Source: a virus | Taxonomy: Duplodnaviria > Heunggongvirae > Uroviricota > Caudoviricetes | Strand: one strand, 5' to 3' | IMG/VR virus record: IMGVR_UViG_2778261256_000009 | DNA: 12,617 nt | In this document: piece after piece, positions 1 through 12,617 of the stretch | Numbering within the stretch: the first letter of the stretch is position 1 | How the letters are laid out: every line of letters begins with the position of its first letter | Program-made: the position numbers and the translations under genes | The notes under the pieces: generated by a model | The model's database searches: none | The model's input: the letters and a program-made list of their open reading frames with translations, nothing else | Told to the model about the DNA's origin: nothing

Positions 1-38
1 CATTTGATCATATGACAAGATGTGTATCTACCTTAACT

Positions 39-62
39 TAATGATTTTGATAAAAATCATTA
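39..62. repeat. Perfect 10-bp inverted repeat TAATGATTTT-gata-AAAATCATTA, just left of where lambda ren-like homology begins
   Basis: Read directly from the sequence: arms at 39-48 and 53-62 are exact reverse complements with a 4-nt spacer. No T-run follows, so it is not an obvious intrinsic terminator. Could be an operator or protein-binding site, or a recombination junction. Confidence 0.35.
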
Positions 63-329
63 GGGGATTCATCAGCGCATAATAGCTTCTGTGCGCCGGA
101 CGTTGCCGCGCTAACAGGCGCAACAGTAACCAGCATAAATCAGGCCGCGGCTAAAATGGCACGGGCAGGTCTTCTGGTTATCGAAGGTAAGGTCTGGCGA
201 ACGGTGTATTACCGGTTTGCTACCAGGGAAGAACGGGAAGGAAAGATGAGCACGAACCTGATTTTTAAGGAGTGTCGCCAGAGTGCCGCGATGAAACGGG
301 TATTGGCGGTATATGGAGTTAAAAGATGA
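54..329 (+). pseudogene. ren: ren-like gene remnant (C-terminal ~90 codons of a lambda Ren homolog, 5' end replaced)
   Basis: The frame ending at TGA 327-329 translates to ...HNSFCAPDVAALTGATVTSINQAAAKMARAGLLVIEGKVWRTVYYRFATREEREGKMSTNLIFKECRQSAAMKRVLAVYGVKR, which matches lambda Ren as I recall it. In-frame stops lie at 39-53 and the first in-frame ATG is at 156, so the native N-terminus is missing. Confidence 0.55.
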
Positions 330-354
330 CCATCTACATTACTGAGCTAATAAC

Positions 355-386
355 AGGCCTGCTGGTAATCGCAGGCCTTTTTATTT
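355..386 (+). terminator. Rho-independent terminator (lambda tR2-like) between ren and ninB
   Basis: 8-bp GC-rich stem AGGCCTGC (355-362) / GCAGGCCT (371-378), 8-nt loop, then TTTTTATTT. Sits immediately upstream of the ninB RBS, as tR2 does in lambda. Confidence 0.7.
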
Positions 387-402
387 GGGGGAGAGGGAAG
401 TC

Positions 403-843
403 ATGAAAAAACTAACCTTTGAAATTCGATCTCCAGCACATCAGCAAAACGCTATTCACGCAGTACAGCAAATCCTTCCAGACCCAACCAAACCAATCGT
501 AGTAACCATTCAGGAACGCAACCGCAGCTTAGACCAAAACAGGAAGCTATGGGCCTGCTTAGGTGACGTCTCTCGTCAGGTTGAATGGCACGGTCGCTGG
601 CTGGATGCAGAAAGCTGGAAGTGTGTGTTTACCGCAGCATTAAAGCAGCAGGATGTTGTTCCTAACCTTGCCGGGAATGGCTTTGTGGTAATAGGCCAGT
701 CAACCAGCAGGATGCGTGTAGGCGAATTTGCGGAGCTATTAGAGCTTATACAGGCATTCGGTACAGAGCGTGGCGTTAAGTGGTCAGACGAAGCGAGACT
801 GGCTCTGGAGTGGAAAGCGAGATGGGGAGATCGGGCTGCATGA
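403..843 (+). CDS. ninB: NinB/Orf-family recombination protein
   Basis: Translation MKKLTFEIRSPAHQQNAIHAVQQILPDPTKPIVV... matches lambda NinB from memory. ATG at 403 follows GGGAGAGGGAAG RBS-like purines; the track ORF 385-843 has an upstream alternative start. Confidence 0.9.
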   Translation: MKKLTFEIRSPAHQQNAIHAVQQILPDPTKPIVVTIQERNRSLDQNRKLWACLGDVSRQVEWHGRWLDAESWKCVFTAALKQQDVVPNLAGNGFVVIGQSTSRMRVGEFAELLELIQAFGTERGVKWSDEARLALEWKARWGDRAA

Positions 844-1367
844 CTATCAAATCAAATACGCCAGCACACGACAAGGACTGCTGGCAAACGCCGCTTTGGC
901 TTTTTGATGCACTGGATATTGAGTTTGGATTCTGGCTGGATTCGGCAGCGAGCGACAAAAATGCTCTGTGTGCTCACTGGCTAACTGAGGCCGACGACGC
1001 GCTCAATTCTGAGTGGGTAAGCCACGGTGCAATCTGGAATAACCCACCGTACAGCAATATCAGGCCGTGGGTGGAAAAAGCTGCTGAGCAGTGCATACAA
1101 CAGCGACAGACGGTAGTTATGCTTGTGCCAGAGGATATGTCAGTCGGATGGTTCAGCAAGGCTCTGGAGAGTGTCGACGAAGTTCGCATTATCACTGATG
1201 GACGGATTAATTTTATCGAACCATCGACAGGGCTGGAGAAGAAGGGAAACAGCAAAGGCTCCATGCTGCTGATTTGGCGACCGTTCATCAGTCCTCGACG
1301 GATGTTTACTACCGTATCCAAAGCGGCATTGATGGCGATCGGGCAGGGCGTCAGGAGGGCGGCATGA
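840..1367 (+). CDS. Phage N6-adenine DNA methyltransferase (Dam-type, NPPY motif)
   Basis: Contains the WNNPPYS catalytic motif (motif IV of N6-adenine methyltransferases). ATG at 840 overlaps the ninB stop (ATGA coupling). Start could instead be 822 or GTG 780. Confidence 0.8.
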
Positions 1368-1540
1368 GGCGACAGCGACGAAGTTTCACCGACATCATCT
1401 GCGAAAACTGCAAATACCTTCCAACGAAACGCTCCAGAAATAAACGCAAGCCAATCCCAAAAGAATCTGACGTAAAAACCTTCAATTACACAGCTCACCT
1501 GTGGGATATCCGGTGGCTAAGATATCGTGCGAGGAAATGA
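1364..1540 (+). CDS. ninE: NinE protein
   Basis: [58 protein letters not shown] closely resembles lambda NinE (recalled). ATG at 1364 overlaps the methylase stop (ATGA). Confidence 0.85.
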
Positions 1541-1884
1541 CAATGGATTATTCACAGTTAAGTGATTTTGAAATTAACAGAATGGTAGGAGACATAATTT
1601 TTAAAGGCCTTTGGGCAAGTAAACCGGAAACATCAGGGAATAACACCAACAAATGGTATTACGGAAATGCTGATACAACTTTTGAGCCATTAAATCATTT
1701 GCCTGACTACTGCAATGATCCGAGCGCTTCATGGCCGATTATTGAGAAATACAGGATTTCTATCTTAGACCAGTTAACTGAATGGTGTGTGGATGCAAAA
1801 GGCGTAAGCCCAATATTTGATACCAGACCTCTCCGCGCCGCCATGATTGTCTTTCTCCTGATGCAGGAGGCCAATAATGCTTAG
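1537..1884 (+). CDS. Hypothetical nin-region protein (DUF2591/NinX-like)
   Basis: 115-codon ORF, translationally coupled on both sides: ATGA overlap with the ninE stop, and its end overlaps the next ATG at 1877. The family assignment is from memory of lambdoid nin regions and is tentative. Confidence 0.6.
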
Positions 1885-2071
1885 CCCATCTCAATCCCTT
1901 CAATACCTGAAAGGAAGCATAGAGCGGGCTTCAATGTGCACAGAGTGGATTCTATCTAGGTTTAGCGCATACAGAAGATTGCCGGTAAAGGGCATGCCAA
2001 GCAAGTCGATGCTGCATATGCAAAAGAATGCGCGCTGGAAGGTATGGCGAGAACACAGGTTATCTGGCTGA
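1877..2071 (+). CDS. NinF-like ORF, possibly chimeric or degenerate
   Basis: The N-terminus [10 protein letters not shown] is identical to lambda NinF as I recall it, but the rest diverges. A second frame is open for only 37 codons at 1981-2094 (TAG at 1978-1980; ...[23 protein letters not shown]) and ends in a GTGA overlap with the rusA start. This suggests a deletion or frameshift scar. Confidence 0.4.
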
Positions 2072-2090
2072 AAGAGGGGGTTATTAAGGC

Positions 2091-2453
2091 GTGAATACCT
2101 ACAGCATCACATTACCCTGGCCTCCGAGCAATAATCGCTATTACCGCCATAATCGCGGGCGCACGCACGTCAGCGCAGAGGGGCAGGCATACCGCGATAA
2201 CGTCGCCCGAATCATTAAAAACGCAATGCTGGATATCGGCCTGACTATGCCTGTGAAAATCCGCATTGAGTGCCACATGCCGGATCGCCGTCGCCGTGAC
2301 CTGGATAATCTGCAAAAAGCCGCTTTTGACGCACTCACTAAAGCAGGTTTCTGGCTGGATGATGCTCAGGTCGTTGATTACCGCGTTGTGAAGATGCCTG
2401 TTACCAAAGGTGGGAGGCTGGAACTGACCATCACCGAAATGGGGAATGAATGA
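2091..2453 (+). CDS. rusA: Holliday junction resolvase RusA (crossover junction endodeoxyribonuclease)
   Basis: [51 protein letters not shown]...[15 protein letters not shown] is near-identical to E. coli prophage RusA (recalled). GTG start at 2091. Confidence 0.9.
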
Positions 2454-2590
2454 TGTTTGAGTTTAATATGGCAGAACTTCTTCGCCACCGCTGGGGGCGT
2501 CTGCGCTTATATCGTTTCCCCGGTTCTGTTTTGACCGATTACCGAATACTGAAGAATTACGCCAAAACACTGACAGGAGCAGGAGTATGA
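2450..2590 (+). CDS. Small 46-codon ORF (YlcG-like) between rusA and Q
   Basis: ATGATG start overlaps the rusA stop; translation [46 protein letters not shown]. Below the ORF-track length cutoff. Position and size match the small ylcG gene of DLP12 (recalled), but the call is uncertain. Confidence 0.45.
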
Positions 2591-2675
2591 AGTCAGAGAT
2601 AACAATCAACTAATACTGTTTTGTTGATTTTTGCTTGTAATTGGCGTTCTGGTCTGAGTTTTGTGGAGTAAGTTG

Positions 2676-3053
2676 ATGCGTGATATTCAGATGGTTCTTG
2701 AGCGTTGGGGAGCGTGGGCGGCTAATAATCATGAAGATGTGACCTGGTCGTCCATTGCCGCCGGTTTTAAGGGATTAATTCCTTCAAAAGTAAAATCTCG
2801 CCCACAATGTTGTGACGATGACGCGATGATCATTTGCGGGTGCATGGCCCGTCTGAAAAAGAACAACAGCGATTTGCATGATTTATTGGTGGACTATTAT
2901 GTCGGCGGCATGACTTTTATGGCGCTTGCACGTAAGCATGGGCGATCTGATTGTTGGGTTGGCAGGATGCTTCAGAAAGCTGAGGGCGTAGTGGAGGGTA
3001 TGCTGATGGTGTTGGATCTCCGATTGGAGATGGATGCTGATTGTTCGAAATAA
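2676..3053 (+). CDS. Q: Late-gene antiterminator Q (QuuD/phage-82-type)
   Basis: [33 protein letters not shown]...[31 protein letters not shown] resembles E. coli prophage QuuD-type Q (recalled). ATG at 2676 follows GGAG; the track ORF starts at an upstream TTG (2661). Confidence 0.85.
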
Positions 3054-3065
3054 TTAAAGGAAAAG

Positions 3066-3094
3066 TTGCTGTCTGATTGTCATTAGTCTAACAT
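3066..3094 (+). promoter_or_regulatory. Candidate late promoter (PR'-like), which would also carry the qut site
   Basis: TTGCTG (3066-3071), a 17-nt spacer, then TAACAT (3089-3094), located just downstream of Q and about 60 nt upstream of a terminator. This is the lambdoid PR'-qut-tR' layout. Hexamers are weak matches to consensus; position-based inference. Confidence 0.25.
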
Positions 3095-3153
3095 TTTAAA
3101 TGTTGGAATCGCAACGTAGTTATTATCATATAACAGCTTGTTTCCTGATTTAG

Positions 3154-3180
3154 CCAGCCTCCCCAAAGGCTGGTCTTTTT
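3154..3180 (+). terminator. Rho-independent terminator (tR'-like, end of the short late leader transcript)
   Basis: Stem CCAGCC (3154-3159) / GGCTGG (3168-3173), loop TCCCCAAA, then TCTTTTT. It also lies 3' of the convergent blc-like gene, so it may work in both directions, weakly on the minus strand. Confidence 0.6.
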
Positions 3181-3208
3181 CTAATAAGTATTATTTCGGG
3201 TAGGGATT

Positions 3209-3733
3209 TTATTGTTTAACCCATAATAATTCATTGACATTGAATCCCAACTTTTGAGCGGTTCGCACATAGTCTGCTTTTACTTTATCTGGAATAGTTG
3301 GGGTCCTTGCCAGAATCCATAGGTATTCTCTGTTCGGACCACTGACAAGAGCATACTTATACTCATCATCCAGTTTGATTACATTATAGCCACCATAGAA
3401 GGGGCCAAAAAACGAAACCTTCAATGCTGCAGTTTTAGTATCTCCAGTAAAGTATGCTTTACCTTCGCTCTCGCTCCATTTATTTTTCGTTGGATCGTAT
3501 CCACGGTTAAGTACACGAATCCCTCCGTCGTTCCGTTTTCCATAAGTAGCGCTGACCTGTTCCAGACCACGTTCGAACCGGTTCTCGAGGCGAGCTATTT
3601 CATACCATTTTCCGAGGTAGCGGTTGGCGTCAAAATTTGTAATCGGCTGCACACCTTTAGGTGGTGTCGGGGCCTTACATGCTATAAGAGTGAAAGAGAG
3701 TGCAATGCCAGTCAACACAGGCCATAACTTCAT
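3209..3733 (-). CDS. blc: Outer-membrane lipocalin lipoprotein, Blc family
   Basis: MKLWPVLTGIALSFTLIAC has a signal peptide and LIAC lipobox. ...NFDANRYLGKWYEIARLENRFERGLE...KVSFFGPFYGGYNVI...YLWILARTP strongly resembles E. coli Blc (recalled). Confidence 0.9.
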   Translation of the reverse strand: MKLWPVLTGIALSFTLIACKAPTPPKGVQPITNFDANRYLGKWYEIARLENRFERGLEQVSATYGKRNDGGIRVLNRGYDPTKNKWSESEGKAYFTGDTKTAALKVSFFGPFYGGYNVIKLDDEYKYALVSGPNREYLWILARTPTIPDKVKADYVRTAQKLGFNVNELLWVKQ

Positions 3734-3925
3734 AATAAATCCTGTACTTTTGATAGTTGAGAGTAAGTATGAAAGATAGATGATTACGACCGATCACTTA
3801 AAGAACTTTCATACTATATTAGGAATAGTCCATAACAGAAAAATTGTCAGTGATGACGCCAGAAAGGCAATTTATTCCGTGCACTACACAGTTTATGTGT
3901 TAATGAATTAGTCAAGGGGGAGAAT

Positions 3926-4885
3926 ATGATAAAAAAACCTGTGATTGGAATCAGCGGTTGTTTGGCCGGTTCTGCTGTTCGTTTTGATGGTGGTCACAAA
4001 AGAGCTGACTTTTTAATGGACAAATTAGTGGAATGGGTAACATTCAGACCAGTATGTCCGGAAATGGCTATAGGGCTGCCAGTTCCGCGTCCTGCTCTAC
4101 GTCTTGTGCGCTCGATGCAAGGAAATATACGGATGTGTTTCAGCCACGACCAGAATGAGGATGTGACAGAGAGAATGACAGAGTTTAGTCGTTCTTATAT
4201 GGACAAATTAAAGGATGTATCGGGGTTTGTGGTTTGTGCTAAATCTCCCAGCTGTGGCATGGAGCGCGTGCGTGTCTATGATGAAAATGGTAATCGAGGT
4301 CGTAAAGATGGAGTGGGACTATTTACGAGCACTTTGATGGAAAAGTTTTCCTGGCTACCGGTTGAAGAGGATGGGCGATTACATGATCCAGTGCTTCGTG
4401 AGAATTTTGTTGAAAGAGTTTTTGCTTTGCATGAGCTCAATCACCTTTACAAGGAGAAATTATCAAGAAGAGAGTTATTAGCTTTTCATAGTCGTTATAA
4501 GCTTCAGTTGTTGGCGCATAGTCAGGCAGGCTATAAAGATATGGGACCATTTGTGGCTGCAATACACGAGTGGGCGGACCTTGAATCATACTTTGAGGTG
4601 TATCGTGATAAGCTGATGGCGATTCTCAGAAAACCTGCATCACGTAAAAATCACACGAATGTGTTGATGCATATACAGGGGTATTTTAGTAACTACTTAA
4701 GTACACGCCAGCGTAAAGAGTTGAGCGAGGTTATACTTAACTATCGTTCTGGCACATTACCTCTTCTTGCGCCGTTGACTCTGCTGAAGCATTATCTGGG
4801 TGAGTATCCTAATGATTACTTGCTTACACAGAATTACTTCGATCCCTATCCGGACGAACTGGCTCTAAGACTGACGGTAAATTAA
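3926..4885 (+). CDS. DUF523 (TudS-like) + DUF1722 fusion protein, YbgA/RudS-like putative [4Fe-4S] thiouracil/4-thiouridine desulfidase
   Basis: N-terminal MIKKPVIGISGCLAGSAVRFDGGHK..RPVCPEM..VVCAKSPSCGME has Cys at approximately residues 12, 44, 104 and 110, consistent with the Cys ligands of TudS-family desulfidases. The C-terminal half resembles DUF1722 (YbgA-like). RBS AAGGGGGAG precedes the ATG. Family assignment is from memory. Confidence 0.7.
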   Translation: MIKKPVIGISGCLAGSAVRFDGGHKRADFLMDKLVEWVTFRPVCPEMAIGLPVPRPALRLVRSMQGNIRMCFSHDQNEDVTERMTEFSRSYMDKLKDVSGFVVCAKSPSCGMERVRVYDENGNRGRKDGVGLFTSTLMEKFSWLPVEEDGRLHDPVLRENFVERVFALHELNHLYKEKLSRRELLAFHSRYKLQLLAHSQAGYKDMGPFVAAIHEWADLESYFEVYRDKLMAILRKPASRKNHTNVLMHIQGYFSNYLSTRQRKELSEVILNYRSGTLPLLAPLTLLKHYLGEYPNDYLLTQNYFDPYPDELALRLTVN

Positions 4886-5227
4886 TTGTATGCGATATCA
4901 TCCAAAAGGATGAGTTCCTGCATGCAGGATATTTACAATCGTAAAAACTACACTATGATACCCAGAGTGTCAGTTTGTATAAAAACTCTGTTTACGCTGA
5001 AGAAACAATTGAGATGCAACTTAAAGTTGGTAAACATGCCAGTCAAAATATATAATATTATGATTCCACGCAGCTATATATAATATAACAGATTGGTTTA
5101 ATAATTTGTCTTTGTGAGTTAAATACATAATTTTATACTTGTGATGCAATGAAATTTTCCTTATTGTTGAACTGGCGAATATTGATTTTCCACCTATACT
5201 TACCTGGTGTAACCCCAATGATATCAG

Positions 5228-5968
5228 GTGGATAATATGCCATACATATGTTCTATCATTTTGGTGTTGAACTCGTTTGATGTCCGAATTGGTAAAGAAG
5301 ATATTTTGTTTAAAAAAGGAAGTGCTGTTCTCATTGATTACAATTTAAAAGATTTTTTTTCATCAAATATAGATCATGTAATGATCGTAGATGTTGAAGA
5401 GAAAACAGTTAATGATTTCTTTAAAAGCAACACACTCTCACCTTTTTCTGTAAGAAGGTTTTATCCGGCATACTTGATGGTGGAATGTGAAGATTTTTCA
5501 TTGTTAAAGAACTTGATTGCATGCTTGAATTGTGATGGCAGAACTGTGGATTTTGTTAGAAATCAAATATCACTTGCATGTCTTGCTATCTTATCTTCAG
5601 AGAAAATAGTGCAAAGTTTTTTATTTGGATGTCTTAATAGTTTAGGAAGTAAAGTTAAGGCTATTATTCACACGGATATATCTGCAGCATGGAGACTTTG
5701 TGATATATCTTCAAGACTGTATCTGAGTGAAAGTCTGTTAAAAAGAAAATTAAAGCACGAAGGCTTATCATTTAGTAAGTTAATTCTTGAAGAGCGAATG
5801 GTGATGGCGGAAAGGTTATTAAGCTACAATTTATATTCTGTTGGAAAAGTTGCTGAGATATGCGGTTATGAAAACACGTCATATTTTGTAAGTGTTTTCA
5901 GAAGGTATTTTGGTGTTCCTCCCCATCAATATTCATCAAGATTTTTTTTAGAAAAAGACATGATGTAA
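5228..5968 (+). CDS. AraC/XylS-family transcriptional regulator (C-terminal HTH), AT-rich
   Basis: The C-terminal region ...LYLSESLLKRKLKHEGLSFSKLILEERMVMAERLLSYNLYSVGKVAEICGYENTSYFVSVFRRYFGVPPHQY is a typical AraC-type double HTH. The gene and its 340-bp upstream region are markedly AT-rich. Start may be ATG 5228 or ATG 5237, which follows AGGTGG. Confidence 0.8.
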   Translation: MDNMPYICSIILVLNSFDVRIGKEDILFKKGSAVLIDYNLKDFFSSNIDHVMIVDVEEKTVNDFFKSNTLSPFSVRRFYPAYLMVECEDFSLLKNLIACLNCDGRTVDFVRNQISLACLAILSSEKIVQSFLFGCLNSLGSKVKAIIHTDISAAWRLCDISSRLYLSESLLKRKLKHEGLSFSKLILEERMVMAERLLSYNLYSVGKVAEICGYENTSYFVSVFRRYFGVPPHQYSSRFFLEKDMM

Positions 5969-6029
5969 CGTGATGCGTTTTAATGATTTTGTAATTTTCG
6001 TATTTGATAATTGTATGATGCTTTCAGCT

Positions 6030-6060
6030 ACGCCAGAATAATCGCGGCGTTTTTCTTTTT
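6030..6060 (+). terminator. Candidate intrinsic terminator downstream of the AraC-family gene
   Basis: Short stem ACGCC (6030-6034) / GGCGT (6046-6050) followed by TTTTTCTTTTT (6051-6060). The stem is weak, so confidence is modest. Confidence 0.35.
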
Positions 6061-6155
6061 GAATAGATGTTCAAGCCTTACGCTAATGTAACTTCTATAC
6101 CTTTCCTCTTCGTTCCGAACCGTGTACACCATCCGTTATTTGCGGAGGTGAGGCT

Positions 6156-6371
6156 ATGAAATCCATGGATAAGTTAACAACGGGTGTCGCCTATGGCACC
6201 TCAGCAGGTAGTGCCGGTTACTGGTTTTTACAGCTGCTCGATAAAGTCACGCCCTCACAGTGGGCAGCAATAGGTGTGCTGGGTAGCCTGGTATTTGGCC
6301 TGCTGACGTACCTGACAAACCTTTATTTCAAGATTAAAGAAGATAAGCGCAAGGCTGCGAGAGGTGAATAA
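6156..6371 (+). CDS. S: Class II holin / pinholin (phage 21 S-like), with dual-start motif
   Basis: 71 aa, [71 protein letters not shown]. Two Met codons (M1 and M4) fit the antiholin/holin dual start. Two hydrophobic segments; resembles S21/EssD (recalled). RBS GGAGGTGAGG. Confidence 0.9.
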
Positions 6372-6868
6372 TGCCTCCATCATTACGAAAAGCCGTTGCT
6401 GCTGCTATTGGTGGCGGAGCAATTGCTATAGCATCAGTGTTAATCACTGGCCCAAGTGGTAACGATGGTCTGGAAGGTGTCAGCTACATACCATACAAAG
6501 ATATCGTTGGCGTATGGACTGTATGTCACGGGCATACAGGAAAAGACATCATTCCCGGTAAAACGTATACCGAAGCAGAATGCAAAGCCCTCCTGAATAA
6601 AGACCTTGCCACGGTAGCCAGACAAATTAACCCGTACATCAAAGTCGATATACCGGAAACAACGCGCGGCGCTCTTTACTCGTTCGTCTATAACGTGGGC
6701 GCAGGCAATTTCAGAACATCTACTCTTCTTCGCAAAATAAACCAGGGCGATATCAAGGGCGCATGTGACCAGCTACGTCGCTGGGCATACGCTGGCGGTA
6801 AGCAATGGAAAGGCCTGATGACTCGTCGTGAGATTGAGCGTGAGGTCTGTTTGTGGGGGCAACAATGA
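6371..6868 (+). CDS. R: SAR endolysin (T4-lysozyme-like muramidase, R21-type)
   Basis: N-terminal Gly/Ala-rich weakly hydrophobic segment [20 protein letters not shown] (signal-anchor-release domain), then [25 protein letters not shown] carrying the E-x8-D-x5-T catalytic triad. Start overlaps the holin stop. Confidence 0.9.
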
Positions 6869-7329
6869 GCAGGGTAACCGCGATTATCTCCGCTCTGGTT
6901 ATCTGCATCGTCGTCTGCCTGTCATGGGGTGTTAATCATTACCGTGATAACGCCATCGCCTACAAAGAACAGCGCGACAAAAATGCCAGAGAACTGAAGC
7001 TGGCGAACGCGGCAATTACTGACATGCAGATGCGTCAGCGTGATGTTGCTGCGCTCGATGCAAAATACACGAAGGAGTTAGCTGATGCGAAAGCTGAAAA
7101 TGATGTTCTGCGTGATGATGTTGCCGCTGGTCGTCGTCGGTTGCACATCAAAGCAGTCTGTCAGTCAGTGCGTGAAGCCACCACCGCCTCCGGCGTGGAT
7201 AATGCAGCCTCCCCCCGACTGGCAGACACCGCTGAACGGGATTATTTCACCCTCCGGGAACGACTGGTAATGATGCAGGCCCAACTTGAAGGTGCTCAGC
7301 AATACATAACCGAGCAGTGTTTAAAGTAA
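6865..7329 (+). CDS. Rz: Rz i-spanin
   Basis: ATG at 6865 overlaps the endolysin stop (ATGA). N-terminal TM segment [21 protein letters not shown] followed by a charged, coiled-coil-like periplasmic domain. Resembles lambda Rz. Confidence 0.85.
7085..7270 (+). CDS. Rz1: Rz1 o-spanin lipoprotein, embedded in the +1 frame of Rz
   Basis: [53 protein letters not shown] has a lipobox (VVGC) and a proline-rich mature region. Lies wholly inside Rz in another frame, the classic spanin arrangement. Confidence 0.8.
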
Positions 7330-7466
7330 AATCTTAACTACAATATGATTCATTTTGATGATTGTTTCATAAGGAACAGTGAAGTAAGATCTAAGAGGAG
7401 TTAAATTTTATACAGTATAATCATAATATTGCAGCAAGGTGGTTATAATTGAAAGAATATTTAGAT

Positions 7467-8924
7467 ATGAATACATCTCATGTAAGAGTTGTTACTCATA
7501 TGTGTGGGTTCCTGGTTTGGCTCTATAGTCTTTCAATGTTGCCACCAATGGTTGTAGCATTGTTTTATAAAGAAAAAAGCCTGTTCGTTTTCTTTATAAC
7601 TTTCGTTATATTTTTTTGCATTGGTGGCGGAGCGTGGTATACAACTAAGAAATCTGGCATTCAATTACGTACCCGTGATGGGTTTATTATAATTGTAATG
7701 TTTTGGATTTTGTTTTCTGTTATTAGTGCATTCCCTTTATGGATTGACTCAGAACTTAATTTAACGTTCATTGATGCTCTGTTTGAAGGGGTTTCTGGAA
7801 TAACAACAACAGGAGCAACTGTAATTGATGATGTTAGTTCATTACCTCGGGCATATTTGTACTATCGGTCACAGTTAAATTTTATAGGTGGTTTAGGAGT
7901 TATTGTTCTGGCGGTTGCTGTATTGCCATTATTGGGTATTGGTGGTGCAAAGCTTTATCAGTCAGAAATGCCGGGGCCATTTAAGGATGACAAACTCACT
8001 CCCCGCCTGGCCGATACGTCACGGACACTGTGGATAACTTATTCTTTATTAGGTATTGCTTGTATTGTCTGTTATAGACTTGCAGGAATGCCTTTGTTTG
8101 ATGCTATTTGTCACGGGATTTCCACAGTTTCGCTTGGTGGTTTCTCAACTCATAGCGAGAGTATCGGATATTTTAATAACTATTTGGTTGAGCTGGTGGC
8201 TGGTTCTTTTTCCCTGCTATCGGCTTTCAACTTCACTCTTTGGTATATTGTTATTAGCAGGAAAACGATAAAACCTTTAATCAGAGATATTGAACTTCGT
8301 TTCTTTCTGTTAATAGCCTTAGGGGTGATCATTGTTACCTCTTTCCAGGTCTGGCATATAGGTATGTATGACTTGCATGGAAGTTTTATTCATTCGTTTT
8401 TTCTTGCCAGCTCCATGCTCACTGATAATGGTTTAGCTACGCAGGATTATGCAAGTTGGCCCACGCACACGATAGTGTTTTTGCTGTTGTCAAGTTTCTT
8501 TGGGGGATGTATAGGTTCAACTTGTGGTGGAATTAAGTCACTTCGATTTCTTATACTTTTCAAACAAAGCAAACACGAGATAAATCAGCTTTCTCATCCC
8601 AGAGCGTTGTTGAGTGTAAATGTAGGAGGGAAGATAGTTACAGATCGTGTAATGAGGTCTGTATGGAGTTTCTTTTTTCTTTATACTCTCTTCACGGTGT
8701 TTTTTATACTGGTGTTAAATGGTATGGGATATGATTTTCTTACATCATTTGCAACAGTGGCTGCATGTATTAATAATATGGGATTAGGTTTTGGGGCTAC
8801 TGCATCGTCATTCGGAGTGCTTAATGACATTGCAAAATGTTTAATGTGCATAGCTATGATTCTTGGTCGCCTTGAAATTTATCCTGTTATTATATTGTTT
8901 TCAGGTTTTTTTTGGCGCTCCTAA
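7467..8924 (+). CDS. trkG: TrkH/TrkG-family potassium uptake transporter (Rac-prophage TrkG-like)
   Basis: 485-aa polytopic membrane protein from ATG 7467, MNTSHVRVVTHMCGFLVWLYSL..., with several glycine-containing selectivity-filter-like P-loops (e.g. GVSGITTTGATV, GISTVSLGGFS, ACINNMGLGFG). AT-rich. Matches E. coli K-12 TrkG as recalled. The track ORF starts at an upstream TTG (7449). Confidence 0.9.
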   Translation: MNTSHVRVVTHMCGFLVWLYSLSMLPPMVVALFYKEKSLFVFFITFVIFFCIGGGAWYTTKKSGIQLRTRDGFIIIVMFWILFSVISAFPLWIDSELNLTFIDALFEGVSGITTTGATVIDDVSSLPRAYLYYRSQLNFIGGLGVIVLAVAVLPLLGIGGAKLYQSEMPGPFKDDKLTPRLADTSRTLWITYSLLGIACIVCYRLAGMPLFDAICHGISTVSLGGFSTHSESIGYFNNYLVELVAGSFSLLSAFNFTLWYIVISRKTIKPLIRDIELRFFLLIALGVIIVTSFQVWHIGMYDLHGSFIHSFFLASSMLTDNGLATQDYASWPTHTIVFLLLSSFFGGCIGSTCGGIKSLRFLILFKQSKHEINQLSHPRALLSVNVGGKIVTDRVMRSVWSFFFLYTLFTVFFILVLNGMGYDFLTSFATVAACINNMGLGFGATASSFGVLNDIAKCLMCIAMILGRLEIYPVIILFSGFFWRS

Positions 8925-9061
8925 TATATGGCTGATTTATAATTGTGAGTTTAATATTATGTTGACTCACTCATTGATCCAATACCTAACTTTACCAGCA
9001 ACCCCTCCGTCCCCAGTAGCACTGGCTGCTGGGGTGCGTTTTATTCATAAAGCAAGGCTGT

Positions 9062-9853
9062 ATGAGCGAGAAATTAAAGATAGTCTATCGCCCATTACAA
9101 GAATTGTCACCGTATGCGCACAACGCCAGGACGCACAGCCCTGAGCAGGTGGCACAACTGGTAGAAAGTATTAAGCAATTCGGCTGGACTAATCCGGTGC
9201 TGATTGACGAAAAGGGCGAAATTATTGCGGGTCACGGTCGTGTTATGGCGGCTGAAATGCTCAAAATGGATTCTGTTCCGGTCATTGTTCTGTCTGGCCT
9301 GACGGATGAGCAGAAAAAGGCGTACCGCCTGGCAGATAATCGCCTGCCGATGAATGCTGGCTGGGATGAAGATCTGTTGCGGATGGAGCTGTCGGACCTA
9401 ATCAATGCTGATTTTGATGTCTCCCTGACAGGCTTCATCCCGACAGAAATTGATGAACTGTTGACGGATGTTTTGCCCGGTACAGGAAATGAGGAGGAGC
9501 CGTATACGACGAAAATTGATACGCCTGTTTATGAGCCGTCGGGCGGTAAACCGGATATCAGTGAACTGTACGACGATACGAAAACTCAGGAGCTGATCAG
9601 CCGGATACGTTCGGCGTCCCTTGAGCCTGATATTGAGAAATTCCTCCTGTGTGCGGCAGAACGTCACACGGTGTTTAATTTCAGCAGAATTGCGGACTAT
9701 TACGCTCACGCCCCCTCTGAAATTCAGTGTTTTTTCGAGGAGTCGGCGCTGGTGATCATTGATTATCAGCAGGCTATTGAAAATGGATTTGTCCGGATGA
9801 CGCAGCGCATGGTGGAGATCATGCATGGTGGTGAGGAGGAGGAATATGCGTGA
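9062..9853 (+). CDS. ParB N-terminal-domain (ParB/Srx-like nuclease domain) protein, YnaK-like
   Basis: The N-terminus LKIVYRPLQELSPYAHNARTHSPEQVAQLVESIKQFGWTNPVLIDEKGEIIAGHGRVMAAEML shows the ParB-N fold signature, including a GxxR box. C-terminus is acidic. Occupies the position after trkG that ynaK holds in Rac (recalled). Confidence 0.75.
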   Translation: MSEKLKIVYRPLQELSPYAHNARTHSPEQVAQLVESIKQFGWTNPVLIDEKGEIIAGHGRVMAAEMLKMDSVPVIVLSGLTDEQKKAYRLADNRLPMNAGWDEDLLRMELSDLINADFDVSLTGFIPTEIDELLTDVLPGTGNEEEPYTTKIDTPVYEPSGGKPDISELYDDTKTQELISRIRSASLEPDIEKFLLCAAERHTVFNFSRIADYYAHAPSEIQCFFEESALVIIDYQQAIENGFVRMTQRMVEIMHGGEEEEYA

Positions 9854-10778
9854 TGATTTTTGCGCCTTTATTCTGACTCACGGGCGACCGGACAAAGTTC
9901 TGACTTACCGGACGTTGCGTCGTGCTGGCTATACCGGGAAAATTTTTATCGTTGTTGATGATGAAGATAAGACACGGAATCAGTACATGGCTGAATTTGG
10001 TGAACAGGTGCTGGTGTTTTCCAAAGCCGATATCGCCAGTCGTTTTGACGAAGCCGATAATTTCTGTGACCGCCGCTCAATTTTTTACGCCCGTAATGCC
10101 TGTTTCGACCTGGCAAAACTGGTCGGGTGTAAATACTTCATTCAGCTCGATGATGATTATCACGAGTTCCAGTTTCGGGTGGATCGCAACTATGACCAGG
10201 CCTATTTTCCGATAAGGAAACTGGATGCGATCCTTTCTGAAATGCTGGCGTACTACGAATCAATACCTGCTCTTTCCATCGCTATGTCGCAGGGCGGGGA
10301 TTTTCTTGGTGACAATGGCGGCCATGCTTCGTGGGTGAAACGCAAGGCAATGAACAGCTTTATCTGTTCGGTTGATCGACCGTTCTCATTCATGGGGCGC
10401 ATTAACGAGGATGTGAATACGTACACGAATCTCGGTCGCTGTGGTGAATTGTTTATGACGATCGGTGCTGTCCAGTTAGGGCAGAAACAGACGCAGAAAA
10501 ACAGCGGCGGAATGACCGAGCTGTATCTGGATTCCGGAACCTACGTTAAAAGTTTTTACTCCGTCATGTATGCGCCGTCGTGCGTAAAAATCTCACTGAT
10601 GGGTGCCAGCCATAAACGCATTCACCATCAGGTCACCTGGAACAACGCTGCAGTAAAAATCCTTCACGAAAAATACAGGAAGAAGACACCCTGCATATCA
10701 ATGGGGGTGACAAATGATTCCGTATTCGAAAGTCGAGTCTCTGGCAGCGTGCCGGATGACTGCACAACAAATCGCTGA
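9846..10778 (+). CDS. Uncharacterised protein with a GT-A-fold-like motif pattern (possible nucleotide-sugar transferase); function unknown
   Basis: ATG at 9846 follows a strong GAGGAGGAGG RBS and overlaps the ParB-like stop by 8 nt. The pattern FILTHGRPDKV .. IFIVVDDEDK .. YFIQLDDDYH resembles the beta1 / DD / DxD layout of GT-A glycosyltransferases. This is a motif-level inference only. Confidence 0.55.
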   Translation: MRDDFCAFILTHGRPDKVLTYRTLRRAGYTGKIFIVVDDEDKTRNQYMAEFGEQVLVFSKADIASRFDEADNFCDRRSIFYARNACFDLAKLVGCKYFIQLDDDYHEFQFRVDRNYDQAYFPIRKLDAILSEMLAYYESIPALSIAMSQGGDFLGDNGGHASWVKRKAMNSFICSVDRPFSFMGRINEDVNTYTNLGRCGELFMTIGAVQLGQKQTQKNSGGMTELYLDSGTYVKSFYSVMYAPSCVKISLMGASHKRIHHQVTWNNAAVKILHEKYRKKTPCISMGVTNDSVFESRVSGSVPDDCTTNR

Positions 10779-10965
10779 CGTTCTGGATGTTGATCTGAAC
10801 CGACTGAAAGAAAATCGGGAAGCAATGACAGATTTTTATGCGGCCATCCGTAAGGGCAGAGCGAAAGGTGAAGCCGAGTTACGAGCGGCATTGTTTAAGC
10901 TTGCCAGAAAAGGGGATGCCTTTGCTCTGCGCGAACTACTCAGGGTGGATAAAAATCAGGACTAA
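10756..10965 (+). CDS. Small putative HTH protein immediately upstream of, and in frame with, the terminase small subunit
   Basis: MTAQQIADVLDVDLNRLKENREAMTDFYAAIRKGRAKGEAELRAALFKLARKGDAFALRELL is HTH-like. A single TAA (10963-10965) separates it from the ATG at 10969 in the same frame. Start is ambiguous (10714 or 10756) and overlaps the upstream gene. Confidence 0.4.
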   Translation: MTAQQIADVLDVDLNRLKENREAMTDFYAAIRKGRAKGEAELRAALFKLARKGDAFALRELLRVDKNQD

Positions 10966-10968
10966 CTG

Positions 10969-12063
10969 ATGAGCAGACCGGACTGGGGGGCGTTGCAGCA
11001 GGAGTATATTGCTGAATACACCCGCTCCGGTATATCTCCGGTGGCATGGTGTGAAGCAAGGGGACTGAATTACGCAACAGCCCGTCGTTACATCAAAAAA
11101 ACTCCGAAAAATGCGCAGACAGAAATGTGCAAAACTGCGCAAAAAAGTGCGCAGAAAAAATCTGCGCAGACTGCACAAAAGCGGAACGAAAAATCTCAGG
11201 AAAAAAAGCCAGTATTCGATGCGGGCCTGAATGAGGGCGACGCGGAGGAATTTTCGTTCTGTCCCGATGAATTCGGCATTTCTGACCAGCAGGCTAAGTT
11301 TGCGATGCTTGTTGCTCAGGGTAAAAAGCCGACAGAGGCGTACCGACTAGCCGGTTATGAGGGGCAAGGTGCGACAGCTAACAGCAACGCCAGTCGTATG
11401 CTTAGAAATGCCAGGGTTTTTCGCGCTATCAGCTACTTCCGCAATCAGTACCAGAAACGCTATACCGCAGACCTGGATTTACTAGTGAGTCAGTTGATGG
11501 CTATTGCCCTGGCCGACCCCAATCAGCTTGCACAATTTCGCCGTGTTAACTGCCGTTATTGCTGGGGCGAGAATCATCTCTACCAGTGGCGCGATATAGC
11601 AGAATTCGACAAGGCAGCGGCGCAGGCTTCCAGAGATGGCAAACCCGAACCGGAATATGGAGGCCTCGGCTTTGTTGATAACGCCATACCCAATCCGGAC
11701 TGCCCGAAGTGCTGCGGTGAGGGAACGGGACAGCTTTATATGGCTGATACCACTCTGCTTGATGGGGATGCGCGGCAATTATATGCAGGGGCAAAATTCG
11801 GAAAATTCGGCGTTGAGATCCTGCTGGAGGATAAGGCTGCCGCCCGGCGTGAATTGTTGCGTTTGTTTTCTGCTGGCGGGGCTTTATGTGCAGATAAACG
11901 GCTACAGGAACTGGAAATTGAACGGCGCAGAATGGAAAACCAGAAGCTGCGCAAAGAGATCGAAACGGTGGAAGATAATGAACATCCCCAGCCTGTGGCG
12001 ATCAATATTAATGTGGTTGATGCCAGAGTAAGGAGTGATGAAGATGATCTCTCCGACGCTTAA
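10969..12063 (+). CDS. Terminase small subunit (Terminase_2-like domain) with a low-complexity AQK-rich linker
   Basis: The segment QQAKFAMLVAQGKKPTEAYRLAGYEGQGATANSNASRMLRNARVFRAISYF matches the conserved core of phage terminase small subunits as I know it. Lies immediately upstream of, and overlapping, a Walker-A-containing terminase large subunit. Confidence 0.7.
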   Translation: MSRPDWGALQQEYIAEYTRSGISPVAWCEARGLNYATARRYIKKTPKNAQTEMCKTAQKSAQKKSAQTAQKRNEKSQEKKPVFDAGLNEGDAEEFSFCPDEFGISDQQAKFAMLVAQGKKPTEAYRLAGYEGQGATANSNASRMLRNARVFRAISYFRNQYQKRYTADLDLLVSQLMAIALADPNQLAQFRRVNCRYCWGENHLYQWRDIAEFDKAAAQASRDGKPEPEYGGLGFVDNAIPNPDCPKCCGEGTGQLYMADTTLLDGDARQLYAGAKFGKFGVEILLEDKAAARRELLRLFSAGGALCADKRLQELEIERRRMENQKLRKEIETVEDNEHPQPVAININVVDARVRSDEDDLSDA

Positions 12064-12547
12064 TGTGCCTCAGGCGCGATTTCTTTCAATGCCCCATAAA
12101 TTTAAAGCCTATATTGCTGGTTTTGGCTCGGGCAAAACATGGGTTGGGTGTGGCGGCATATGCAAGGGGATTTGGGAGCATCCAGGTATAAATCAGGGAT
12201 ATTTTGCGCCAACGTATCCCCAAATTCGCGATATTTTTTACCCTACAGTGGAAGAAGTTGCTGCTGACTGGGGATTGAACGTAAAAATTAATGAGGGAAA
12301 TAAAGAGGTTCACTTTTATTACGGACGCCAGTATCGGGGAACCACTATCTGCAGATCGATGGAGAAGCCACAAACGATCGTCGGTTTCAAAATTGGTAAT
12401 GCGTTGGTGGATGAACTGGACATTTTGCCGAAGGAAAAAGCCAGAACGGCGTGGCGCAAGATAATTGCACGTATGCGTTATAAGATTGATGGACTTCGCA
12501 ACGGTATTGACGTTACAACCACGCCGGAAGGATTCAAATTTGGGTGA
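12044..12547 (+). pseudogene. Terminase large subunit, N-terminal ATPase fragment truncated by an IS1 insertion
   Basis: Walker A motif AGFGSGKTW near the N-terminus. The ORF ends at a TGA (12545-12547) supplied by the first bases of the IS1 terminal repeat, so only about 167-170 codons remain; a full TerL would be about 450-600 aa. Start is 12035, 12038 or 12044; 12044 has the best RBS spacing (AGGAG at 12031-12035). Confidence 0.8.
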
Positions 12548-12617
12548 TGCTGCCAACTTACTGATTTAGTGTATGATGGTGTTTTTGAGGTGCTCCAGTG
12601 GCTTCTGTTTCTATCAG
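12543..12617 (+). mobile_element. insA: IS1 left end (terminal inverted repeat plus start of insA), continuing beyond the window
   Basis: GGTGATGCTGCCAACTTACTGATTTAGTGTATGATGGTGTTTTTGAGGTGCTCCAGTGGCTTCTGTTTCTATCAG matches the IS1 end and insA start (GTG at 12598, VASVSI...) as I recall it. Only 75 bp are in the window. Confidence 0.85.

Follow-up and report, generated by a model that had tools for sequence, protein, structure and literature searches.

A ninF–ybcO joint upstream of rusA in an Escherichia coli lambdoid prophage and a recurrent deletion end point within it

Lambdoid relatives and the layout of the window

The mosaicism of lambdoid phages reportedly takes the form of novel joints (Juhala et al. 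2000, J Mol Biol), and lambda nin5 is known from the classical lambda literature as a deletion of the nin region. The locus studied here resembles both in the abrupt transition between unrelated modules, in its probable origin by illegitimate recombination, in its location in a dispensable region and in flanking genes that appear functional. However, the novel joints of lambdoid phages fall at gene boundaries, whereas the joint described here lies within two genes and leaves recognisable stumps of both. Three groups of phages were found to be close to it. In P22, ninF begins inside the end of ninX with an overlap of 8 nt and is followed downstream by ninG; its product matches PF05810 at residues 20–44 (E = 2e-13), where the Cys-rich, zinc-ribbon-like core (CxxC...CxxCC) is located. 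In phages of the DLP12 or phage 82 type, such as Escherichia phage PhiR34_1, the gene ybcO (DUF1364), which encodes a His-Me finger nuclease, precedes rusA. The full YbcO domain has about 92 residues, with an N-terminal Cys cluster and a CHDEID stretch, which we take to hold the catalytic and zinc-binding residues of the His-Me finger. The third group consists of the Stx1 phages SH2026Stx1 and AU6Stx1.

The window, i.e., the whole stretch of 12,617 nucleotides that was analysed (IMG/VR record IMGVR_UViG_2778261256_000009), was found to be part of a lambdoid prophage in the E. coli chromosome. The gene order was a truncated ren, ninB, an N6-adenine methyltransferase gene, ninE, ninX, the joint region, rusA, ylcG, and Q, followed 3′ of Q by moron genes (lipocalin, ybgA-like, AraC-like), the lysis genes essD-rrrD-rzpD, trkG and the terminase genes. 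At least 80% of the window was covered in 25 complete E. coli genomes; among the matches listed, no E. coli alignment began before base 76, and the best was 100% identical. The coordinates of the features are given in Table 1.

The three moron genes form a block between Q and the lysis cassette (3209–5968), and in other relatives this position is occupied by a porin gene (nmpC/ompD-like). Strain 2018-18.25PC (NZ_AP023286.1) contained a sequence 100% identical to window positions 76–12617, and in the same prophage a composite transposon, ISApl1-mcr-1-pap2-ISApl1, was found inside the AraC-like moron gene at approximately window position 5300. The potassium transporter gene trkG lies between the lysis and the terminase genes, the position it also has in the Rac prophage of K-12; a ParB/Srx-like gene follows it.

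Table 1. Features of the window, with positions counted from its first nucleotide.
Feature	Position	Strand	Remarks
IS10-like element (ISVsa5), outer end	1–75	−	inserted into ren
ren without its first 37 nt	76–329	+	window 76 aligns to nt 38 of the ren of phage ev207 (291 nt)
ninX (DUF2591)	1543–1884	+	intact; Pfam PF10765, E = 7e-17; called NinX family protein by PGAP in relatives
Segment A, ninF codons 1–21	1877–1939	+	5′ fragment in its original frame, by DNA and protein comparison with P22
Chimeric 64-codon ORF and TGA	1877–2071	+	ninF codons 1–21, segment B in frame, ybcO out of frame
Segment B, 65-nt orphan filler	1940–2004		matches neither the ninF nor the ybcO partner
Recurrent right-hand end of leftward prophage deletions	1984–1989		retained DNA starts at T1986 (TAAAGGGCATGCC...)
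Segment C, ybcO 3′ fragment	2005–2094	+	last 29 codons and TGA; pseudogene remnant
CGATG, 5-nt microhomology at the B/ybcO joint	2007–2011		common to the window, the SH2026Stx1-type continuation and ybcO
Shine-Dalgarno-like GAGGGGG	2074–2080	+	10 nt upstream of the rusA GTG, within the retained ybcO tail
rusA, Holliday-junction resolvase	2091–2453	+	intact; Pfam PF05866, E = 2.6e-23; annotated rusA in relatives
Lipocalin gene (moron)	3209–3733	−	
YbgA-like DUF523+DUF1722 gene (moron)	3926–4885		
AraC-like regulator gene (moron)	5228–5968		
trkG	7449–8924		
ParB/Srx-like gene	9062–9853		

Three segments between ninX and rusA

The open reading frame starting at 1877 had been described in the earlier note as beginning like NinF and then diverging, and this was confirmed. 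Residues 1–22 were 73% identical to P22 NinF (16/22), with no similarity beyond. At the DNA level, the window was 92% identical to the ninX-ninF stretch of P22 from 1800 to 1939, where the homology stopped after the first 21 ninF codons (segment A). The ATG at 1877 overlaps the ninX stop codon (TAG 1882–1884) by 8 nt, as in P22. The conserved N-terminus and the position over the end of ninX are thus those of a NinF gene, but the Cys-rich core and the downstream ninG of P22 were both absent, and the 64-residue product gave no Pfam match at E ≤ 1.

The second frame, at the 3′ end, belongs to ybcO. The ninF-like fragment had been suspected to be fused, with a change of frame, to the 3′ end of a small Cys-rich gene upstream of rusA, and ybcO was found to be that gene. 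From position 2005 onwards the window was 99.3% identical to the ybcO-rusA sequence of PhiR34_1 and 99–100% identical to ybcO of the DLP12 type, the likeness (99%) continuing through the ybcO tail, the GTGA overlap, rusA, ylcG, and Q. The final 29 residues of the frame were all identical to residues 68–96 of YbcO (29/29). The frame stops at TGA 2092–2094, overlapping the GTG start codon of rusA (2091–2093), and stands directly upstream of rusA-ylcG-Q in the manner of ybcO. The proposal that this GTGA overlap is a remnant of the original gene arrangement was likewise upheld, as the tail matches ybcO and PhiR34_1 contains an intact ybcO-rusA pair with the same overlap. The full YbcO domain was not found in the window. 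PhiR34_1 and DLP12 contain ybcO codons 1–67, including the CHDEID stretch, whereas the window contains the ninF stump and the filler in their place; the remaining frame was devoid of a start codon, and its match to PF07102 was limited to profile positions 62–92 (18.2 bits against a cut-off of 29.9). In the RefSeq E. coli records inspected, PGAP called only 2005–2094, as 'DUF1364 domain-containing protein, incomplete, missing N-terminus'. Two details given earlier for this frame had to be corrected. The upstream stop codon is TAG 1963–1965 and not a TAG at 1978–1980, where the bases are ATT, and the frame is open for 42 codons (1966–2091) instead of 37 (1981–2094); the homology to YbcO proper begins at 2005 and not at 1981.

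A third segment, B, which had been overlooked, lies between the ninF and the ybcO pieces. Its sole other homologue was an unannotated sequence in the Stx1 phages SH2026Stx1 and AU6Stx1, 87% identical over 1911–2011, and the copy of B itself in Stx1-type prophages was 91% identical. In the Stx1-type arrangement (SH2026Stx1, 2477–2640 of the fetched locus L004), B follows ninF codons 10–21 and is followed by unrelated DNA of a different moron region. The likeness to the window thus covers ninF codons 10–21 and B, up to window position 2011, at 87–91% identity; unlike the window, this ninE-proximal stretch of the Stx1 phages contains neither ninF codons 1–9 nor the ybcO tail. The Stx1-type arrangement was present in 249 mostly EHEC-type E. 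coli genomes and was unannotated in all of the matches listed. There, the ninF stump with B adjoins a leftward moron gene of 590 aa.

No annotation of B was found among the matches listed for 835 E. coli genomes. Searches for an intact source gene in phages and E. coli gave only the two known contexts, both unannotated, and a strict B pattern, searched in 185,579 species representatives (GTDB, one genome per species), was found on a single E. coli contig only. B was also considered as a diverged or frameshifted remainder of ninF, ninG, ybcO, or ninE, and the idea was rejected as the alignments, on both strands, were no better than those of shuffled sequences. A NinF Cys motif noticed by eye in frame 2 of B was dropped; the nucleotide alignment stays in frame 1 until similarity is lost. 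B was invariant across 584 genomes, and among 85 copies of the ORF it was again invariant, whereas the flanking segments A and C were polymorphic. The invariant centre with variable flanks fits variation imported through recombination with ninF and ybcO alleles; a constrained cis-acting site in B is another possible reason. At the right-hand joint the homology to SH2026Stx1 runs to 2011 and that to ybcO begins at 2005, and the two overlap at the 5-nt microhomology.

Distribution and origin of the joint

The complete joint of the three segments was found in 584 of 5,426 complete E. coli genomes, with an identity of at least 98.6% in the seven full-length matches listed and of 98–100% overall. 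About 2,900 further complete E. coli genomes matched from position 2005 only, i.e., they contain an intact ybcO-rusA. The joint was also present in at least 27 phage genome records at 98–99.5% identity, including ev207, ev017, mEp332, and PhiR11_1; the records of mEp332 and PhiR11_1 give E. coli K-12 MG1655 as host. The same joint in so many genomes and phage records does not bear out the mosaic decay of the early region that the earlier note had suggested for this prophage; the scar has been inherited as a mosaic joint and allows phages to grow. The truncated ren, which had been taken as a further sign of decay, was found to have another cause. It is truncated because an IS10-like element (ISVsa5) was inserted after nucleotide 37 of ren: window positions 1–75 were 100% identical to a repeat present in 1,803 genomes, where it adjoins an ISVsa5 transposase gene, and ren was intact in the closest relatives, 81EVA and 2018-18.25PC. 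The truncation is therefore a strain-specific insertion at 75/76, unrelated to the scar.

The region 1877–2094 is best explained as a fossil joint left by illegitimate recombination between two lambdoid nin-region modules, a reading to which we give a probability of about 85%. A left module of the P22 type (ninE-ninX-ninF) would have been spliced to a right module of the DLP12 or phage 82 type (ybcO-rusA-ylcG-Q). The ninF/B joint is probably the older of the two joints, since both of the B-bearing arrangements contain it, and it would have been formed first, in an older ancestor that this lineage and the Stx1 phages have in common. B would then have been joined to the last 29 codons of ybcO at the microhomology CGATG, and we infer from this order that two or more illegitimate events followed one another in the making of the scar. 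Both genes are destroyed, NinF having lost its Cys-rich zinc-ribbon core and YbcO its residues 1–67 with the CHDEID stretch. As the ybcO tail survived, rusA kept its native ribosome-binding site and GTG start codon, which plausibly explains why the scar is tolerated. With this start retained, rusA, ylcG, and Q would stay expressible and the phage viable, which would account for the spread of the joint among E. coli prophages and free phages, both by clonal descent and through recombination.

Two other explanations of the change of frame were weighed against the fossil joint. A sequencing or assembly error in an intact ninF or ybcO would account for the abrupt frame change taken alone, but hundreds of finished genomes and phages, each sequenced independently, contain an identical or nearly identical sequence, and the pieces differ by their origin and not by an indel; the probability of such an error is close to nil. 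The ORF might instead be a genuine, selected gene, either as a new variant of NinF or as a frame kept open for the delivery of ribosomes to the rusA start, by translational coupling or by protection from polarity. The ORF still starts at the ninF ATG, overlapping ninX by 8 nt, was open in 83 of 85 copies, occurs in viable phages, ends 19 nt before the rusA GTG, beside the ribosome-binding site, and is called 'protein ninF' in viral RefSeq records. However, rusA has a separate ribosome-binding site, ybcO sequence in the wrong frame accounts for one third of the product, and frameshift and truncation variants of the ORF are known. The 85 copies (23 haplotypes) differed by approximately 14 nonsynonymous and 5–6 synonymous substitutions, a roughly neutral ratio, and the lack of stop codons does not reach significance, as only about 19 sites are variable. 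Neither purifying selection nor conservation beyond near-identical copies was found for the ORF, and we consider a selected gene very improbable.

Comparison with other proteins gave the same picture of the ORF. No family was matched in Pfam and NCBIfam, and the 21 C-terminal residues were the tails of frameshifted ybcO genes (P0017–P0020). Among 5.8 billion protein clusters all named relatives were from E. coli, and many of them formed small clusters with frameshifts, truncations, or read-through. PGAP did not annotate the ORF in the sampled RefSeq E. coli records. The label 'protein ninF', under which some viral RefSeq and GenBank records list it, is wrong, since the 64-aa product contains no NinF domain, which is a lesson for annotation. 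The earlier note had held that the ORF would be a genuine gene if intact relatives encoded the same 64-aa protein. Such relatives do exist, so that the expectation is literally borne out, but the ORF is not rescued as a gene by them, because there is no NinF domain, the ybcO tail is out of frame and the substitutions are in the ratio given above. Judged from its sequence, the 64-codon ORF is most likely not a functional gene. It appears to be an accidental read-through of three pieces, which may be translated, as the ninF start and the ninX overlap are kept, and nothing suggests that its product matters.

An RNA element in the scar was also considered and rejected, as the fold was no better than that of shuffled sequences (z = +1.8) and there was neither an Rfam match nor a terminator. 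No Rfam family was found in the window, and no promoter-like or terminator-like site was found in 1877–2094.

The scar, read as a fossil joint, is ordinary lambdoid mosaicism, already annotated by RefSeq as a DUF1364 pseudogene fragment. Taken alone it is of little importance; it follows the textbook account of lambdoid mosaicism.

A recurrent deletion end at T1986

The sequence that begins at T1986 (TAAAGGGCATGCCAAGCAAG, followed by the tail of ybcO and by rusA) was found joined to many different left-hand sequences. The joints were located with a ybcO-frame peptide search and with DNA anchors, the left flank of the site being GCATACAGAAGATTGCCGG. At least ten independent leftward deletions were found to end at T1986 at the DNA level, and five more were known as fusion proteins only. 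The left-hand partners were lambda-type P at codon 47 (L008), 434-type cro at codon 61 (L009 and L010), 434-type cro at codon 54 in a finished genome, HKUOPY1 (L140), another cro at codon 19 (L011), the interior of N (L013), the ral-proximal region (L079), two positions in an Ead-region block (L012 and L026), a position upstream of xis (L014), and the lambda int-xis-ea region (L016). The fusion proteins were joined at codon 33 of P, at codon 6 of the methyltransferase gene, and at three other positions. The left ends therefore range from near int to the methyltransferase gene of the nin region.

All joints were colinear with the lambdoid map, which makes them deletions towards the left; their sizes range from 2 kb to more than 10 kb. 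Over approximately 950 nt, 1 to 40 mismatches separated the right-hand modules from the window, which marks the deletions as independent. Intact left parents were found among the fetched loci for all ten of the DNA-level joints. A terminal microhomology of TA, TAA, GTA, or GGTA was present at the break in nine of the ten; the tenth was blunt, its right part beginning exactly at T1986. In E. coli HKUOPY1 (L140, 2400–2669), residues 1–54 of the 434-type Cro were fused in frame to the YbcO tail, and the chimera of 89 aa was annotated by RefSeq as a helix-turn-helix protein.

In a scan anchored on the left flank, none of 81 loci contained an altered right side, and no deletion variants were found at the Stx1-type B allele (0/37 loci). 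The T1986 variants were present in only about 5 of 589 complete genomes and thus represent rare, sporadic events. Most of them were found by right-anchored searches, in which rightward deletions are under-sampled, and the unbiased sample was small, with 3 of 83 IMG/VR loci and one finished genome. Right-hand deletion ends formed another, less tight cluster at 1806–1820, inside ninX (L021, L025, L054); in L025, codon 33 of P was joined to window position 1814 through TA, at the same CAGGTA site as in the fusion protein P0011.

Two trivial sources of the joints were set aside. A transposon or MITE at T1986 was rejected, as the window contained no inverted copy of either flank and the IS elements of related strains were found elsewhere, inserted in ybgA and in the lysis region. 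Assembly artefacts are unlikely, as the joints were seen in NCBI, ENA, Logan, and IMG assemblies as well as in a finished genome; in L008 an upstream run of N was a scaffold artefact, and the P/1986 joint lay in contiguous sequence. Searches for an IS element, an inverted repeat, an RNA family, or a terminator at T1986 found none of these.

A fixed end with variable leftward ends and terminal microhomology would be the pattern expected of a site-specific nick or a one-ended break, and a site-specific nick is our leading guess for the cause of the T1986 deletions. The region may accordingly hold a cis-acting site, where a nick or break made specifically at G1985/T1986 would create a hot spot for one-sided deletions; this would add to the explanation of the scar as a fossil joint and would not replace it. 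The ten DNA-level and five protein-level deletions with the same right end, their microhomologies and their independence are in its favour, as are the left-anchored loci and the Stx1-type loci without variants. The bias of the right-anchored searches, the small unbiased sample and the second cluster in ninX, by which other end points are known to occur, are against it, and we regard such a site as possible but unlikely.

The nick might be made by the YbcO of a second, ybcO+ prophage resident in the same cell, attacking the allele that lacks ybcO in the way of a homing endonuclease. YbcO, whose structure has been solved (3g27), is placed among the His-Me finger nucleases, and T1986 sits 19 nt away from where the sequences with and without ybcO diverge. 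However, the literature on YbcO gives no biochemical function and nothing beyond this structural classification, and two of the seven sampled matches with the complete joint had a second query match, which could be a ybcO+ copy. That the 19 nt of 1986–2004 mark a top-strand, site-specific nick or break at G1985/T1986, made by a YbcO-family nuclease of a co-resident ybcO+ lambdoid phage, is a good deal more doubtful than the cis-acting site itself, and the homing-endonuclease-like attack on the ybcO-less allele is an attractive thought but speculation. If it occurred, failed repair of the break at 1985/1986 would lead to recurrent one-sided deletions, by which inducible prophages would become harmless remnants.

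The recurrent end at T1986, shared across immunity types and lineages, would be unexpected to a specialist in phage or genome evolution, and it is the only part of the scar that deserves further work. If the deletions are caused by a sequence-specific nick, this would hint at an activity, either of the still uncharacterised YbcO nucleases or of some other enzyme. If the nick is made by YbcO, the family would gain a function, and a defined mechanism of prophage domestication in E. coli would be at hand. In either case, a sequence-specific nick would provide a concrete way for the immunity and replication regions of lambdoid prophages to be lost.

Follow-up and report, generated by a model that had tools for sequence, protein, structure and literature searches.

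The slot between the Q antiterminator and the holin gene S of lambdoid prophages is occupied by different genes in different prophages. DLP12 carries nmpC in this position, the loci L019 and L020 have a lone PatE-like gene, and the prophage Sp4 of strain Sakai has other cargo. Genes related to those described below have been studied separately. Of 19 gut lambdoid phages, more than 50% are reported to carry the lipocalin gene blc as a moron (PMC6969025). RudS_vir, the product of gene 66 of phage 1H12 (H3V29_gp66), lowers the 4-thiouridine (s4U) content of tRNA when it is overexpressed in E. coli, and overexpression of RudS reduces the growth delay induced by UVA (PMC11417400). The same paper, Jamontas et al. 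2024, treats the gene in isolation and states that E. coli has no RudS homologues (PMC11417400). The regulators PatE, PsrA and PsrB of EHEC act on the acid-resistance genes gadE/hdeA and on the LEE (PMC10877973).

The three genes analyzed here occupy the same slot of a lambda-like prophage, on a 12,617-nt stretch of DNA that will be called the window. The trio is an ordinary, partly characterized moron island and a very common cargo of E. coli lambda-like prophages. What is new is that the island appears to have two origins, one for a lipocalin/rudS pair and one for an AraC-like regulator. We regard it as fairly probable that these 3.1 kb of the lambdoid late-operon leader hold a composite moron island, assembled from two cargo units of different origin.

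The block between Q and the holin

The anatomy that had been read from the letters, with Q, a tR'-like terminator, a lipocalin gene, a RudS-like fusion, an AraC gene and the holin in mixed orientation and with low GC, is borne out by profile matches, a terminator scan and the GC profile, and the coordinates of the three genes were confirmed (Table 1).

Table 1. Features of the island and of its flanks (positions in the window)
Feature	Position	Strand	Evidence
Q antiterminator (PF06530 family, QuuD-like)	2676..3053	+	Pfam E=2.5e-51
Late-promoter leader and tR'-like intrinsic terminator	3054..3184	+	terminator scan; hairpin 3153-3174, T-run to 3184
Blc-type outer-membrane lipocalin lipoprotein, 174 aa	3209..3733	-	Lipocalin_2 E=7e-44
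Divergent lipocalin/rudS intergenic region, candidate ancestral promoters	3734..3925	.	homology to chromosomal region
RudS, [4Fe-4S] TudS desulfidase + DUF1722, 319 aa	3926..4885	+	PF04463 (2-thiour_desulf) E=4.5e-40; PF08349 E=5.8e-41
Stable hairpin directly 3' of rudS, without clear T-run	4886..4928	+	fold of 4880-4960
AT-rich AraC/XylS-type regulator, PatE/Psr prophage family, 243-246 aa	5228/5237..5968	+	HTH_18 E=1e-14
Terminator-like hairpin and T-run between the AraC gene and S	6030..6060	+	comparison with 1H12, HS, L020
S21-type (class II) holin, first gene of the lysis cassette	6156..6371	+	PF04971 E=2e-35; annotated essD in L001, L113
Lysis genes: endolysin (lysozyme) 6371-6868, Rz 6853-7329, embedded Rz1 7085-7270	6371..7329	+	PF00959 E=9e-46, PF03245 E=4e-53

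The start of Q is 2661 in the list of open reading frames; the start given in Table 1 is that of the 378-nt RefSeq gene in the loci L001, L112 and L113. The Q protein is identical to that of phage IdasGreatGrand in all 125 residues and to that of 1H12 in 121 of 125. A putative late promoter, TTGCTG-17-TAACAT, can be read at about 3066-3094. The tR'-like structure has a folding energy of -14.2 kcal/mol over 3140-3190 (z -3.1) and of -25.6 kcal/mol over 3095-3190 (z -4.0), and the leader and terminator are almost unchanged across the window, 1H12 and HS variants. On the other side of the block, the Rz1 reading frame carries a VVVGC lipobox. The GC content is 0.49-0.53 in the flanks, 0.38-0.46 over the lipocalin/rudS pair and 0.29-0.33 over positions 4800-6000, which hold the AraC unit.

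The flanking genes belong to one contiguous prophage and do not represent an assembly chimera, an eventuality that had been raised at the outset. The entire window is contiguous in 25 complete genomes, in one example as a single 98.7% piece, and the order of Q, trio and holin is repeated in isolated phages. The closest complete relatives are inserted at att-lambda, between ybhC and ybhB.

At a coverage of at least 80%, the block is present in 992 of 5426 complete E. coli genomes, i.e. in about one in five, and in 12 phage records. It lies between Q and the holin in all contexts examined, which include att-lambda prophages, the Qin-like prophage of strain HS and the phages 1H12 and IdasGreatGrand. 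Two marks of a moron are seen: variable cargo between homologous flanks, and a composition unlike that of the flanking phage genes. The sequence-only reading had taken the trio for an undescribed combination. This is largely undercut by the above numbers, by the earlier publication of the blc moron and of RudS_vir, and by the kinship of the AraC gene to PatE and PsrA. The block is common, while what has been described or tested concerns parts of it only.

Origin of the cargo genes

The lipocalin scores 316 bits against the NCBIfam Blc subfamily, above the cut-off of 267; it is 60% identical to K-12 Blc and matches Blc in the PDB with E=3.5e-69. Its lipobox, LIAC, includes Cys19 and is followed at +2 by Lys, a residue other than Asp that points to outer-membrane sorting (read as MKLWPVLTGIALSFTLIAC-K). 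Judging by its identity to Blc, the phage protein probably binds lysophospholipids, fatty acids or damaged lipids, as Blc does.

RudS is a fusion of an N-terminal TudS/DUF523 domain (PF04463, residues 7-149) and a C-terminal DUF1722 domain (PF08349, residues 192-309). It is identical to RudS_vir in 298 of 319 residues (93%) and to the IdasGreatGrand protein in 316 of 319. The cluster cysteines, Cys12, Cys44 and Cys110, are found at the RudS_vir positions and are invariant in an alignment of 13 sequences. Glu46, Arg55, Ser107 and Ser109 are invariant as well, and match the catalytic Glu51, Arg60, Ser111 and Ser113 of RudS_KT by register, the mapping being made by offset from the cysteines and not by alignment to RudS_KT. 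The window enzyme would be expected to remove sulfur from tRNA s4U as its close relative RudS_vir does. Immediately after the gene, the stretch 4880-4960 has a folding energy of -21.4 kcal/mol (z -3.6), and none of 200 shuffled sequences was equally stable.

Among 80 RudS loci of different species, 28 form the clade nearest to the phage enzyme, with identities of 68-77%. An MlrA-like regulator is situated upstream of RudS in 24 of these 28 loci, and a divergent lipocalin with 74-82% identity to that of the phage is present in 15. In Kluyvera (L052), a gap of 116 bp that contains no regulator separates the lipocalin from RudS, which is the phage layout. The divergent intergenic region of the phage is about 93% conserved among the phage variants, and its first ~105 bp align to the chromosomal region between the lipocalin and the MlrA-like gene (phage TTCATACTATATTAGGA versus chromosomes TTCGTAGTATATTGAGA). 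A close DNA donor was not found, the homology of the chromosomal loci being just 65-74% and confined to the coding regions.

These comparisons make it possible to outline how the first unit could have arisen. The lipocalin and rudS were probably acquired together, from a chromosomal locus that is conserved in enterobacteria. In such loci, a Blc-type lipocalin is divergent from an MlrA-like regulator of the MerR type, and RudS comes last, in some cases behind a transthyretin-like gene or a long CFA-synthase-like operon. In the phage version, the regulator would have been deleted and the lipocalin-proximal part of the promoter region retained. RudS is also found 3' of a Q gene, on the same strand, in the Proteus prophage L093, and this looks like an independent capture.

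The second unit would consist of an AT-rich AraC-type regulator of the PatE/PsrA/PsrB family and the terminator-like hairpin that follows it. The protein has a C-terminal double helix-turn-helix (HTH_18 over residues 161-237; HTH_AraC E=2e-11), and the ATG start codon at 5237 has AGGTGG as its Shine-Dalgarno sequence. The identity of the protein is 54% to Sakai ECs_0287 in a full-length alignment of 235 aa, 48% to PsrA, and 32-34% to GadW, AppY and YdeO. The equation of ECs_0287 with PatE is inferred from the designation 'z0321, OI-8' in a review and not from sequence. The protein is not YdeO, as it scores 127 bits against an NCBIfam equivalog cut-off of 348.

Several observations suggest that this unit is independent of the first. 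Paralogues of the regulator, 64% and 56% identical to it, are the sole cargo of slots bounded by Q proteins from other families and by the same S21-type holin. The psrA gene is located 3' of Q in Sakai Sp4. The hairpin is found in 1H12 and HS (ACGCCAG-AATAAT(C/T)G-CTGGCGTTTTTCTTTT) and, in diverged form, 3' of the lone PatE-like gene of L020 (CGCCAG-CATTATTG-CTGG, then a T-run). The above identities and the distinct GC content of the unit point in the same direction. In the window copy, the hairpin has suffered a 1-nt deletion, so that one T of the stem is missing, and its fold is weak (-8.1 kcal/mol, z +0.6). The notion of the trio as a single module thus gives way to that of two independently acquired units.

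Expression and role of the island

The three genes had been proposed to be morons expressed in the lysogen. Comparative data agree with this: a part of the ancestral divergent promoter region is kept, a conserved terminator-like hairpin separates the AraC gene from S, and all three genes are under purifying selection, with dN/dS of 0.06-0.26 among lineages with dS of 0.05-0.36 (0.06-0.12 for the lipocalin, 0.11-0.22 for RudS and 0.26 for the AraC-type gene). The count of promoter-like sites does not add to the proposal, as 13 were found and 10.6 +/- 3.1 are expected in shuffled sequence. What the genes do in the lysogen can be inferred from their homologues. RudS would convert tRNA s4U to uridine, and the loss of this photosensitive base should blunt the near-UV growth delay. 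The regulator would probably act on host promoters, in the manner of its EHEC relatives that activate gadE/hdeAB.

Late-strand placement, 3' of Q/tR' and 5' of S, is true of rudS and the AraC gene and not of the minus-strand lipocalin. Because of their strand, rudS and the AraC gene should on induction also lie in the path of Q-antiterminated transcription, and the lipocalin, judging from its position, would then be read antisense. It is possible, if unlikely, that rudS and perhaps the AraC gene are lytic-cycle auxiliary genes, which matter mainly when they are transcribed from pR' after induction. The UV light that induces the prophage also crosslinks s4U8 to C13 in tRNA and stalls translation, so that the erasure of s4U would sustain translation and protect the burst size. 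The orientation of the two genes directly behind Q/tR', the similar placement of RudS in the Proteus prophage and the effect of RudS overexpression on the UVA-induced delay all speak for such a role. However, the lipocalin cannot be a late-operon gene since it is on the opposite strand, and the lipocalin/rudS pair keeps its own ancestral promoter region. Furthermore, the block is intact in heavily decayed, non-inducible remnants such as L001, in which selection could not act on a function confined to the lytic cycle, and the late lytic phase probably gives an Fe-S enzyme little time to process the pool of tRNA.

RudS might also serve for the salvage or detoxification of thiolated nucleobases and nucleotides (4-thiouracil, 4-thio-UMP), like stand-alone TudS, and not for the de-modification of tRNA; we consider this quite improbable. 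In a comparison of RudS enzymes, RudS_vir was the weakest in desulfidating tRNA despite its good expression and high protein level, and it gave the shortest lag and the best growth on 4-thiouracil (PMC11417400), which suggests that tRNA may not be its main substrate. Nevertheless, every RudS variant tested, RudS_vir included, reduced tRNA s4U, and none supported growth as TudS does (PMC11417400). The tRNA-binding DUF1722 domain of the window enzyme is complete and is kept under purifying selection.

The island is often interrupted by IS1, IS2, IS3, ISKpn26 and ISApl1-mcr-1, in about a quarter of the matches listed, which suggests weak selection in many hosts. The copy in BL21 is truncated, and elsewhere IS1 has mediated the loss of the AraC gene. 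This AT-rich gene is a target for insertion and harbours an mcr-1 transposon in one genome. Together with the damaged terminator behind the AraC gene of the window, these events would suit passenger DNA without a function, which decays while being carried along with the Q-lysis region. Such an explanation is very unlikely in view of the low dN/dS ratios at the above divergence, the intact reading frames in isolated infectious phages and in most genomes, and the intact catalytic residues of RudS. Lambdoid morons often serve in anti-phage defence or superinfection exclusion, but such a role is hardly credible for this island: the slot is a known accessory-gene hot spot and the neighbouring trkG and ParB-like + TAGT glycosyltransferase genes indicate that the region collects host-interaction functions, but none of the three proteins matches PADLOC and each belongs to a well-supported non-defence homologue family.

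A broader role of the first unit can be imagined, although the chance that it is correct appears small. The lipocalin/rudS pair might be a portable 'sunlight kit', captured more than once by lambdoid phages (by E. coli phages and by the Proteus prophage L093). In a lysogen, the pair would protect the outer membrane and keep tRNA s4U low. Once UV has induced the prophage, transcription of rudS from pR' would lead to removal of the photosensitive base. Translation of the phage late proteins could then continue in UV-damaged hosts, and the phage would tune host tRNA modification to its own induction signal.

RudS has been published as absent from E. coli, yet it is prophage-borne in about a fifth of the complete genomes of this species. 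Which prophages a strain carries may therefore account for differences between strains in tRNA s4U and in near-UV sensitivity. The linkage of lipocalin and RudS across many Enterobacterales provides a testable functional partner for a lipocalin family of poorly understood role. In the same late-leader slot, relatives of the PatE/Psr-type regulators, by which acid resistance is rewired in EHEC, are widespread among the prophages of commensal E. coli.

Comparison with known systems

The stxAB genes of Stx phages and nmpC of DLP12 occupy the same position as the island, 3' of Q/tR' and 5' of the holin. The comparison with DLP12 drawn at the outset is correct, the K-12 order being quuD, nmpC on the minus strand and essD, and the island shares its mixed orientation with nmpC. 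Unlike these two kinds of cargo, it contains neither a toxin nor a porin. PatE (z0321), PsrA (z1789/ECs1087) and PsrB of EHEC O157:H7 resemble the window regulator in size class, C-terminal AraC helix-turn-helix, AT-richness and prophage location. A protein 84% identical to PatE stands by itself between Q and S. However, PatE and PsrA have just about half of their residues in common with it, and many carriers of the island lack the LEE.

E. coli Blc (PDB 1QWD, 2ACO, 3MBT) shares with the phage lipocalin the Lipocalin_2 fold, the lipoprotein signal and the length. It is a paralogue, whose chromosomal gene adjoins ampC; the nearest relatives of the phage protein are the RudS-linked lipocalins of other genera. 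The chromosomal locus of Enterobacterales (Enterobacter, Serratia, Lelliottia, Kluyvera) has the divergent lipocalin and RudS and the lipocalin-proximal promoter region in common with the phage, and the RudS_ST locus of Salmonella (orf319) appears to belong to the same lipocalin/MlrA-like/RudS group. The phage pair differs from the chromosomal locus in the absence of the MlrA-like regulator, the transthyretin-like gene and the CFA-synthase-like operon, in its lower GC content and in its location in a late-operon leader.

RudS_vir of 1H12 agrees with the window RudS in the TudS+DUF1722 architecture, the length of 319 aa, the cluster cysteines, the Glu/Arg/Ser/Ser set, the place between Q and the holin, and both neighbouring genes. 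The window copy belongs to a sequence class of at least 99% together with IdasGreatGrand, whereas 1H12 falls into an 89% class.

Gene order and integrity of the late region

The window covers the late-regulatory and lysis genes of a lambdoid prophage, in the order tabulated below. The three cargo genes of the island (3054-6155), located between Q and the holin gene, encode a lipocalin, a TudS-DUF1722 fusion and an AraC-type regulator, which are the identities assigned to them in the sequence-only reading. The GC content falls to 0.29-0.33 over the AraC-type gene. The window is found nearly end to end in 25 complete genomes, in one of them as a single 98.7% alignment, and it is therefore not an assembly chimera, a possibility that the same reading had left standing. 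No known RNA elements are detected within the window with Rfam, and it contains no tRNA genes, in contrast to the corresponding slot of the Sakai prophage Sp4. A promoter scan was uninformative (13 sites vs 10.6 expected).

Features of the window, with dN/dS between sequence classes of the island
Feature	Coordinates	Strand	Remarks	dN/dS
ninB, methyltransferase, ninE, rusA	2091-2453 (rusA)		upstream of Q	
Q antiterminator	2676-3053		PF06530	0.03-0.10
Hairpin and T-run	3153-3184		after Q	
Blc-type lipocalin	3209-3733	minus	174 aa	0.06-0.12
TudS+DUF1722 fusion (RudS)	3926-4885		319 aa	0.11-0.22
AraC-type regulator	ATG at 5237, end 5968		243 aa	0.26
P21-type holin (S)	6156-6371			0.05-0.12
Lysozyme	6371-6868		then Rz/Rz1	
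TrkG-like potassium transporter	7449-8924			
ParB-like YnaK homologue, TAGT-type glycosyltransferase, terminase small subunit			in this order after the TrkG-like gene	

The TrkG-like gene (TrkH family, E=5e-145; GC about 0.33-0.41) is a second AT-rich cargo, situated directly after Rz/Rz1 in the position of trkG in the K-12 Rac prophage. The order Rz-TrkH-ParB_N-TAGT-terminase is also that of L020, a locus with a lone AraC-type gene between Q and holin. Within 9062-10778, the gene of the ParB-like YnaK homologue overlaps that of the TAGT (TET-associated glycosyltransferase) domain protein, both immediately before the gene of the terminase small subunit. The TAGT protein matches a PHROG annotated as beta-glucosyl-HMC-alpha-glucosyltransferase, and the two genes may constitute a DNA-modification module. 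The att-lambda prophages have at their distal end, adjoining ybhB, a gene for a sensor-domain diguanylate cyclase (L001 29616-30947; L112 10853-12184; L113 31492-32823), which in this prophage family may be a further lysogenic-conversion gene.

Prevalence, mobility and maintenance of the island

How often the trio co-occurs, which the sequence-only reading had left to a BLASTN comparison, is answered by a megablast search of 5426 complete E. coli genomes with 3054-6155 as the query. Matches are present in 1156 of them, with at least 80% of the island covered in 992, and fall into sequence classes of at least 99% (n=603), 95-99% (n=121), 90-95% (n=324) and 80-90% (n=108). Twelve phage records also carry the island; that of phage IdasGreatGrand is 99.2% identical, and identity is about 89% for 1H12 and for the infant-gut phages of the Lambda_ev series. 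All three proteins are already represented, at full length, by PHROGs phage families without a known function.

The order Q, lipocalin (minus strand), RudS, AraC, holin is constant in all contexts examined, which include a decayed att-lambda remnant (L001), a fuller att-lambda prophage (L113) and the Qin-like prophage of E. coli HS, where the island is joined to the essQ/rrrQ lysis cassette and not to essD/rrrD. Phages 1H12 and IdasGreatGrand have the island in common and differ in their replication and head modules. Thus, Q and the island travel together as a mosaic block among lambdoid backbones.

The low dN/dS values, which were computed between sequence classes, show that the island genes are maintained by purifying selection, making neutral hitch-hiking a less likely explanation for their persistence. 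IS1, IS2, IS3 and ISKpn26 break the island in many genomes (the IS-hit copies are H1, H2, H15-H17, H23, H26, H45, H48, H49, H54, H65, H68 and H70). In some of these copies RudS is split into separate DUF523 and YbgA ORFs, and in BL21(DE3) nothing but the lipocalin and a truncated portion of TudS is left. The genome that resembles the window most (100% over two pieces), that of a pig isolate from Viet Nam (L113 17162-22643, NZ_AP023286.1), carries a Tn6330-like ISApl1-mcr-1.1-pap2-ISApl1 element inside the AraC-type gene.

Origins of the lipocalin-rudS pair and of the AraC-type gene

The nearest non-phage RudS proteins (70-77% identity) are chromosomally encoded in Citrobacter, Klebsiella, Enterobacter, Serratia, Pectobacterium and their relatives, and the nearest non-phage lipocalins (74-82%) belong to the same kinds of organisms. 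In these chromosomes, the two genes lie in one locus, with the lipocalin gene divergent from one of two arrangements: 1) an MlrA-like MerR regulator, sometimes a transthyretin-like gene, and RudS; 2) a nine-gene operon of SnoaL, SDR, amine oxidase, DUF1365, CFA-synthase-like, DUF2878, an unassigned gene, DUF3833 and RudS. A 174-175-aa gene beside DUF3833 was considered as the lipocalin and rejected, as it has no similarity to it; the true lipocalin gene is divergently upstream of the operon. A literature search for a connection of lipocalins to LitR light regulons gave nothing useful.

A scan with one genome per species produced 80 RudS loci. Clade A (28 loci, 68-77% identical to phage RudS) has the MlrA-like gene upstream in 24 and a divergent lipocalin gene within 10 kb in 15. 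In clade B (52 loci, 55-63% identical), a photolyase gene is directly downstream in 49, the position of E. coli ybgA-phr. In Kluyvera cryocrescens (L052), the lipocalin and RudS genes are separated by 116 bp without the regulator, which is the phage geometry. Furthermore, the first ~105 bp of the phage lipocalin/rudS intergenic region align to the region between the lipocalin and regulator genes of the chromosomes, which is strongly conserved; the alignment contains a motif that is TTCGTAGTATATTGAGA in chromosomes and TTCATACTATATTAGGA in the phage. From the shared locus, the Kluyvera geometry and this alignment we conclude that the lipocalin and rudS genes were probably captured together and that the regulator was deleted. 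No recent DNA donor emerged among the 80 loci. At the DNA level the pair shares just 65-74% identity with them, in coding sequence alone, and its phage copies have a higher AT content than the chromosomal loci. The capture therefore appears to be old, and its donor cannot be named.

The photolyase gene follows full-length RudS directly in 49 species among the loci L058-L109. At K-12 ybgA-phr (L005 2502-4426) only the DUF1722 part, YbgA, is present, with an H-repeat transposase gene before it. YbgA is 49% identical to the C-terminal half of phage RudS, and ybgA may be what is left of a rudS gene after truncation. The three clade-B loci lacking the downstream photolyase are L072, L110 (with a partial Q match) and L093, a Proteus myxofaciens prophage (5118-12754) whose products include RusA, a Q of family PF06530 with 43% identity to that of the window, a protein resembling a tail lysozyme, and RudS (57% identity). 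After these come a pertussis/LT-like ADP-ribosyltransferase A subunit with the motif YRVDSRSPNDIFTNGF and a pair of small secreted ORFs. RudS seems to have been captured independently here, downstream of Q and beside an AB5-like toxin.

The AraC-type gene belongs to a narrow family, found essentially in E. coli only. Relatives 64% and 56% identical stand alone between Q and an S21-type holin as in the window, and the neighboring Q is from other families, PF03589 (L019) and PF06323 (L020). A terminator-like hairpin with a T-run follows the gene in the window (6030-6060), in 1H12, in HS and in the more diverged L020 copy. The lone relatives, this hairpin and the much lower GC fit a classical moron that would have entered the slot separately from the pair. 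The window hairpin has lost one T of the stem compared with 1H12, HS and the L020 copy and folds weakly, so read-through into the holin gene could be higher in the window's sequence class. The E. coli variants containing the pair only are H78 and H79. H79, the one examined, is an IS1-mediated deletion rather than an ancestral form and hence provides no evidence for an AraC-less ancestor.

Over its full length, the AraC-type protein shares 54% identity with ECs_0287, an AraC-like protein encoded at the end of Sakai prophage Sp1. We take ECs_0287 to be PatE (z0321 of OI-8) on the basis of a review (PMC10877973) and gene position. Identity of the window protein to PsrA (ECs_1087) is 48%, and to GadW, AppY and YdeO only 32-34%. 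Relatives in other isolated phages are 52-53% (mEp332, PhiR70_1, ev099) and 39% (an Stx2k phage) identical. In Sakai Sp4 (L022 36716-42009), psrA shares the slot downstream of Q with the tRNA genes ileZ-argN-argO, a gene for a CAAX protease and an ORF of 617 aa; beyond these, the lysis genes have the reverse orientation and are broken by IS elements.

Possible roles and relation to described systems

The TudS-DUF1722 fusion was named RudS by Jamontas et al. 2024, who tested RudS_vir, gp66 of 1H12 (PMC11417400). The window RudS is identical to it at 298 of 319 positions and retains Cys12, Cys44, Cys110, Glu46, Arg55, Ser107 and Ser109, the counterparts of residues whose mutation inactivates RudS_KT. 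Overexpression of this 93% orthologue in E. coli caused desulfidation of tRNA 4-thiouridine (s4U), which was lowered less than by other RudS proteins despite good expression (PMC11417400). RudS_vir also gave the shortest lag on 4-thiouracil (PMC11417400); salvage of thiolated bases is a less likely role.

It is possible to propose how the island acts. In the lysogen, the pair would be expressed from the retained divergent promoter region, the MlrA-like regulator being gone. RudS would lower s4U and thus reduce near-UV growth delay, and the lipocalin would work on lipids at the outer membrane. The AraC-like protein might act on host promoters that are AT-rich, those of the GAD/hdeAB system being possible targets. 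On induction, Q-modified polymerase would additionally transcribe rudS and the AraC-type gene. The main rival is that RudS serves chiefly in the lytic cycle, as the Proteus prophage, apparently by separate acquisition, also has RudS downstream of Q; the lipocalin gene, however, is on the opposite strand, and the block is kept in non-inducible remnants such as L001. A role in phage defence is less likely, since the three proteins have no match among the systems in PADLOC. The proposal of the sequence-only reading that these are lysogen-expressed morons remains reasonable. The trio splits into two units of apparently separate origin.

To that reading, the combination was not known as a described module. 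The blc moron is listed for over half of a set of 19 gut lambdoid phages by Mathieu et al. 2020, who do not mention RudS and the AraC-type gene (PMC6969025), and a literature search returned no paper on the three genes as one module. The island is nevertheless cargo that occurs very commonly, and it has been catalogued and characterised in part. To this knowledge, the present analysis adds the division into two units of probably different origin, the lipocalin-RudS linkage across Enterobacterales and the assignment of the AraC-type gene to the PatE/Psr family. It also corrects the statement that E. coli is without RudS homologues (PMC11417400), which holds for laboratory strains and not for the species.

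Follow-up and report, generated by a model that had tools for sequence, protein, structure and literature searches.

The chromosomal blc gene of E. coli adjoins ampC and is sigma-S dependent, and its product, the lipocalin Blc, binds lysophospholipid, fatty acid or heme. A plasmid-borne blc, located next to blaCMY-2, was mobilised from Citrobacter freundii. As for phages, one study counts blc among the morons, with more than 50% of 19 gut lambda phages carrying it, and notes a predominance of membrane proteins among lambda morons (Mathieu et al, 2020; PMC6969025). This was the only relevant report that we found in the literature on lipocalins as morons or in lambdoid phages. The prophage blc-like gene is already known: it is common, annotated in RefSeq and counted among lambda morons, and its occurrence as phage cargo is for these reasons an ordinary finding.

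Here, we describe the copy carried in a 12.6-kb window, by which we mean the whole stretch of DNA analyzed. We consider it probable that this gene is a functional moron of lambdoid coliphages, which encodes an outer membrane-anchored lipocalin of the Blc family, originates from a second Blc clade, was captured together with rudS, is expressed from its own promoter and is crossed by antisense read-through. In the following sections, we summarize its genomic context, sequence features and origin, and weigh the alternative explanations.

Prophage context and distribution

From base 76 on, the window is collinear with lambdoid prophages that lie between ybhC and ybhB/bioA in related genomes, and bases 1–75 are the end of an IS element. 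The same module is also seen in packaged phage genomes. Judged by this collinearity, the segment is a contiguous lambdoid E. coli prophage at attλ, distinct from the host blc locus. Its genes are arranged in the order Q (2676–3053, + strand), a hairpin, the blc-like gene (− strand), a gene with DUF523 and DUF1722 domains (3926–4885, + strand), an AraC-like gene (5237–5968, + strand), holin, lysozyme and Rz, and trkG and a ParB-like gene are found 3′ of Rz. Searches of the whole window with Rfam (at the gathering threshold) and ARAGORN gave no match.

The original prediction had described the lipocalin gene as an uncommon moron; a moron it probably is, but not an uncommon one. Related phages share the flanking genes and differ in whether the gene lies between them, and the GC profile sets the region from 3001 to 3800 (0.38–0.45) apart from the replication and lysis modules (0.47–0.53). 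Yet of 5426 complete E. coli genomes, 1135 (about one in five) carry it, with up to three copies per genome; it also occurs in 12 isolated coliphages, besides more than half of the gut lambda phages mentioned above. The whole Q-to-holin module is present in 979 of the 1135 carrier genomes. E. coli BL21 retains the blc-like gene intact in its decayed Qin remnant, in which IS3 interrupts rudS and the lysis genes have been lost.

Two further cargo genes accompany blc. The rudS-like gene (3926–4885, + strand; 319 aa) contains TudS/DUF523 and DUF1722 domains according to Pfam and is predicted by homology to encode a tRNA 4-thiouridine desulfidase; its ortholog in Escherichia phage 1H12, H3V29_gp66 or “RudS_vir”, has been assayed experimentally (PMC11417400). 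The third cargo gene of the Q–S slot (5237–5968, + strand) encodes an AraC/YdeO-like regulator (Pfam HTH_18/HTH_AraC), whose best NCBIfam match, YdeO, scores 127 bits and thus falls under its cut-off. It lies in a low-GC stretch (0.29–0.33) and has homologs in other coliphages. The cargo region ends with a second terminator (6030–6060, + strand), located by alignment about 95 nt 5′ of the holin gene, so that the region is bracketed by + strand terminators; this terminator is called in 1H12 (L005:4899–4920) but not in the window, where a 1-base stem deletion weakens it. The first late genes past the cargo form the lysis cassette (6156–7329, + strand), which comprises an S21-type holin, lysozyme and Rz/Rz1 (Pfam Phage_holin_2_1 and Phage_lysozyme; annotated in RefSeq as essD, rrrD and rzpD in relatives). 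Sister phages, with Q residues 1–76 identical and a near-identical holin, carry an antisense porin gene in place of blc. As separate observations, IS elements insert in the Q–S slot, which in one strain has also received an mcr-1 transposon, and the cargo seems to move as one block with the C-terminus of Q and the pR′ region.

The blc-like gene encodes a predicted outer membrane lipoprotein

The blc-like gene (3209–3733, − strand) is an open reading frame with an ATG start and a Shine–Dalgarno sequence, CAGGA, at 3744–3740 (− strand). It encodes a protein of 174 aa that is identical to RefSeq WP_000780581.1. The protein matches Pfam Lipocalin_2 (PF08212; E=7.2e-44; 149.7 bits vs a cut-off of 24) over residues 35–174 and the NCBIfam model “outer membrane lipoprotein Blc” (NF007786; 316.1 bits vs a cut-off of 267) over residues 1–174. 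Residues 16–174 align without gaps to the E. coli Blc structures 3MBT, 1QWD and 2ACO (E about 1e-68; 63% identity), and the lipocalin fold, an eight-stranded calyx with a C-terminal helix, is predicted to be present. The N-terminus (3677–3733, − strand) is a signal peptide with the lipobox LIAC at residues 16–19, found with the pattern [LVI][ASTVI][GAS]C, in which Cys19 would be lipidated and Lys20 occupies position +2. Lipoproteins with a residue other than Asp at +2 are sorted to the outer membrane by the Lol system; because its +2 residue is Lys, the window lipocalin would follow this route. Taken together, the gene is real and intact and is predicted to encode an outer membrane lipocalin lipoprotein of the Blc family. 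The family matches, the lipobox and the prophage collinearity agree with the original prediction of a prophage gene for a Blc-like lipocalin lipoprotein.

Alignment to chromosomal Blc, which had been suggested as a check on the ligand pocket, revealed strong conservation of this site. Among the 19 pocket residues, defined as those within 4 Å of the ligand in Blc (PMC8177097), 18 are identical to E. coli Blc and K77R is the sole change, compared with 80 identical residues of 136 in the mature protein outside the pocket (Fisher p=0.001). The window allele and that of phage 1H12 differ by 21 synonymous and 5 nonsynonymous substitutions (dN/dS 0.06, dS 0.20), a pattern of purifying selection.

The protein has also been detected. 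WP_000780581.1 was quantified in the proteome of E. coli CCUG 70745, where it rose 1.99-fold and 2.98-fold after meropenem (PMC13459554). That study names it simply “Blc”, and its tie to the window protein is the identical accession; the quantified peptides may be shared with chromosomal Blc, and the gene may lie outside a prophage in that strain. The original prediction would have been undermined by a gene that is not expressed; instead, an E. coli proteome contains the exact protein. Its increase upon meropenem may be due to gene dosage from prophage replication and not to regulation. More generally, the “Blc” of E. coli studies, such as this 2026 meropenem proteome, may be the product of the prophage paralog and not of the chromosomal gene. 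The two can be told apart by paralog-specific peptides, VSFFGPFYGGYNVIK for the prophage protein and VSFFGPFYGGYNVIALDR for chromosomal Blc.

Origin from a second Blc clade

In a neighbor-joining tree, the phage blc groups with paralogs from Enterobacter, Leclercia and Cedecea, apart from the clade formed by E. coli, Salmonella and Citrobacter Blc; Buttiauxella izardii has a member of both. Over its full length, the window protein is 59% identical to K-12 Blc, as opposed to 75–79% among canonical orthologs, and its mature part is 63% identical to E. coli Blc. By these comparisons, the phage blc-like gene is not an ortholog of the ampC-linked chromosomal blc. The original prediction had called it a second lipocalin copy; as a duplicate of host blc, it is contradicted by both the 63% identity and the different clade. 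The second Blc clade is missing from the E. coli chromosome proper. A word-11 blastn search against E. coli genomes did not reach chromosomal blc and returned only plasmid lipocalins (67% nucleotide identity).

The closest homologs of the window lipocalin (74–83% identity) come from other Enterobacterales, and a RudS (69–73% identical) is encoded in divergent orientation at all ten closest genome loci (L010–L019) and on a metagenome contig (L007). In the chromosomes of Enterobacter, Leclercia, Buttiauxella, Huaxiibacter and Raoultella, the blc paralog is divergent from a MerR/MlrA-like regulator (Pfam MlrA_helical/MlrA_C), sometimes a transthyretin-like gene, and rudS. The Cedecea homolog adjoins a MerR-like regulator and a cluster of SDR, amine-oxidase, DUF1365 and CFA-synthase genes, and in three more distant clade members (Kosakonia, Pantoea and Symbiopectobacterium) RudS is absent within 6 kb. 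Since the phage keeps the divergent blc/rudS pair minus the regulator, joint capture of both genes from a chromosome of this kind is the most likely origin. In a blastn comparison (word size 7) of the phage cassette with the chromosomal loci, only the coding sequence and about 10–20 nt align, with no traceable capture junction. Because DNA homology is confined in this way, the case for co-capture is built on the shared gene order and on the comparable divergence of the two proteins. Together with the experimentally characterized RudS_vir, the lipocalin would constitute a putative co-captured pair with a traceable chromosomal source, which gives rise to a concrete hypothesis of joint function.

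Control region and late transcription

The divergent control region between blc and rudS (3734–3925) spans 192 bp and contains a conserved 13-mer, a candidate −10 element and the Shine–Dalgarno sequence. The 13-mer AATATAGTATGAA (3808–3820, − strand) aligns with AATATACTACGAA of the chromosomal blc/merR intergenic regions and is the sole match in the window, with 0.31 expected over both strands. The candidate blc −10 element is CATACT (3771–3766, − strand), and the blc-proximal 130 bp of the region are 96% identical to 1H12. A consensus promoter scan of 2600–6400 called 13 sites, no more than in shuffled sequence (11.3 expected), and none on the − strand in 3734–3925, and so placed neither the blc promoter nor the late promoter. 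The 16-mer form of the upstream motif had no match at up to three mismatches, and the motif TGCACTACACTT had one match, at chance level and on the other strand.

On the other side of blc, the antiterminator Q (2676–3053, + strand; RefSeq start 2676) belongs to the Q21/933W family (PF06530; E=2.5e-51) and is a distant match to the Q21 structures 6P18 and 6JNX. It is followed by a hairpin, GCCAGCCT-N6-AGGCTGGT (3153–3174), and the tail CTTTTTCT, which together form a predicted intrinsic terminator (3153–3182, + strand) with an 8-bp stem and a 6-nt loop, located 100 nt past the stop codon of Q and 35 nt beyond the blc stop codon of the opposite strand. This is the sole terminator-like site in a scan of 2600–6400, and it is called on the + strand only. 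Folding energies are similar for both strands (−14.2 kcal/mol, z=−3.1 on the + strand; −14.4 kcal/mol, z=−1.1 on the − strand), but the T-run is restricted to the + strand and the − strand hairpin ends in CUAAAUCAGG, without a U-run. The stem is unchanged in the phages IdasGreatGrand and 1H12, in which the T-run is longer. The hairpin thus has the sequence of a canonical terminator on the + strand only, as expected of the late-operon terminator tR′. A bidirectional terminator was considered and ruled out by the missing U-tract on the − strand. Of the shared terminator for both units that had been suggested originally, only the part concerning the Q strand is retained.

The spacer between Q and the terminator (3054–3152, + strand) is the expected site of pR′, the Q-binding element and the sigma-dependent pause element. 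Candidate pR′ elements are either TTGCTG (3066–3071) and TAACAT (3089–3094) as −35 and −10 or TATCAT (3124–3129) as −10, all on the + strand; the consensus promoter scan made no call above threshold in 3054–3152, and direct repeats that might form a Q-binding element were sought in 3040–3215 without result. Only a 9-mer, ATATAACAG, is common to the spacer regions of this phage and the porin-type phage. The layout of a PF06530 Q, a promoter-proximal + strand terminator and + strand lysis genes matches that of Q21/933W-type late operons, and the lambdoid late-operon architecture described for the Q21 family served as our model for pR′, Q and terminator. In the gene order, blc on the − strand faces Q on the + strand, confirming the convergence noted from the outset. 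Since blc also sits between Q and the + strand lysis genes, we infer that Q-modified late transcription must cross it in antisense, as had likewise been anticipated.

Functional interpretation

We propose that the captured blc/rudS pair came to occupy the cargo slot that separates the Q unit (Q, pR′ and tR′) from the holin gene. In the lysogen, blc would be transcribed leftwards from its own promoter in the divergent region, which keeps a motif of the chromosomal loci. The Blc-like precursor would be lipidated at Cys19 and then sorted to the outer membrane by Lol, where the conserved calyx may bind a hydrophobic ligand as E. coli Blc does and contribute to envelope maintenance under stress. 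Upon induction, Q-modified RNA polymerase would start just 3′ of Q, read through the + strand terminator at 3153–3182 and cross blc in antisense; it would next read rudS and the AraC-like gene in sense and pass the terminator at 6030–6060 into the lysis genes.

A tentative extension, which we hold more probably wrong than right, concerns the pair as a unit: blc and rudS may be a stress divergon from an Enterobacter-like chromosome that lost its MerR/MlrA-like regulator, is co-expressed from a retained ancestral promoter core and answers envelope or oxidative stress. If true, about a fifth of E. coli strains would gain both tRNA 4-thiouridine erasure and a second lipocalin for damaged lipids, and the divergon would account for the 2–3-fold protein rise after meropenem that was ascribed to “Blc”.

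It is also conceivable, though doubtful, that the pair is specifically a captured module against near-UV or photo-oxidative stress, in which RudS erases photosensitive s4U from tRNA, the lipocalin handles oxidized or lyso-lipids, and loss of the regulator has left expression constitutive or host-controlled. The divergent blc/MerR–RudS layout in all ten closest genomes and the promoter-region motif kept in the phage are in line with this, as is the resemblance of the Cedecea cluster to the light-induced LitR/phrB/ufaM cluster of Pseudomonas (PMC9758184); moreover, RudS genes often lie in light-responsive operons, and RudS overexpression cuts the growth delay caused by UVA (PMC11417400). However, lipocalins go unmentioned in both the RudS (PMC11417400) and the LitR (PMC9758184) papers, and a search of the literature on LitR together with lipocalin found nothing relevant. 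In addition, blc and rudS are separable, since BL21 keeps the former and not the latter, and little light reaches gut E. coli.

A lipoprotein that serves the phage rather than host physiology, by superinfection exclusion, receptor masking or lysis modulation, is improbable. Phage outer membrane lipoproteins with such roles are exemplified by Llp of T5, Cor and Bor. In favor of such a role, the predicted outer membrane lipoprotein is encoded next to the lysis cassette, and a Blc-like gene (54% identity) is also found in an unrelated Morganella phage, where it separates the lysis genes from the terminase genes; the predominance of membrane proteins among lambda morons (PMC6969025) points the same way. 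Against this, the gene probably came from a chromosomal stress-type locus along with rudS, and the conservation of the ligand calyx at 18 of 19 positions suggests that the ancestral function of binding small molecules has been retained.

Somewhat less probable still is a neutral passenger, riding with the Q/pR′ specificity module and having no function of its own in lysogen or phage. A mosaic cargo region that is often hit by IS elements and has even received an mcr-1 transposon, and that seems to travel with the Q C-terminus and the pR′ region, would be compatible with such a passenger, but the low dN/dS of 0.06 at a dS of 0.20, the preferential conservation of pocket residues, the open reading frame kept intact amid decayed neighbors in the BL21 Qin remnant and the detection of the protein in a proteome all argue for function. 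Finally, the possibility raised in the original prediction, that the host chromosomal blc locus had been misread as contiguous prophage, can be dismissed: although both genes encode Blc-family lipoproteins of near-equal length that align without gaps, the prophage collinearity between ybhC and ybhB/bioA rules out a host locus or a misassembly, packaged phage genomes contain the module as well, mature identity is just 63%, word-11 blastn makes no link to chromosomal blc, and the neighbors are Q and rudS instead of ampC.

Comparison with known systems

As a probable functional moron for a Blc-family lipocalin, the locus has direct counterparts in Escherichia phage 1H12 (H3V29_gp65) and the Lambda_ev series, where the same gene has an identical position and orientation (Q, blc on the − strand, rudS-like, AraC-like, holin). 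The 1H12 gene is 97% identical at the protein and 95% at the DNA level, that is, it shows allelic differences only (5 amino acids). Unlike 1H12, the window prophage adds trkG and the ParB-like gene after Rz and has the IS end at bases 1–75.

With E. coli Blc (1QWD, 2ACO and 3MBT), the window protein shares family models, length, register, lipobox and Cys19, as well as the residues R52, A36 and V74. Residue 84, the site of a G/E polymorphism in E. coli Blc (PMC7026729), is Asn. The two genes differ in clade, neighbors and promoter. The Enterobacter-type chromosomal locus is closer (Blc 74–83% and RudS 69–73% identical), with the same divergent orientation and the 13-mer upstream of blc in common, whereas the phage has neither the MerR-like regulator nor the transthyretin-like gene, and its intergenic region measures 192 bp vs about 115 bp. 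Plasmid-borne blc (67% nucleotide identity) is likewise a mobilized member of the Blc family, through which E. coli acquires an additional lipocalin, but it belongs to the canonical ampC-linked clade, is a by-product of ampC mobilization and resides on a plasmid rather than a phage.

In terms of genomic position, a parallel is provided by DLP12-like phages, which hold an nmpC/OmpD-type porin gene in the Q–S slot; like blc, it is a non-essential outer membrane protein gene placed antisense in the late operon. In phage ev243, the porin gene (− strand) lies exactly between Q (residues 1–76 identical; 88% over 120 aligned residues) and the same holin, and both ev243 and 1H12 carry a bor-like lipoprotein gene (− strand) after Rz. 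Porin and lipocalin belong to unrelated protein families, and the two arrangements differ in their termination signals: in the porin-type phage, the − strand has a terminator of its own next to the stop codon of Q, while the blc-type phage has the + strand terminator only.

Identity of the lipocalin gene

The ORF at 3209-3733 (−) encodes 174 residues, and its product is identical to WP_000780581.1. This protein matches Pfam Lipocalin_2 (149.7 bits), exceeds the cut-off of NCBIfam "outer membrane lipoprotein Blc" (316 vs 267 bits), aligns gap-free with experimental structures of E. coli Blc (E about 1e-68), and carries a lipobox (LIAC, residues 16-19) followed by Lys. The original prediction of a Blc-like lipocalin lipoprotein gene is therefore correct. 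Its description as a second copy does not hold in the sense of a duplicate, since mature phage and E. coli proteins share only 98 of 155 residues (63%) and fall into separate clades. The nearest relatives are encoded on the chromosomes of Enterobacter spp., Leclercia, Huaxiibacter, Buttiauxella, Raoultella, Cedecea, and Kosakonia, and share 74-83% identity. In a neighbour-joining tree, this clade stands apart from the canonical E. coli/Salmonella/Citrobacter clade; Buttiauxella izardii is represented in both by a single gene. Judged by these comparisons, phage blc is a distinct paralog, not a duplicate of E. coli blc.

Prophage setting

The window is a segment of a lambdoid prophage. Its + strand reads ren, ninB, a DNA methyltransferase gene, ninE, rusA, and Q (2676-3053), followed by three cargo genes, holin, lysozyme, Rz/Rz1, trkG, a ParB-like gene, and terminase genes. 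From base 76, it is collinear with prophages at attλ (between ybhC and ybhB/bioA) in other E. coli genomes; in strain AR_0085, this site is occupied by a decayed copy of the prophage. This collinearity, together with the low identity to E. coli Blc, excludes a host blc locus misjudged as prophage. Bases 1-75 derive from one end of a multicopy IS element, with a terminal repeat that resembles IS10; the piece 1-93 occurs in 2741 genomes, many plasmids among them. Since all prophage relatives match from base 76 only, the source prophage is interrupted just upstream of ren. Two other genes look like further late-region cargo: trkG (7449-8924, +), a low-GC potassium transporter gene placed after Rz as in the Rac prophage, and a 317-aa ORF (9825-10778, +) whose RefSeq relatives are named "GREB1-related protein". 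JARKOR010000135.1, a contig of 2.1 kb assigned to "Candidatus Nanosynbacter sp.", contains Q, blc, and the start of rudS, with proteins 99-100% identical to those of the window's E. coli prophage segment, and is almost certainly misbinned.

Probable joint capture with rudS

The "YbgA family" neighbour at 3926-4885 (+) is a RudS-type tRNA 4-thiouridine desulfidase (TudS/DUF523 and DUF1722). Its ortholog in the related phage 1H12 (H3V29_gp66, "RudS_vir") proved active when expressed and assayed, at a lower level than other RudS enzymes (PMC11417400). Chromosomal RudS is absent from E. coli (PMC11417400), and RudS activity therefore reaches this species only via such prophages. In all ten of the closest genome loci, and in a metagenome contig, the blc paralog divergently adjoins an operon that comprises a MerR/MlrA-like regulator and/or transthyretin-like gene and, in addition, a DUF523+DUF1722 protein of 319 aa with 69-73% identity to the 3926-4885 product. 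The phage thus carries the divergent blc/rudS pair without the regulator. Nucleotide homology between phage and chromosomal loci is limited to coding regions with one exception, the 13-mer AATATAGTATGAA at 3808-3820 (−), which aligns with AATATACTACGAA, a sequence that does not vary among the intergenic regions of the chromosomal loci. It has a single match in the window (0.31 expected, both strands), and simple arithmetic gives an expectation of about 0.002 within the 192-bp divergent region (3734-3925) on the right strand. Most likely, blc and rudS were captured together from a locus of the Enterobacter type. A less likely alternative to the envelope role proposed below, suggested by synteny and by the association of RudS and LitR clusters with light responses, is that both genes may form a joint near-UV/oxidative-stress module.

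Probable late-operon terminator and predicted antisense transcription

Scanning 2600-6400 for terminators yielded a sole terminator-like site, GCCAGCCT-N6-AGGCTGGT at 3153-3174 followed by CTTTTTCT, which was called on the + strand. Folding of the + strand RNA gives −14.2 kcal/mol (z=−3.1). Read from the − strand, the stem reaches −14.4 kcal/mol (z=−1.1), no better than shuffles in context, and the sequence after it, CUAAAUCAGG, lacks a U-run. The proposal that this hairpin terminates both converging units is thus not supported on the − strand. The relatives IdasGreatGrand and 1H12 preserve the stem unchanged and have a longer + strand T-run than the window. The hairpin lies 100 nt past the stop codon of Q, which belongs to the Q21/933W family (PF06530), and in cassettes of this family the Q gene is followed by pR', a sigma-dependent pause element, a terminator, and then the late genes (bioRxiv 10.1101/651190). 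For these reasons, the most fitting interpretation of the hairpin is tR', the terminator of the late operon, rather than a dedicated or shared blc terminator.

There are two candidate −10 elements of pR'. One is TAACAT at 3089-3094 (+), preceded by TTGCTG at a distance of 17 bp; the other is TATCAT at 3124-3129 (+). The interval from the Q stop codon to the terminator also contains a 10+10 palindrome that is nearly perfect, TCTAACATTT-T-AAATGTTGGA at 3087-3107 (+). It overlaps one of these candidates, and 1H12 keeps it less well. Direct repeats, sought in 3040-3215 as a possible Q-binding element, were not found. A second terminator at 6030-6060 (+) marks the end of the cargo region, between the AraC-like and holin genes. 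It is called in 1H12 and receives no call in the window, where the 3' arm of the stem has a 1-base deletion (CGC-GGCG vs CGCTGGCG in IdasGreatGrand/1H12). In the window's prophage, this weakened terminator could permit read-through from cargo promoters into the lysis genes. From the layout of genes and terminators, we infer that Q-modified polymerase crosses blc antisense.

Selection, expression, and proposed role

Alignment to chromosomal Blc shows a conserved ligand pocket. Of 19 positions that lie no more than 4 Å from the ligand in Blc (PMC8177097), 18 are identical, the one change being K77R, compared with 80 of 136 in the remaining mature protein (Fisher p=0.001). Purifying selection acts on the gene: its alleles in the window and 1H12 differ by 21 synonymous and 5 nonsynonymous changes, with a dN/dS of 0.06, against higher values of 0.11 for rudS and 0.26 for the AraC-like gene. 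In BL21, the Qin remnant has lost the lysis genes and its rudS is truncated by IS3, but Q and an adjoining intact blc-like gene are kept (NZ_CP010816.1 1557693-1558217; WP_000780584.1; 97.9% nucleotide identity). Both the low dN/dS and this retention argue against blc being a neutral passenger, and a function that benefits the phage, for instance in superinfection exclusion, is unlikely.

A TMT proteomics study published in 2026 found WP_000780581.1 raised 1.99-fold and 2.98-fold in E. coli CCUG 70745 after 128 and 192 µg/mL meropenem, respectively, under the plain label "Blc" and without separating the prophage paralog from chromosomal Blc (PMC13459554). Going by accession, the meropenem-raised protein is the prophage paralog rather than chromosomal Blc, and its quantification constitutes protein-level evidence of expression. 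Some of the quantified peptides may be shared with chromosomal Blc, the gene may have a different context in that strain, and the rise may stem from gene dosage after prophage induction.

We favour a role for the lipocalin in the envelope of the lysogen. There, blc would be transcribed leftward from the divergent region, and its product would be lipidated and then Lol-sorted to the outer membrane. Its calyx may bind a hydrophobic ligand in the manner of Blc, and the lipocalin could contribute to envelope maintenance during stress. After induction, antisense read-through over blc would probably cause transcriptional interference.

Distribution and comparison with known cargo

The gene had been considered an uncommon moron, which the following counts refute. 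The blc-like ORF is matched in 1135 of 5426 complete E. coli genomes, with at least 95% identity in all but one; 1042 of the 1135 hold at least 80% of it, at up to three places per genome, and the entire Q-to-holin module is present in 979 genomes. Twelve isolated temperate coliphages carry the gene in like order and orientation, and Mathieu et al. (2020) list "blc, a bacterial lipocalin" as a moron in >50% of 19 gut lambda phages (PMC6969025). The blc-like gene is thus real and ordinary: it has an annotation, occurs widely, and has been described before among lambda morons. The refinements made here (paralog clade, rudS co-capture, tR' assignment, pocket conservation, and proteomic detection) are modest.

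The Q-to-holin slot acts as a typical site for cargo. In porin-type phages, the holin is nearly the same and the slot holds a porin gene, also on the − strand. Q residues 1-76 are identical between the window and the porin-type locus (L004:1577-1960), and the C-terminal part and downstream sequence diverge, which places a mosaic joint inside Q; the Q C-terminus, pR' region, and cargo appear to be swapped as a single block. The third cargo gene (5237-5968, +) encodes a YdeO/GadX-like AraC-family regulator in a low-GC stretch (window GC 0.29-0.33), and 52% identical homologs occur at different positions in other coliphages. It is split by ISApl1-mcr-1-pap2-ISApl1 in a 100% identical relative (NZ_AP023286.1; L090:5662-11143), and other relatives have IS1, IS2, IS3, or IS5 inside the same cargo region. 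A Morganella phage has independently acquired a place for a Blc-like gene (54% identical) between its lysis and terminase genes. At residue 84, where chromosomal Blc has a G/E polymorphism that changes lysophospholipid binding (PMC7026729), the phage protein differs in having Asn. Finally, blc-type and porin-type phages are alike in carrying a bor-like lipoprotein gene antisense after Rz.

Follow-up and report, generated by a model that had tools for sequence, protein, structure and literature searches.

The question raised by this locus is why a lambdoid prophage should carry, between its late-gene antiterminator and its lysis genes, a gene whose product would erase a modification from host tRNA. 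The locus lies in a 12,617-nt stretch of DNA from a Caudoviricetes virus (IMG/VR record IMGVR_UViG_2778261256_000009), here called the window in its entirety. An initial annotation, made from the letters of the sequence, had likened the product to RudS-type enzymes, RudS being defined as a fusion of a TudS domain to a DUF1722 domain that takes 4-thiouridine (s4U) off tRNA (PMC11417400). At the level of the protein the answer is fairly firm: judged from its sequence, and with a probability of roughly 0.85 to 0.9, the ORF at 3926-4885 is an intact phage-borne RudS, predicted to act as a [4Fe-4S]-dependent tRNA s4U8 desulfidase. Any benefit from it, whether to the lysogen or to phage protein synthesis after sunlight-triggered induction, is speculative.

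In the ORF list of the window, rudS occupies 3926..4885 on the + strand, starts with ATG and specifies 319 aa. A purine-rich ribosome-binding (Shine-Dalgarno) sequence, AAGGGGGAGA, can be read upstream of the ATG (3914..3923, + strand), and the corresponding 960-nt CDS is called by RefSeq in other strains. Scanning of the window with Rfam at gathering thresholds and with ARAGORN gave no RNA genes, and 3926-4885 is occupied by the ORF alone. Existing labels are of little help. The family to which the product belongs, PHROG 3275, is labeled 'unknown function', and the RefSeq name, 'YbgA family protein', arises because the C-terminal half matches the YbgA model; that name covers only half of the protein.

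Two complete domains are fused in the one polypeptide. The TudS catalytic domain (residues 7-149; 3944..4372, + strand), identified by Pfam, alignment with TudS 6z92 and Foldseek, matches the full 141-position profile of PF04463 ('2-thiouracil desulfurase', formerly DUF523) with E=4.5e-40 and 137 bits against a curated cut-off of 34.7. The DUF1722 domain (residues 192-309; 4499..4852, + strand) matches the full 117-position profile of PF08349 with E=5.8e-41 and 140 bits against a curated cut-off of 22.5. Profile searches had been proposed in the initial annotation as a check on its claims of a TudS-type Fe-S desulfidase domain and a C-terminal DUF1722, and both domains are placed far above their cut-offs. 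Two simpler identities were considered and set aside. Stand-alone TudS proteins are single domains of ~150-170 aa, which does not accommodate a 319-aa protein with a fused DUF1722, and the equivalog model for YbgA (NCBIfam NF007549, 169 aa) reaches 191 bits against a cut-off of 237, with its match limited to residues 160-315. YbgA of E. coli (b0707) is itself a stand-alone DUF1722 protein, with no TudS domain, that leaves s4U unaffected.

The residues expected of such an enzyme are in place. Its cluster cysteines are C12, C44 and C110, and its catalytic residues E46, R55, S107 and S109. TudS 6z92 is the sole solved structure to which the sequence itself gives a match, and aligning the two places C12, C44, E46 and R55 opposite ligands or catalytic residues of TudS (C12 with C10, C44 with C43). 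An exhaustive HMMER search, with E allowed up to 0.001, retrieved 6557 relatives, and conservation was gauged from an alignment of 139 full-length representatives, whose identity to the query is 37-56%. At least 95% of these keep each of C12, R19, C44, P45, E46, R55, S107, P108 and C110, all of which are present here. The cluster cysteines are retained in 135-137 of the 139, E46 and S107 in 138 each, R55 in 137 and S109 in 131.

Prediction of the structure, also proposed in the initial annotation, recovered the TudS fold. The AlphaFold2 model, for which the input alignment excluded the sequence row from phage 1H12, has a moderate mean pLDDT of 70 and a pTM of 0.74; pLDDT is under 50 in the loop that includes C12 (residues 12-29) and at the C-terminus (282-319). 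When it was compared with the PDB by Foldseek, TudS entries were the only matches at E<0.001, with a probability of 1.00 and TM scores of 0.63-0.65 normalised to TudS. The DUF1722 domain is all-helical in the model. Stand-alone TudS (6z92), a 4-thio-UMP/thiouracil desulfidase, has the catalytic fold and [4Fe-4S] ligand pattern in common with the phage protein, from which it differs in lacking DUF1722 and in not lowering tRNA s4U in vivo; the two are ~26% identical over the aligned structure.

Most directly pertinent is a close relative that has already been studied. The window protein is identical at 298 of 319 positions (93%), without gaps, to gp66 of Escherichia phage 1H12 (H3V29_gp66, YP_009909557.1), which is the 'RudS_vir' of Jamontas et al., NAR 2024 (PMC11417400). 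It is of equal length, 319 aa, and has the identical Cys12/44/110 and catalytic residues; none of the 21 substitutions falls at a known catalytic position, and the genes diverge by ~8% at the nucleotide level. Table 1 of that paper gives the cysteines of RudS_vir and of Salmonella RudS_ST as 12, 44 and 110. When six RudS orthologues, RudS_vir among them, were expressed in E. coli BL21(DE3), all cut tRNA s4U significantly, 4.7- to 26-fold overall, the decrease with overexpressed RudS_vir being seen by HPLC-MS/MS (PMC11417400). The molecular function is therefore already known, in that a near-identical phage RudS erases s4U from E. coli tRNA. The proposal of tRNA s4U removal in the initial annotation is borne out for this sister allele, and so is the resemblance to RudS on which it was based; the expression test envisaged there was performed on that allele in 2024, so that the interpretation is supported while the 'unusual moron function' it described is not new. 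A literature search on RudS and prophages gave only unrelated papers and no follow-up study of phage RudS.

Comparison with other characterized relatives is in keeping with this assignment. The chromosomal RudS proteins of Enterobacteriaceae, from Salmonella LT2 (STM1389/ORF319, RudS_ST), Citrobacter, Enterobacter and Kluyvera, are also 319 aa with matching cysteine positions and are 70-77% identical to the window protein. The mechanistic reference, RudS_KT of Pseudomonas putida (PP_0741), has the same fusion architecture but is distant, representatives with its cysteine numbering being ~42% identical to the query, and equivalences to it were derived from numbering offsets and conservation over the 139 representatives. 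On that basis its C17, C49, C114, E51, R60, S111, S113 and R24 correspond to C12, C44, C110, E46, R55, S107, S109 and R19 here. For S243 and R244, with which the DUF1722 domain of RudS_KT touches the anticodon region, the counterparts by numbering offset would be S239 and R240. This pair is invariant in enterobacterial homologues, and its columns are only moderately conserved across the family (n=139; T in 77 and S in 38 at the first, R in 83 at the second). Cysteine substitutions in RudS homologues mostly abolish activity, and E51, S111, S113 and R60 of RudS_KT are essential, the mutants being inactive (PMC11417400). Y25 of RudS_KT is F20 here, and a Y25F mutant of RudS_KT is fully active (PMC11417400); N26 is D21 here, with D likewise in TudS.

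Given family work (PMC11417400, PMC10611767), the mechanism would be expected to run as follows. The TudS domain would hold a [4Fe-4S] cluster on C12, C44 and C110, leaving a free fourth iron to bind the sulfur of 4-thiouridine. A water would be activated by E46, itself positioned by R55, S107 and S109, and s4U8 in folded tRNA would be converted to uridine with the sulfur released as sulfide. Docking of the helical DUF1722 domain on the anticodon arm, as with RudS_KT (PMC11417400), would lead to tRNA being preferred over free thionucleotides. Since s4U8 is the near-UV chromophore, it may be speculated that its removal would lessen UVA cross-linking of tRNA, growth delay and the stringent response.

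The location of the gene bears on when this might happen. The window covers the part of a lambdoid prophage that serves late regulation and lysis, and the initial annotation had already called the gene prophage-encoded. Where the same prophage is seen in complete E. coli genomes, it is integrated at att-lambda (ybhC / ybhB-bioA). Genes for NinB (385-843), a Dam-type methyltransferase (780-1367), NinX (1501-1884) and RusA (2091-2453) precede that for the late-gene antiterminator Q (2661..3053, + strand; Pfam PF06530, E=2.5e-51). Between Q and rudS, and divergent from the latter, is a gene for a blc-type outer-membrane lipocalin lipoprotein (3209..3733, - strand; Pfam Lipocalin_2), whose product scores 316 bits with the NCBIfam Blc model against a cut-off of 267. 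Downstream of rudS, a third cargo gene ahead of the lysis genes specifies an AraC/XylS-family, YdeO-like regulator (5228..5968, + strand; Pfam HTH_18/HTH_AraC); it is 30-32% GC, and YdeO, its top NCBIfam match, scores under the cut-off. The lysis cassette (6156..7329, + strand), recognized from its ORFs, consists of holin (6156-6371), lysozyme (6371-6868) and Rz (6853-7329) with embedded Rz1, named essD, rrrD and rzpD by RefSeq in matching genomes. It is followed by trkG (7449-8924), a ParB-like gene (9062-9853), a TAGT-family glycosyltransferase gene (9825-10778) and, at the end, the terminase genes. The gene order around rudS in 1H12 is the same, with Q, blc on the - strand, rudS, an unannotated gene at the position of the AraC-like one, and holin; the difference is further downstream, where a Bor-like gene is present in 1H12 instead of trkG, the ParB-like gene and the TAGT gene.

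In lambdoid phages the terminator tR', which Q overrides, is placed just after Q. A scan for terminators from 2600 to 6400 on both strands gave a single terminator-like site (3153..3183, + strand), made up of a GC-rich hairpin and a T-run; it lies ~100 nt past the Q stop codon, and the hairpin is conserved in phage 1H12. This candidate for the tR' of a late leader would presumably act as such. With rudS on the same strand, between it and holin, late transcription directed to the lysis genes must cross rudS, which is probably co-transcribed with them; judged from gene order, it would be transcribed whenever Q turns lysis on. A promoter scan gave 13 sites where 11.3 are expected in shuffled sequence, so that no promoter can be assigned to rudS and the timing of its expression is read from gene order alone. 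The sole upstream candidate matches at 9 of 12 positions, a chance-level frequency, though it is possible that rudS has its own promoter, active in the lysogen. Downstream of Q, a hand-read TTGCTG-N17-TAACAT (3066-3094), below the threshold of the scan, might be guessed to be pR'.

The cassette is widespread. In the IMG/VR scan, 154 viral contigs encode a relative, and in the best 80 of these, all at least 97% identical, rudS is full length in 80/80. Among the same 80 the order Q(+), blc(-), rudS(+), holin, lysozyme is invariant wherever the contig extends that far, and 71 have the AraC-like gene. The gene is also carried by 12 deposited E. coli phage genomes, with identities of 99.1% for IdasGreatGrand and 93.4% for the 1H12 group; carriers thus include phages whose genomes were deposited as complete. 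Of 5426 complete E. coli genomes, 1136 (21%) have rudS, almost always on the chromosome and in 1064 cases with at least 80% coverage. The window allele is the commoner, with 595 genomes at an identity of at least 99% versus 110 in the 90-95% band. RudS has been described as absent from E. coli (PMC11417400 and a 2026 review), which is true for K-12 but not for the species.

An enterobacterial origin is suggested by what surrounds chromosomal counterparts. The nearest chromosomal homologues, in Citrobacter, are 76-77% identical; in Citrobacter braakii rudS is the last gene of a cluster that also encodes SnoaL, SDR, amine oxidase, DUF1365, CFA synthase, DUF2878 and DUF3833. (An unannotated 175-aa protein beside Citrobacter rudS was considered as a relative of Blc and rejected, E=4.3.) In 15 of 80 enterobacterial species blc is divergent upstream of rudS in a phage-like arrangement, the genera involved including Enterobacter, Leclercia, Lelliottia, Kluyvera, Buttiauxella and Raoultella, and the chromosomal Blc at these loci is 74-82% identical to its phage counterpart. 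In Kluyvera no other gene separates the two; in Enterobacter a MerR/MlrA-type regulator gene and a transthyretin-like gene are between them. Alignment of the phage blc-rudS intergenic region with that of Kluyvera revealed nothing convincingly conserved outside the coding ends. As the arrangement is common to phage and enterobacterial chromosomes, the phage pair would appear to have been captured as a module from a chromosome of this kind, with loss of the regulator. The contexts of rudS in general have been described as light-responsive (PMC11417400), and the MerR regulator beside chromosomal rudS is thought to give light induction. The phage locus lacks the MerR-type regulator of Enterobacter and is in the Q-dependent late region instead, so regulation by light is not to be assumed for it.

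Of the explanations for its retention, service to the lysogen is plausible, though held with less than even confidence. The prophage would then express RudS from a promoter belonging to the gene itself and speed the recovery of E. coli, which has no chromosomal rudS otherwise, from near-UV growth delay, its site in the late operon being simply the usual landing place for cargo. What makes this plausible is that its neighbors, blc, the AraC-like regulator gene and trkG, are host-type cargo with atypical GC; the blc-rudS pair, which looks copied as a module from the chromosome of an enterobacterium, is also in its favor. So too are the retention of the cassette in one heavily degraded E. coli prophage and its frequency in complete E. 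coli genomes. In the one UVA growth-delay experiment, which used only RudS_KT, the delay in E. coli was shortened by ~45 minutes (PMC11417400). Against it, the upstream region offers no convincing promoter, the Enterobacter-type MerR regulator is missing, and in overexpression tests cells that had constitutively lost s4U grew more slowly after 3 h (PMC11417400).

Rather less likely, and doubtful in its own right, is that RudS has a phage function, the blc-rudS module having been taken from enterobacteria, shorn of its MerR regulator and set under Q. RudS would then strip s4U8 from host tRNA when sunlight, with its UVA as well as UVB, induces the prophage.

An improbable further explanation concerns the substrate, in that the enzyme might act mainly on 4-thio-UMP, 4-thio-UTP and 4-thiouracil derived from degraded tRNA, with demodification of intact tRNA a side activity. 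The effect would be to recycle uracil nucleotides and to keep thio-UTP from phage transcripts, for instance during phage-induced RNA turnover. The TudS active-site residues are complete here, and stand-alone TudS favors 4-thio-UMP >2000-fold over the free base. Also relevant is that in a uracil auxotroph RudS_vir gave the shortest lag on 4-thiouracil of the six RudS, with partial support of growth, and that its tRNA desulfidation 'appeared to be lower' than that of the others despite a high level of soluble protein (PMC11417400); from this combination, its substrate preference may be shifted. However, RudS_vir did not give the growth rescue on 4-thiouracil characteristic of TudS (PMC11417400), yet it lowered tRNA s4U significantly. 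Selection is also pertinent. Between the window and 1H12 alleles, Nei-Gojobori dN/dS is 0.11 over the whole gene; taken separately, the TudS half gives 0.19 and the DUF1722 half 0.08. Both domains are thus under purifying selection in phages, and the harder constraint on DUF1722 argues that this domain is needed. That the gene is an inert passenger or an inactive, decaying remnant, as might be thought from the E. coli copies that are IS-interrupted or truncated, is effectively excluded by its dN/dS and integrity, with the catalytic residues intact, all of the best 80 of 154 viral loci full length and a 93% identical allele active.

With identification of the protein as RudS, the PHROG 3275 and RefSeq labels can now be corrected. 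The interest that remains is modest, and lies in the possible coupling to prophage induction, the loss of MerR and the overlooked prevalence in E. coli. Placement of rudS between Q and the lysis genes, the site at which Stx phages have their toxin genes, leads to a testable hypothesis, a coupling of tRNA demodification to induction. With 21% of complete E. coli genomes having the gene, variation among strains in near-UV growth delay, in the ppGpp burst and in the s4U content of tRNA could depend on a prophage. If RudS does serve the phage itself, a virus would be rewriting the tRNA modification of its host to escape a host light-stress checkpoint, and roughly one in five E. coli strains would, on account of this prophage, depart from K-12 in s4U levels and near-UV physiology.

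E. coli is said to be without RudS both in the primary paper on this enzyme (PMC11417400) and in a 2026 review (PMC13602947), yet prophage rudS is present in 1136 of the 5426 complete genomes of this species. Its labels in RefSeq are 'YbgA family protein' or 'DUF523 and DUF1722 domain-containing protein', and its PHROGs entry is one of unknown function. Relatives are also found on contigs binned to unexpected taxa. A 3.2 kb contig assigned to 'Candidatus Nanosynbacter' (L114, JARKOR010000151.1) has a rudS fragment that is 93% identical, together with a copy of the AraC-like gene considered below (98.8% identical), and one assigned to 'uncultured Clostridiales' (L091, URSI01000001.1) has an enterobacterial-type rudS with 74% identity. 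The two contigs appear to be DNA of enterobacteria or phages that was put in the wrong bin.

The top genome match to the window, at 100% identity, is E. coli strain 2018-18.25PC, and inside its matching prophage segment sits an ISApl1-flanked transposon with the colistin-resistance gene mcr-1.1. In other strains the segment contains an inserted IS1, IS2, IS3, IS5 or ISKpn26, and in at least one strain, LF3-1, the annotation of rudS itself is split by IS1. In strain 81EVA the gene for the phage Dam-type N6-adenine methyltransferase (PF05869; 780-1367 in the window) has been given a frameshift in the annotation. Counted from its first possible start codon, this ORF shares 64 nt with the end of ninB.

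Between rudS and the holin gene is a very AT-rich gene (5228-5968; 30-32% GC) for an AraC/XylS-family regulator, which falls in PHROG 1450 ('unknown function') and whose top match, YdeO, scores far under the cut-off. Closely 5′ of it are the promoter-like sites at 4932-4959 and 5027-5056, the two best of the region in the promoter scan with 10 of 12 matches each. The regulator is presumably akin to the AraC-like regulators borne by E. coli prophages, e.g. AppY and PatE.

Further downstream, flanked by the genes for the Rz spanin and a ParB-like protein, is a full-length gene for the TrkG potassium transporter (7449-8924; PF02386, E=5e-145) with a GC content of 35-40%. In E. coli K-12, trkG belongs to the defective Rac prophage and the ParB-like ynaK comes after it. 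The trkG of the window is part of a lambdoid prophage that looks complete and is integrated at att-lambda.

The ParB/Srx N-terminal-domain protein is encoded at 9062-9853, and its gene overlaps by 29 nt one for a 'TET-associated glycosyltransferase' (9825-10778; Pfam PF20691, E=8e-35), labeled 'beta-glucosyl-HMC-alpha-glucosyltransferase' in PHROGs and 'GREB1-related protein' in RefSeq. No TET/JBP dioxygenase is visible within the window. The pair (9062-10778), which is just 5′ of the small terminase gene, could form a module for DNA modification or against restriction.

Follow-up and report, generated by a model that had tools for sequence, protein, structure and literature searches.

The late-regulatory and lysis region

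The window analysed here (the whole stretch of DNA, 12,617 nucleotides) is part of the late-regulatory and lysis region of a lambda-like (lambdoid) E. coli prophage. On its plus strand, genes for NinB, Dam, NinX and RusA (385-2453) precede a gene for a QuuD/Q82-like Q antiterminator (2661-3053, plus strand; PF06530), which scores 173 bits against Pfam Phage_antitermQ and has 90% DNA identity to K-12 quuD. Two cargo genes follow. One encodes a Blc-like outer-membrane lipocalin (3209-3733; NCBIfam Blc, 316 bits against a cut-off of 267; Pfam Lipocalin_2) and lies on the minus strand, antisense to late transcription; the other encodes a YbgA-family protein in which a TudS-like domain (DUF523) is fused to DUF1722 (3926-4885, plus strand; Pfam 2-thiour_desulf and DUF1722). 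After an AT-rich intergenic region of 351 bp (4886-5236), the gene studied here (5237-5968, plus strand) encodes a 243-aa regulator of the AraC/XylS family (RefSeq protein id: WP_001146308.1), identified with Pfam, NCBIfam and RefSeq. The lysis cassette (6156-7329, plus strand) consists of the holin gene essD, which starts at 6156, a lysozyme gene, and Rz with an embedded Rz1 (Pfam Phage_holin_2_1, Phage_lysozyme and Phage_lysis). The remainder of the window, also on the plus strand, encodes a TrkG-like potassium transporter (7449-8924), a ParB-like YnaK (9062-9853), a TET-associated glycosyltransferase (9825-10778) and the terminase subunits (10969 onward).

The first-pass annotation described the regulator gene and its upstream DNA as far richer in AT than the neighbouring phage genes, and the composition of the window agrees with that description. 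Positions 4886-5968 have a GC content of 31.9% (31.8% in the coding sequence and 31.9% in the intergenic region), compared with 43.3% in the ybgA-like gene, 50.3% in the lysis cassette and 44.7% in the window overall. Non-overlapping 1083-bp stretches of the window have a mean GC content of 46.0% (SD 4.0, minimum 36.1), and the lowest-GC stretch of this length begins at 4929 (31.1%). The gene was also described as lying directly upstream of the lysis cassette; it ends 187 bp before essD, behind which the lysozyme and Rz genes follow, and Q lies ~2.2 kb upstream of it. In prophage DLP12 of K-12, nmpC occupies the corresponding interval between Q and essD. PADLOC returned no defence match for the regulator or for the remaining cargo genes.

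The difference in base composition (31.8% GC in the regulator gene against 43-50% in its flanks) goes together with presence or absence of the gene between homologous phages, and both are features of a phage cargo unit, or "moron." As for a promoter and terminator of its own, a -10 element (TATACT) is conserved in position and a terminator-like hairpin is present, with a weak -35 element and a 1-nt deletion in the terminator; these signals are described below.

Family membership, predicted structure and selection

The open reading frame at 5228-5968 matches two Pfam helix-turn-helix models within residues 161-237, HTH_18 (54.9 bits, cut-off 33.6 bits) and HTH_AraC (44.1 bits, cut-off 26.6 bits). 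With both models above their cut-offs and a C-terminal domain of ~100 residues that contains two helix-turn-helix motifs, the original assignment to the AraC family stands. Judged from the sequence context, ATG at 5237 is a better start codon than GTG at 5228, because GTG 5228 lies inside a putative Shine-Dalgarno sequence (AGGTGG, 5226-5231, plus strand, 5 nt before ATG 5237, kept in homologues), because RefSeq uses the ATG for WP_001146308.1, and because the start-region motif CAGGTGGATnATATG is kept across homologues.

WP_001146308.1 consists of a beta-rich N-terminal domain (residues 1-135) and a DNA-binding domain with two helix-turn-helix motifs (residues 136-235). AlphaFold2, with an alignment of 23 sequences as input, modelled the N-terminal domain as rich in beta structure and the DNA-binding domain as the canonical seven-helix fold, with helical linkers (mean pLDDT 88.9, pTM 0.84). 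The modelled DNA-binding domain superimposes on that of GadX (3mkl) with an rmsd of 1.1 A and TM-scores of 0.89-0.92. In Foldseek searches, the best full-length structural matches to the model were Rns, CsvR and ToxT, virulence regulators of the AraC type with a fatty-acid-binding N-terminal domain (E = 3e-11 to 2e-7 over 245-262 columns, nearly the whole model). These proteins resemble the window protein only at the level of the fold, with ~18-20% identity and TM-scores of 0.40-0.44, the latter because the domain orientation differs.

We used BLASTP to compare the protein with its relatives. An allele in Lambda_2G7a, here called the 82% allele, has 82.7% aa identity over 243 residues. The closest characterised relative is PatE of EHEC O157:H7, represented by Sakai ECs_0287 (53.6% identity over 235 residues, ungapped); we presume that ECs_0287 is PatE (Z0321) by its position in Sp1/CP-933H, as it is the sole AraC gene of prophage Sp1. 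More distant are PsrA (ECs_1087; 39% over 235 residues), GadW (34% over 234), AppY (32% over 233) and YdeO (32% over 237), and the 40.6% identity to GadX is confined to the DNA-binding domain. The gene ecs1087 has been named psrA (PMC13502914), and the EDL933 protein used in the PsrA comparison is 100% identical to the ECs_1087 open reading frame. The nearest characterised relatives are thus of the PatE and Psr types that the first-pass annotation had named.

The alignments to PatE, PsrA, GadW, AppY and YdeO are ungapped or nearly so over 233-237 residues, and the homology to AppY, YdeO and GadW runs from end to end, including an N-terminal MxxxCSV motif. In an alignment of 12 sequences, this motif (MxxxCSVI) is held in common, with M1, C5 and S6 invariant. 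By colinear full-length sequence homology, the window protein belongs to the Escherichia GadW/YdeO/AppY/PatE/Psr group; it also shares family and architecture with PsrA and PsrB, the prophage secretion regulators of EHEC. The best NCBIfam match is the YdeO model (NF007407), which aligns to residues 4-239 at model positions 1-234 of 253; the score of 127.3 bits is below the curated cut-off of 348 bits for YdeO equivalogs, and the score is also below the cut-off for GadX equivalogs.

Similarity to PatE is concentrated in the DNA-binding domain, which is 72% identical, compared with 40% for the N-terminal domain; the corresponding values for PsrA are 56% and 27%. Recognition helix 1 reads SESLLKRKLKHE in the window protein and SESLLKRKLKEE in PatE, a difference of one residue. 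Recognition helix 2 differs from that of PatE at 4 of 14 positions, so the targets of the two proteins could differ. With 53.6% identity, a different prophage position and a separate cluster at 90% identity, the window protein is not a PatE orthologue, and its 39% identity to ECs_1087 contrasts with the ~90% to ECs_1087 or Z2104 that would mark an orthologue of PsrA or PsrB. On sequence comparison it forms a separate sub-lineage, nearest to PatE by sequence and PsrA-like by its position in the phage.

The protein is therefore an orthologue of no characterised regulator but a common, unnamed member of the PatE/PsrA/B/AppY kind. Database records name it only "helix-turn-helix domain-containing protein" or "AraC family regulator," PHROGs places it in phrog_1450 (labelled "unknown function"), and our literature search found no paper or functional name for WP_001146308.1, its phage or its cassette.

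The gene is intact and under purifying selection. At 243 aa, the protein is full length compared with homologues of 237-253 aa, and all residues that are invariant in the 12-sequence family alignment, those of the DNA-binding domain included, are present. Comparison with the 82% allele gives a dN/dS of 0.26 for the whole gene, and the value is lower for the DNA-binding domain (0.15) than for the N-terminal domain (0.32). Based on its sequence and predicted structure, we propose that the protein is a functional two-domain transcription factor of the AraC/XylS family.

Distribution, neighbours and transcription signals

Of 5426 complete E. coli genomes, 1081 (~20%) carry the gene with its upstream region, nearly always on the chromosome. 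By best-match identity, 592 of these genomes carry a copy at ≥99%, 2 at 95-99%, 264 at 90-95% and 223 at 80-90%. An identical protein occurs on at least 1000 contigs, and profile searches place the clade almost exclusively in Escherichia. The listed carriers come from humans, poultry, pigs, cattle, dogs, a cat, deer, a housefly, sediment, river water and hospital wastewater; because they do not belong to one pathotype, type III secretion is unlikely as the general target of the regulator.

In keeping with the earlier description of the gene as prophage-borne, it is found both in lambdoid prophages and in isolated temperate phages, namely IdasGreatGrand (99%) and the lambda-like phages Lambda_ev, 2G7a and 1H12 (82.7%). 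The order Q, blc, ybgA, regulator, holin is common to IdasGreatGrand and the 82.7% phages. Two more distant homologues, at 64% and 56% identity, directly follow Q genes of other Pfam families (PF03589 and PF06323), with neither blc nor ybgA; a holin gene comes directly after the 56% homologue, and the contig of the 64% homologue ends at the gene. As these Q genes are unrelated to that of the window and blc and ybgA are absent, the recurring item after Q is the regulator gene alone. The gene is still intact in decayed prophage remnants, such as that of AR_0085, and it is kept where IS1 or IS5 cuts it off from the lysis genes.

The position of the gene sets it apart from some of its relatives. 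PatE is likewise AT-rich (35% GC) prophage cargo, but PatE-type genes lie between tail-fibre genes and the integrase gene, whereas the window gene lies between Q and the holin gene. AppY is also prophage cargo (DLP12, K-12), and the 31.7% GC of appY matches that of the window gene; appY is located at the tail-fibre end of DLP12, away from Q, in contrast to the Q-to-holin slot of the window gene. PsrA-type genes, in turn, lie between Q and the lysis genes, as the window gene does, and they adjoin tRNAs and, in one phage, stx2. The companions of the Psr genes are a CAAX protease, tRNAs, nanS-p, and pch or stx, whereas those of the window gene are blc and ybgA.

We compared the intergenic region of the 99% allele with that of the 82% allele. 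Across the whole Q-to-Rz region, conservation is lowest at 5000-5190 (44-57% identity, with indels), and two conserved blocks remain in the intergenic region, TTTACA-16-TATGAT (4932-4959) and TTTCCACCTATACTTAC (5186-5202). Two 65-codon open reading frames in the intergenic region (4886-5083, plus strand; 5021-5218, minus strand) were rejected as genes because indels break both in the 82% allele, and a promoter-like site with 10 of 12 consensus matches (5027-5056) was rejected because it is deleted in that allele.

The first conserved block is a sigma-70-like site that matches 10 of 12 consensus positions (4932-4959, plus strand). This distal site is conserved in the 82% allele; homologues without the blc/ybgA cassette do not have it. 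By eye, the distal site also shows what could be an inverted repeat resembling an EvgA box, TTTACAATCGTAAA, to which we give no weight.

The second block contains the -10 element of a proximal promoter candidate (5172-5200, plus strand), which combines a -35 element CTGGCG (5172-5177) with a -10 element TATACT (5195-5200) and was identified by sequence and by conservation of the -10 element in the family. The window type (~36 nt), the 64% and 56% homologues and, equally spaced, the PatE type have TATACT 33-37 nt ahead of the ATG; the PsrA type has TATAAT there. The -35 element, 17-18 nt upstream of the -10 element, reads TTGGCA in the PatE type and the 56% homologue, and TTGGTA in the 64% homologue. 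In the window allele (CTGGCG) it is poor, and the 82% allele has ATGGCA. A scan of the window found 15 promoter-like sites compared with 13.5 expected from shuffled sequences, so such sites are not enriched. The proximal -10 element is preceded by a C in the window; we take the resulting CTATACTTA to match the extended -10 preferred by sigma-S. In a review, patE and rpoS are both described as expressed more in stationary phase (PMC10877973).

At the level of consensus matches, the intergenic region thus probably comprises the proximal promoter and a 5' UTR of ~30 nt. The first-pass annotation had spoken of a 340-bp AT-rich leader. The region is indeed AT-rich, at 31.9% GC over 351 bp, but it is probably for the most part untranscribed DNA upstream of the promoter rather than a transcribed leader, since the conserved -10 element lies ~36 nt before the ATG and 5000-5190 is so poorly conserved. 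A scan of the whole window against Rfam gave no match, and hence no known RNA element in the supposed leader.

Behind the gene, alignment and folding identified a hairpin resembling an intrinsic terminator, with a T-run (6030-6060, plus strand). In the window, this hairpin has a 1-nt deletion in its 3' arm (-8.1 kcal/mol, z = -0.36); in IdasGreatGrand and Lambda_2G7a its counterpart pairs cleanly over 7 bp (-11.3 kcal/mol, z = -2.5). A similar CCAGCA/TGCTGG hairpin with a T-run follows the 56% homologue.

Upstream, a candidate pR'-like late promoter, TTGCTG-17-TAACAT (3066-3094, plus strand), was found by direct reading and adjoins Q as in lambdoid phages. A terminator scan identified a tR'-like intrinsic terminator with an 8-bp GC-rich stem and a T-run (3153-3184, plus strand; folding energy -14.2 kcal/mol, z = -3.1). 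Because the regulator gene lies between Q, with this pR'/tR'-like unit, and the lysis cassette, late read-through of the gene by Q-modified polymerase is plausible by analogy.

A proposed role in host gene regulation

The characterised relatives of the protein converge on acid resistance. PatE activates gadE, gadBC and hdeAB and reduces the level of LEE transcripts (PMC10877973). PsrA and PsrB activate gadE and yhiF, and type III secretion is repressed as a result (PMC10877973, PMC8565820, PMC13502914). AppY, YdeO, GadW and GadX converge on gadE and glutamate-dependent acid resistance (PMC10057817), and the prophage-borne members PatE, PsrA/B and AppY act on gadE, hdeA and glutamate-dependent acid resistance (PMC10877973, PMC8565820, PMC10057817, PMC13502914).

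From homology, we infer that the window protein regulates host genes, and we extend this to its target genes, the direction of regulation, promoter activity and sigma dependence. The explanation that we favour, and consider probable, is that this piece of cargo is self-contained and that its product activates the host acid-fitness island much as PatE does. This reading is based on the observation that all characterised members of the clade (GadW/X, YdeO, AppY, PatE and PsrA/B) act on gadE and/or hdeA, on the high conservation of the DNA-reading helices, and on the maintenance of the gene under selection in decayed prophages (AR_0085) and behind IS1 or IS5.

In a lysogen, the gene would be transcribed at a low level, probably in stationary phase or under stress, from its own proximal promoter (-10 TATACT, 5195-5200), and the transcript would end at the hairpin at 6030-6060. 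The protein would then bind AT-rich operators through its two helix-turn-helix motifs, as suggested by a DNA-binding domain that is 72% identical to that of PatE, and would activate promoters of the host acid-fitness island (gadE, hdeAB and downstream genes of glutamate-dependent acid resistance), as PatE, PsrA/B and AppY do. As its N-terminal domain is only 40% identical to that of PatE, the signal sensed may differ. Upon induction, Q-modified polymerase from pR' would pass tR', the cargo genes and the regulator's own terminator, so that the late transcript would include the regulator too, as it includes stx in Stx phages.

A more specific proposal, which we regard as tentative and somewhat doubtful, is that the gene represents a third widespread lineage of the PatE/Psr type, tied to the interval between Q and the holin gene across at least three unrelated Q families, and under the dual control of its own sigma-S-like promoter and pR' read-through. 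On this reading, the protein, with its diverged N-terminal domain, could respond to a signal other than that of PatE or PsrA and tie a host stress regulon (acid resistance or another) to carriage of the phage in commensals and pathogens alike.

Prophage-encoded AraC-like regulators (AppY, PatE and PsrA/B) are the best-documented case of phages rewiring acid resistance in E. coli and, in EHEC, type III secretion. The window gene is an unstudied relative that is far more widespread: ~20% of complete E. coli genomes, of human, animal and environmental origin, have it, and so do inducible phages. Should it also drive gadE and hdeAB, some of the differences among strains in acid tolerance and in passage through the gut would be set by phages and could be transferred with them. 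Its prevalence lends the gene some practical relevance to how strains differ in acid tolerance.

Alternatively, the gene could be functional but silent in lysogens, for example through full repression by H-NS, and be expressed only during lytic growth, as a passenger on the late transcript with little consequence for the host. A GC content of 32% across 1.1 kb is what H-NS-bound DNA typically shows, and from AT-richness alone silencing of the locus by H-NS is plausible; expression of appY has been reported to depend on regulators that include H-NS (PMC10057817). The weak -35 element of the window allele and the location of the gene within the pR'-to-lysis transcription unit fit the same explanation. 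However, matches to the high-affinity H-NS motif TCGATAAATT show no enrichment (18 against 18.3 expected), and none lies within 4886-5968, the nearest being at 4874-4883. Purifying selection, the intact gene in decayed prophage remnants and its persistence where IS elements split it from the lysis genes also argue against a passenger, and the gene's own terminator and family-conserved -10 element favour independent expression. We therefore consider a silent passenger rather unlikely.

Regulators of the AraC family often control adjacent genes, and the protein might accordingly act on its neighbours (blc, ybgA, trkG or the lysis cassette) rather than on the host chromosome. In the 99% allele and in the 82% allele alike, blc and ybgA accompany the gene, and trkG follows the lysis genes both in the window and in L015. 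Against this, the 64% and 56% homologues directly follow Q without blc or ybgA, with a holin gene next in the 56% case, and no neighbour is conserved across the family, as PatE-type genes adjoin tail-fibre and integrase genes and PsrA-type genes adjoin tRNAs and stx. All characterised members, moreover, regulate host genes. Given the lack of a family-wide conserved neighbour, purely local regulation is disfavoured, and we give it a low probability.

Lastly, a decaying pseudogene or a chance open reading frame in AT-rich DNA, which some shorter database entries (195 aa and 133 aa) and IS insertions nearby in some strains might suggest, is excluded by the full-length protein (243 aa, with 237-253 aa in homologues), the presence of every invariant family residue, the dN/dS of 0.26, the confidently predicted fold and the recurrence of the identical protein on so many contigs.

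Transcription signals around the regulator gene

Directly 3' of the Q antiterminator gene is a short unit (window 3066-3184) that runs from the candidate late promoter, pR', to the candidate terminator, tR'. Transcription of this unit would produce a short terminated leader RNA, which would be the counterpart of 6S RNA in lambda or of the sRNA StxS in Stx phages. The start codon of the AraC/XylS-family regulator gene is preceded, at a distance of 280 nt, by a conserved sigma-70-like site (TTTACA-16-TATGAT; window 4932-4959), and the -35 element of this site lies within an imperfect inverted repeat (TTTACAATCGTAAA). Downstream of this site, we found no terminator and no conserved ORF.

Compared with its counterparts in phages IdasGreatGrand and Lambda_2G7a, the terminator hairpin that follows the regulator gene (window 6030-6060) has lost one nucleotide from the 3' arm, and its folding energy is -8.1 kcal/mol, whereas it is -11.3 kcal/mol in those two phages. 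The weakened hairpin could increase read-through from the regulator promoter into the holin gene in the window's strain.

In several strains (ET82, EC05, and EC20), IS1 or IS5 elements interrupt the interval between the regulator gene and the holin gene essD, and these insertions cut the lysis genes off from pR'. The insertion in ET82 (locus L012, 2897-3594) leaves the regulator gene itself unaltered; the insertion in EC05 (locus L013, 2900-3880) changes the regulator ORF at its 3' end.

Cargo genes flanking the regulator and lysis cassette

Two further cargo genes occupy the interval between Q and the regulator gene (window 3209-4885). One encodes a Blc-like lipocalin and is on the strand opposing late transcription, and the other encodes a fusion of a TudS-like domain (2-thiouracil desulfurase, DUF523) with DUF1722. 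Based on comparison with the 82% cassette (the version whose regulator is 82.7% identical), the lipocalin and fusion genes are under strong purifying selection (dN/dS 0.07 and 0.10). PHROGs labels both proteins as unknown function, and PADLOC returned no match for either gene.

A second AT-rich cargo gene besides the regulator (37.8% GC for this second gene), encoding a TrkG/TrkH-family potassium transporter, lies between Rz and ynaK (window 7449-8924); therefore, AT-rich cargo is present on either side of the lysis cassette. The Rac prophage of K-12 likewise carries a TrkG/TrkH-family gene in its Rz-ynaK interval.

A candidate DNA-modification pair

Just upstream of the terminase gene, a ParB_N (YnaK-like) gene overlaps a following gene for a TET-associated glycosyltransferase (window 9062-10778; PF20691, 121 bits). 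No TET/JBP dioxygenase was found within the window. The two genes, which are also present together in comparison locus L015, may constitute a DNA-modification pair.

Follow-up and report, generated by a model that had tools for sequence, protein, structure and literature searches.

The potassium transporter gene trkG lies in the Rac prophage of E. coli K-12 beside lysis genes held to be decayed, and the locus raises the question of whether the gene is ancestral phage cargo or came to this position in some other way. The original prediction concerned a window of 12,617 nt (the whole stretch of viral DNA analyzed here, IMGVR_UViG_2778261256_000009), in which trkG directly follows an apparently intact lysis cassette; it held the window to be a less-decayed relative of the Rac late region. 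We confirm the observation and find support for its interpretation, subject to minor corrections. The arrangement itself is already known or can be read from existing annotation in hundreds of public genomes. From 1991 onward, the literature has reportedly treated trkG as a foreign, AT-rich gene, borne by a prophage, for a functional K+ transporter. In 2022 it was restated as foreign, AT-rich, prophage-borne, and damped by H-NS yet functional (PMC9898762). The reading that we consider very probable is that trkG is cargo of the classic lambdoid moron kind, self-contained, placed behind Rz and expressed in the lysogen, and that K-12 Rac is a deletion derivative; it draws on the observed identity of the gene, anatomy of its module, presence and absence in relatives, and two deletions in K-12.

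The gene in the window is the trkG of Rac: its product matches K-12 TrkG (b1363) at 485 of 485 residues (100%), so the two are the same gene. Inactivating lesions were looked for, and we found an open reading frame with no internal stop and a full-length match to the TrkH family (Pfam PF02386; 484 bits against a cut-off of 27, E 5e-145, profile positions 3-500 of 502). The spacer starts at 7330, directly behind the stop codon of Rz (TAA at 7327-7329), and the trkG stop ends at 8924. TrkG also passes TIGR00933 (415 bits, cut-off 331) and matches phrog_1916, the TrkG family in PHROGs, with 1042 bits. It fails the TrkH equivalog model NF008020 (449.7 bits, cut-off 866), as expected of a paralogue sharing 41% identity with K-12 TrkH over its full length. 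Four motifs (SGITTTGA, VSLGGFST, TDNGLA and NNMGLGFG) hold columns that are invariant among 12 sequences down to 62% identity; going by the TrkH structures, we take these to be the pore-loop/selectivity-filter motifs with their conserved glycines.

The composition of the gene deviates from that of its neighbors. GC is 0.381 in trkG (0.323 at third positions), compared with 0.523 in Rz, 0.497 in the ParB-like gene and 0.512 in the small terminase gene; by our own arithmetic, this AT-richness lies about 9 standard deviations from an expected 0.50 over 1458 nt. With a GC of 0.255 in the spacer against 0.50-0.52 in the neighbors, both the gene and the spacer are AT-rich as predicted.

Table 1. Features of the 12,617-nt window, in order of position
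Feature	Position	Strand	Basis or remark
IS10 end (presumed)	1-75		Recognized by sequence; followed by ren and nin-region genes
Q antiterminator homologue	2661-3053	+	
Blc-like lipocalin, cargo gene 1 of 3	3209-3733	-	
DUF523/DUF1722 (YbgA-like) protein, cargo gene 2 of 3	3926-4885	+	
AraC-family regulator, cargo gene 3 of 3	5228-5968	+	
Holin, phage 21 S type, 71 aa	6156-6371	+	Pfam PF04971, 121 bits; PHROG holin families
Lysozyme, RrrD / phage 21 R type, 165 aa	6371-6868	+	Pfam PF00959; RrrD 4zpu
Rz inner-membrane spanin, intact, 154 aa	6865-7329	+	Pfam PF03245, 179 bits; phrog_13, 1-154 of 154
Rz1 outer-membrane spanin lipoprotein, 61 aa	7085-7270	+	Inside Rz, other frame; phrog_3198, E 3.5e-29
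AT-rich spacer, 137 nt, with trkG promoter region	7330-7466	+	GC 0.255; K-12 identity
trkG, Trk-family K+ transporter membrane subunit, 485 aa	7467-8924 (from ATG)	+	K-12 TrkG identity; Pfam TrkH
Terminator-like G+C-rich hairpin, then UUUUAUU	9008-9045 (hairpin 9008-9038)	+	Scan (9011-9034); fold
ParB/Srx-N-domain protein, full length, 263 aa	9062-9853	+	Pfam PF02195; phrog_620, E 8.5e-91
Glycosyltransferase-like protein (TET-associated glycosyltransferase family)	9825-10778	+	Pfam PF20691, 121 bits; phrog_842
Small ORF	10714-10965	+	
Small terminase (TerS)	10969-12063	+	Pfam PF03592; phrog_51, E 6.5e-76
Large terminase, N-terminal 170 codons	12035-12547	+	phrog_2 / phrog_38319, 1-166 of 271 matched
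IS1 end (presumed)	12543-12617		Cuts large terminase; junction in common with NZ_AP023286

On both sides of trkG, the predicted genes are present (Table 1). Upstream, holin, lysozyme, Rz and Rz1 (6156-7329) are four intact open reading frames with full-length family matches, a cassette of the phage 21/DLP12 type. The holin, with 94% DNA identity to essD of DLP12, begins M-K-S-M, so it may have a dual start. The lysozyme differs from the solved RrrD structure 4zpu by four substitutions in 165 residues, matches 3hde end to end, and has a hydrophobic N-terminus like that of signal-anchor-release endolysins. Rz1 shows a lipobox-like VVGC as well as a run of prolines; over its full length it is 98% identical to K-12 rzoR. 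Downstream, Pfam identifies the ParB-like gene and the small terminase gene.

The borders of the trkG module can be read from its relatives. On the left side, Rz genes of the DLP12 type match by megablast up to 7254, and the last 75 nt of Rz (7255-7329) go with trkG and not with those genes; the interval 6865-7466 is covered to at least 80% in 1479 genomes, near the 1551 genomes with trkG. On the right, the hairpin is predicted to fold with -22.5 kcal/mol (z = -4.07 relative to shuffled sequences) and has a short U-run behind it, and homology to the trkG-less relative STEC711 starts at 9039, the first base after the hairpin. Hence, the left break and the right start of homology delimit a mobile unit of about 7255-9038. 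With the 3' end of Rz, the spacer, trkG and the hairpin, this unit has the textbook anatomy of a lambdoid moron.

What occupies the place of this module differs among lambdoid prophages. STEC711 has the ParB-to-TerS backbone from 9039 on, no trkG, and a different lysis cassette. DLP12 of K-12 has borD, on the opposite strand, behind a holin-lysozyme-Rz block with 94% identity. The position after Rz is a variable cargo slot in these prophages, and trkG shows what marks a moron: presence and absence at the same position, deviant composition, and its own terminator in the form of the predicted hairpin. A literature search that joined trkG with moron returned nothing related, judged by titles.

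Two other sets of genes around this backbone were seen in passing. A ParB-like and glycosyltransferase-like pair (9062-10778) lies just ahead of TerS, also in the trkG-less relative. The N-terminus of the ParB-like protein is akin to that of phage DNA methyltransferases (PADLOC MTase_II, phrog_498), and a TET or methylase domain is absent from the pair; a role in DNA modification or packaging is possible. In STEC711, the slot between Q and holin (L104 1901-3119) holds, by record annotation, a scabin-related ADP-ribosyltransferase and the binding subunit of a subtilase-family AB5 toxin, and this toxin cargo takes the position held by stx in Stx phages.

The spacer ahead of trkG has no mismatches to K-12. 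It contains two consensus TATAAT hexamers (7416-7421 and 7444-7449) without a matching -35, and no canonical -35/-10 pair was identifiable in it by consensus scan; the sigma-70 consensus scan gave 5 promoter-like sites, fewer than the 8.4 in shuffled sequence. The sole scan match in the spacer (7320-7349, 9 of 12 positions) was rejected as a promoter because it is weak and not conserved in E. albertii. Both hexamers are kept in the diverged E. albertii allele, as is a ribosome-site-like AAGGTGG (7436-7442) that lies 6 bases before an in-frame TTG at 7449. In K-12, Rac has few sites that bind the sigma-70 holoenzyme constitutively, and genomic SELEX located one of them at trkG (PMC5811629). A luciferase reporter driven by the trkG promoter is active, and expression is lowered, though not silenced, by H-NS and StpA (PMC9898762). 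The claim that trkG has its own upstream promoter region thus agrees with published polymerase binding and reporter activity on the same spacer, and promoter activity in the window would carry over from that work, not from the scan.

Translation may start at ATG 7467 (485 aa) or at TTG 7449 (491 aa). The 491-aa length is annotated in several phage records and many homologues, and the six extra residues are not conserved.

As a moron, trkG would be transcribed in the lysogen from its own sigma-70 promoter, partly damped by H-NS, and TrkG together with host TrkA (and SapD) would give the cell a second, Na+-dependent Trk route of K+ uptake. We take the promoter, the repression by H-NS and the transport activity from what has been published for the same sequence in K-12, and they presumably apply to the window as well. 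During lytic growth, Q-antiterminated late transcripts would also run through trkG, and this read-through is probable since the gene has the orientation of the late operon and no terminator-like site lies between Rz and trkG. Conservation suggests a selective benefit to the lysogen.

The same late read-through could be taken to mean that trkG serves the phage. If the gene were expressed with the lysis genes from the late promoter, its K+/Na+ flux might change the membrane potential or the ion balance toward the end of infection, and this might set when the pinholin triggers or offset the loss of K+ caused by a superinfecting phage. The position of trkG directly behind the lysis genes on their strand, the lack of a terminator-like site in the scan of the Rz-trkG interval, and the link to the Rz 3' end, kept even in the diverged E. 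albertii allele, agree with such a role; however, trkG is 100% identical in K-12 Rac although Q, holin and lysozyme are deleted there, it is expressed and active in K-12 with no lytic cycle taking place (PMC9898762), it has a site of its own for RNA polymerase (PMC5811629), and TrkG has no match among the PADLOC defence models. Hence, we regard a benefit to the phage as very unlikely. The more specific proposal, that trkG belongs to a late program with the pinholin-type cassette, tuning lysis or buffering K+, and that its fusion to the 3' end of Rz is a functional coupling, strikes us as decidedly improbable.

How a moron of this kind came to stand behind Rz can be followed through its relatives. 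The E. albertii allele (93% protein and 84% DNA identity) retains the spacer together with 43 nt from the 3' end of Rz; hence, capture beside Rz predates that divergence. In E. albertii NBRC 107761 (L006 3819-7043), trkG lies amid copC/copD-like genes, holE and rsmF, with an NleF-like effector gene adjoining and no other phage genes within 4 kb. Homologues with 62-79% identity have chromosomal settings with no phage genes nearby in the relatives inspected (E. fergusonii, Citrobacter, Pectobacterium, Morganella, Enterobacter and Buttiauxella): those of Pectobacterium and Morganella lie immediately downstream of pth-ychF, and that of Enterobacter adjoins genes resembling ftsP, plsC and parC. Their GC (0.42-0.57) is mostly near that of the surroundings, and they are less AT-rich than trkG. 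Genome scan and protein search for a donor found nothing between 93% (E. albertii, which has this same module) and 79% (E. fergusonii). The deeper origin of trkG appears to be chromosomal. The description of trkG as ancestral phage cargo is therefore right in that the gene predates the decay of Rac, but it applies to a module of Escherichia, with the inspected 62-79% relatives being chromosomal.

Such chromosomal relatives could suggest that trkG is a host gene caught beside the attachment site by faulty prophage excision, i.e. by specialized transduction, and the gene has been described loosely as acquired "through bacteriophage transduction" (PMC9898762). In the relatives, however, trkG lies amid the genes of the late operon, with over 15 kb between it and either prophage end, and in other lambdoids the slot is filled by unrelated cargo. 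Position and shared slot fit insertion by illegitimate recombination, and we hold capture by faulty excision to be very unlikely.

The timing of this insertion relative to the decay of Rac follows from comparison with K-12. By blastn, the whole window gave a single match to MG1655 Rac, 6885-9315 to K-12 1,423,200-1,425,630 (2431 nt, 99.7%, seven mismatches, no gaps); none of the mismatches is in the spacer, and the two in trkG are both synonymous. The match begins 20 nt into Rz; hence, rzpR is a pseudogene in K-12 and rzoR (Rz1) is intact. It had been claimed that Rz/Rz1 are decayed in K-12, which is overstated, as rzpR is without its first 20 nt only and rzoR is an intact open reading frame. 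At the other end, K-12 ynaK is the first third of the ParB-like gene, and the right deletion begins after 9315.

As the full-length Rac-type reference, we used ON470595 (vB_EcoS-683R6), which has racR and ydaS to ydaW. Relative to it, K-12 Rac has two clean internal deletions (L003 3358-11555 and 13987-25546), each with a 2-nt overlap at its junction. The left one (8.2 kb) starts inside ydaW, takes in Q, two tRNA genes, holin and lysozyme, and ends 20 nt into Rz; the right one (11.6 kb) runs from inside the ParB-like gene through terminases, portal, capsid and tail tube and ends just short of ydaY. Hence, trkG, which these deletions flank, is older than the decay of Rac. K-12 Rac itself is a decayed derivative that has lost both flanks and in which trkG was spared. 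That trkG instead entered Rac after decay in the K-12 lineage, with the window as an independent acquisition, is refuted by the match between window and Rac and by the deletion comparison with ON470595 and can be practically dismissed: the deviant composition marks the gene as foreign but is silent on arrival time, the 99.7% segment reaches into Rz and the ParB-like gene and ends there at the deletion junctions, and the same module lies within full late regions in hundreds of genomes.

A side observation concerns annotation. RefSeq calls ynaK in NZ_AP023286 (L105 16737-16994, corresponding to 9062-9319 of the window) a C-terminally incomplete pseudogene, and this sequence is 100% identical to the window, where the 263-aa open reading frame stays whole. 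K-12's shortened YnaK, used as the reference for a full-length gene, may be behind this call.

The window as a whole is a piece of an E. coli lambdoid prophage, a mosaic of the lambda type. Its early genes are ren, ninB and others of lambda type, and the Rac markers (racR, ydaS to ydaW, integration at ttcA) are not what it carries; the integration site of its own element falls beyond the window. The closest relatives carry cII, O, P, ren and nin genes of the lambda type and are sited between ybhC and bioA, the lambda attachment site. The element is not Rac, with the late module alone in common. It is also defective itself: the ren region is interrupted at 75/76 by an end that we take to be of IS10, and the large terminase is cut after codon 170 by what we take to be an IS1 end (the IS1 annotation of NZ_AP023286 concurs), and hence the prophage cannot package DNA. 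In NZ_AP023286, a tail-fibre fragment follows the IS1. The view of the window as a less-decayed Rac late region therefore stands for the late module, with its 99.7% DNA identity, but not for the prophage, which is lambda-type and itself broken.

Between Q and holin (3209-5968), the window has three further cargo genes, for a lipocalin, a YbgA-like protein and an AraC-like regulator. The AraC-like gene is very AT-rich (GC 0.318), its best NCBIfam match is YdeO, under the cut-off, and in NZ_AP023286 it carries an inserted ISApl1-mcr-1-pap2-ISApl1 transposon.

The trkG module is widespread. Of 5426 complete E. coli genomes, 1551 have the gene with its flanks, and identity reaches at least 99% in 1516 of 1555 records; 718 E. 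coli genomes preserve an intact endolysin-Rz-trkG junction and 918 an intact trkG-ParB junction. It also occurs in 142 IMG/VR contigs and 10 GenBank phage records. Among IMG/VR loci, the full lysis cassette precedes trkG in 39 of the 71 with enough upstream sequence, and ParB, glycosyltransferase and TerS follow it in 35 of the 57 with enough downstream sequence. The order holin, lysozyme, Rz, trkG, ParB-like gene, TerS recurs in a Rac-type record, in a prophage at the lambda attachment site, and in E. ruysiae. Only 25 genomes have 80% or more of the full 12.6-kb window in one place; this particular mosaic is rarer than the trkG module. In a survey of 154 genomes, trkG was among the best-conserved Rac genes (PMC5700373). 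Most GenBank "phage" records with trkG are prophages predicted in clinical isolates (bioRxiv 10.1101/2022.06.29.498070) and hence are no proof of a viable virion that carries trkG. An apparent trkG pseudogene in Shigella flexneri SFBU0723 (CP182557.1; L022 3845-5561) was rejected: its 32 gap openings in 1.7 kb, many at homopolymers, look like uncorrected long-read assembly error.

These results give the origin of K-12 Rac with explicit coordinates, as two internal deletions around a kept Rz'-Rz1-trkG-ynaK' island, and show the trkG module moving among different lambdoid backbones. Their significance beyond tidiness is small.

Compared with known systems, trkG is closest in position to bor. In lambda, bor lies after Rz, and the lambdoid moron concept is that of Hendrix and Juhala; borD of DLP12 takes the same slot directly behind Rz as trkG. 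Lambdoid morons have deviant composition, their own promoter region, a terminator-like hairpin and patchy presence, and the same holds for trkG, with its promoter region published for the identical K-12 spacer. The cargo differs: the bor product is a lipoprotein of 12 kDa, and in DLP12 its gene lies on the opposite strand, whereas trkG encodes a 485-aa ion transporter on the strand of the late operon.

TrkH, the core-genome Trk subunit of E. coli, belongs to the same family and has the same length as TrkG. Both work with TrkA, but K+ uptake by TrkG through host TrkA is Na+-dependent and takes up some Na+ as well, neither of which holds for TrkH, and H-NS represses trkG but not trkH (PMC9898762).

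The K-12 Rac locus (rzpR'-rzoR-trkG-ynaK) is identical to the window in protein and spacer and shares its DNA, including the hairpin, at 99.7%. Unlike K-12 Rac, the window has holin, lysozyme, a complete Rz, a full-length ParB-like gene and terminase genes, and its early region is lambda-type whereas that of K-12 is Rac-type. From full-length Rac-like and lambda-att prophages in the databases there is essentially no difference: ON470595, E. coli 81EVA (NZ_CP138397) and NZ_AP023286 have the identical order from holin to TerS with 98.5-100% DNA identity, and NZ_AP023286 adds the mcr-1 transposon in its AraC-like gene.

Follow-up and report, generated by a model that had tools for sequence, protein, structure and literature searches.

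Gene content and arrangement of the locus

The window, that is, the whole 12,617-nt stretch of DNA that was analysed, derives from a lambdoid temperate phage, an E. coli Rac-type prophage. Upstream of its packaging genes it encodes ORF A, a ParB-like protein corresponding to full-length YnaK, and ORF B, a predicted glycosyltransferase of family PF20691, the TET-Associated Glycosyltransferase (TAGT) family of Pfam. In the window as well as in L001, the two E. coli prophages looked at, this pair has the cargo gene trkG as its neighbour. The features are as follows.

9011..9034 (+): GC-rich hairpin resembling a terminator and ending in a T-rich tail, located between trkG and the ParB gene
9062..9853 (+): ORF A, full-length YnaK, ParB-like, 263 aa
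9062..9472 (+): ParB N-terminal putative nucleotide-binding domain plus a short helical segment, residues 1-137
9503..9583 (+): short conserved motif (residues 148-174) within the acidic linker, which is otherwise variable (alignment)
9587..9811 (+): helical C-terminal domain of glycosyltransferase-linked ParBs, residues 176-250 (alignment)
9833..9853 (+): translational-coupling junction with Shine-Dalgarno run, ATG at 9846 and ParB stop TGA at 9851-9853
9846..10778 (+): ORF B, soluble predicted GT-A glycosyltransferase of the TAGT family, 310 aa plus stop
10756..10965 (+): small HTH-like ORF, first packaging gene (phrog_309, E 8.3e-23; PGAP in L001)
10969..12063 (+): terminase small subunit, TerS (Pfam Terminase_2, E 1.2e-8; phrog_51, E 6.5e-76)
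12044..12617 (+): terminase large subunit, TerL, 5' part, leaving the window (PGAP, identical L001 region, mapped coordinates)

Both ORFs lie at the coordinates given in an earlier sequence-only reading of this DNA, which put the length of ORF B at 311 aa; the coordinates stand, and the length is 310 aa, as the stop codon had been counted. The translational coupling and the position of the pair directly 5' of the packaging genes, both claimed in that reading, were borne out: ORF A and ORF B overlap by 8 nt (ATGCGTGA, 9846-9853), a Shine-Dalgarno run (GAGGAGGAGG, 9833-9842) is located 3 nt 5' of the ORF B ATG, and the small HTH-like ORF, TerS and TerL come next. The small ORF is 69 aa long by PGAP, or 83 aa if its start is at 10714, and is similar to part of a terminase small subunit (phrog_309). 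In the hairpin at 9011..9034, 7 of the 10 bp of the stem are GC pairs and TGCGTTTTAT forms the tail, a match to the consensus only; the hairpin is the predicted upstream boundary of the ParB-glycosyltransferase module, and Q-antiterminated late transcription presumably reads through it.

The genome of E. coli K-12 retains just nucleotides 1-254 of ynaK. The pseudogene that follows ynaK there, ydaY, had been regarded as the K-12 counterpart of the glycosyltransferase gene, which proved wrong: where the prophage is intact, ydaY lies about 11 kb further downstream, in the tail region and directly ahead of the tape-measure gene, and a deletion of about 11 kb has put it beside ynaK. K-12 is a natural deletion of the module.

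Predicted proteins of the pair

ORF A belongs to the ParB/Srx CTPase-fold superfamily (PF02195), and the ParB N-domain ascribed to it earlier was borne out: ParB_N, spanning residues 23-90, scored 28.9 bits in the Pfam scan (cut-off 26.3), phrog_620 was matched with E 8.5e-91 and ParB/Spo0J proteins of PDB were matched by sequence with E 2e-5, while the AF2 model, with pLDDT of 74-92 over residues 1-130, matched CTP/CDP-bound ParB, Noc and KorB in Foldseek with E ~1e-6, as well as PadC. The N-domain most resembles the ParB domains that phage DNA methyltransferases carry as fusions (phrog_498, E 1.2e-50; PADLOC MTase_II, E 2.2e-38). Comparison of the NTP-site residues (the GERR P-motif, Gln and Arg of C-motif 1, and Asn of ENxxR) revealed the P-motif GHGR, with G57 and R60 conserved and His58 in place of the catalytic Glu; N93 is conserved, N21 occupies the position of Gln, and R23 is not conserved. 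Judging from these residues, nucleotide binding by ORF A is plausible and hydrolysis doubtful.

The protein is acidic (pI 4.5, net charge -25), ParB-like proteins being strongly acidic in all members (pI 4.05-5.5), and no recognizable DNA-binding or HTH domain was found in it by the Pfam scan. The linker contains the motif Y148-[TS]-x-K-x-x-x-P155-x-Y157-x-P ... L169-x-D-x-x-K174, of which Y148, P155, Y157 and K174 are invariant in the alignment of the E. coli prophage, Lactobacillus phages and halovirus HHTV-2. The C-terminal domain, modelled by AF2 with low to moderate confidence, was assigned to no family in the Pfam scan of ORF A; its invariant residues are F194, L195, R201, H202, F205, D234 and G242. 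Querying 1.84 billion representative proteins with residues 141-263 in phmmer yielded 1189 clusters at 50% identity, and nearly all of the 150 matches listed are 250-310 aa long and carry this domain at the C-terminus. When the eight longest matches were scanned, the ParB N-domain was present in seven of them and another clear domain in none, and no ParB-TAGT fusion was seen among the C-terminal domain matches listed, these eight included.

GenBank phage records label the ParB gene product 'chromosome (plasmid) partitioning protein'. This label is unsupported, and ORF A was rejected as a partition ParB of the ParABS type: there is no HTH, no parA gene was found in the window or prophage, and the score against TIGR00180 (38.5, cut-off 58.45) is below the partition-ParB threshold. 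Unlike ParABS ParB, Noc and KorB, ORF A has neither an HTH nor a parS-binding domain, and it further differs from ParABS ParB in its acidity, the Glu-to-His replacement and the lack of a ParA-binding motif. A combination of an ordinary partition gene with a seroconversion gene was rejected because ParA, HTH, membrane segment and Gtr partner are all absent. A defence system was also considered and rejected, since PADLOC gave no match for the glycosyltransferase, and its one match for the ParB was a type II methyltransferase model, confined to the ParB domain of that model.

ORF B matched PF20691 with 121.1 bits (cut-off 27.5) over residues 8-222, corresponding to model positions 4-205 of 205, and all 120 homologues listed carry this family. 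The GT-A (nucleotide-diphospho-sugar transferase) fold was found, with D102-D103-D104, D38, D41 and N187-E188-D189 invariant, in agreement with the likeness to nucleotide-sugar transferases seen in the sequence-only reading. The DxD, NED and HH residues are invariant over 50-100% identity. The DxD may represent the metal/nucleotide-sugar motif, accompanied by a candidate catalytic base. The catalytic core (residues 1-222) is followed by a basic segment (residues 223-285, pI 9.6) and a non-conserved tail (residues 286-310) that overlaps the next ORF. No membrane segment was found in ORF B, nor a flippase or GtrA/B partner, and the sequence search for solved PDB relatives returned none even at E 10. 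ORF B is a soluble predicted GT-A glycosyltransferase of the TAGT family, probably an inverting one; its PGAP name is 'GREB1-related protein'.

Conservation, spread and solitary state of the pair

Both genes were present in all 167 sampled loci and directly adjacent in 145 of them. Sampling from the glycosyltransferase side placed the ParB gene immediately upstream in 86 of the 87 loci and about 3 kb upstream in the remaining one; from the ParB side, a same-strand glycosyltransferase gene was found downstream in 80/80 loci, being adjacent in 59 and separated by one inserted gene in 21. Stop/start overlaps across the family measure 8 nt (67 loci), 11 nt (11 loci) or 4 nt (two loci). Such an arrangement of ParB and TAGT is far beyond chance. 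Moreover, the two proteins co-diverge (their pairwise identities correlate with r = 0.97, Mantel p = 0.001), and dN/dS values of 0.06-0.16 demonstrate purifying selection on both genes. The TerL genes that follow the pair belong to four families unrelated to one another, and the head genes differ greatly; the pair moves as a cassette placed before the terminase genes.

The glycosyltransferases of the E. coli prophage, of Lactobacillus, Nocardia and Vibrio phages and of a haloarchaeal virus are 40-47% identical, and for the ParB partner the identity is 39-43% in the three cases aligned (Lactobacillus phages c5 and phi jlb1, halovirus HHTV-2); this identity across hosts implies a universal substrate. 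The full pair is present in 889 of 5426 complete E. coli genomes and any part of it in 1580, many copies being truncated by prophage decay. It is also present in phage c5, for which no integrase or CI-type repressor is annotated. Variant loci contain, in addition, a second TAGT paralogue, a histidine-phosphatase/cytidylyltransferase fusion (donor synthesis), UDP-galactopyranose mutase, a radical SAM enzyme, or a TAGT-SAM methyltransferase fusion, and these expanded variants look like tailoring pathways. The radical SAM enzyme scored under every NCBIfam cut-off and had only generic MoaA/HydE/SPASM-like core matches.

The sequence-only reading did not recognize the arrangement, which nevertheless has precedents: RefSeq already annotates ParB-plus-glycosyltransferase pairs in Lactobacillus phages c5 and phi jlb1 and halovirus HHTV-2, the family is named in Pfam, and co-occurrence of ParB, glycosyltransferase and terminase has been described in phage TET/JBP clusters (PMC8256090; PMC13229309; bioRxiv 10.1101/2023.12.21.572611). 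The pairing is not new as an annotation; the unusual part is its lone state. Our literature search found no paper on the full-length ynaK protein, none dealing with the Lactobacillus-phage or HHTV-2 pairs, and none in which ParB accompanies a glycosyltransferase without 5mYOX, the TET/JBP-type thymine dioxygenase. About 65% of glycosyltransferase contigs, those without 5mYOX or ThyS, were deemed 'less likely' to act on DNA (Pyle et al.); in the main survey, about two thirds of phage glycosyltransferase contigs were left aside because they have no dioxygenase or thymidylate-synthase homologue. Within this class the pair is a compact example of just two genes, very widespread, under purifying selection and available in a genetically tractable E. 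coli prophage.

No TET/JBP dioxygenase (PF12851) or hydroxymethylase was found by scanning the other ORFs of the window, in the 41.7 kb examined of the intact Rac-type prophage, in the complete 31.8-kb genome of phage c5, or in three diverse loci with precomputed Pfam annotation. TET/JBP homologs were likewise absent from the large hypothetical ORFs of the intact prophage, c5 and HHTV-2, and none with E < 1.8e-7 appeared among the families listed, all but seven weak single-member ones, for 52 upstream ORFs of 11 loci. About 14 diverse loci were checked for dioxygenase or hydroxymethylase in total, the results of the two pooled neighbour-ORF scans being those for the 25 most frequent families. 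Genes of the T-even type for dCMP hydroxymethylase and for an alpha- or beta-glucosyltransferase were likewise not found in the window or prophage. The pair stands alone, without the name-giving dioxygenase that supplies the acceptor of the family, which is its unusual trait. With no source of 5hmC or 5hmU, the acceptor would need to be something undescribed so far; we know of no glycosyltransferase that acts on a canonical DNA base.

Related systems and the candidate target

Iyer et al. are reportedly to be credited, for work of 2013, with phage TET/JBP hypermodification clusters. In 5mYOX clusters (O'Toole et al. 2026, PMC13229309; Burke et al. 2021, PMC8256090) ParB stands beside a DNA-modifying enzyme, as it does here, and glycosyltransferases and terminases are frequent neighbours in both cases. 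Evidence that ParB-fold proteins can turn on a DNA-modifying enzyme is recent and concerns a thymine dioxygenase: ParB proteins activate 5mYOX on dsDNA with cognate specificity (PMC13229309). Compared by architecture and published description only, 5mYOX-associated ParBs and ORF A share a layout of nucleotide-binding domain, short helical segment, disordered linker and C-terminal domain with no DNA-binding domain, and have the same best structural matches (Myxococcus and Caulobacter ParBs). Unlike those clusters, neither this locus nor its sampled relatives contain a 5mYOX/TET/JBP gene, the ParB gene is coupled translationally and directly to the glycosyltransferase gene, and the C-terminal domain family of ORF A occurs with TAGT in 80/80 sampled loci. 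What the published 5mYOX work shows is activation by ParB of the dioxygenase, not of a glycosyltransferase (PMC13229309).

ParB/DNA methyltransferase fusions (phrog_498; PF02195 + PF01555; Kaljevic et al. 2025, PMC12704722) have the N-domain most like that of ORF A, occupy the same place at the head of the packaging operon and follow the same logic, a ParB module joined to a nucleic-acid-modifying enzyme. They differ in that here ParB is a separate polypeptide with its own conserved C-terminal domain and the enzyme is a glycosyltransferase.

On the side of ORF B, GT-A-like glycosyltransferases of phage TET/5mYOX clusters put sugars on 5hmC in DNA (PMC8256090; bioRxiv 10.1101/2023.12.21.572611). 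The T2/T6 beta-glucosyl-HMC-alpha-glucosyltransferase is a member of PF20691 (PMC13216743); it shares the Pfam family and the GT-A fold with ORF B, and its name has been carried over to ORF B by PHROG and RefSeq. The two are only very distantly related: homologues from T4-like Aeromonas phages are 23% identical (E 2e-4), and tblastn did not retrieve T2/T6. The T-even enzyme extends glucose on 5hmC made before replication, whereas both dCMP hydroxymethylase and an alpha- or beta-glucosyltransferase are missing from this phage; given these absences and the great distance, the transferred name is unjustified. Together with 'chromosome partitioning protein' and 'GREB1-related protein', it belongs to the misleading database names of the family. 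Human GREB1 has the Pfam domain in common with ORF B. It is a large cytoplasmic protein of several domains for which O-GlcNAcylation of the oestrogen receptor has been reported (Shin et al. 2021, PMC7968844), and it lacks a ParB partner or phage context.

DNA or protein modification, as suggested by the sequence-only reading, is the right range of hypotheses. The explanation that we favour, tentatively and at slightly less than even chances, is that a ParB-assisted, late-expressed glycosyltransferase modifies phage DNA before packaging. The two genes would form one functional unit expressed late with the packaging genes. ORF A, an acidic protein of predicted ParB-CTPase fold without HTH or ParA partner, would be the cognate activator or targeting subunit of the glycosyltransferase and may interact with it, by analogy with the ParBs activating TET/JBP dioxygenases and with methyltransferase-fused ParB domains. 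ORF B would use a nucleotide-activated sugar as donor and glycosylate phage DNA after replication, before or during packaging; the glycosylation could protect the DNA against host nucleases, an anti-restriction role. The similarity of the ORF A N-domain to methyltransferase-fused ParB domains, and the layout that ORF A shares with 5mYOX-activating ParBs, suggest that the ParB partner points to DNA. Also in favour of a DNA target are the precedent of the T2/T6 enzyme and the TET-cluster glycosyltransferases, the obligate pairing, the movement as a cassette before unrelated TerL families, the universal substrate implied by the identity across hosts, and the tailoring-like expanded variants. Direct clamping of DNA is not evident, since the ParB-like proteins are acidic and have no DNA-binding domain. 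Running counter to a DNA target are the absence, from the sequences examined, of any enzyme producing a hydroxylated base, the replacement of the GERR Glu by His in ORF A, the glycosylation of a protein by the characterised human member GREB1 (PMC7968844), and the view of the ~65% of contigs without 5mYOX or ThyS as 'less likely' to act on DNA (Pyle et al.). If DNA is the target, the pair would represent a new DNA modification and a second class of ParB-dependent enzymes.

A more specific proposal, which we regard as unlikely, is that the solitary pair performs self-sufficient DNA glycosylation without a hydroxymethyl-pyrimidine handle. The sugar could then sit, for example, on a DNA end, on the backbone or on a canonical base, and the transferase would need the acidic ParB-fold protein as its obligate activator. 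Such a type of DNA modification would be without prior description, present in about one in six complete E. coli genomes (in Rac-type prophages) and also in phages of Firmicutes, Actinobacteria, Vibrio and haloarchaea.

The main rival of a DNA target is protein glycosylation, a somewhat improbable reading in which the sugar is put on the Tyr/Thr motif in the linker of the ParB partner or on a packaging or virion protein of the late operon. The ParB partner could be modified by glycogenin-like self-priming or GREB1-like O-glycosylation. Protein glycosylation requires no modified base and agrees with the O-GlcNAcylation of a protein by TAGT-family GREB1 (PMC7968844), with the invariant Y148-[TS]...P155-x-Y157 in an otherwise variable linker from bacteria to an archaeal virus, and with the neighbouring head and packaging genes, which suit a virion or packaging target. 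However, a docking motif would explain the conservation of the linker equally well, the ParB N-domain is nearest to DNA methyltransferase fusions, and both the T2/T6 family enzyme (PMC13216743) and the tested enzymes of TET clusters (PMC8256090) act on DNA. As the pair adjoins four unrelated terminase types and very different head genes, a conserved structural protein is an unlikely target, and mainly the ParB partner is left. If a protein is the target, the pair would be a new phage protein-glycosylation system.

A host-directed enzyme, modifying an envelope polymer, a small molecule or a second messenger with ParB only as its regulator, seems very unlikely. Its purpose could be superinfection exclusion or the blunting of host defence. 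The adjoining cargo gene trkG in the window and L001 is in line with it, as are the variants whose donor-synthesis genes (for a glycerol-3-P/heptose-1-P nucleotidyltransferase-like fusion and for UDP-galactopyranose mutase) are of a kind usual in envelope glycan pathways; but membrane segment, flippase and GtrA/B partner are missing, the pair belongs to a late operon, unlike the expression of lysogenic-conversion genes, it occurs in c5 with no integrase or CI-type repressor annotated, and the obligate ParB partner would be left unexplained. Furthermore, an identity of 40-47% is maintained across Gram-negative, Gram-positive, actinobacterial and haloarchaeal hosts, whose envelopes have no common acceptor.

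Most improbable of all is that the pair is a relic of a TET/JBP-ParB-glycosyltransferase cluster, or that ORF B is a non-catalytic GT-A packaging accessory. An example of the non-catalytic variant would be a GT-A protein that acts at cos/pac together with a nuclease of the ParB type. Nowhere in the sequences examined was the name-giving dioxygenase present, prophage decay has truncated the pair in E. coli (1580 genomes with part of it against 889 with the full pair), and ParB-like 'nucleases' near terminases have been proposed as packaging accessories (PMC8256090). Against decay or loss of catalysis stand the purifying selection on both genes (dN/dS 0.06-0.16), the invariance of DxD, NED and HH over 50-100% identity, and the size of the family formed by the ParB C-terminal domain, which numbers no fewer than 1000 clusters at 50% identity. 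In some lineages a second glycosyltransferase and donor-synthesis genes have been gained, which is the reverse of decay.

Setting of the gene pair in the Rac-type prophage

The window (12.6 kb) covers the late region of an E. coli lambdoid prophage of Rac type. It opens with nin-region genes (NinB, phage Dam methylase, NinX, RusA and antiterminator Q), followed by a cargo block, the holin, lysozyme and Rz genes, and the potassium transporter gene trkG. Next come ORF A, ORF B, a small HTH ORF, the terminase small subunit gene (TerS) and the start of the large subunit gene (TerL), so that the pair lies upstream of the packaging genes, as the sequence-only reading had stated. The features discussed are:

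780-1367, phage Dam-type N6-adenine methyltransferase, nin region (PF05869, E 9e-65)
3209-5968, cargo block between antiterminator Q and the lysis genes
3209-3733, minus strand, Blc-like lipocalin, cargo
3926-4885, 2-thiouracil desulfurase and DUF1722 protein, cargo
5228-5968, AraC-family regulator, cargo
9011-9034, terminator-like hairpin between trkG and the ParB start (10-bp stem, 7 GC pairs, T-rich tail)
9062-9853, plus strand, ORF A, ParB-like protein, 263 aa
9846-10778, plus strand, ORF B, glycosyltransferase, 310 aa
10714-10965, HTH-like ORF, 69-83 aa, overlapped by the ORF B tail and resembling the middle of a terminase small subunit (phrog_309)

The Dam methyltransferase provides the element with one DNA-modification gene already, apparently unrelated to the pair. 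In an intact Rac-type prophage the same position between Q and the lysis genes is occupied by other cargo (BCCT transporter, DUF2254, LysR, gamma-glutamylcyclotransferase and MFS genes). This strong hairpin suggests that trkG was inserted into the late operon as a cargo gene complete in itself and that the pair relies on Q-antiterminated read-through. As a separate Terminase_2 TerS is encoded downstream of the HTH-like ORF, the latter may be one part of a split small subunit or an extra HTH protein alongside it. The C-terminal tail of ORF B (about 25 aa, window 10700-10778) is non-conserved and missing from homologues, which are 285-290 aa long.

Ten deposited phage records (nine Escherichia, one Salmonella) contain the 1.7-kb pair region with 99.7-100% identity. 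Of 5426 complete E. coli genomes, 889 have the pair at full length and 1580 have all or some of it; many E. coli homologues of either gene are chimeric or truncated, with fusions to Lom, tail-fibre or NlpC/P60 fragments. Deletions in decaying Rac-type prophages appear to end frequently in this region, as in K-12. Only nucleotides 1-254 of ynaK, the ORF A gene, are retained there, and the gene order is ynaK (87 aa), ydaY, tape-measure fragment. The sequence-only remark on a K-12 pseudogene counterpart after ynaK was mistaken: ydaY does not correspond to ORF B and is situated about 11 kb further on in the intact prophage, between the tail-tube and tape-measure genes. K-12 has therefore lost by deletion two thirds of the ParB gene together with the glycosyltransferase, terminase and head genes.

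The two proteins and their joint conservation

The noted 8-nt overlap of the two genes, ATGCGTGA, is present, and a GAGGAGGAGG run stops 3 nt ahead of the ORF B start. ORF A does carry the ParB N-domain ascribed to it, matching ParB_N (PF02195) just over threshold and phrog_620 with E 8.5e-91; its sequence and predicted model match the CTP-binding N-domain of ParB, Noc, KorB and PadC. The Glu of the GERR motif is the catalyst of CTP hydrolysis; in ORF A the motif reads GHGR, with the Gly and last Arg kept and the Glu replaced by a nearly invariant His. Neither an HTH domain in ORF A nor a ParA was found, and the TIGR00180 score is under its cut-off. The protein is strongly acidic (net charge -25; pI 4.05-5.5 across its family). 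The N-domain is followed by a variable acidic linker holding the invariant motif Y148-[TS]-x-K-x-x-x-P155-x-Y157-x-P ... K174, and by a helical C-terminal domain with invariant R201, H202 and D234; linker motif and C-terminal domain are kept as far as the haloarchaeal virus HHTV-2. At 50% identity the family defined by these two regions forms 1189 clusters. Of 150 members listed, nearly all have a length of 250-310 aa and none was seen fused to a glycosyltransferase, and the ParB N-domain is also present in seven of the eight longest members scanned. The ORF A N-domain is most similar to ParB domains of phage DNA methyltransferase fusions (phrog_498, E 1.2e-50; PADLOC MTase_II, E 2.2e-38).

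ORF B matches the TET-Associated Glycosyltransferase family (TAGT, PF20691; E 7.6e-35) and phrog_842 (E 1.1e-103). Residues D38 and D41 (VVDDED), D102-D104 (LDDDY), N187-E188-D189 and H260-H261 are invariant over 50-100% identity. The profile match and the invariant acidic motifs bear out both the motif observation and the GT-A assignment drawn from it.

Linkage of the two genes was assessed from both sides. A glycosyltransferase-side sample comprised 87 loci (the window, one E. coli chromosome, five metagenome-assembly loci and 80 viral contigs); in 86 of these a ParB homologue directly precedes the glycosyltransferase gene in the same orientation. The two genes overlap at the stop/start junction by 8 nt in 67 loci, by 11 nt in 11 and by 4 nt in two. 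With the distant ParB of Lactobacillus phage c5 as query, 80 viral loci were retrieved; in all of them a TAGT gene follows the ParB gene in the same orientation, immediately in 59 and after one inserted gene in 21. Pairwise identities of the ParB and glycosyltransferase proteins are correlated (r = 0.97, Mantel p = 0.001; 58 non-redundant loci), and dN/dS is 0.06-0.16 for both genes wherever synonymous sites are unsaturated. The cassette moves independently of the genes around it: the TerL proteins encoded downstream fall into four Pfam families (TerL_ATPase, Terminase_6N, GpA and Terminase_3).

Cultured viruses with the pair include Lactobacillus phages c5 (ORF1/ORF2, directly after cos), phi jlb1, LL-Ku and Ld17, Nocardia phage NTR1, Vibrio jumbo phages, and HHTV-2 (genes 21/22). 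Their glycosyltransferases are mostly 40-47% identical to the E. coli one (32-47% for Ld17 and LL-Ku). In four c5-like viral contigs (L092-L095) the largest ORF 3' of the pair (567 aa in L092) has LAGLIDADG/homing-endonuclease domains as its only Pfam matches and no terminase-domain match; it may encode either a large terminase carrying an intein or a homing endonuclease that stands by itself.

Variant loci

Additional enzymes are encoded within or near the pair in some loci:

L157 2942-3895 (equivalent positions in L155, L159, L170, L171, L151), His_Phos_1 and cytidylyltransferase-like fusion between ParB and TAGT
L108 6417-7373, L115 6435-7433, L116 6349-7338, L144 6334-7347, L147 6371-7330, radical SAM enzyme, about 320-335 aa, CxxxCxxC near residue 30-55, gene order ParB-TAGT-TAGT-radical SAM
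L118 4035-5030, the same type of enzyme, size and motif, gene order ParB-TAGT-radical SAM
L082 10001-11719, TAGT with a C-terminal class I SAM methyltransferase (Methyltransf_12/23)

Among the inserted genes of the ParB-side sample, at least nine encode a second TAGT paralogue and five or six the phosphatase-cytidylyltransferase fusion. Since the nearest relatives of the cytidylyltransferase-like domain are glycerol-3-phosphate cytidylyltransferase and heptose-1-phosphate adenylyltransferase, the fusion probably represents a phage-encoded synthesis step for an activated donor. By Pfam count, six loci, from a clade of viral contigs, have the radical SAM gene placed after the glycosyltransferase gene(s) and before TerS; the enzyme has no recognisable subtype, reaching the cut-off of no NCBIfam radical SAM family, and is absent from the E. 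coli element. It could provide a C-H-activating step replacing the oxygen-dependent dioxygenase, for which it is the sole candidate among the variant genes, or tailor the sugar. One locus encodes UDP-galactopyranose mutase. In L082, the only locus of the glycosyltransferase-side sample lacking an adjacent ParB, the ParB gene is 3 kb upstream of the fusion. No obvious source of a hydroxylated acceptor was found among the variant genes.

The acceptor and the possible target

The TAGT family owes its name to an association with TET/JBP dioxygenases, the enzymes that make the sugar-receiving 5-hydroxymethyl group. No such dioxygenase was found in the window, in 41.7 kb of the intact Rac-type prophage (racC to gene J), in the complete 31.8-kb phage c5 genome with its hypothetical ORFs scanned, or in the precomputed Pfam annotation of three diverse metagenomic loci. 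Among 52 upstream ORFs of 11 loci none was present with E < 1.8e-7; this pooled scan lists the 25 most frequent families, so that a weak single hit may have escaped it. The int-recE arm, as judged from K-12, is not known to encode one. A dCMP or dUMP hydroxymethylase was likewise not found in the elements scanned. The RefSeq/PHROG name "beta-glucosyl-HMC-alpha-glucosyltransferase" is therefore rejected as an over-transfer from T2/T6. Homologues in T4-like Aeromonas phages are only about 23% identical to ORF B.

The arrangement was thought unfamiliar, which is only partly justified. Phage glycosyltransferases that sugar the 5hmC produced by a methyltransferase and TET, with ParB and terminase genes nearby, have been described (Burke et al., 2021, PMC8256090; Pyle et al., 2023, bioRxiv 10.1101/2023.12.21.572611), and glycosyltransferases (31%), ParBs (27%) and terminases (19%) were the commonest neighbours in a study of phage thymine dioxygenases (O'Toole et al., 2026, PMC13229309). 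About 65% of glycosyltransferase contigs had no 5mYOX (TET/JBP-type dioxygenase) or ThyS and were set aside by Pyle et al. (bioRxiv 10.1101/2023.12.21.572611); 288 of 753 glycosyltransferase-encoding phage genomes have TAGT homologues but no alpha- or beta-glucosyltransferase (2026 T4 study, PMC13216743); and glycosyltransferases are unmentioned in a survey of ParB-fold fusions (Kaljevic et al., 2025, PMC12704722). Our literature search found no paper treating or testing the dioxygenase-free ParB-TAGT pair as a unit. The real interest is that so widespread a cassette lacks an enzyme for making the known acceptor, and it is readily testable in E. coli.

ORF A and ORF B very probably constitute a cognate, co-functioning pair with ORF B an active glycosyltransferase. 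A relic or non-catalytic role is highly improbable and fits the data poorly: the variants are what a tailoring pathway around real glycosyl transfer would look like, which argues against a decayed or non-catalytic ORF B. As to the target, we tentatively favour DNA, because characterised phage family members act there, the ParB domain of ORF A is akin to those of DNA methyltransferase fusions, the pair heads the packaging operon, and its conservation across hosts of three phyla and two domains implies a universal substrate. There is also precedent for activation of a DNA-modifying enzyme by a ParB: phage thymine dioxygenases of one subclass act on dsDNA only with the help of a cognate ParB-like protein, which consists of a nucleotide-binding domain, linker and C-terminal domain with no DNA-binding domain (O'Toole et al., 2026, PMC13229309). 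The acidity of the ParB protein weighs against DNA. So does the acceptor chemistry, as we know of none without 5hmC or 5hmU. Protein glycosylation, the main rival, is somewhat less probable; GREB1 provides a precedent (PMC7968844), and the invariant Tyr/Thr motif in the linker of ORF A could plausibly serve as acceptor or for docking. A host-envelope or small-molecule target is improbable, being a poor fit to the data.

A metagenomic phage with the ParB-TAGT pair (L002) also has four consecutive GT2-family glycosyltransferase genes just 3' of the major capsid gene (17837-20316); this layout recalls virion-glycosylation cassettes, so that the phage may run two separate glycosylation systems.

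Follow-up and report, generated by a model that had tools for sequence, protein, structure and literature searches.

Members of the IS1 family of insertion sequences, which are 768 bp long and encode the InsA/InsAB′ transposase, prefer AT-rich targets, and the adjacent deletions that they generate start exactly at the end of the element, without a target duplication. The cryptic prophages Rac, DLP12 and Qin of Escherichia coli K-12 keep early, lysis and moron genes and have lost most of their morphogenesis genes. Prophages with an IS-disrupted terminase can still excise and can even be packaged by the terminase of another prophage, as illustrated by Sp4 of E. coli O157 Sakai: its nu1 is disrupted by an IS, yet it is packaged, and the Sp14 terminase is most likely responsible (Asadulghani et al., 2009, PMC2669165).

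The DNA examined here is a stretch of 12,617 nucleotides (IMG/VR record IMGVR_UViG_2778261256_000009, hereafter the window) that corresponds to the entire short-read contig NNVY01000081.1 of the draft assembly GCA_002485945.1. It ends within an IS1 element, the left inverted repeat and first 75 bp of which are identical to IS1. The prophage type to which it belongs resembles the K-12 cryptic prophages in keeping early, lysis and moron genes. With Rac it shares the placement of trkG and of a ParB-like gene of the ynaK type after the lysis cassette, and its lysis genes are of the essD/rrrD/rzpD type (PGAP names), for which DLP12 is the namesake. Unlike Rac, this prophage type occupies attB-lambda (ybhC/ybhB-bioA), and it differs from the K-12 cryptic prophages in retaining the terminase small subunit (TerS) together with a stub of the large subunit (TerL) and in that its decay is recent and lineage-specific, being seen in one of 5,426 closed genomes. 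In Sp4 it is the small subunit gene that is disrupted and most structural genes are kept, whereas the window has a disrupted large subunit and its closest genome is devoid of the whole head and tail region, so that supplying terminase in trans would be insufficient. Compared with large subunits of the Terminase_6N/6C class (T4/P22-type, headful), the window fragment shares the 6N domain with its Walker A and B motifs but comprises 166 of 433 residues and has no nuclease domain. We consider it likely that the IS1 in the window is the edge of an IS1-bounded deletion of approximately 21 kb and that the element is a cryptic prophage remnant.

The truncated terminase gene and its junction with IS1

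The window is bounded by IS10 on the left and IS1 on the right, and each end consists of exactly 75 nt of the repeat. Contig ends that carry a repeat piece of fixed size are typical assembly-graph breakpoints of short-read assemblies. The features at the two ends are as follows.

1–75, minus strand: end of IS10/ISVsa5 (IS4 family), 75 bp, with 100% identity to the IS10 end of the R100 plasmid's Tn10
10969–12063, plus strand: terminase small subunit (TerS), intact, 364 aa; Pfam Terminase_2 (1.2e-08), PHROG 51 (6.5e-76)
12044–12547, plus strand: truncated terminase large subunit (TerL′), 166 phage residues, one junction-encoded Gly and TGA; Terminase_6N match
12119–12139, plus strand: Walker A, GFGSGKT, aa 26–32, kept (sequence reading)
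12401–12415, plus strand: Walker B, ALVDE, aa 120–124, kept (sequence reading)
12515–12523, plus strand: TTT, putative ATPase coupling (C) motif, aa 158–160, kept (sequence reading; tentative assignment)
12543–12617, plus strand: IS1 left end (75 of 768 bp), matching the IS1 at L001 20644–21411 (NZ_AP023286.1) in 75/75 positions
12545–12547, plus strand: TerL′ stop codon TGA, IS1 bases 3–5

The terL′ frame, which begins within the last 20 nt of the TerS gene, matches Pfam Terminase_6N (PF03237; 5.1e-19, profile positions 3–139 of 215). Counted from the ATG at 12044, the start chosen by both PGAP and Prodigal, it has 167 codons, and from the alternative GTG start at 12035 it has 170. The phage-derived part corresponds to residues 1–166 of the 433-aa TerL and is identical to that of ON032529.1, with three substitutions relative to 81EVA. 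Uninterrupted TerL homologues match the window only up to base 12542, after which they run on as …TTTGTCTACGAGCAG, and IS1 occupies the window from 12543. The junction, read directly from the window and present also in the closed genome described below, consists of …GGATTCAAATTTG on the phage side and GGTGATGCTGCCAACTTACTGATTTAGTG… on the IS1 side; codon 167 (GGG) straddles the border and is followed by the TGA that IS1 provides. The initial annotation, which had IS1 truncating TerL 167–170 codons into the gene at a TGA formed by the terminal repeat, was thus correct on both counts and in its coordinates, and its exact 75-bp match is upheld by the identity of all 75 bases to the 768-bp IS1 of NZ_AP023286.1. 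The 23-bp left inverted repeat (IRL) GGTGATGCTGCCAACTTACTGAT lies at 12543–12565 and the GTG start of insA at 12598, with IS1 in the orientation of the phage late operon. The full element in the closed relative is 768 bp long and encodes InsA (PF03811/PF12759) and InsB (PF03400), for which PGAP notes a 'programmed frameshift'.

The break had been placed shortly after the Walker A motif. It lies further downstream: Walker A, Walker B (both assigned by the established motifs of the TerL ATPase) and TTT are all kept, and the phage sequence breaks off six residues past TTT. In the intact 433-aa TerL, Terminase_6N spans aa 24–238 and Terminase_6C aa 255–417; the truncation leaves the ATPase domain without its distal third and eliminates the C-terminal RNase H-like nuclease domain (Terminase_6C) completely from the 167-aa product. 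Because both the distal ATPase part and the nuclease domain are lost, TerL′ cannot serve as a working packaging motor. A phmmer search of PDB sequences with the intact 433-aa TerL gave no match at E≤0.01. The exact 167-aa product, which is listed in 27 blocks, was read on 24 contigs of NCBI, ENA and Logan origin, including the closed genome, where PGAP labels the same frame 'incomplete; missing C-terminus' beside the IS1 transposase. A minus-strand frame of 156 aa (12086–12556) overlaps TerL′ and was treated as spurious.

The closest closed genome and the sequence beyond IS1

Among the 5,426 complete E. coli genomes, the left junction between TerL and IS1 is present in exactly one, NZ_AP023286.1, the closed hybrid (Illumina and Nanopore) genome of strain 2018-18.25PC, an ST10 pig isolate from Vietnam (PMC7937380). 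Apart from the Tn6330 insertion described below, over window positions 76–12617 this genome differs from the window by a single SNP in approximately 12.5 kb, at position 3920 (G versus A), which falls in the ribosome-binding region of a ybgA-like gene. Its prophage lies at attB-lambda, where intact int and xis adjoin ybhC and the right end adjoins ybhB/bioA, and the gene order in the window and in the closed relative (L001 and L027) is of the lambda type: ren, nin region, Q, lysis, packaging. We infer that the window's own genome carries its prophage at the same site, between ybhC and ybhB/bioA. The expectation of an IS-rich E. coli background was borne out, as the relative has at least 35 matches to IS1 ends, but the suggested Shigella affinity was not, since the background is that of a commensal or livestock E. 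coli and the closest strain is livestock ST10 (PMC7937380).

In the closed genome the nine bases that border the IS1 (L001 20644–21411) are TCAAATTTG at its left end and GCCGAATCA at its right end, with no target-site duplication. It is followed by a 5′-truncated stf, tfa, a diguanylate cyclase gene, ybhB, bioA and the chromosome. The initial annotation had anticipated a target duplication and the rest of the terminase downstream; the closest closed genome has neither, its IS1 being joined directly to truncated stf. In ON032529.1, the late region is complete and runs from TerS and TerL through portal, minor head, scaffold, capsid, head–tail, tube and tape measure genes to a tail tip of the M/L/K/I/J type, lom, stf and tfa. 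Relative to this region, the left break falls at 5415 and similarity resumes within stf near 26495, a gap of approximately 21.1 kb and roughly 20 genes. All virion genes from TerL to stf, portal through J included, are absent from the closed relative.

Three simple IS1 insertions in this prophage family provide a control, and each has a duplication of 8–9 bp.

ECSC054: IS1 at TerL codon 217, 9-bp duplication AGCTGATTA
TB354: IS1 at TerL codon 96, 9-bp duplication GGACGCCAG
2018-18.25PC: IS1 in sieB, 8-bp duplication GATTCTCT

No duplication is present at four IS1 copies that precede unrelated sequence, in 2018-18.25PC, PSJ-14, GF66.2 and PigCaeca_1. The absence of a duplication at the TerL IS1, when the controls have one, argues against a simple insertion and not against the identity of the element as IS1. 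As in classic IS1 adjacent deletions, the deletion in the closest genome begins at the IS end.

The right-hand (IS1–stf) junction occurs among complete genomes in NZ_AP023286.1 alone. On the strength of a 251-aa stf remnant found on one contig, we had considered the deletion to be private to the closed genome, other calls of this remnant in drafts differing by a SNP or being cut at contig ends. This view was overturned by drafts located through the exact tfa allele, which is carried by 11 contigs, of which 10 were viewed. The right inverted repeat (IRR) of IS1 followed by GCCGAATCAGG, which constitutes the junction, is directly observed in four of these drafts (L029, L030, L031 and L036), and three further contigs (L032–L034) start 2–5 nt past it; across approximately 4.5 kb, all seven match the closed genome with an identity of 99.97% or more. 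Recurrence of the right junction in drafts indicates that the deletion is lineage-wide. The window's assembly, GCA_002485945.1, was not among the 10 of 11 contigs viewed.

On the reading that we favour, the window would be the right-hand part of a lambda-like prophage at attB-lambda in an IS1-rich, ST10-type E. coli, and we infer that its own genome shares the right-hand junction, such that the IRR (…AAGTTGGAGTCATTACC) would lead into GCCGAATCAGGCGCT (′stf). The deletion would have been produced either by intramolecular transposition of IS1 (adjacent deletion) or by recombination of one IS1 copy with another, and would have removed TerL codons 167–433, the portal, head, head–tail, tail tube, tape measure and tail tip (J) genes, lom and two thirds of stf from its 5′ end. 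The AT-richness of the left target, TCAAATTTG, would fit an original insertion at TerL with a later rightward deletion. A second IS1, in sieB of the same prophage (L027 2358–3125, NZ_AP023286.1), is identical to the TerL copy at 768 of 768 positions and is flanked by the 8-bp duplication listed above, which suggests a recent local hop or a partner for IS1–IS1 recombination.

The remnant would keep int/xis, recombination, immunity and replication genes, Q, the lysis genes, TerS and cargo (trkG and others), and would make no capsids, tails or packaging motor. Given that the closed relative has intact int, xis, O, P, Q and lysis genes, it may still excise, replicate and lyse its host. For its transfer, a helper phage would have to contribute all virion functions and a compatible terminase. 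The proposal that TerL alone would have to be supplied in trans does not hold for the relative, in which all morphogenesis genes are gone, so that every virion protein would be needed. The broader description of the element as a packaging-defective, domesticated prophage survives in part: TerL is no working motor, but the element is more likely to be a remnant without virion genes than a prophage defective in TerL only.

The principal alternative is a simple insertion of IS1 into TerL, in which the IRR would be followed by TCAAATTTG (or CAAATTTG) and then by TCTACGAGCAGTTT, where TerL would resume at codon 167 ahead of the portal and capsid genes. An IRR running into TCAAATTTGTCTACGAGCAG would represent such an insertion with a 9-bp duplication; the other 267 TerL codons and an intact morphogenesis region would follow, and rescue by TerL in trans would be possible. 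The window itself is compatible with this structure since it stops inside IS1. Simple insertions with 9-bp duplications do occur elsewhere in the same TerL (ECSC054 and TB354), the AT-rich left target suits a primary insertion site, the window's assembly was unseen among the viewed contigs with the deletion junction, and a sublineage that predates the deletion and carries a simple insertion is conceivable. However, the sole closed genome with the left junction, one SNP away, has the deletion, and the deletion junction is explicit in the four drafts and closely approached by the three contigs that begin 2–5 nt beyond it. We also simulated the products expected beside a simple insertion and looked them up. 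The C-terminal TerL product of 259 aa, starting at the GTG of codon 175, was listed in 28 blocks, with 24 contigs read; all 10 of the 10 places inspected proved to be other lesions, and IS1 in this orientation at this TerL site was found on none of the inspected contigs with the 259-aa product. Taken with the duplication evidence, this makes a simple insertion unlikely. A contig that ends inside an IS cannot separate an insertion from the edge of a deletion, and 'TerL-only' defects deduced from draft contigs need checking against closed relatives.

Recurrent lesions in TerL

A further reading is that loss of virion production and packaging, with TerS, TerL′, lysis and cargo genes kept, was favoured by selection; in its favour, at least 10 independent lesions of this TerL were found across E. 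coli and Shigella, the packaging module being carried by roughly 770 complete genomes. IS1 accounts for six sites: codon 167, the junction codon of the window, and codons 96, 150, 152, 217 and 254 in TerL homologues of loci L005–L008 and L017–L026. The other lesions in these loci are an insertion of an IS3-family element at 151/152, one of a further IS at 157, the nonsense mutation Q170* (CAG>TAG) and a 4-bp deletion at codon 169. The genes upstream of TerL′ remain open. A possible benefit is dominant-negative interference by TerS and TerL′ against superinfecting relatives; alternatively, trkG and other morons might be kept while virion production is disabled. One cluster contains 493 N-terminal fragment sequences, but many of its members are contig-edge partials, and the list of lesions is biased in having been found by searching for truncated products. 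Moreover, the lesions are explained equally well if a widespread prophage decays neutrally in hosts rich in IS elements, and a PADLOC scan matched no defence model to TerL′. We therefore regard selected domestication as very improbable. An assembly artefact, in which a chimeric contig end joined TerL to an IS1 read, might be prompted by the exactly 75 nt of repeat at both contig ends, but has a negligible likelihood given that the closed hybrid genome and the 24 contigs with the exact 167-aa product, from three sources, have the identical junction.

The GF66.2 prophage, in which an IS1-bounded deletion starts just after the TerL gene, carries a full-length TerL (L006 3145–4446) that is annotated as intact. 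It has a D123N substitution that changes ALVDE to ALVNE, and because this substitution hits Walker B, the protein is probably inactive, judging from the motif.

The IS10 end, lysis genes and cargo

At the left end of the window, IS10 interrupts a lambda-type ren gene after its first 37 nt; phage sequence continues from ren nt 38 (by comparison with L001 3390–3680), and the remainder of the interrupted gene occupies 76–329. NZ_AP023286.1 has no IS10 in ren, and the IS10–ren junction was found in none of the complete E. coli genomes. The initial annotation had described the replication side as looking intact, but the replication genes O and P lie outside the window, which starts at the IS10 within ren. 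The IS10 falls within the pR transcription unit, ahead of the nin region and Q, so it could exert polarity on the late genes and could lower transcription of Q and the lysis genes in the window's strain. A tRNA scan of the window found none.

The genes for the Q antiterminator, holin, lysozyme, spanin, TrkG, the ParB-like protein, a TAGT-type glycosyltransferase and TerS are all open frames, in agreement with the initial annotation, which had described the lysis and cargo genes as looking intact. The lysis cassette and the principal cargo gene are located as follows.

6156–7329, plus strand: lysis cassette, holin EssD, lysozyme RrrD and spanin RzpD; Pfam Phage_holin_2_1, Phage_lysozyme and Phage_lysis (matches made on L010, which is window 2044–12617); PGAP names
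7467–8924, plus strand: trkG potassium-transporter cargo gene; Pfam TrkH (5.2e-145); PGAP trkG

The position of trkG, with the spanin gene on one side and the packaging genes on the other, is that seen in the K-12 Rac prophage. Its presence in an attB-lambda prophage as well as in Rac indicates that the trkG/ynaK module moves between lambdoid phages whose integration sites differ. Between trkG and TerS are two overlapping genes, encoding a ParB_N-domain protein (9062–9853) and a TAGT/GREB1-like glycosyltransferase (9846–10778). The first is called a ynaK pseudogene by PGAP, yet its frame of 263 aa is open; its ParB_N part is similar to the N-terminal regions of DNA methyltransferases from phages (phrog_498; PADLOC MTase_II, 2e-38), and this methyltransferase-like match at the N-terminus was the only one that PADLOC returned for the cargo genes. 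The glycosyltransferase matches Pfam PF20691 (8e-35) and PHROG 842 ('beta-glucosyl-HMC-alpha-glucosyltransferase', 1e-103). From these similarities the pair may form a DNA-modification module; no TET/JBP-type oxygenase was seen within the window.

A further cargo block, at 3209–5968 between Q and holin, which is the position at which Stx phages carry stx, encodes a lipocalin (minus strand), a YbgA-type DUF523/DUF1722 protein and an AraC-type regulator. In NZ_AP023286.1 a complete copy of Tn6330 (ISApl1–mcr-1–pap2–ISApl1; L001 8660–13409) is inserted at the site equivalent to window 5308/5309, within the AraC-type HTH gene (5237–5968) and hence inside the cryptic prophage. The word 'prophage' has no occurrence in the published account of this strain (PMC7937380). 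What the locus illustrates is textbook IS-driven prophage decay, which is known biology at a site already annotated in RefSeq, and its import beyond annotation is small. In the sister strain it is in this cryptic prophage that the mcr-1 transposon landed on the chromosome, and a remnant that makes no particles would offer mcr-1 a stable, non-transducing home.
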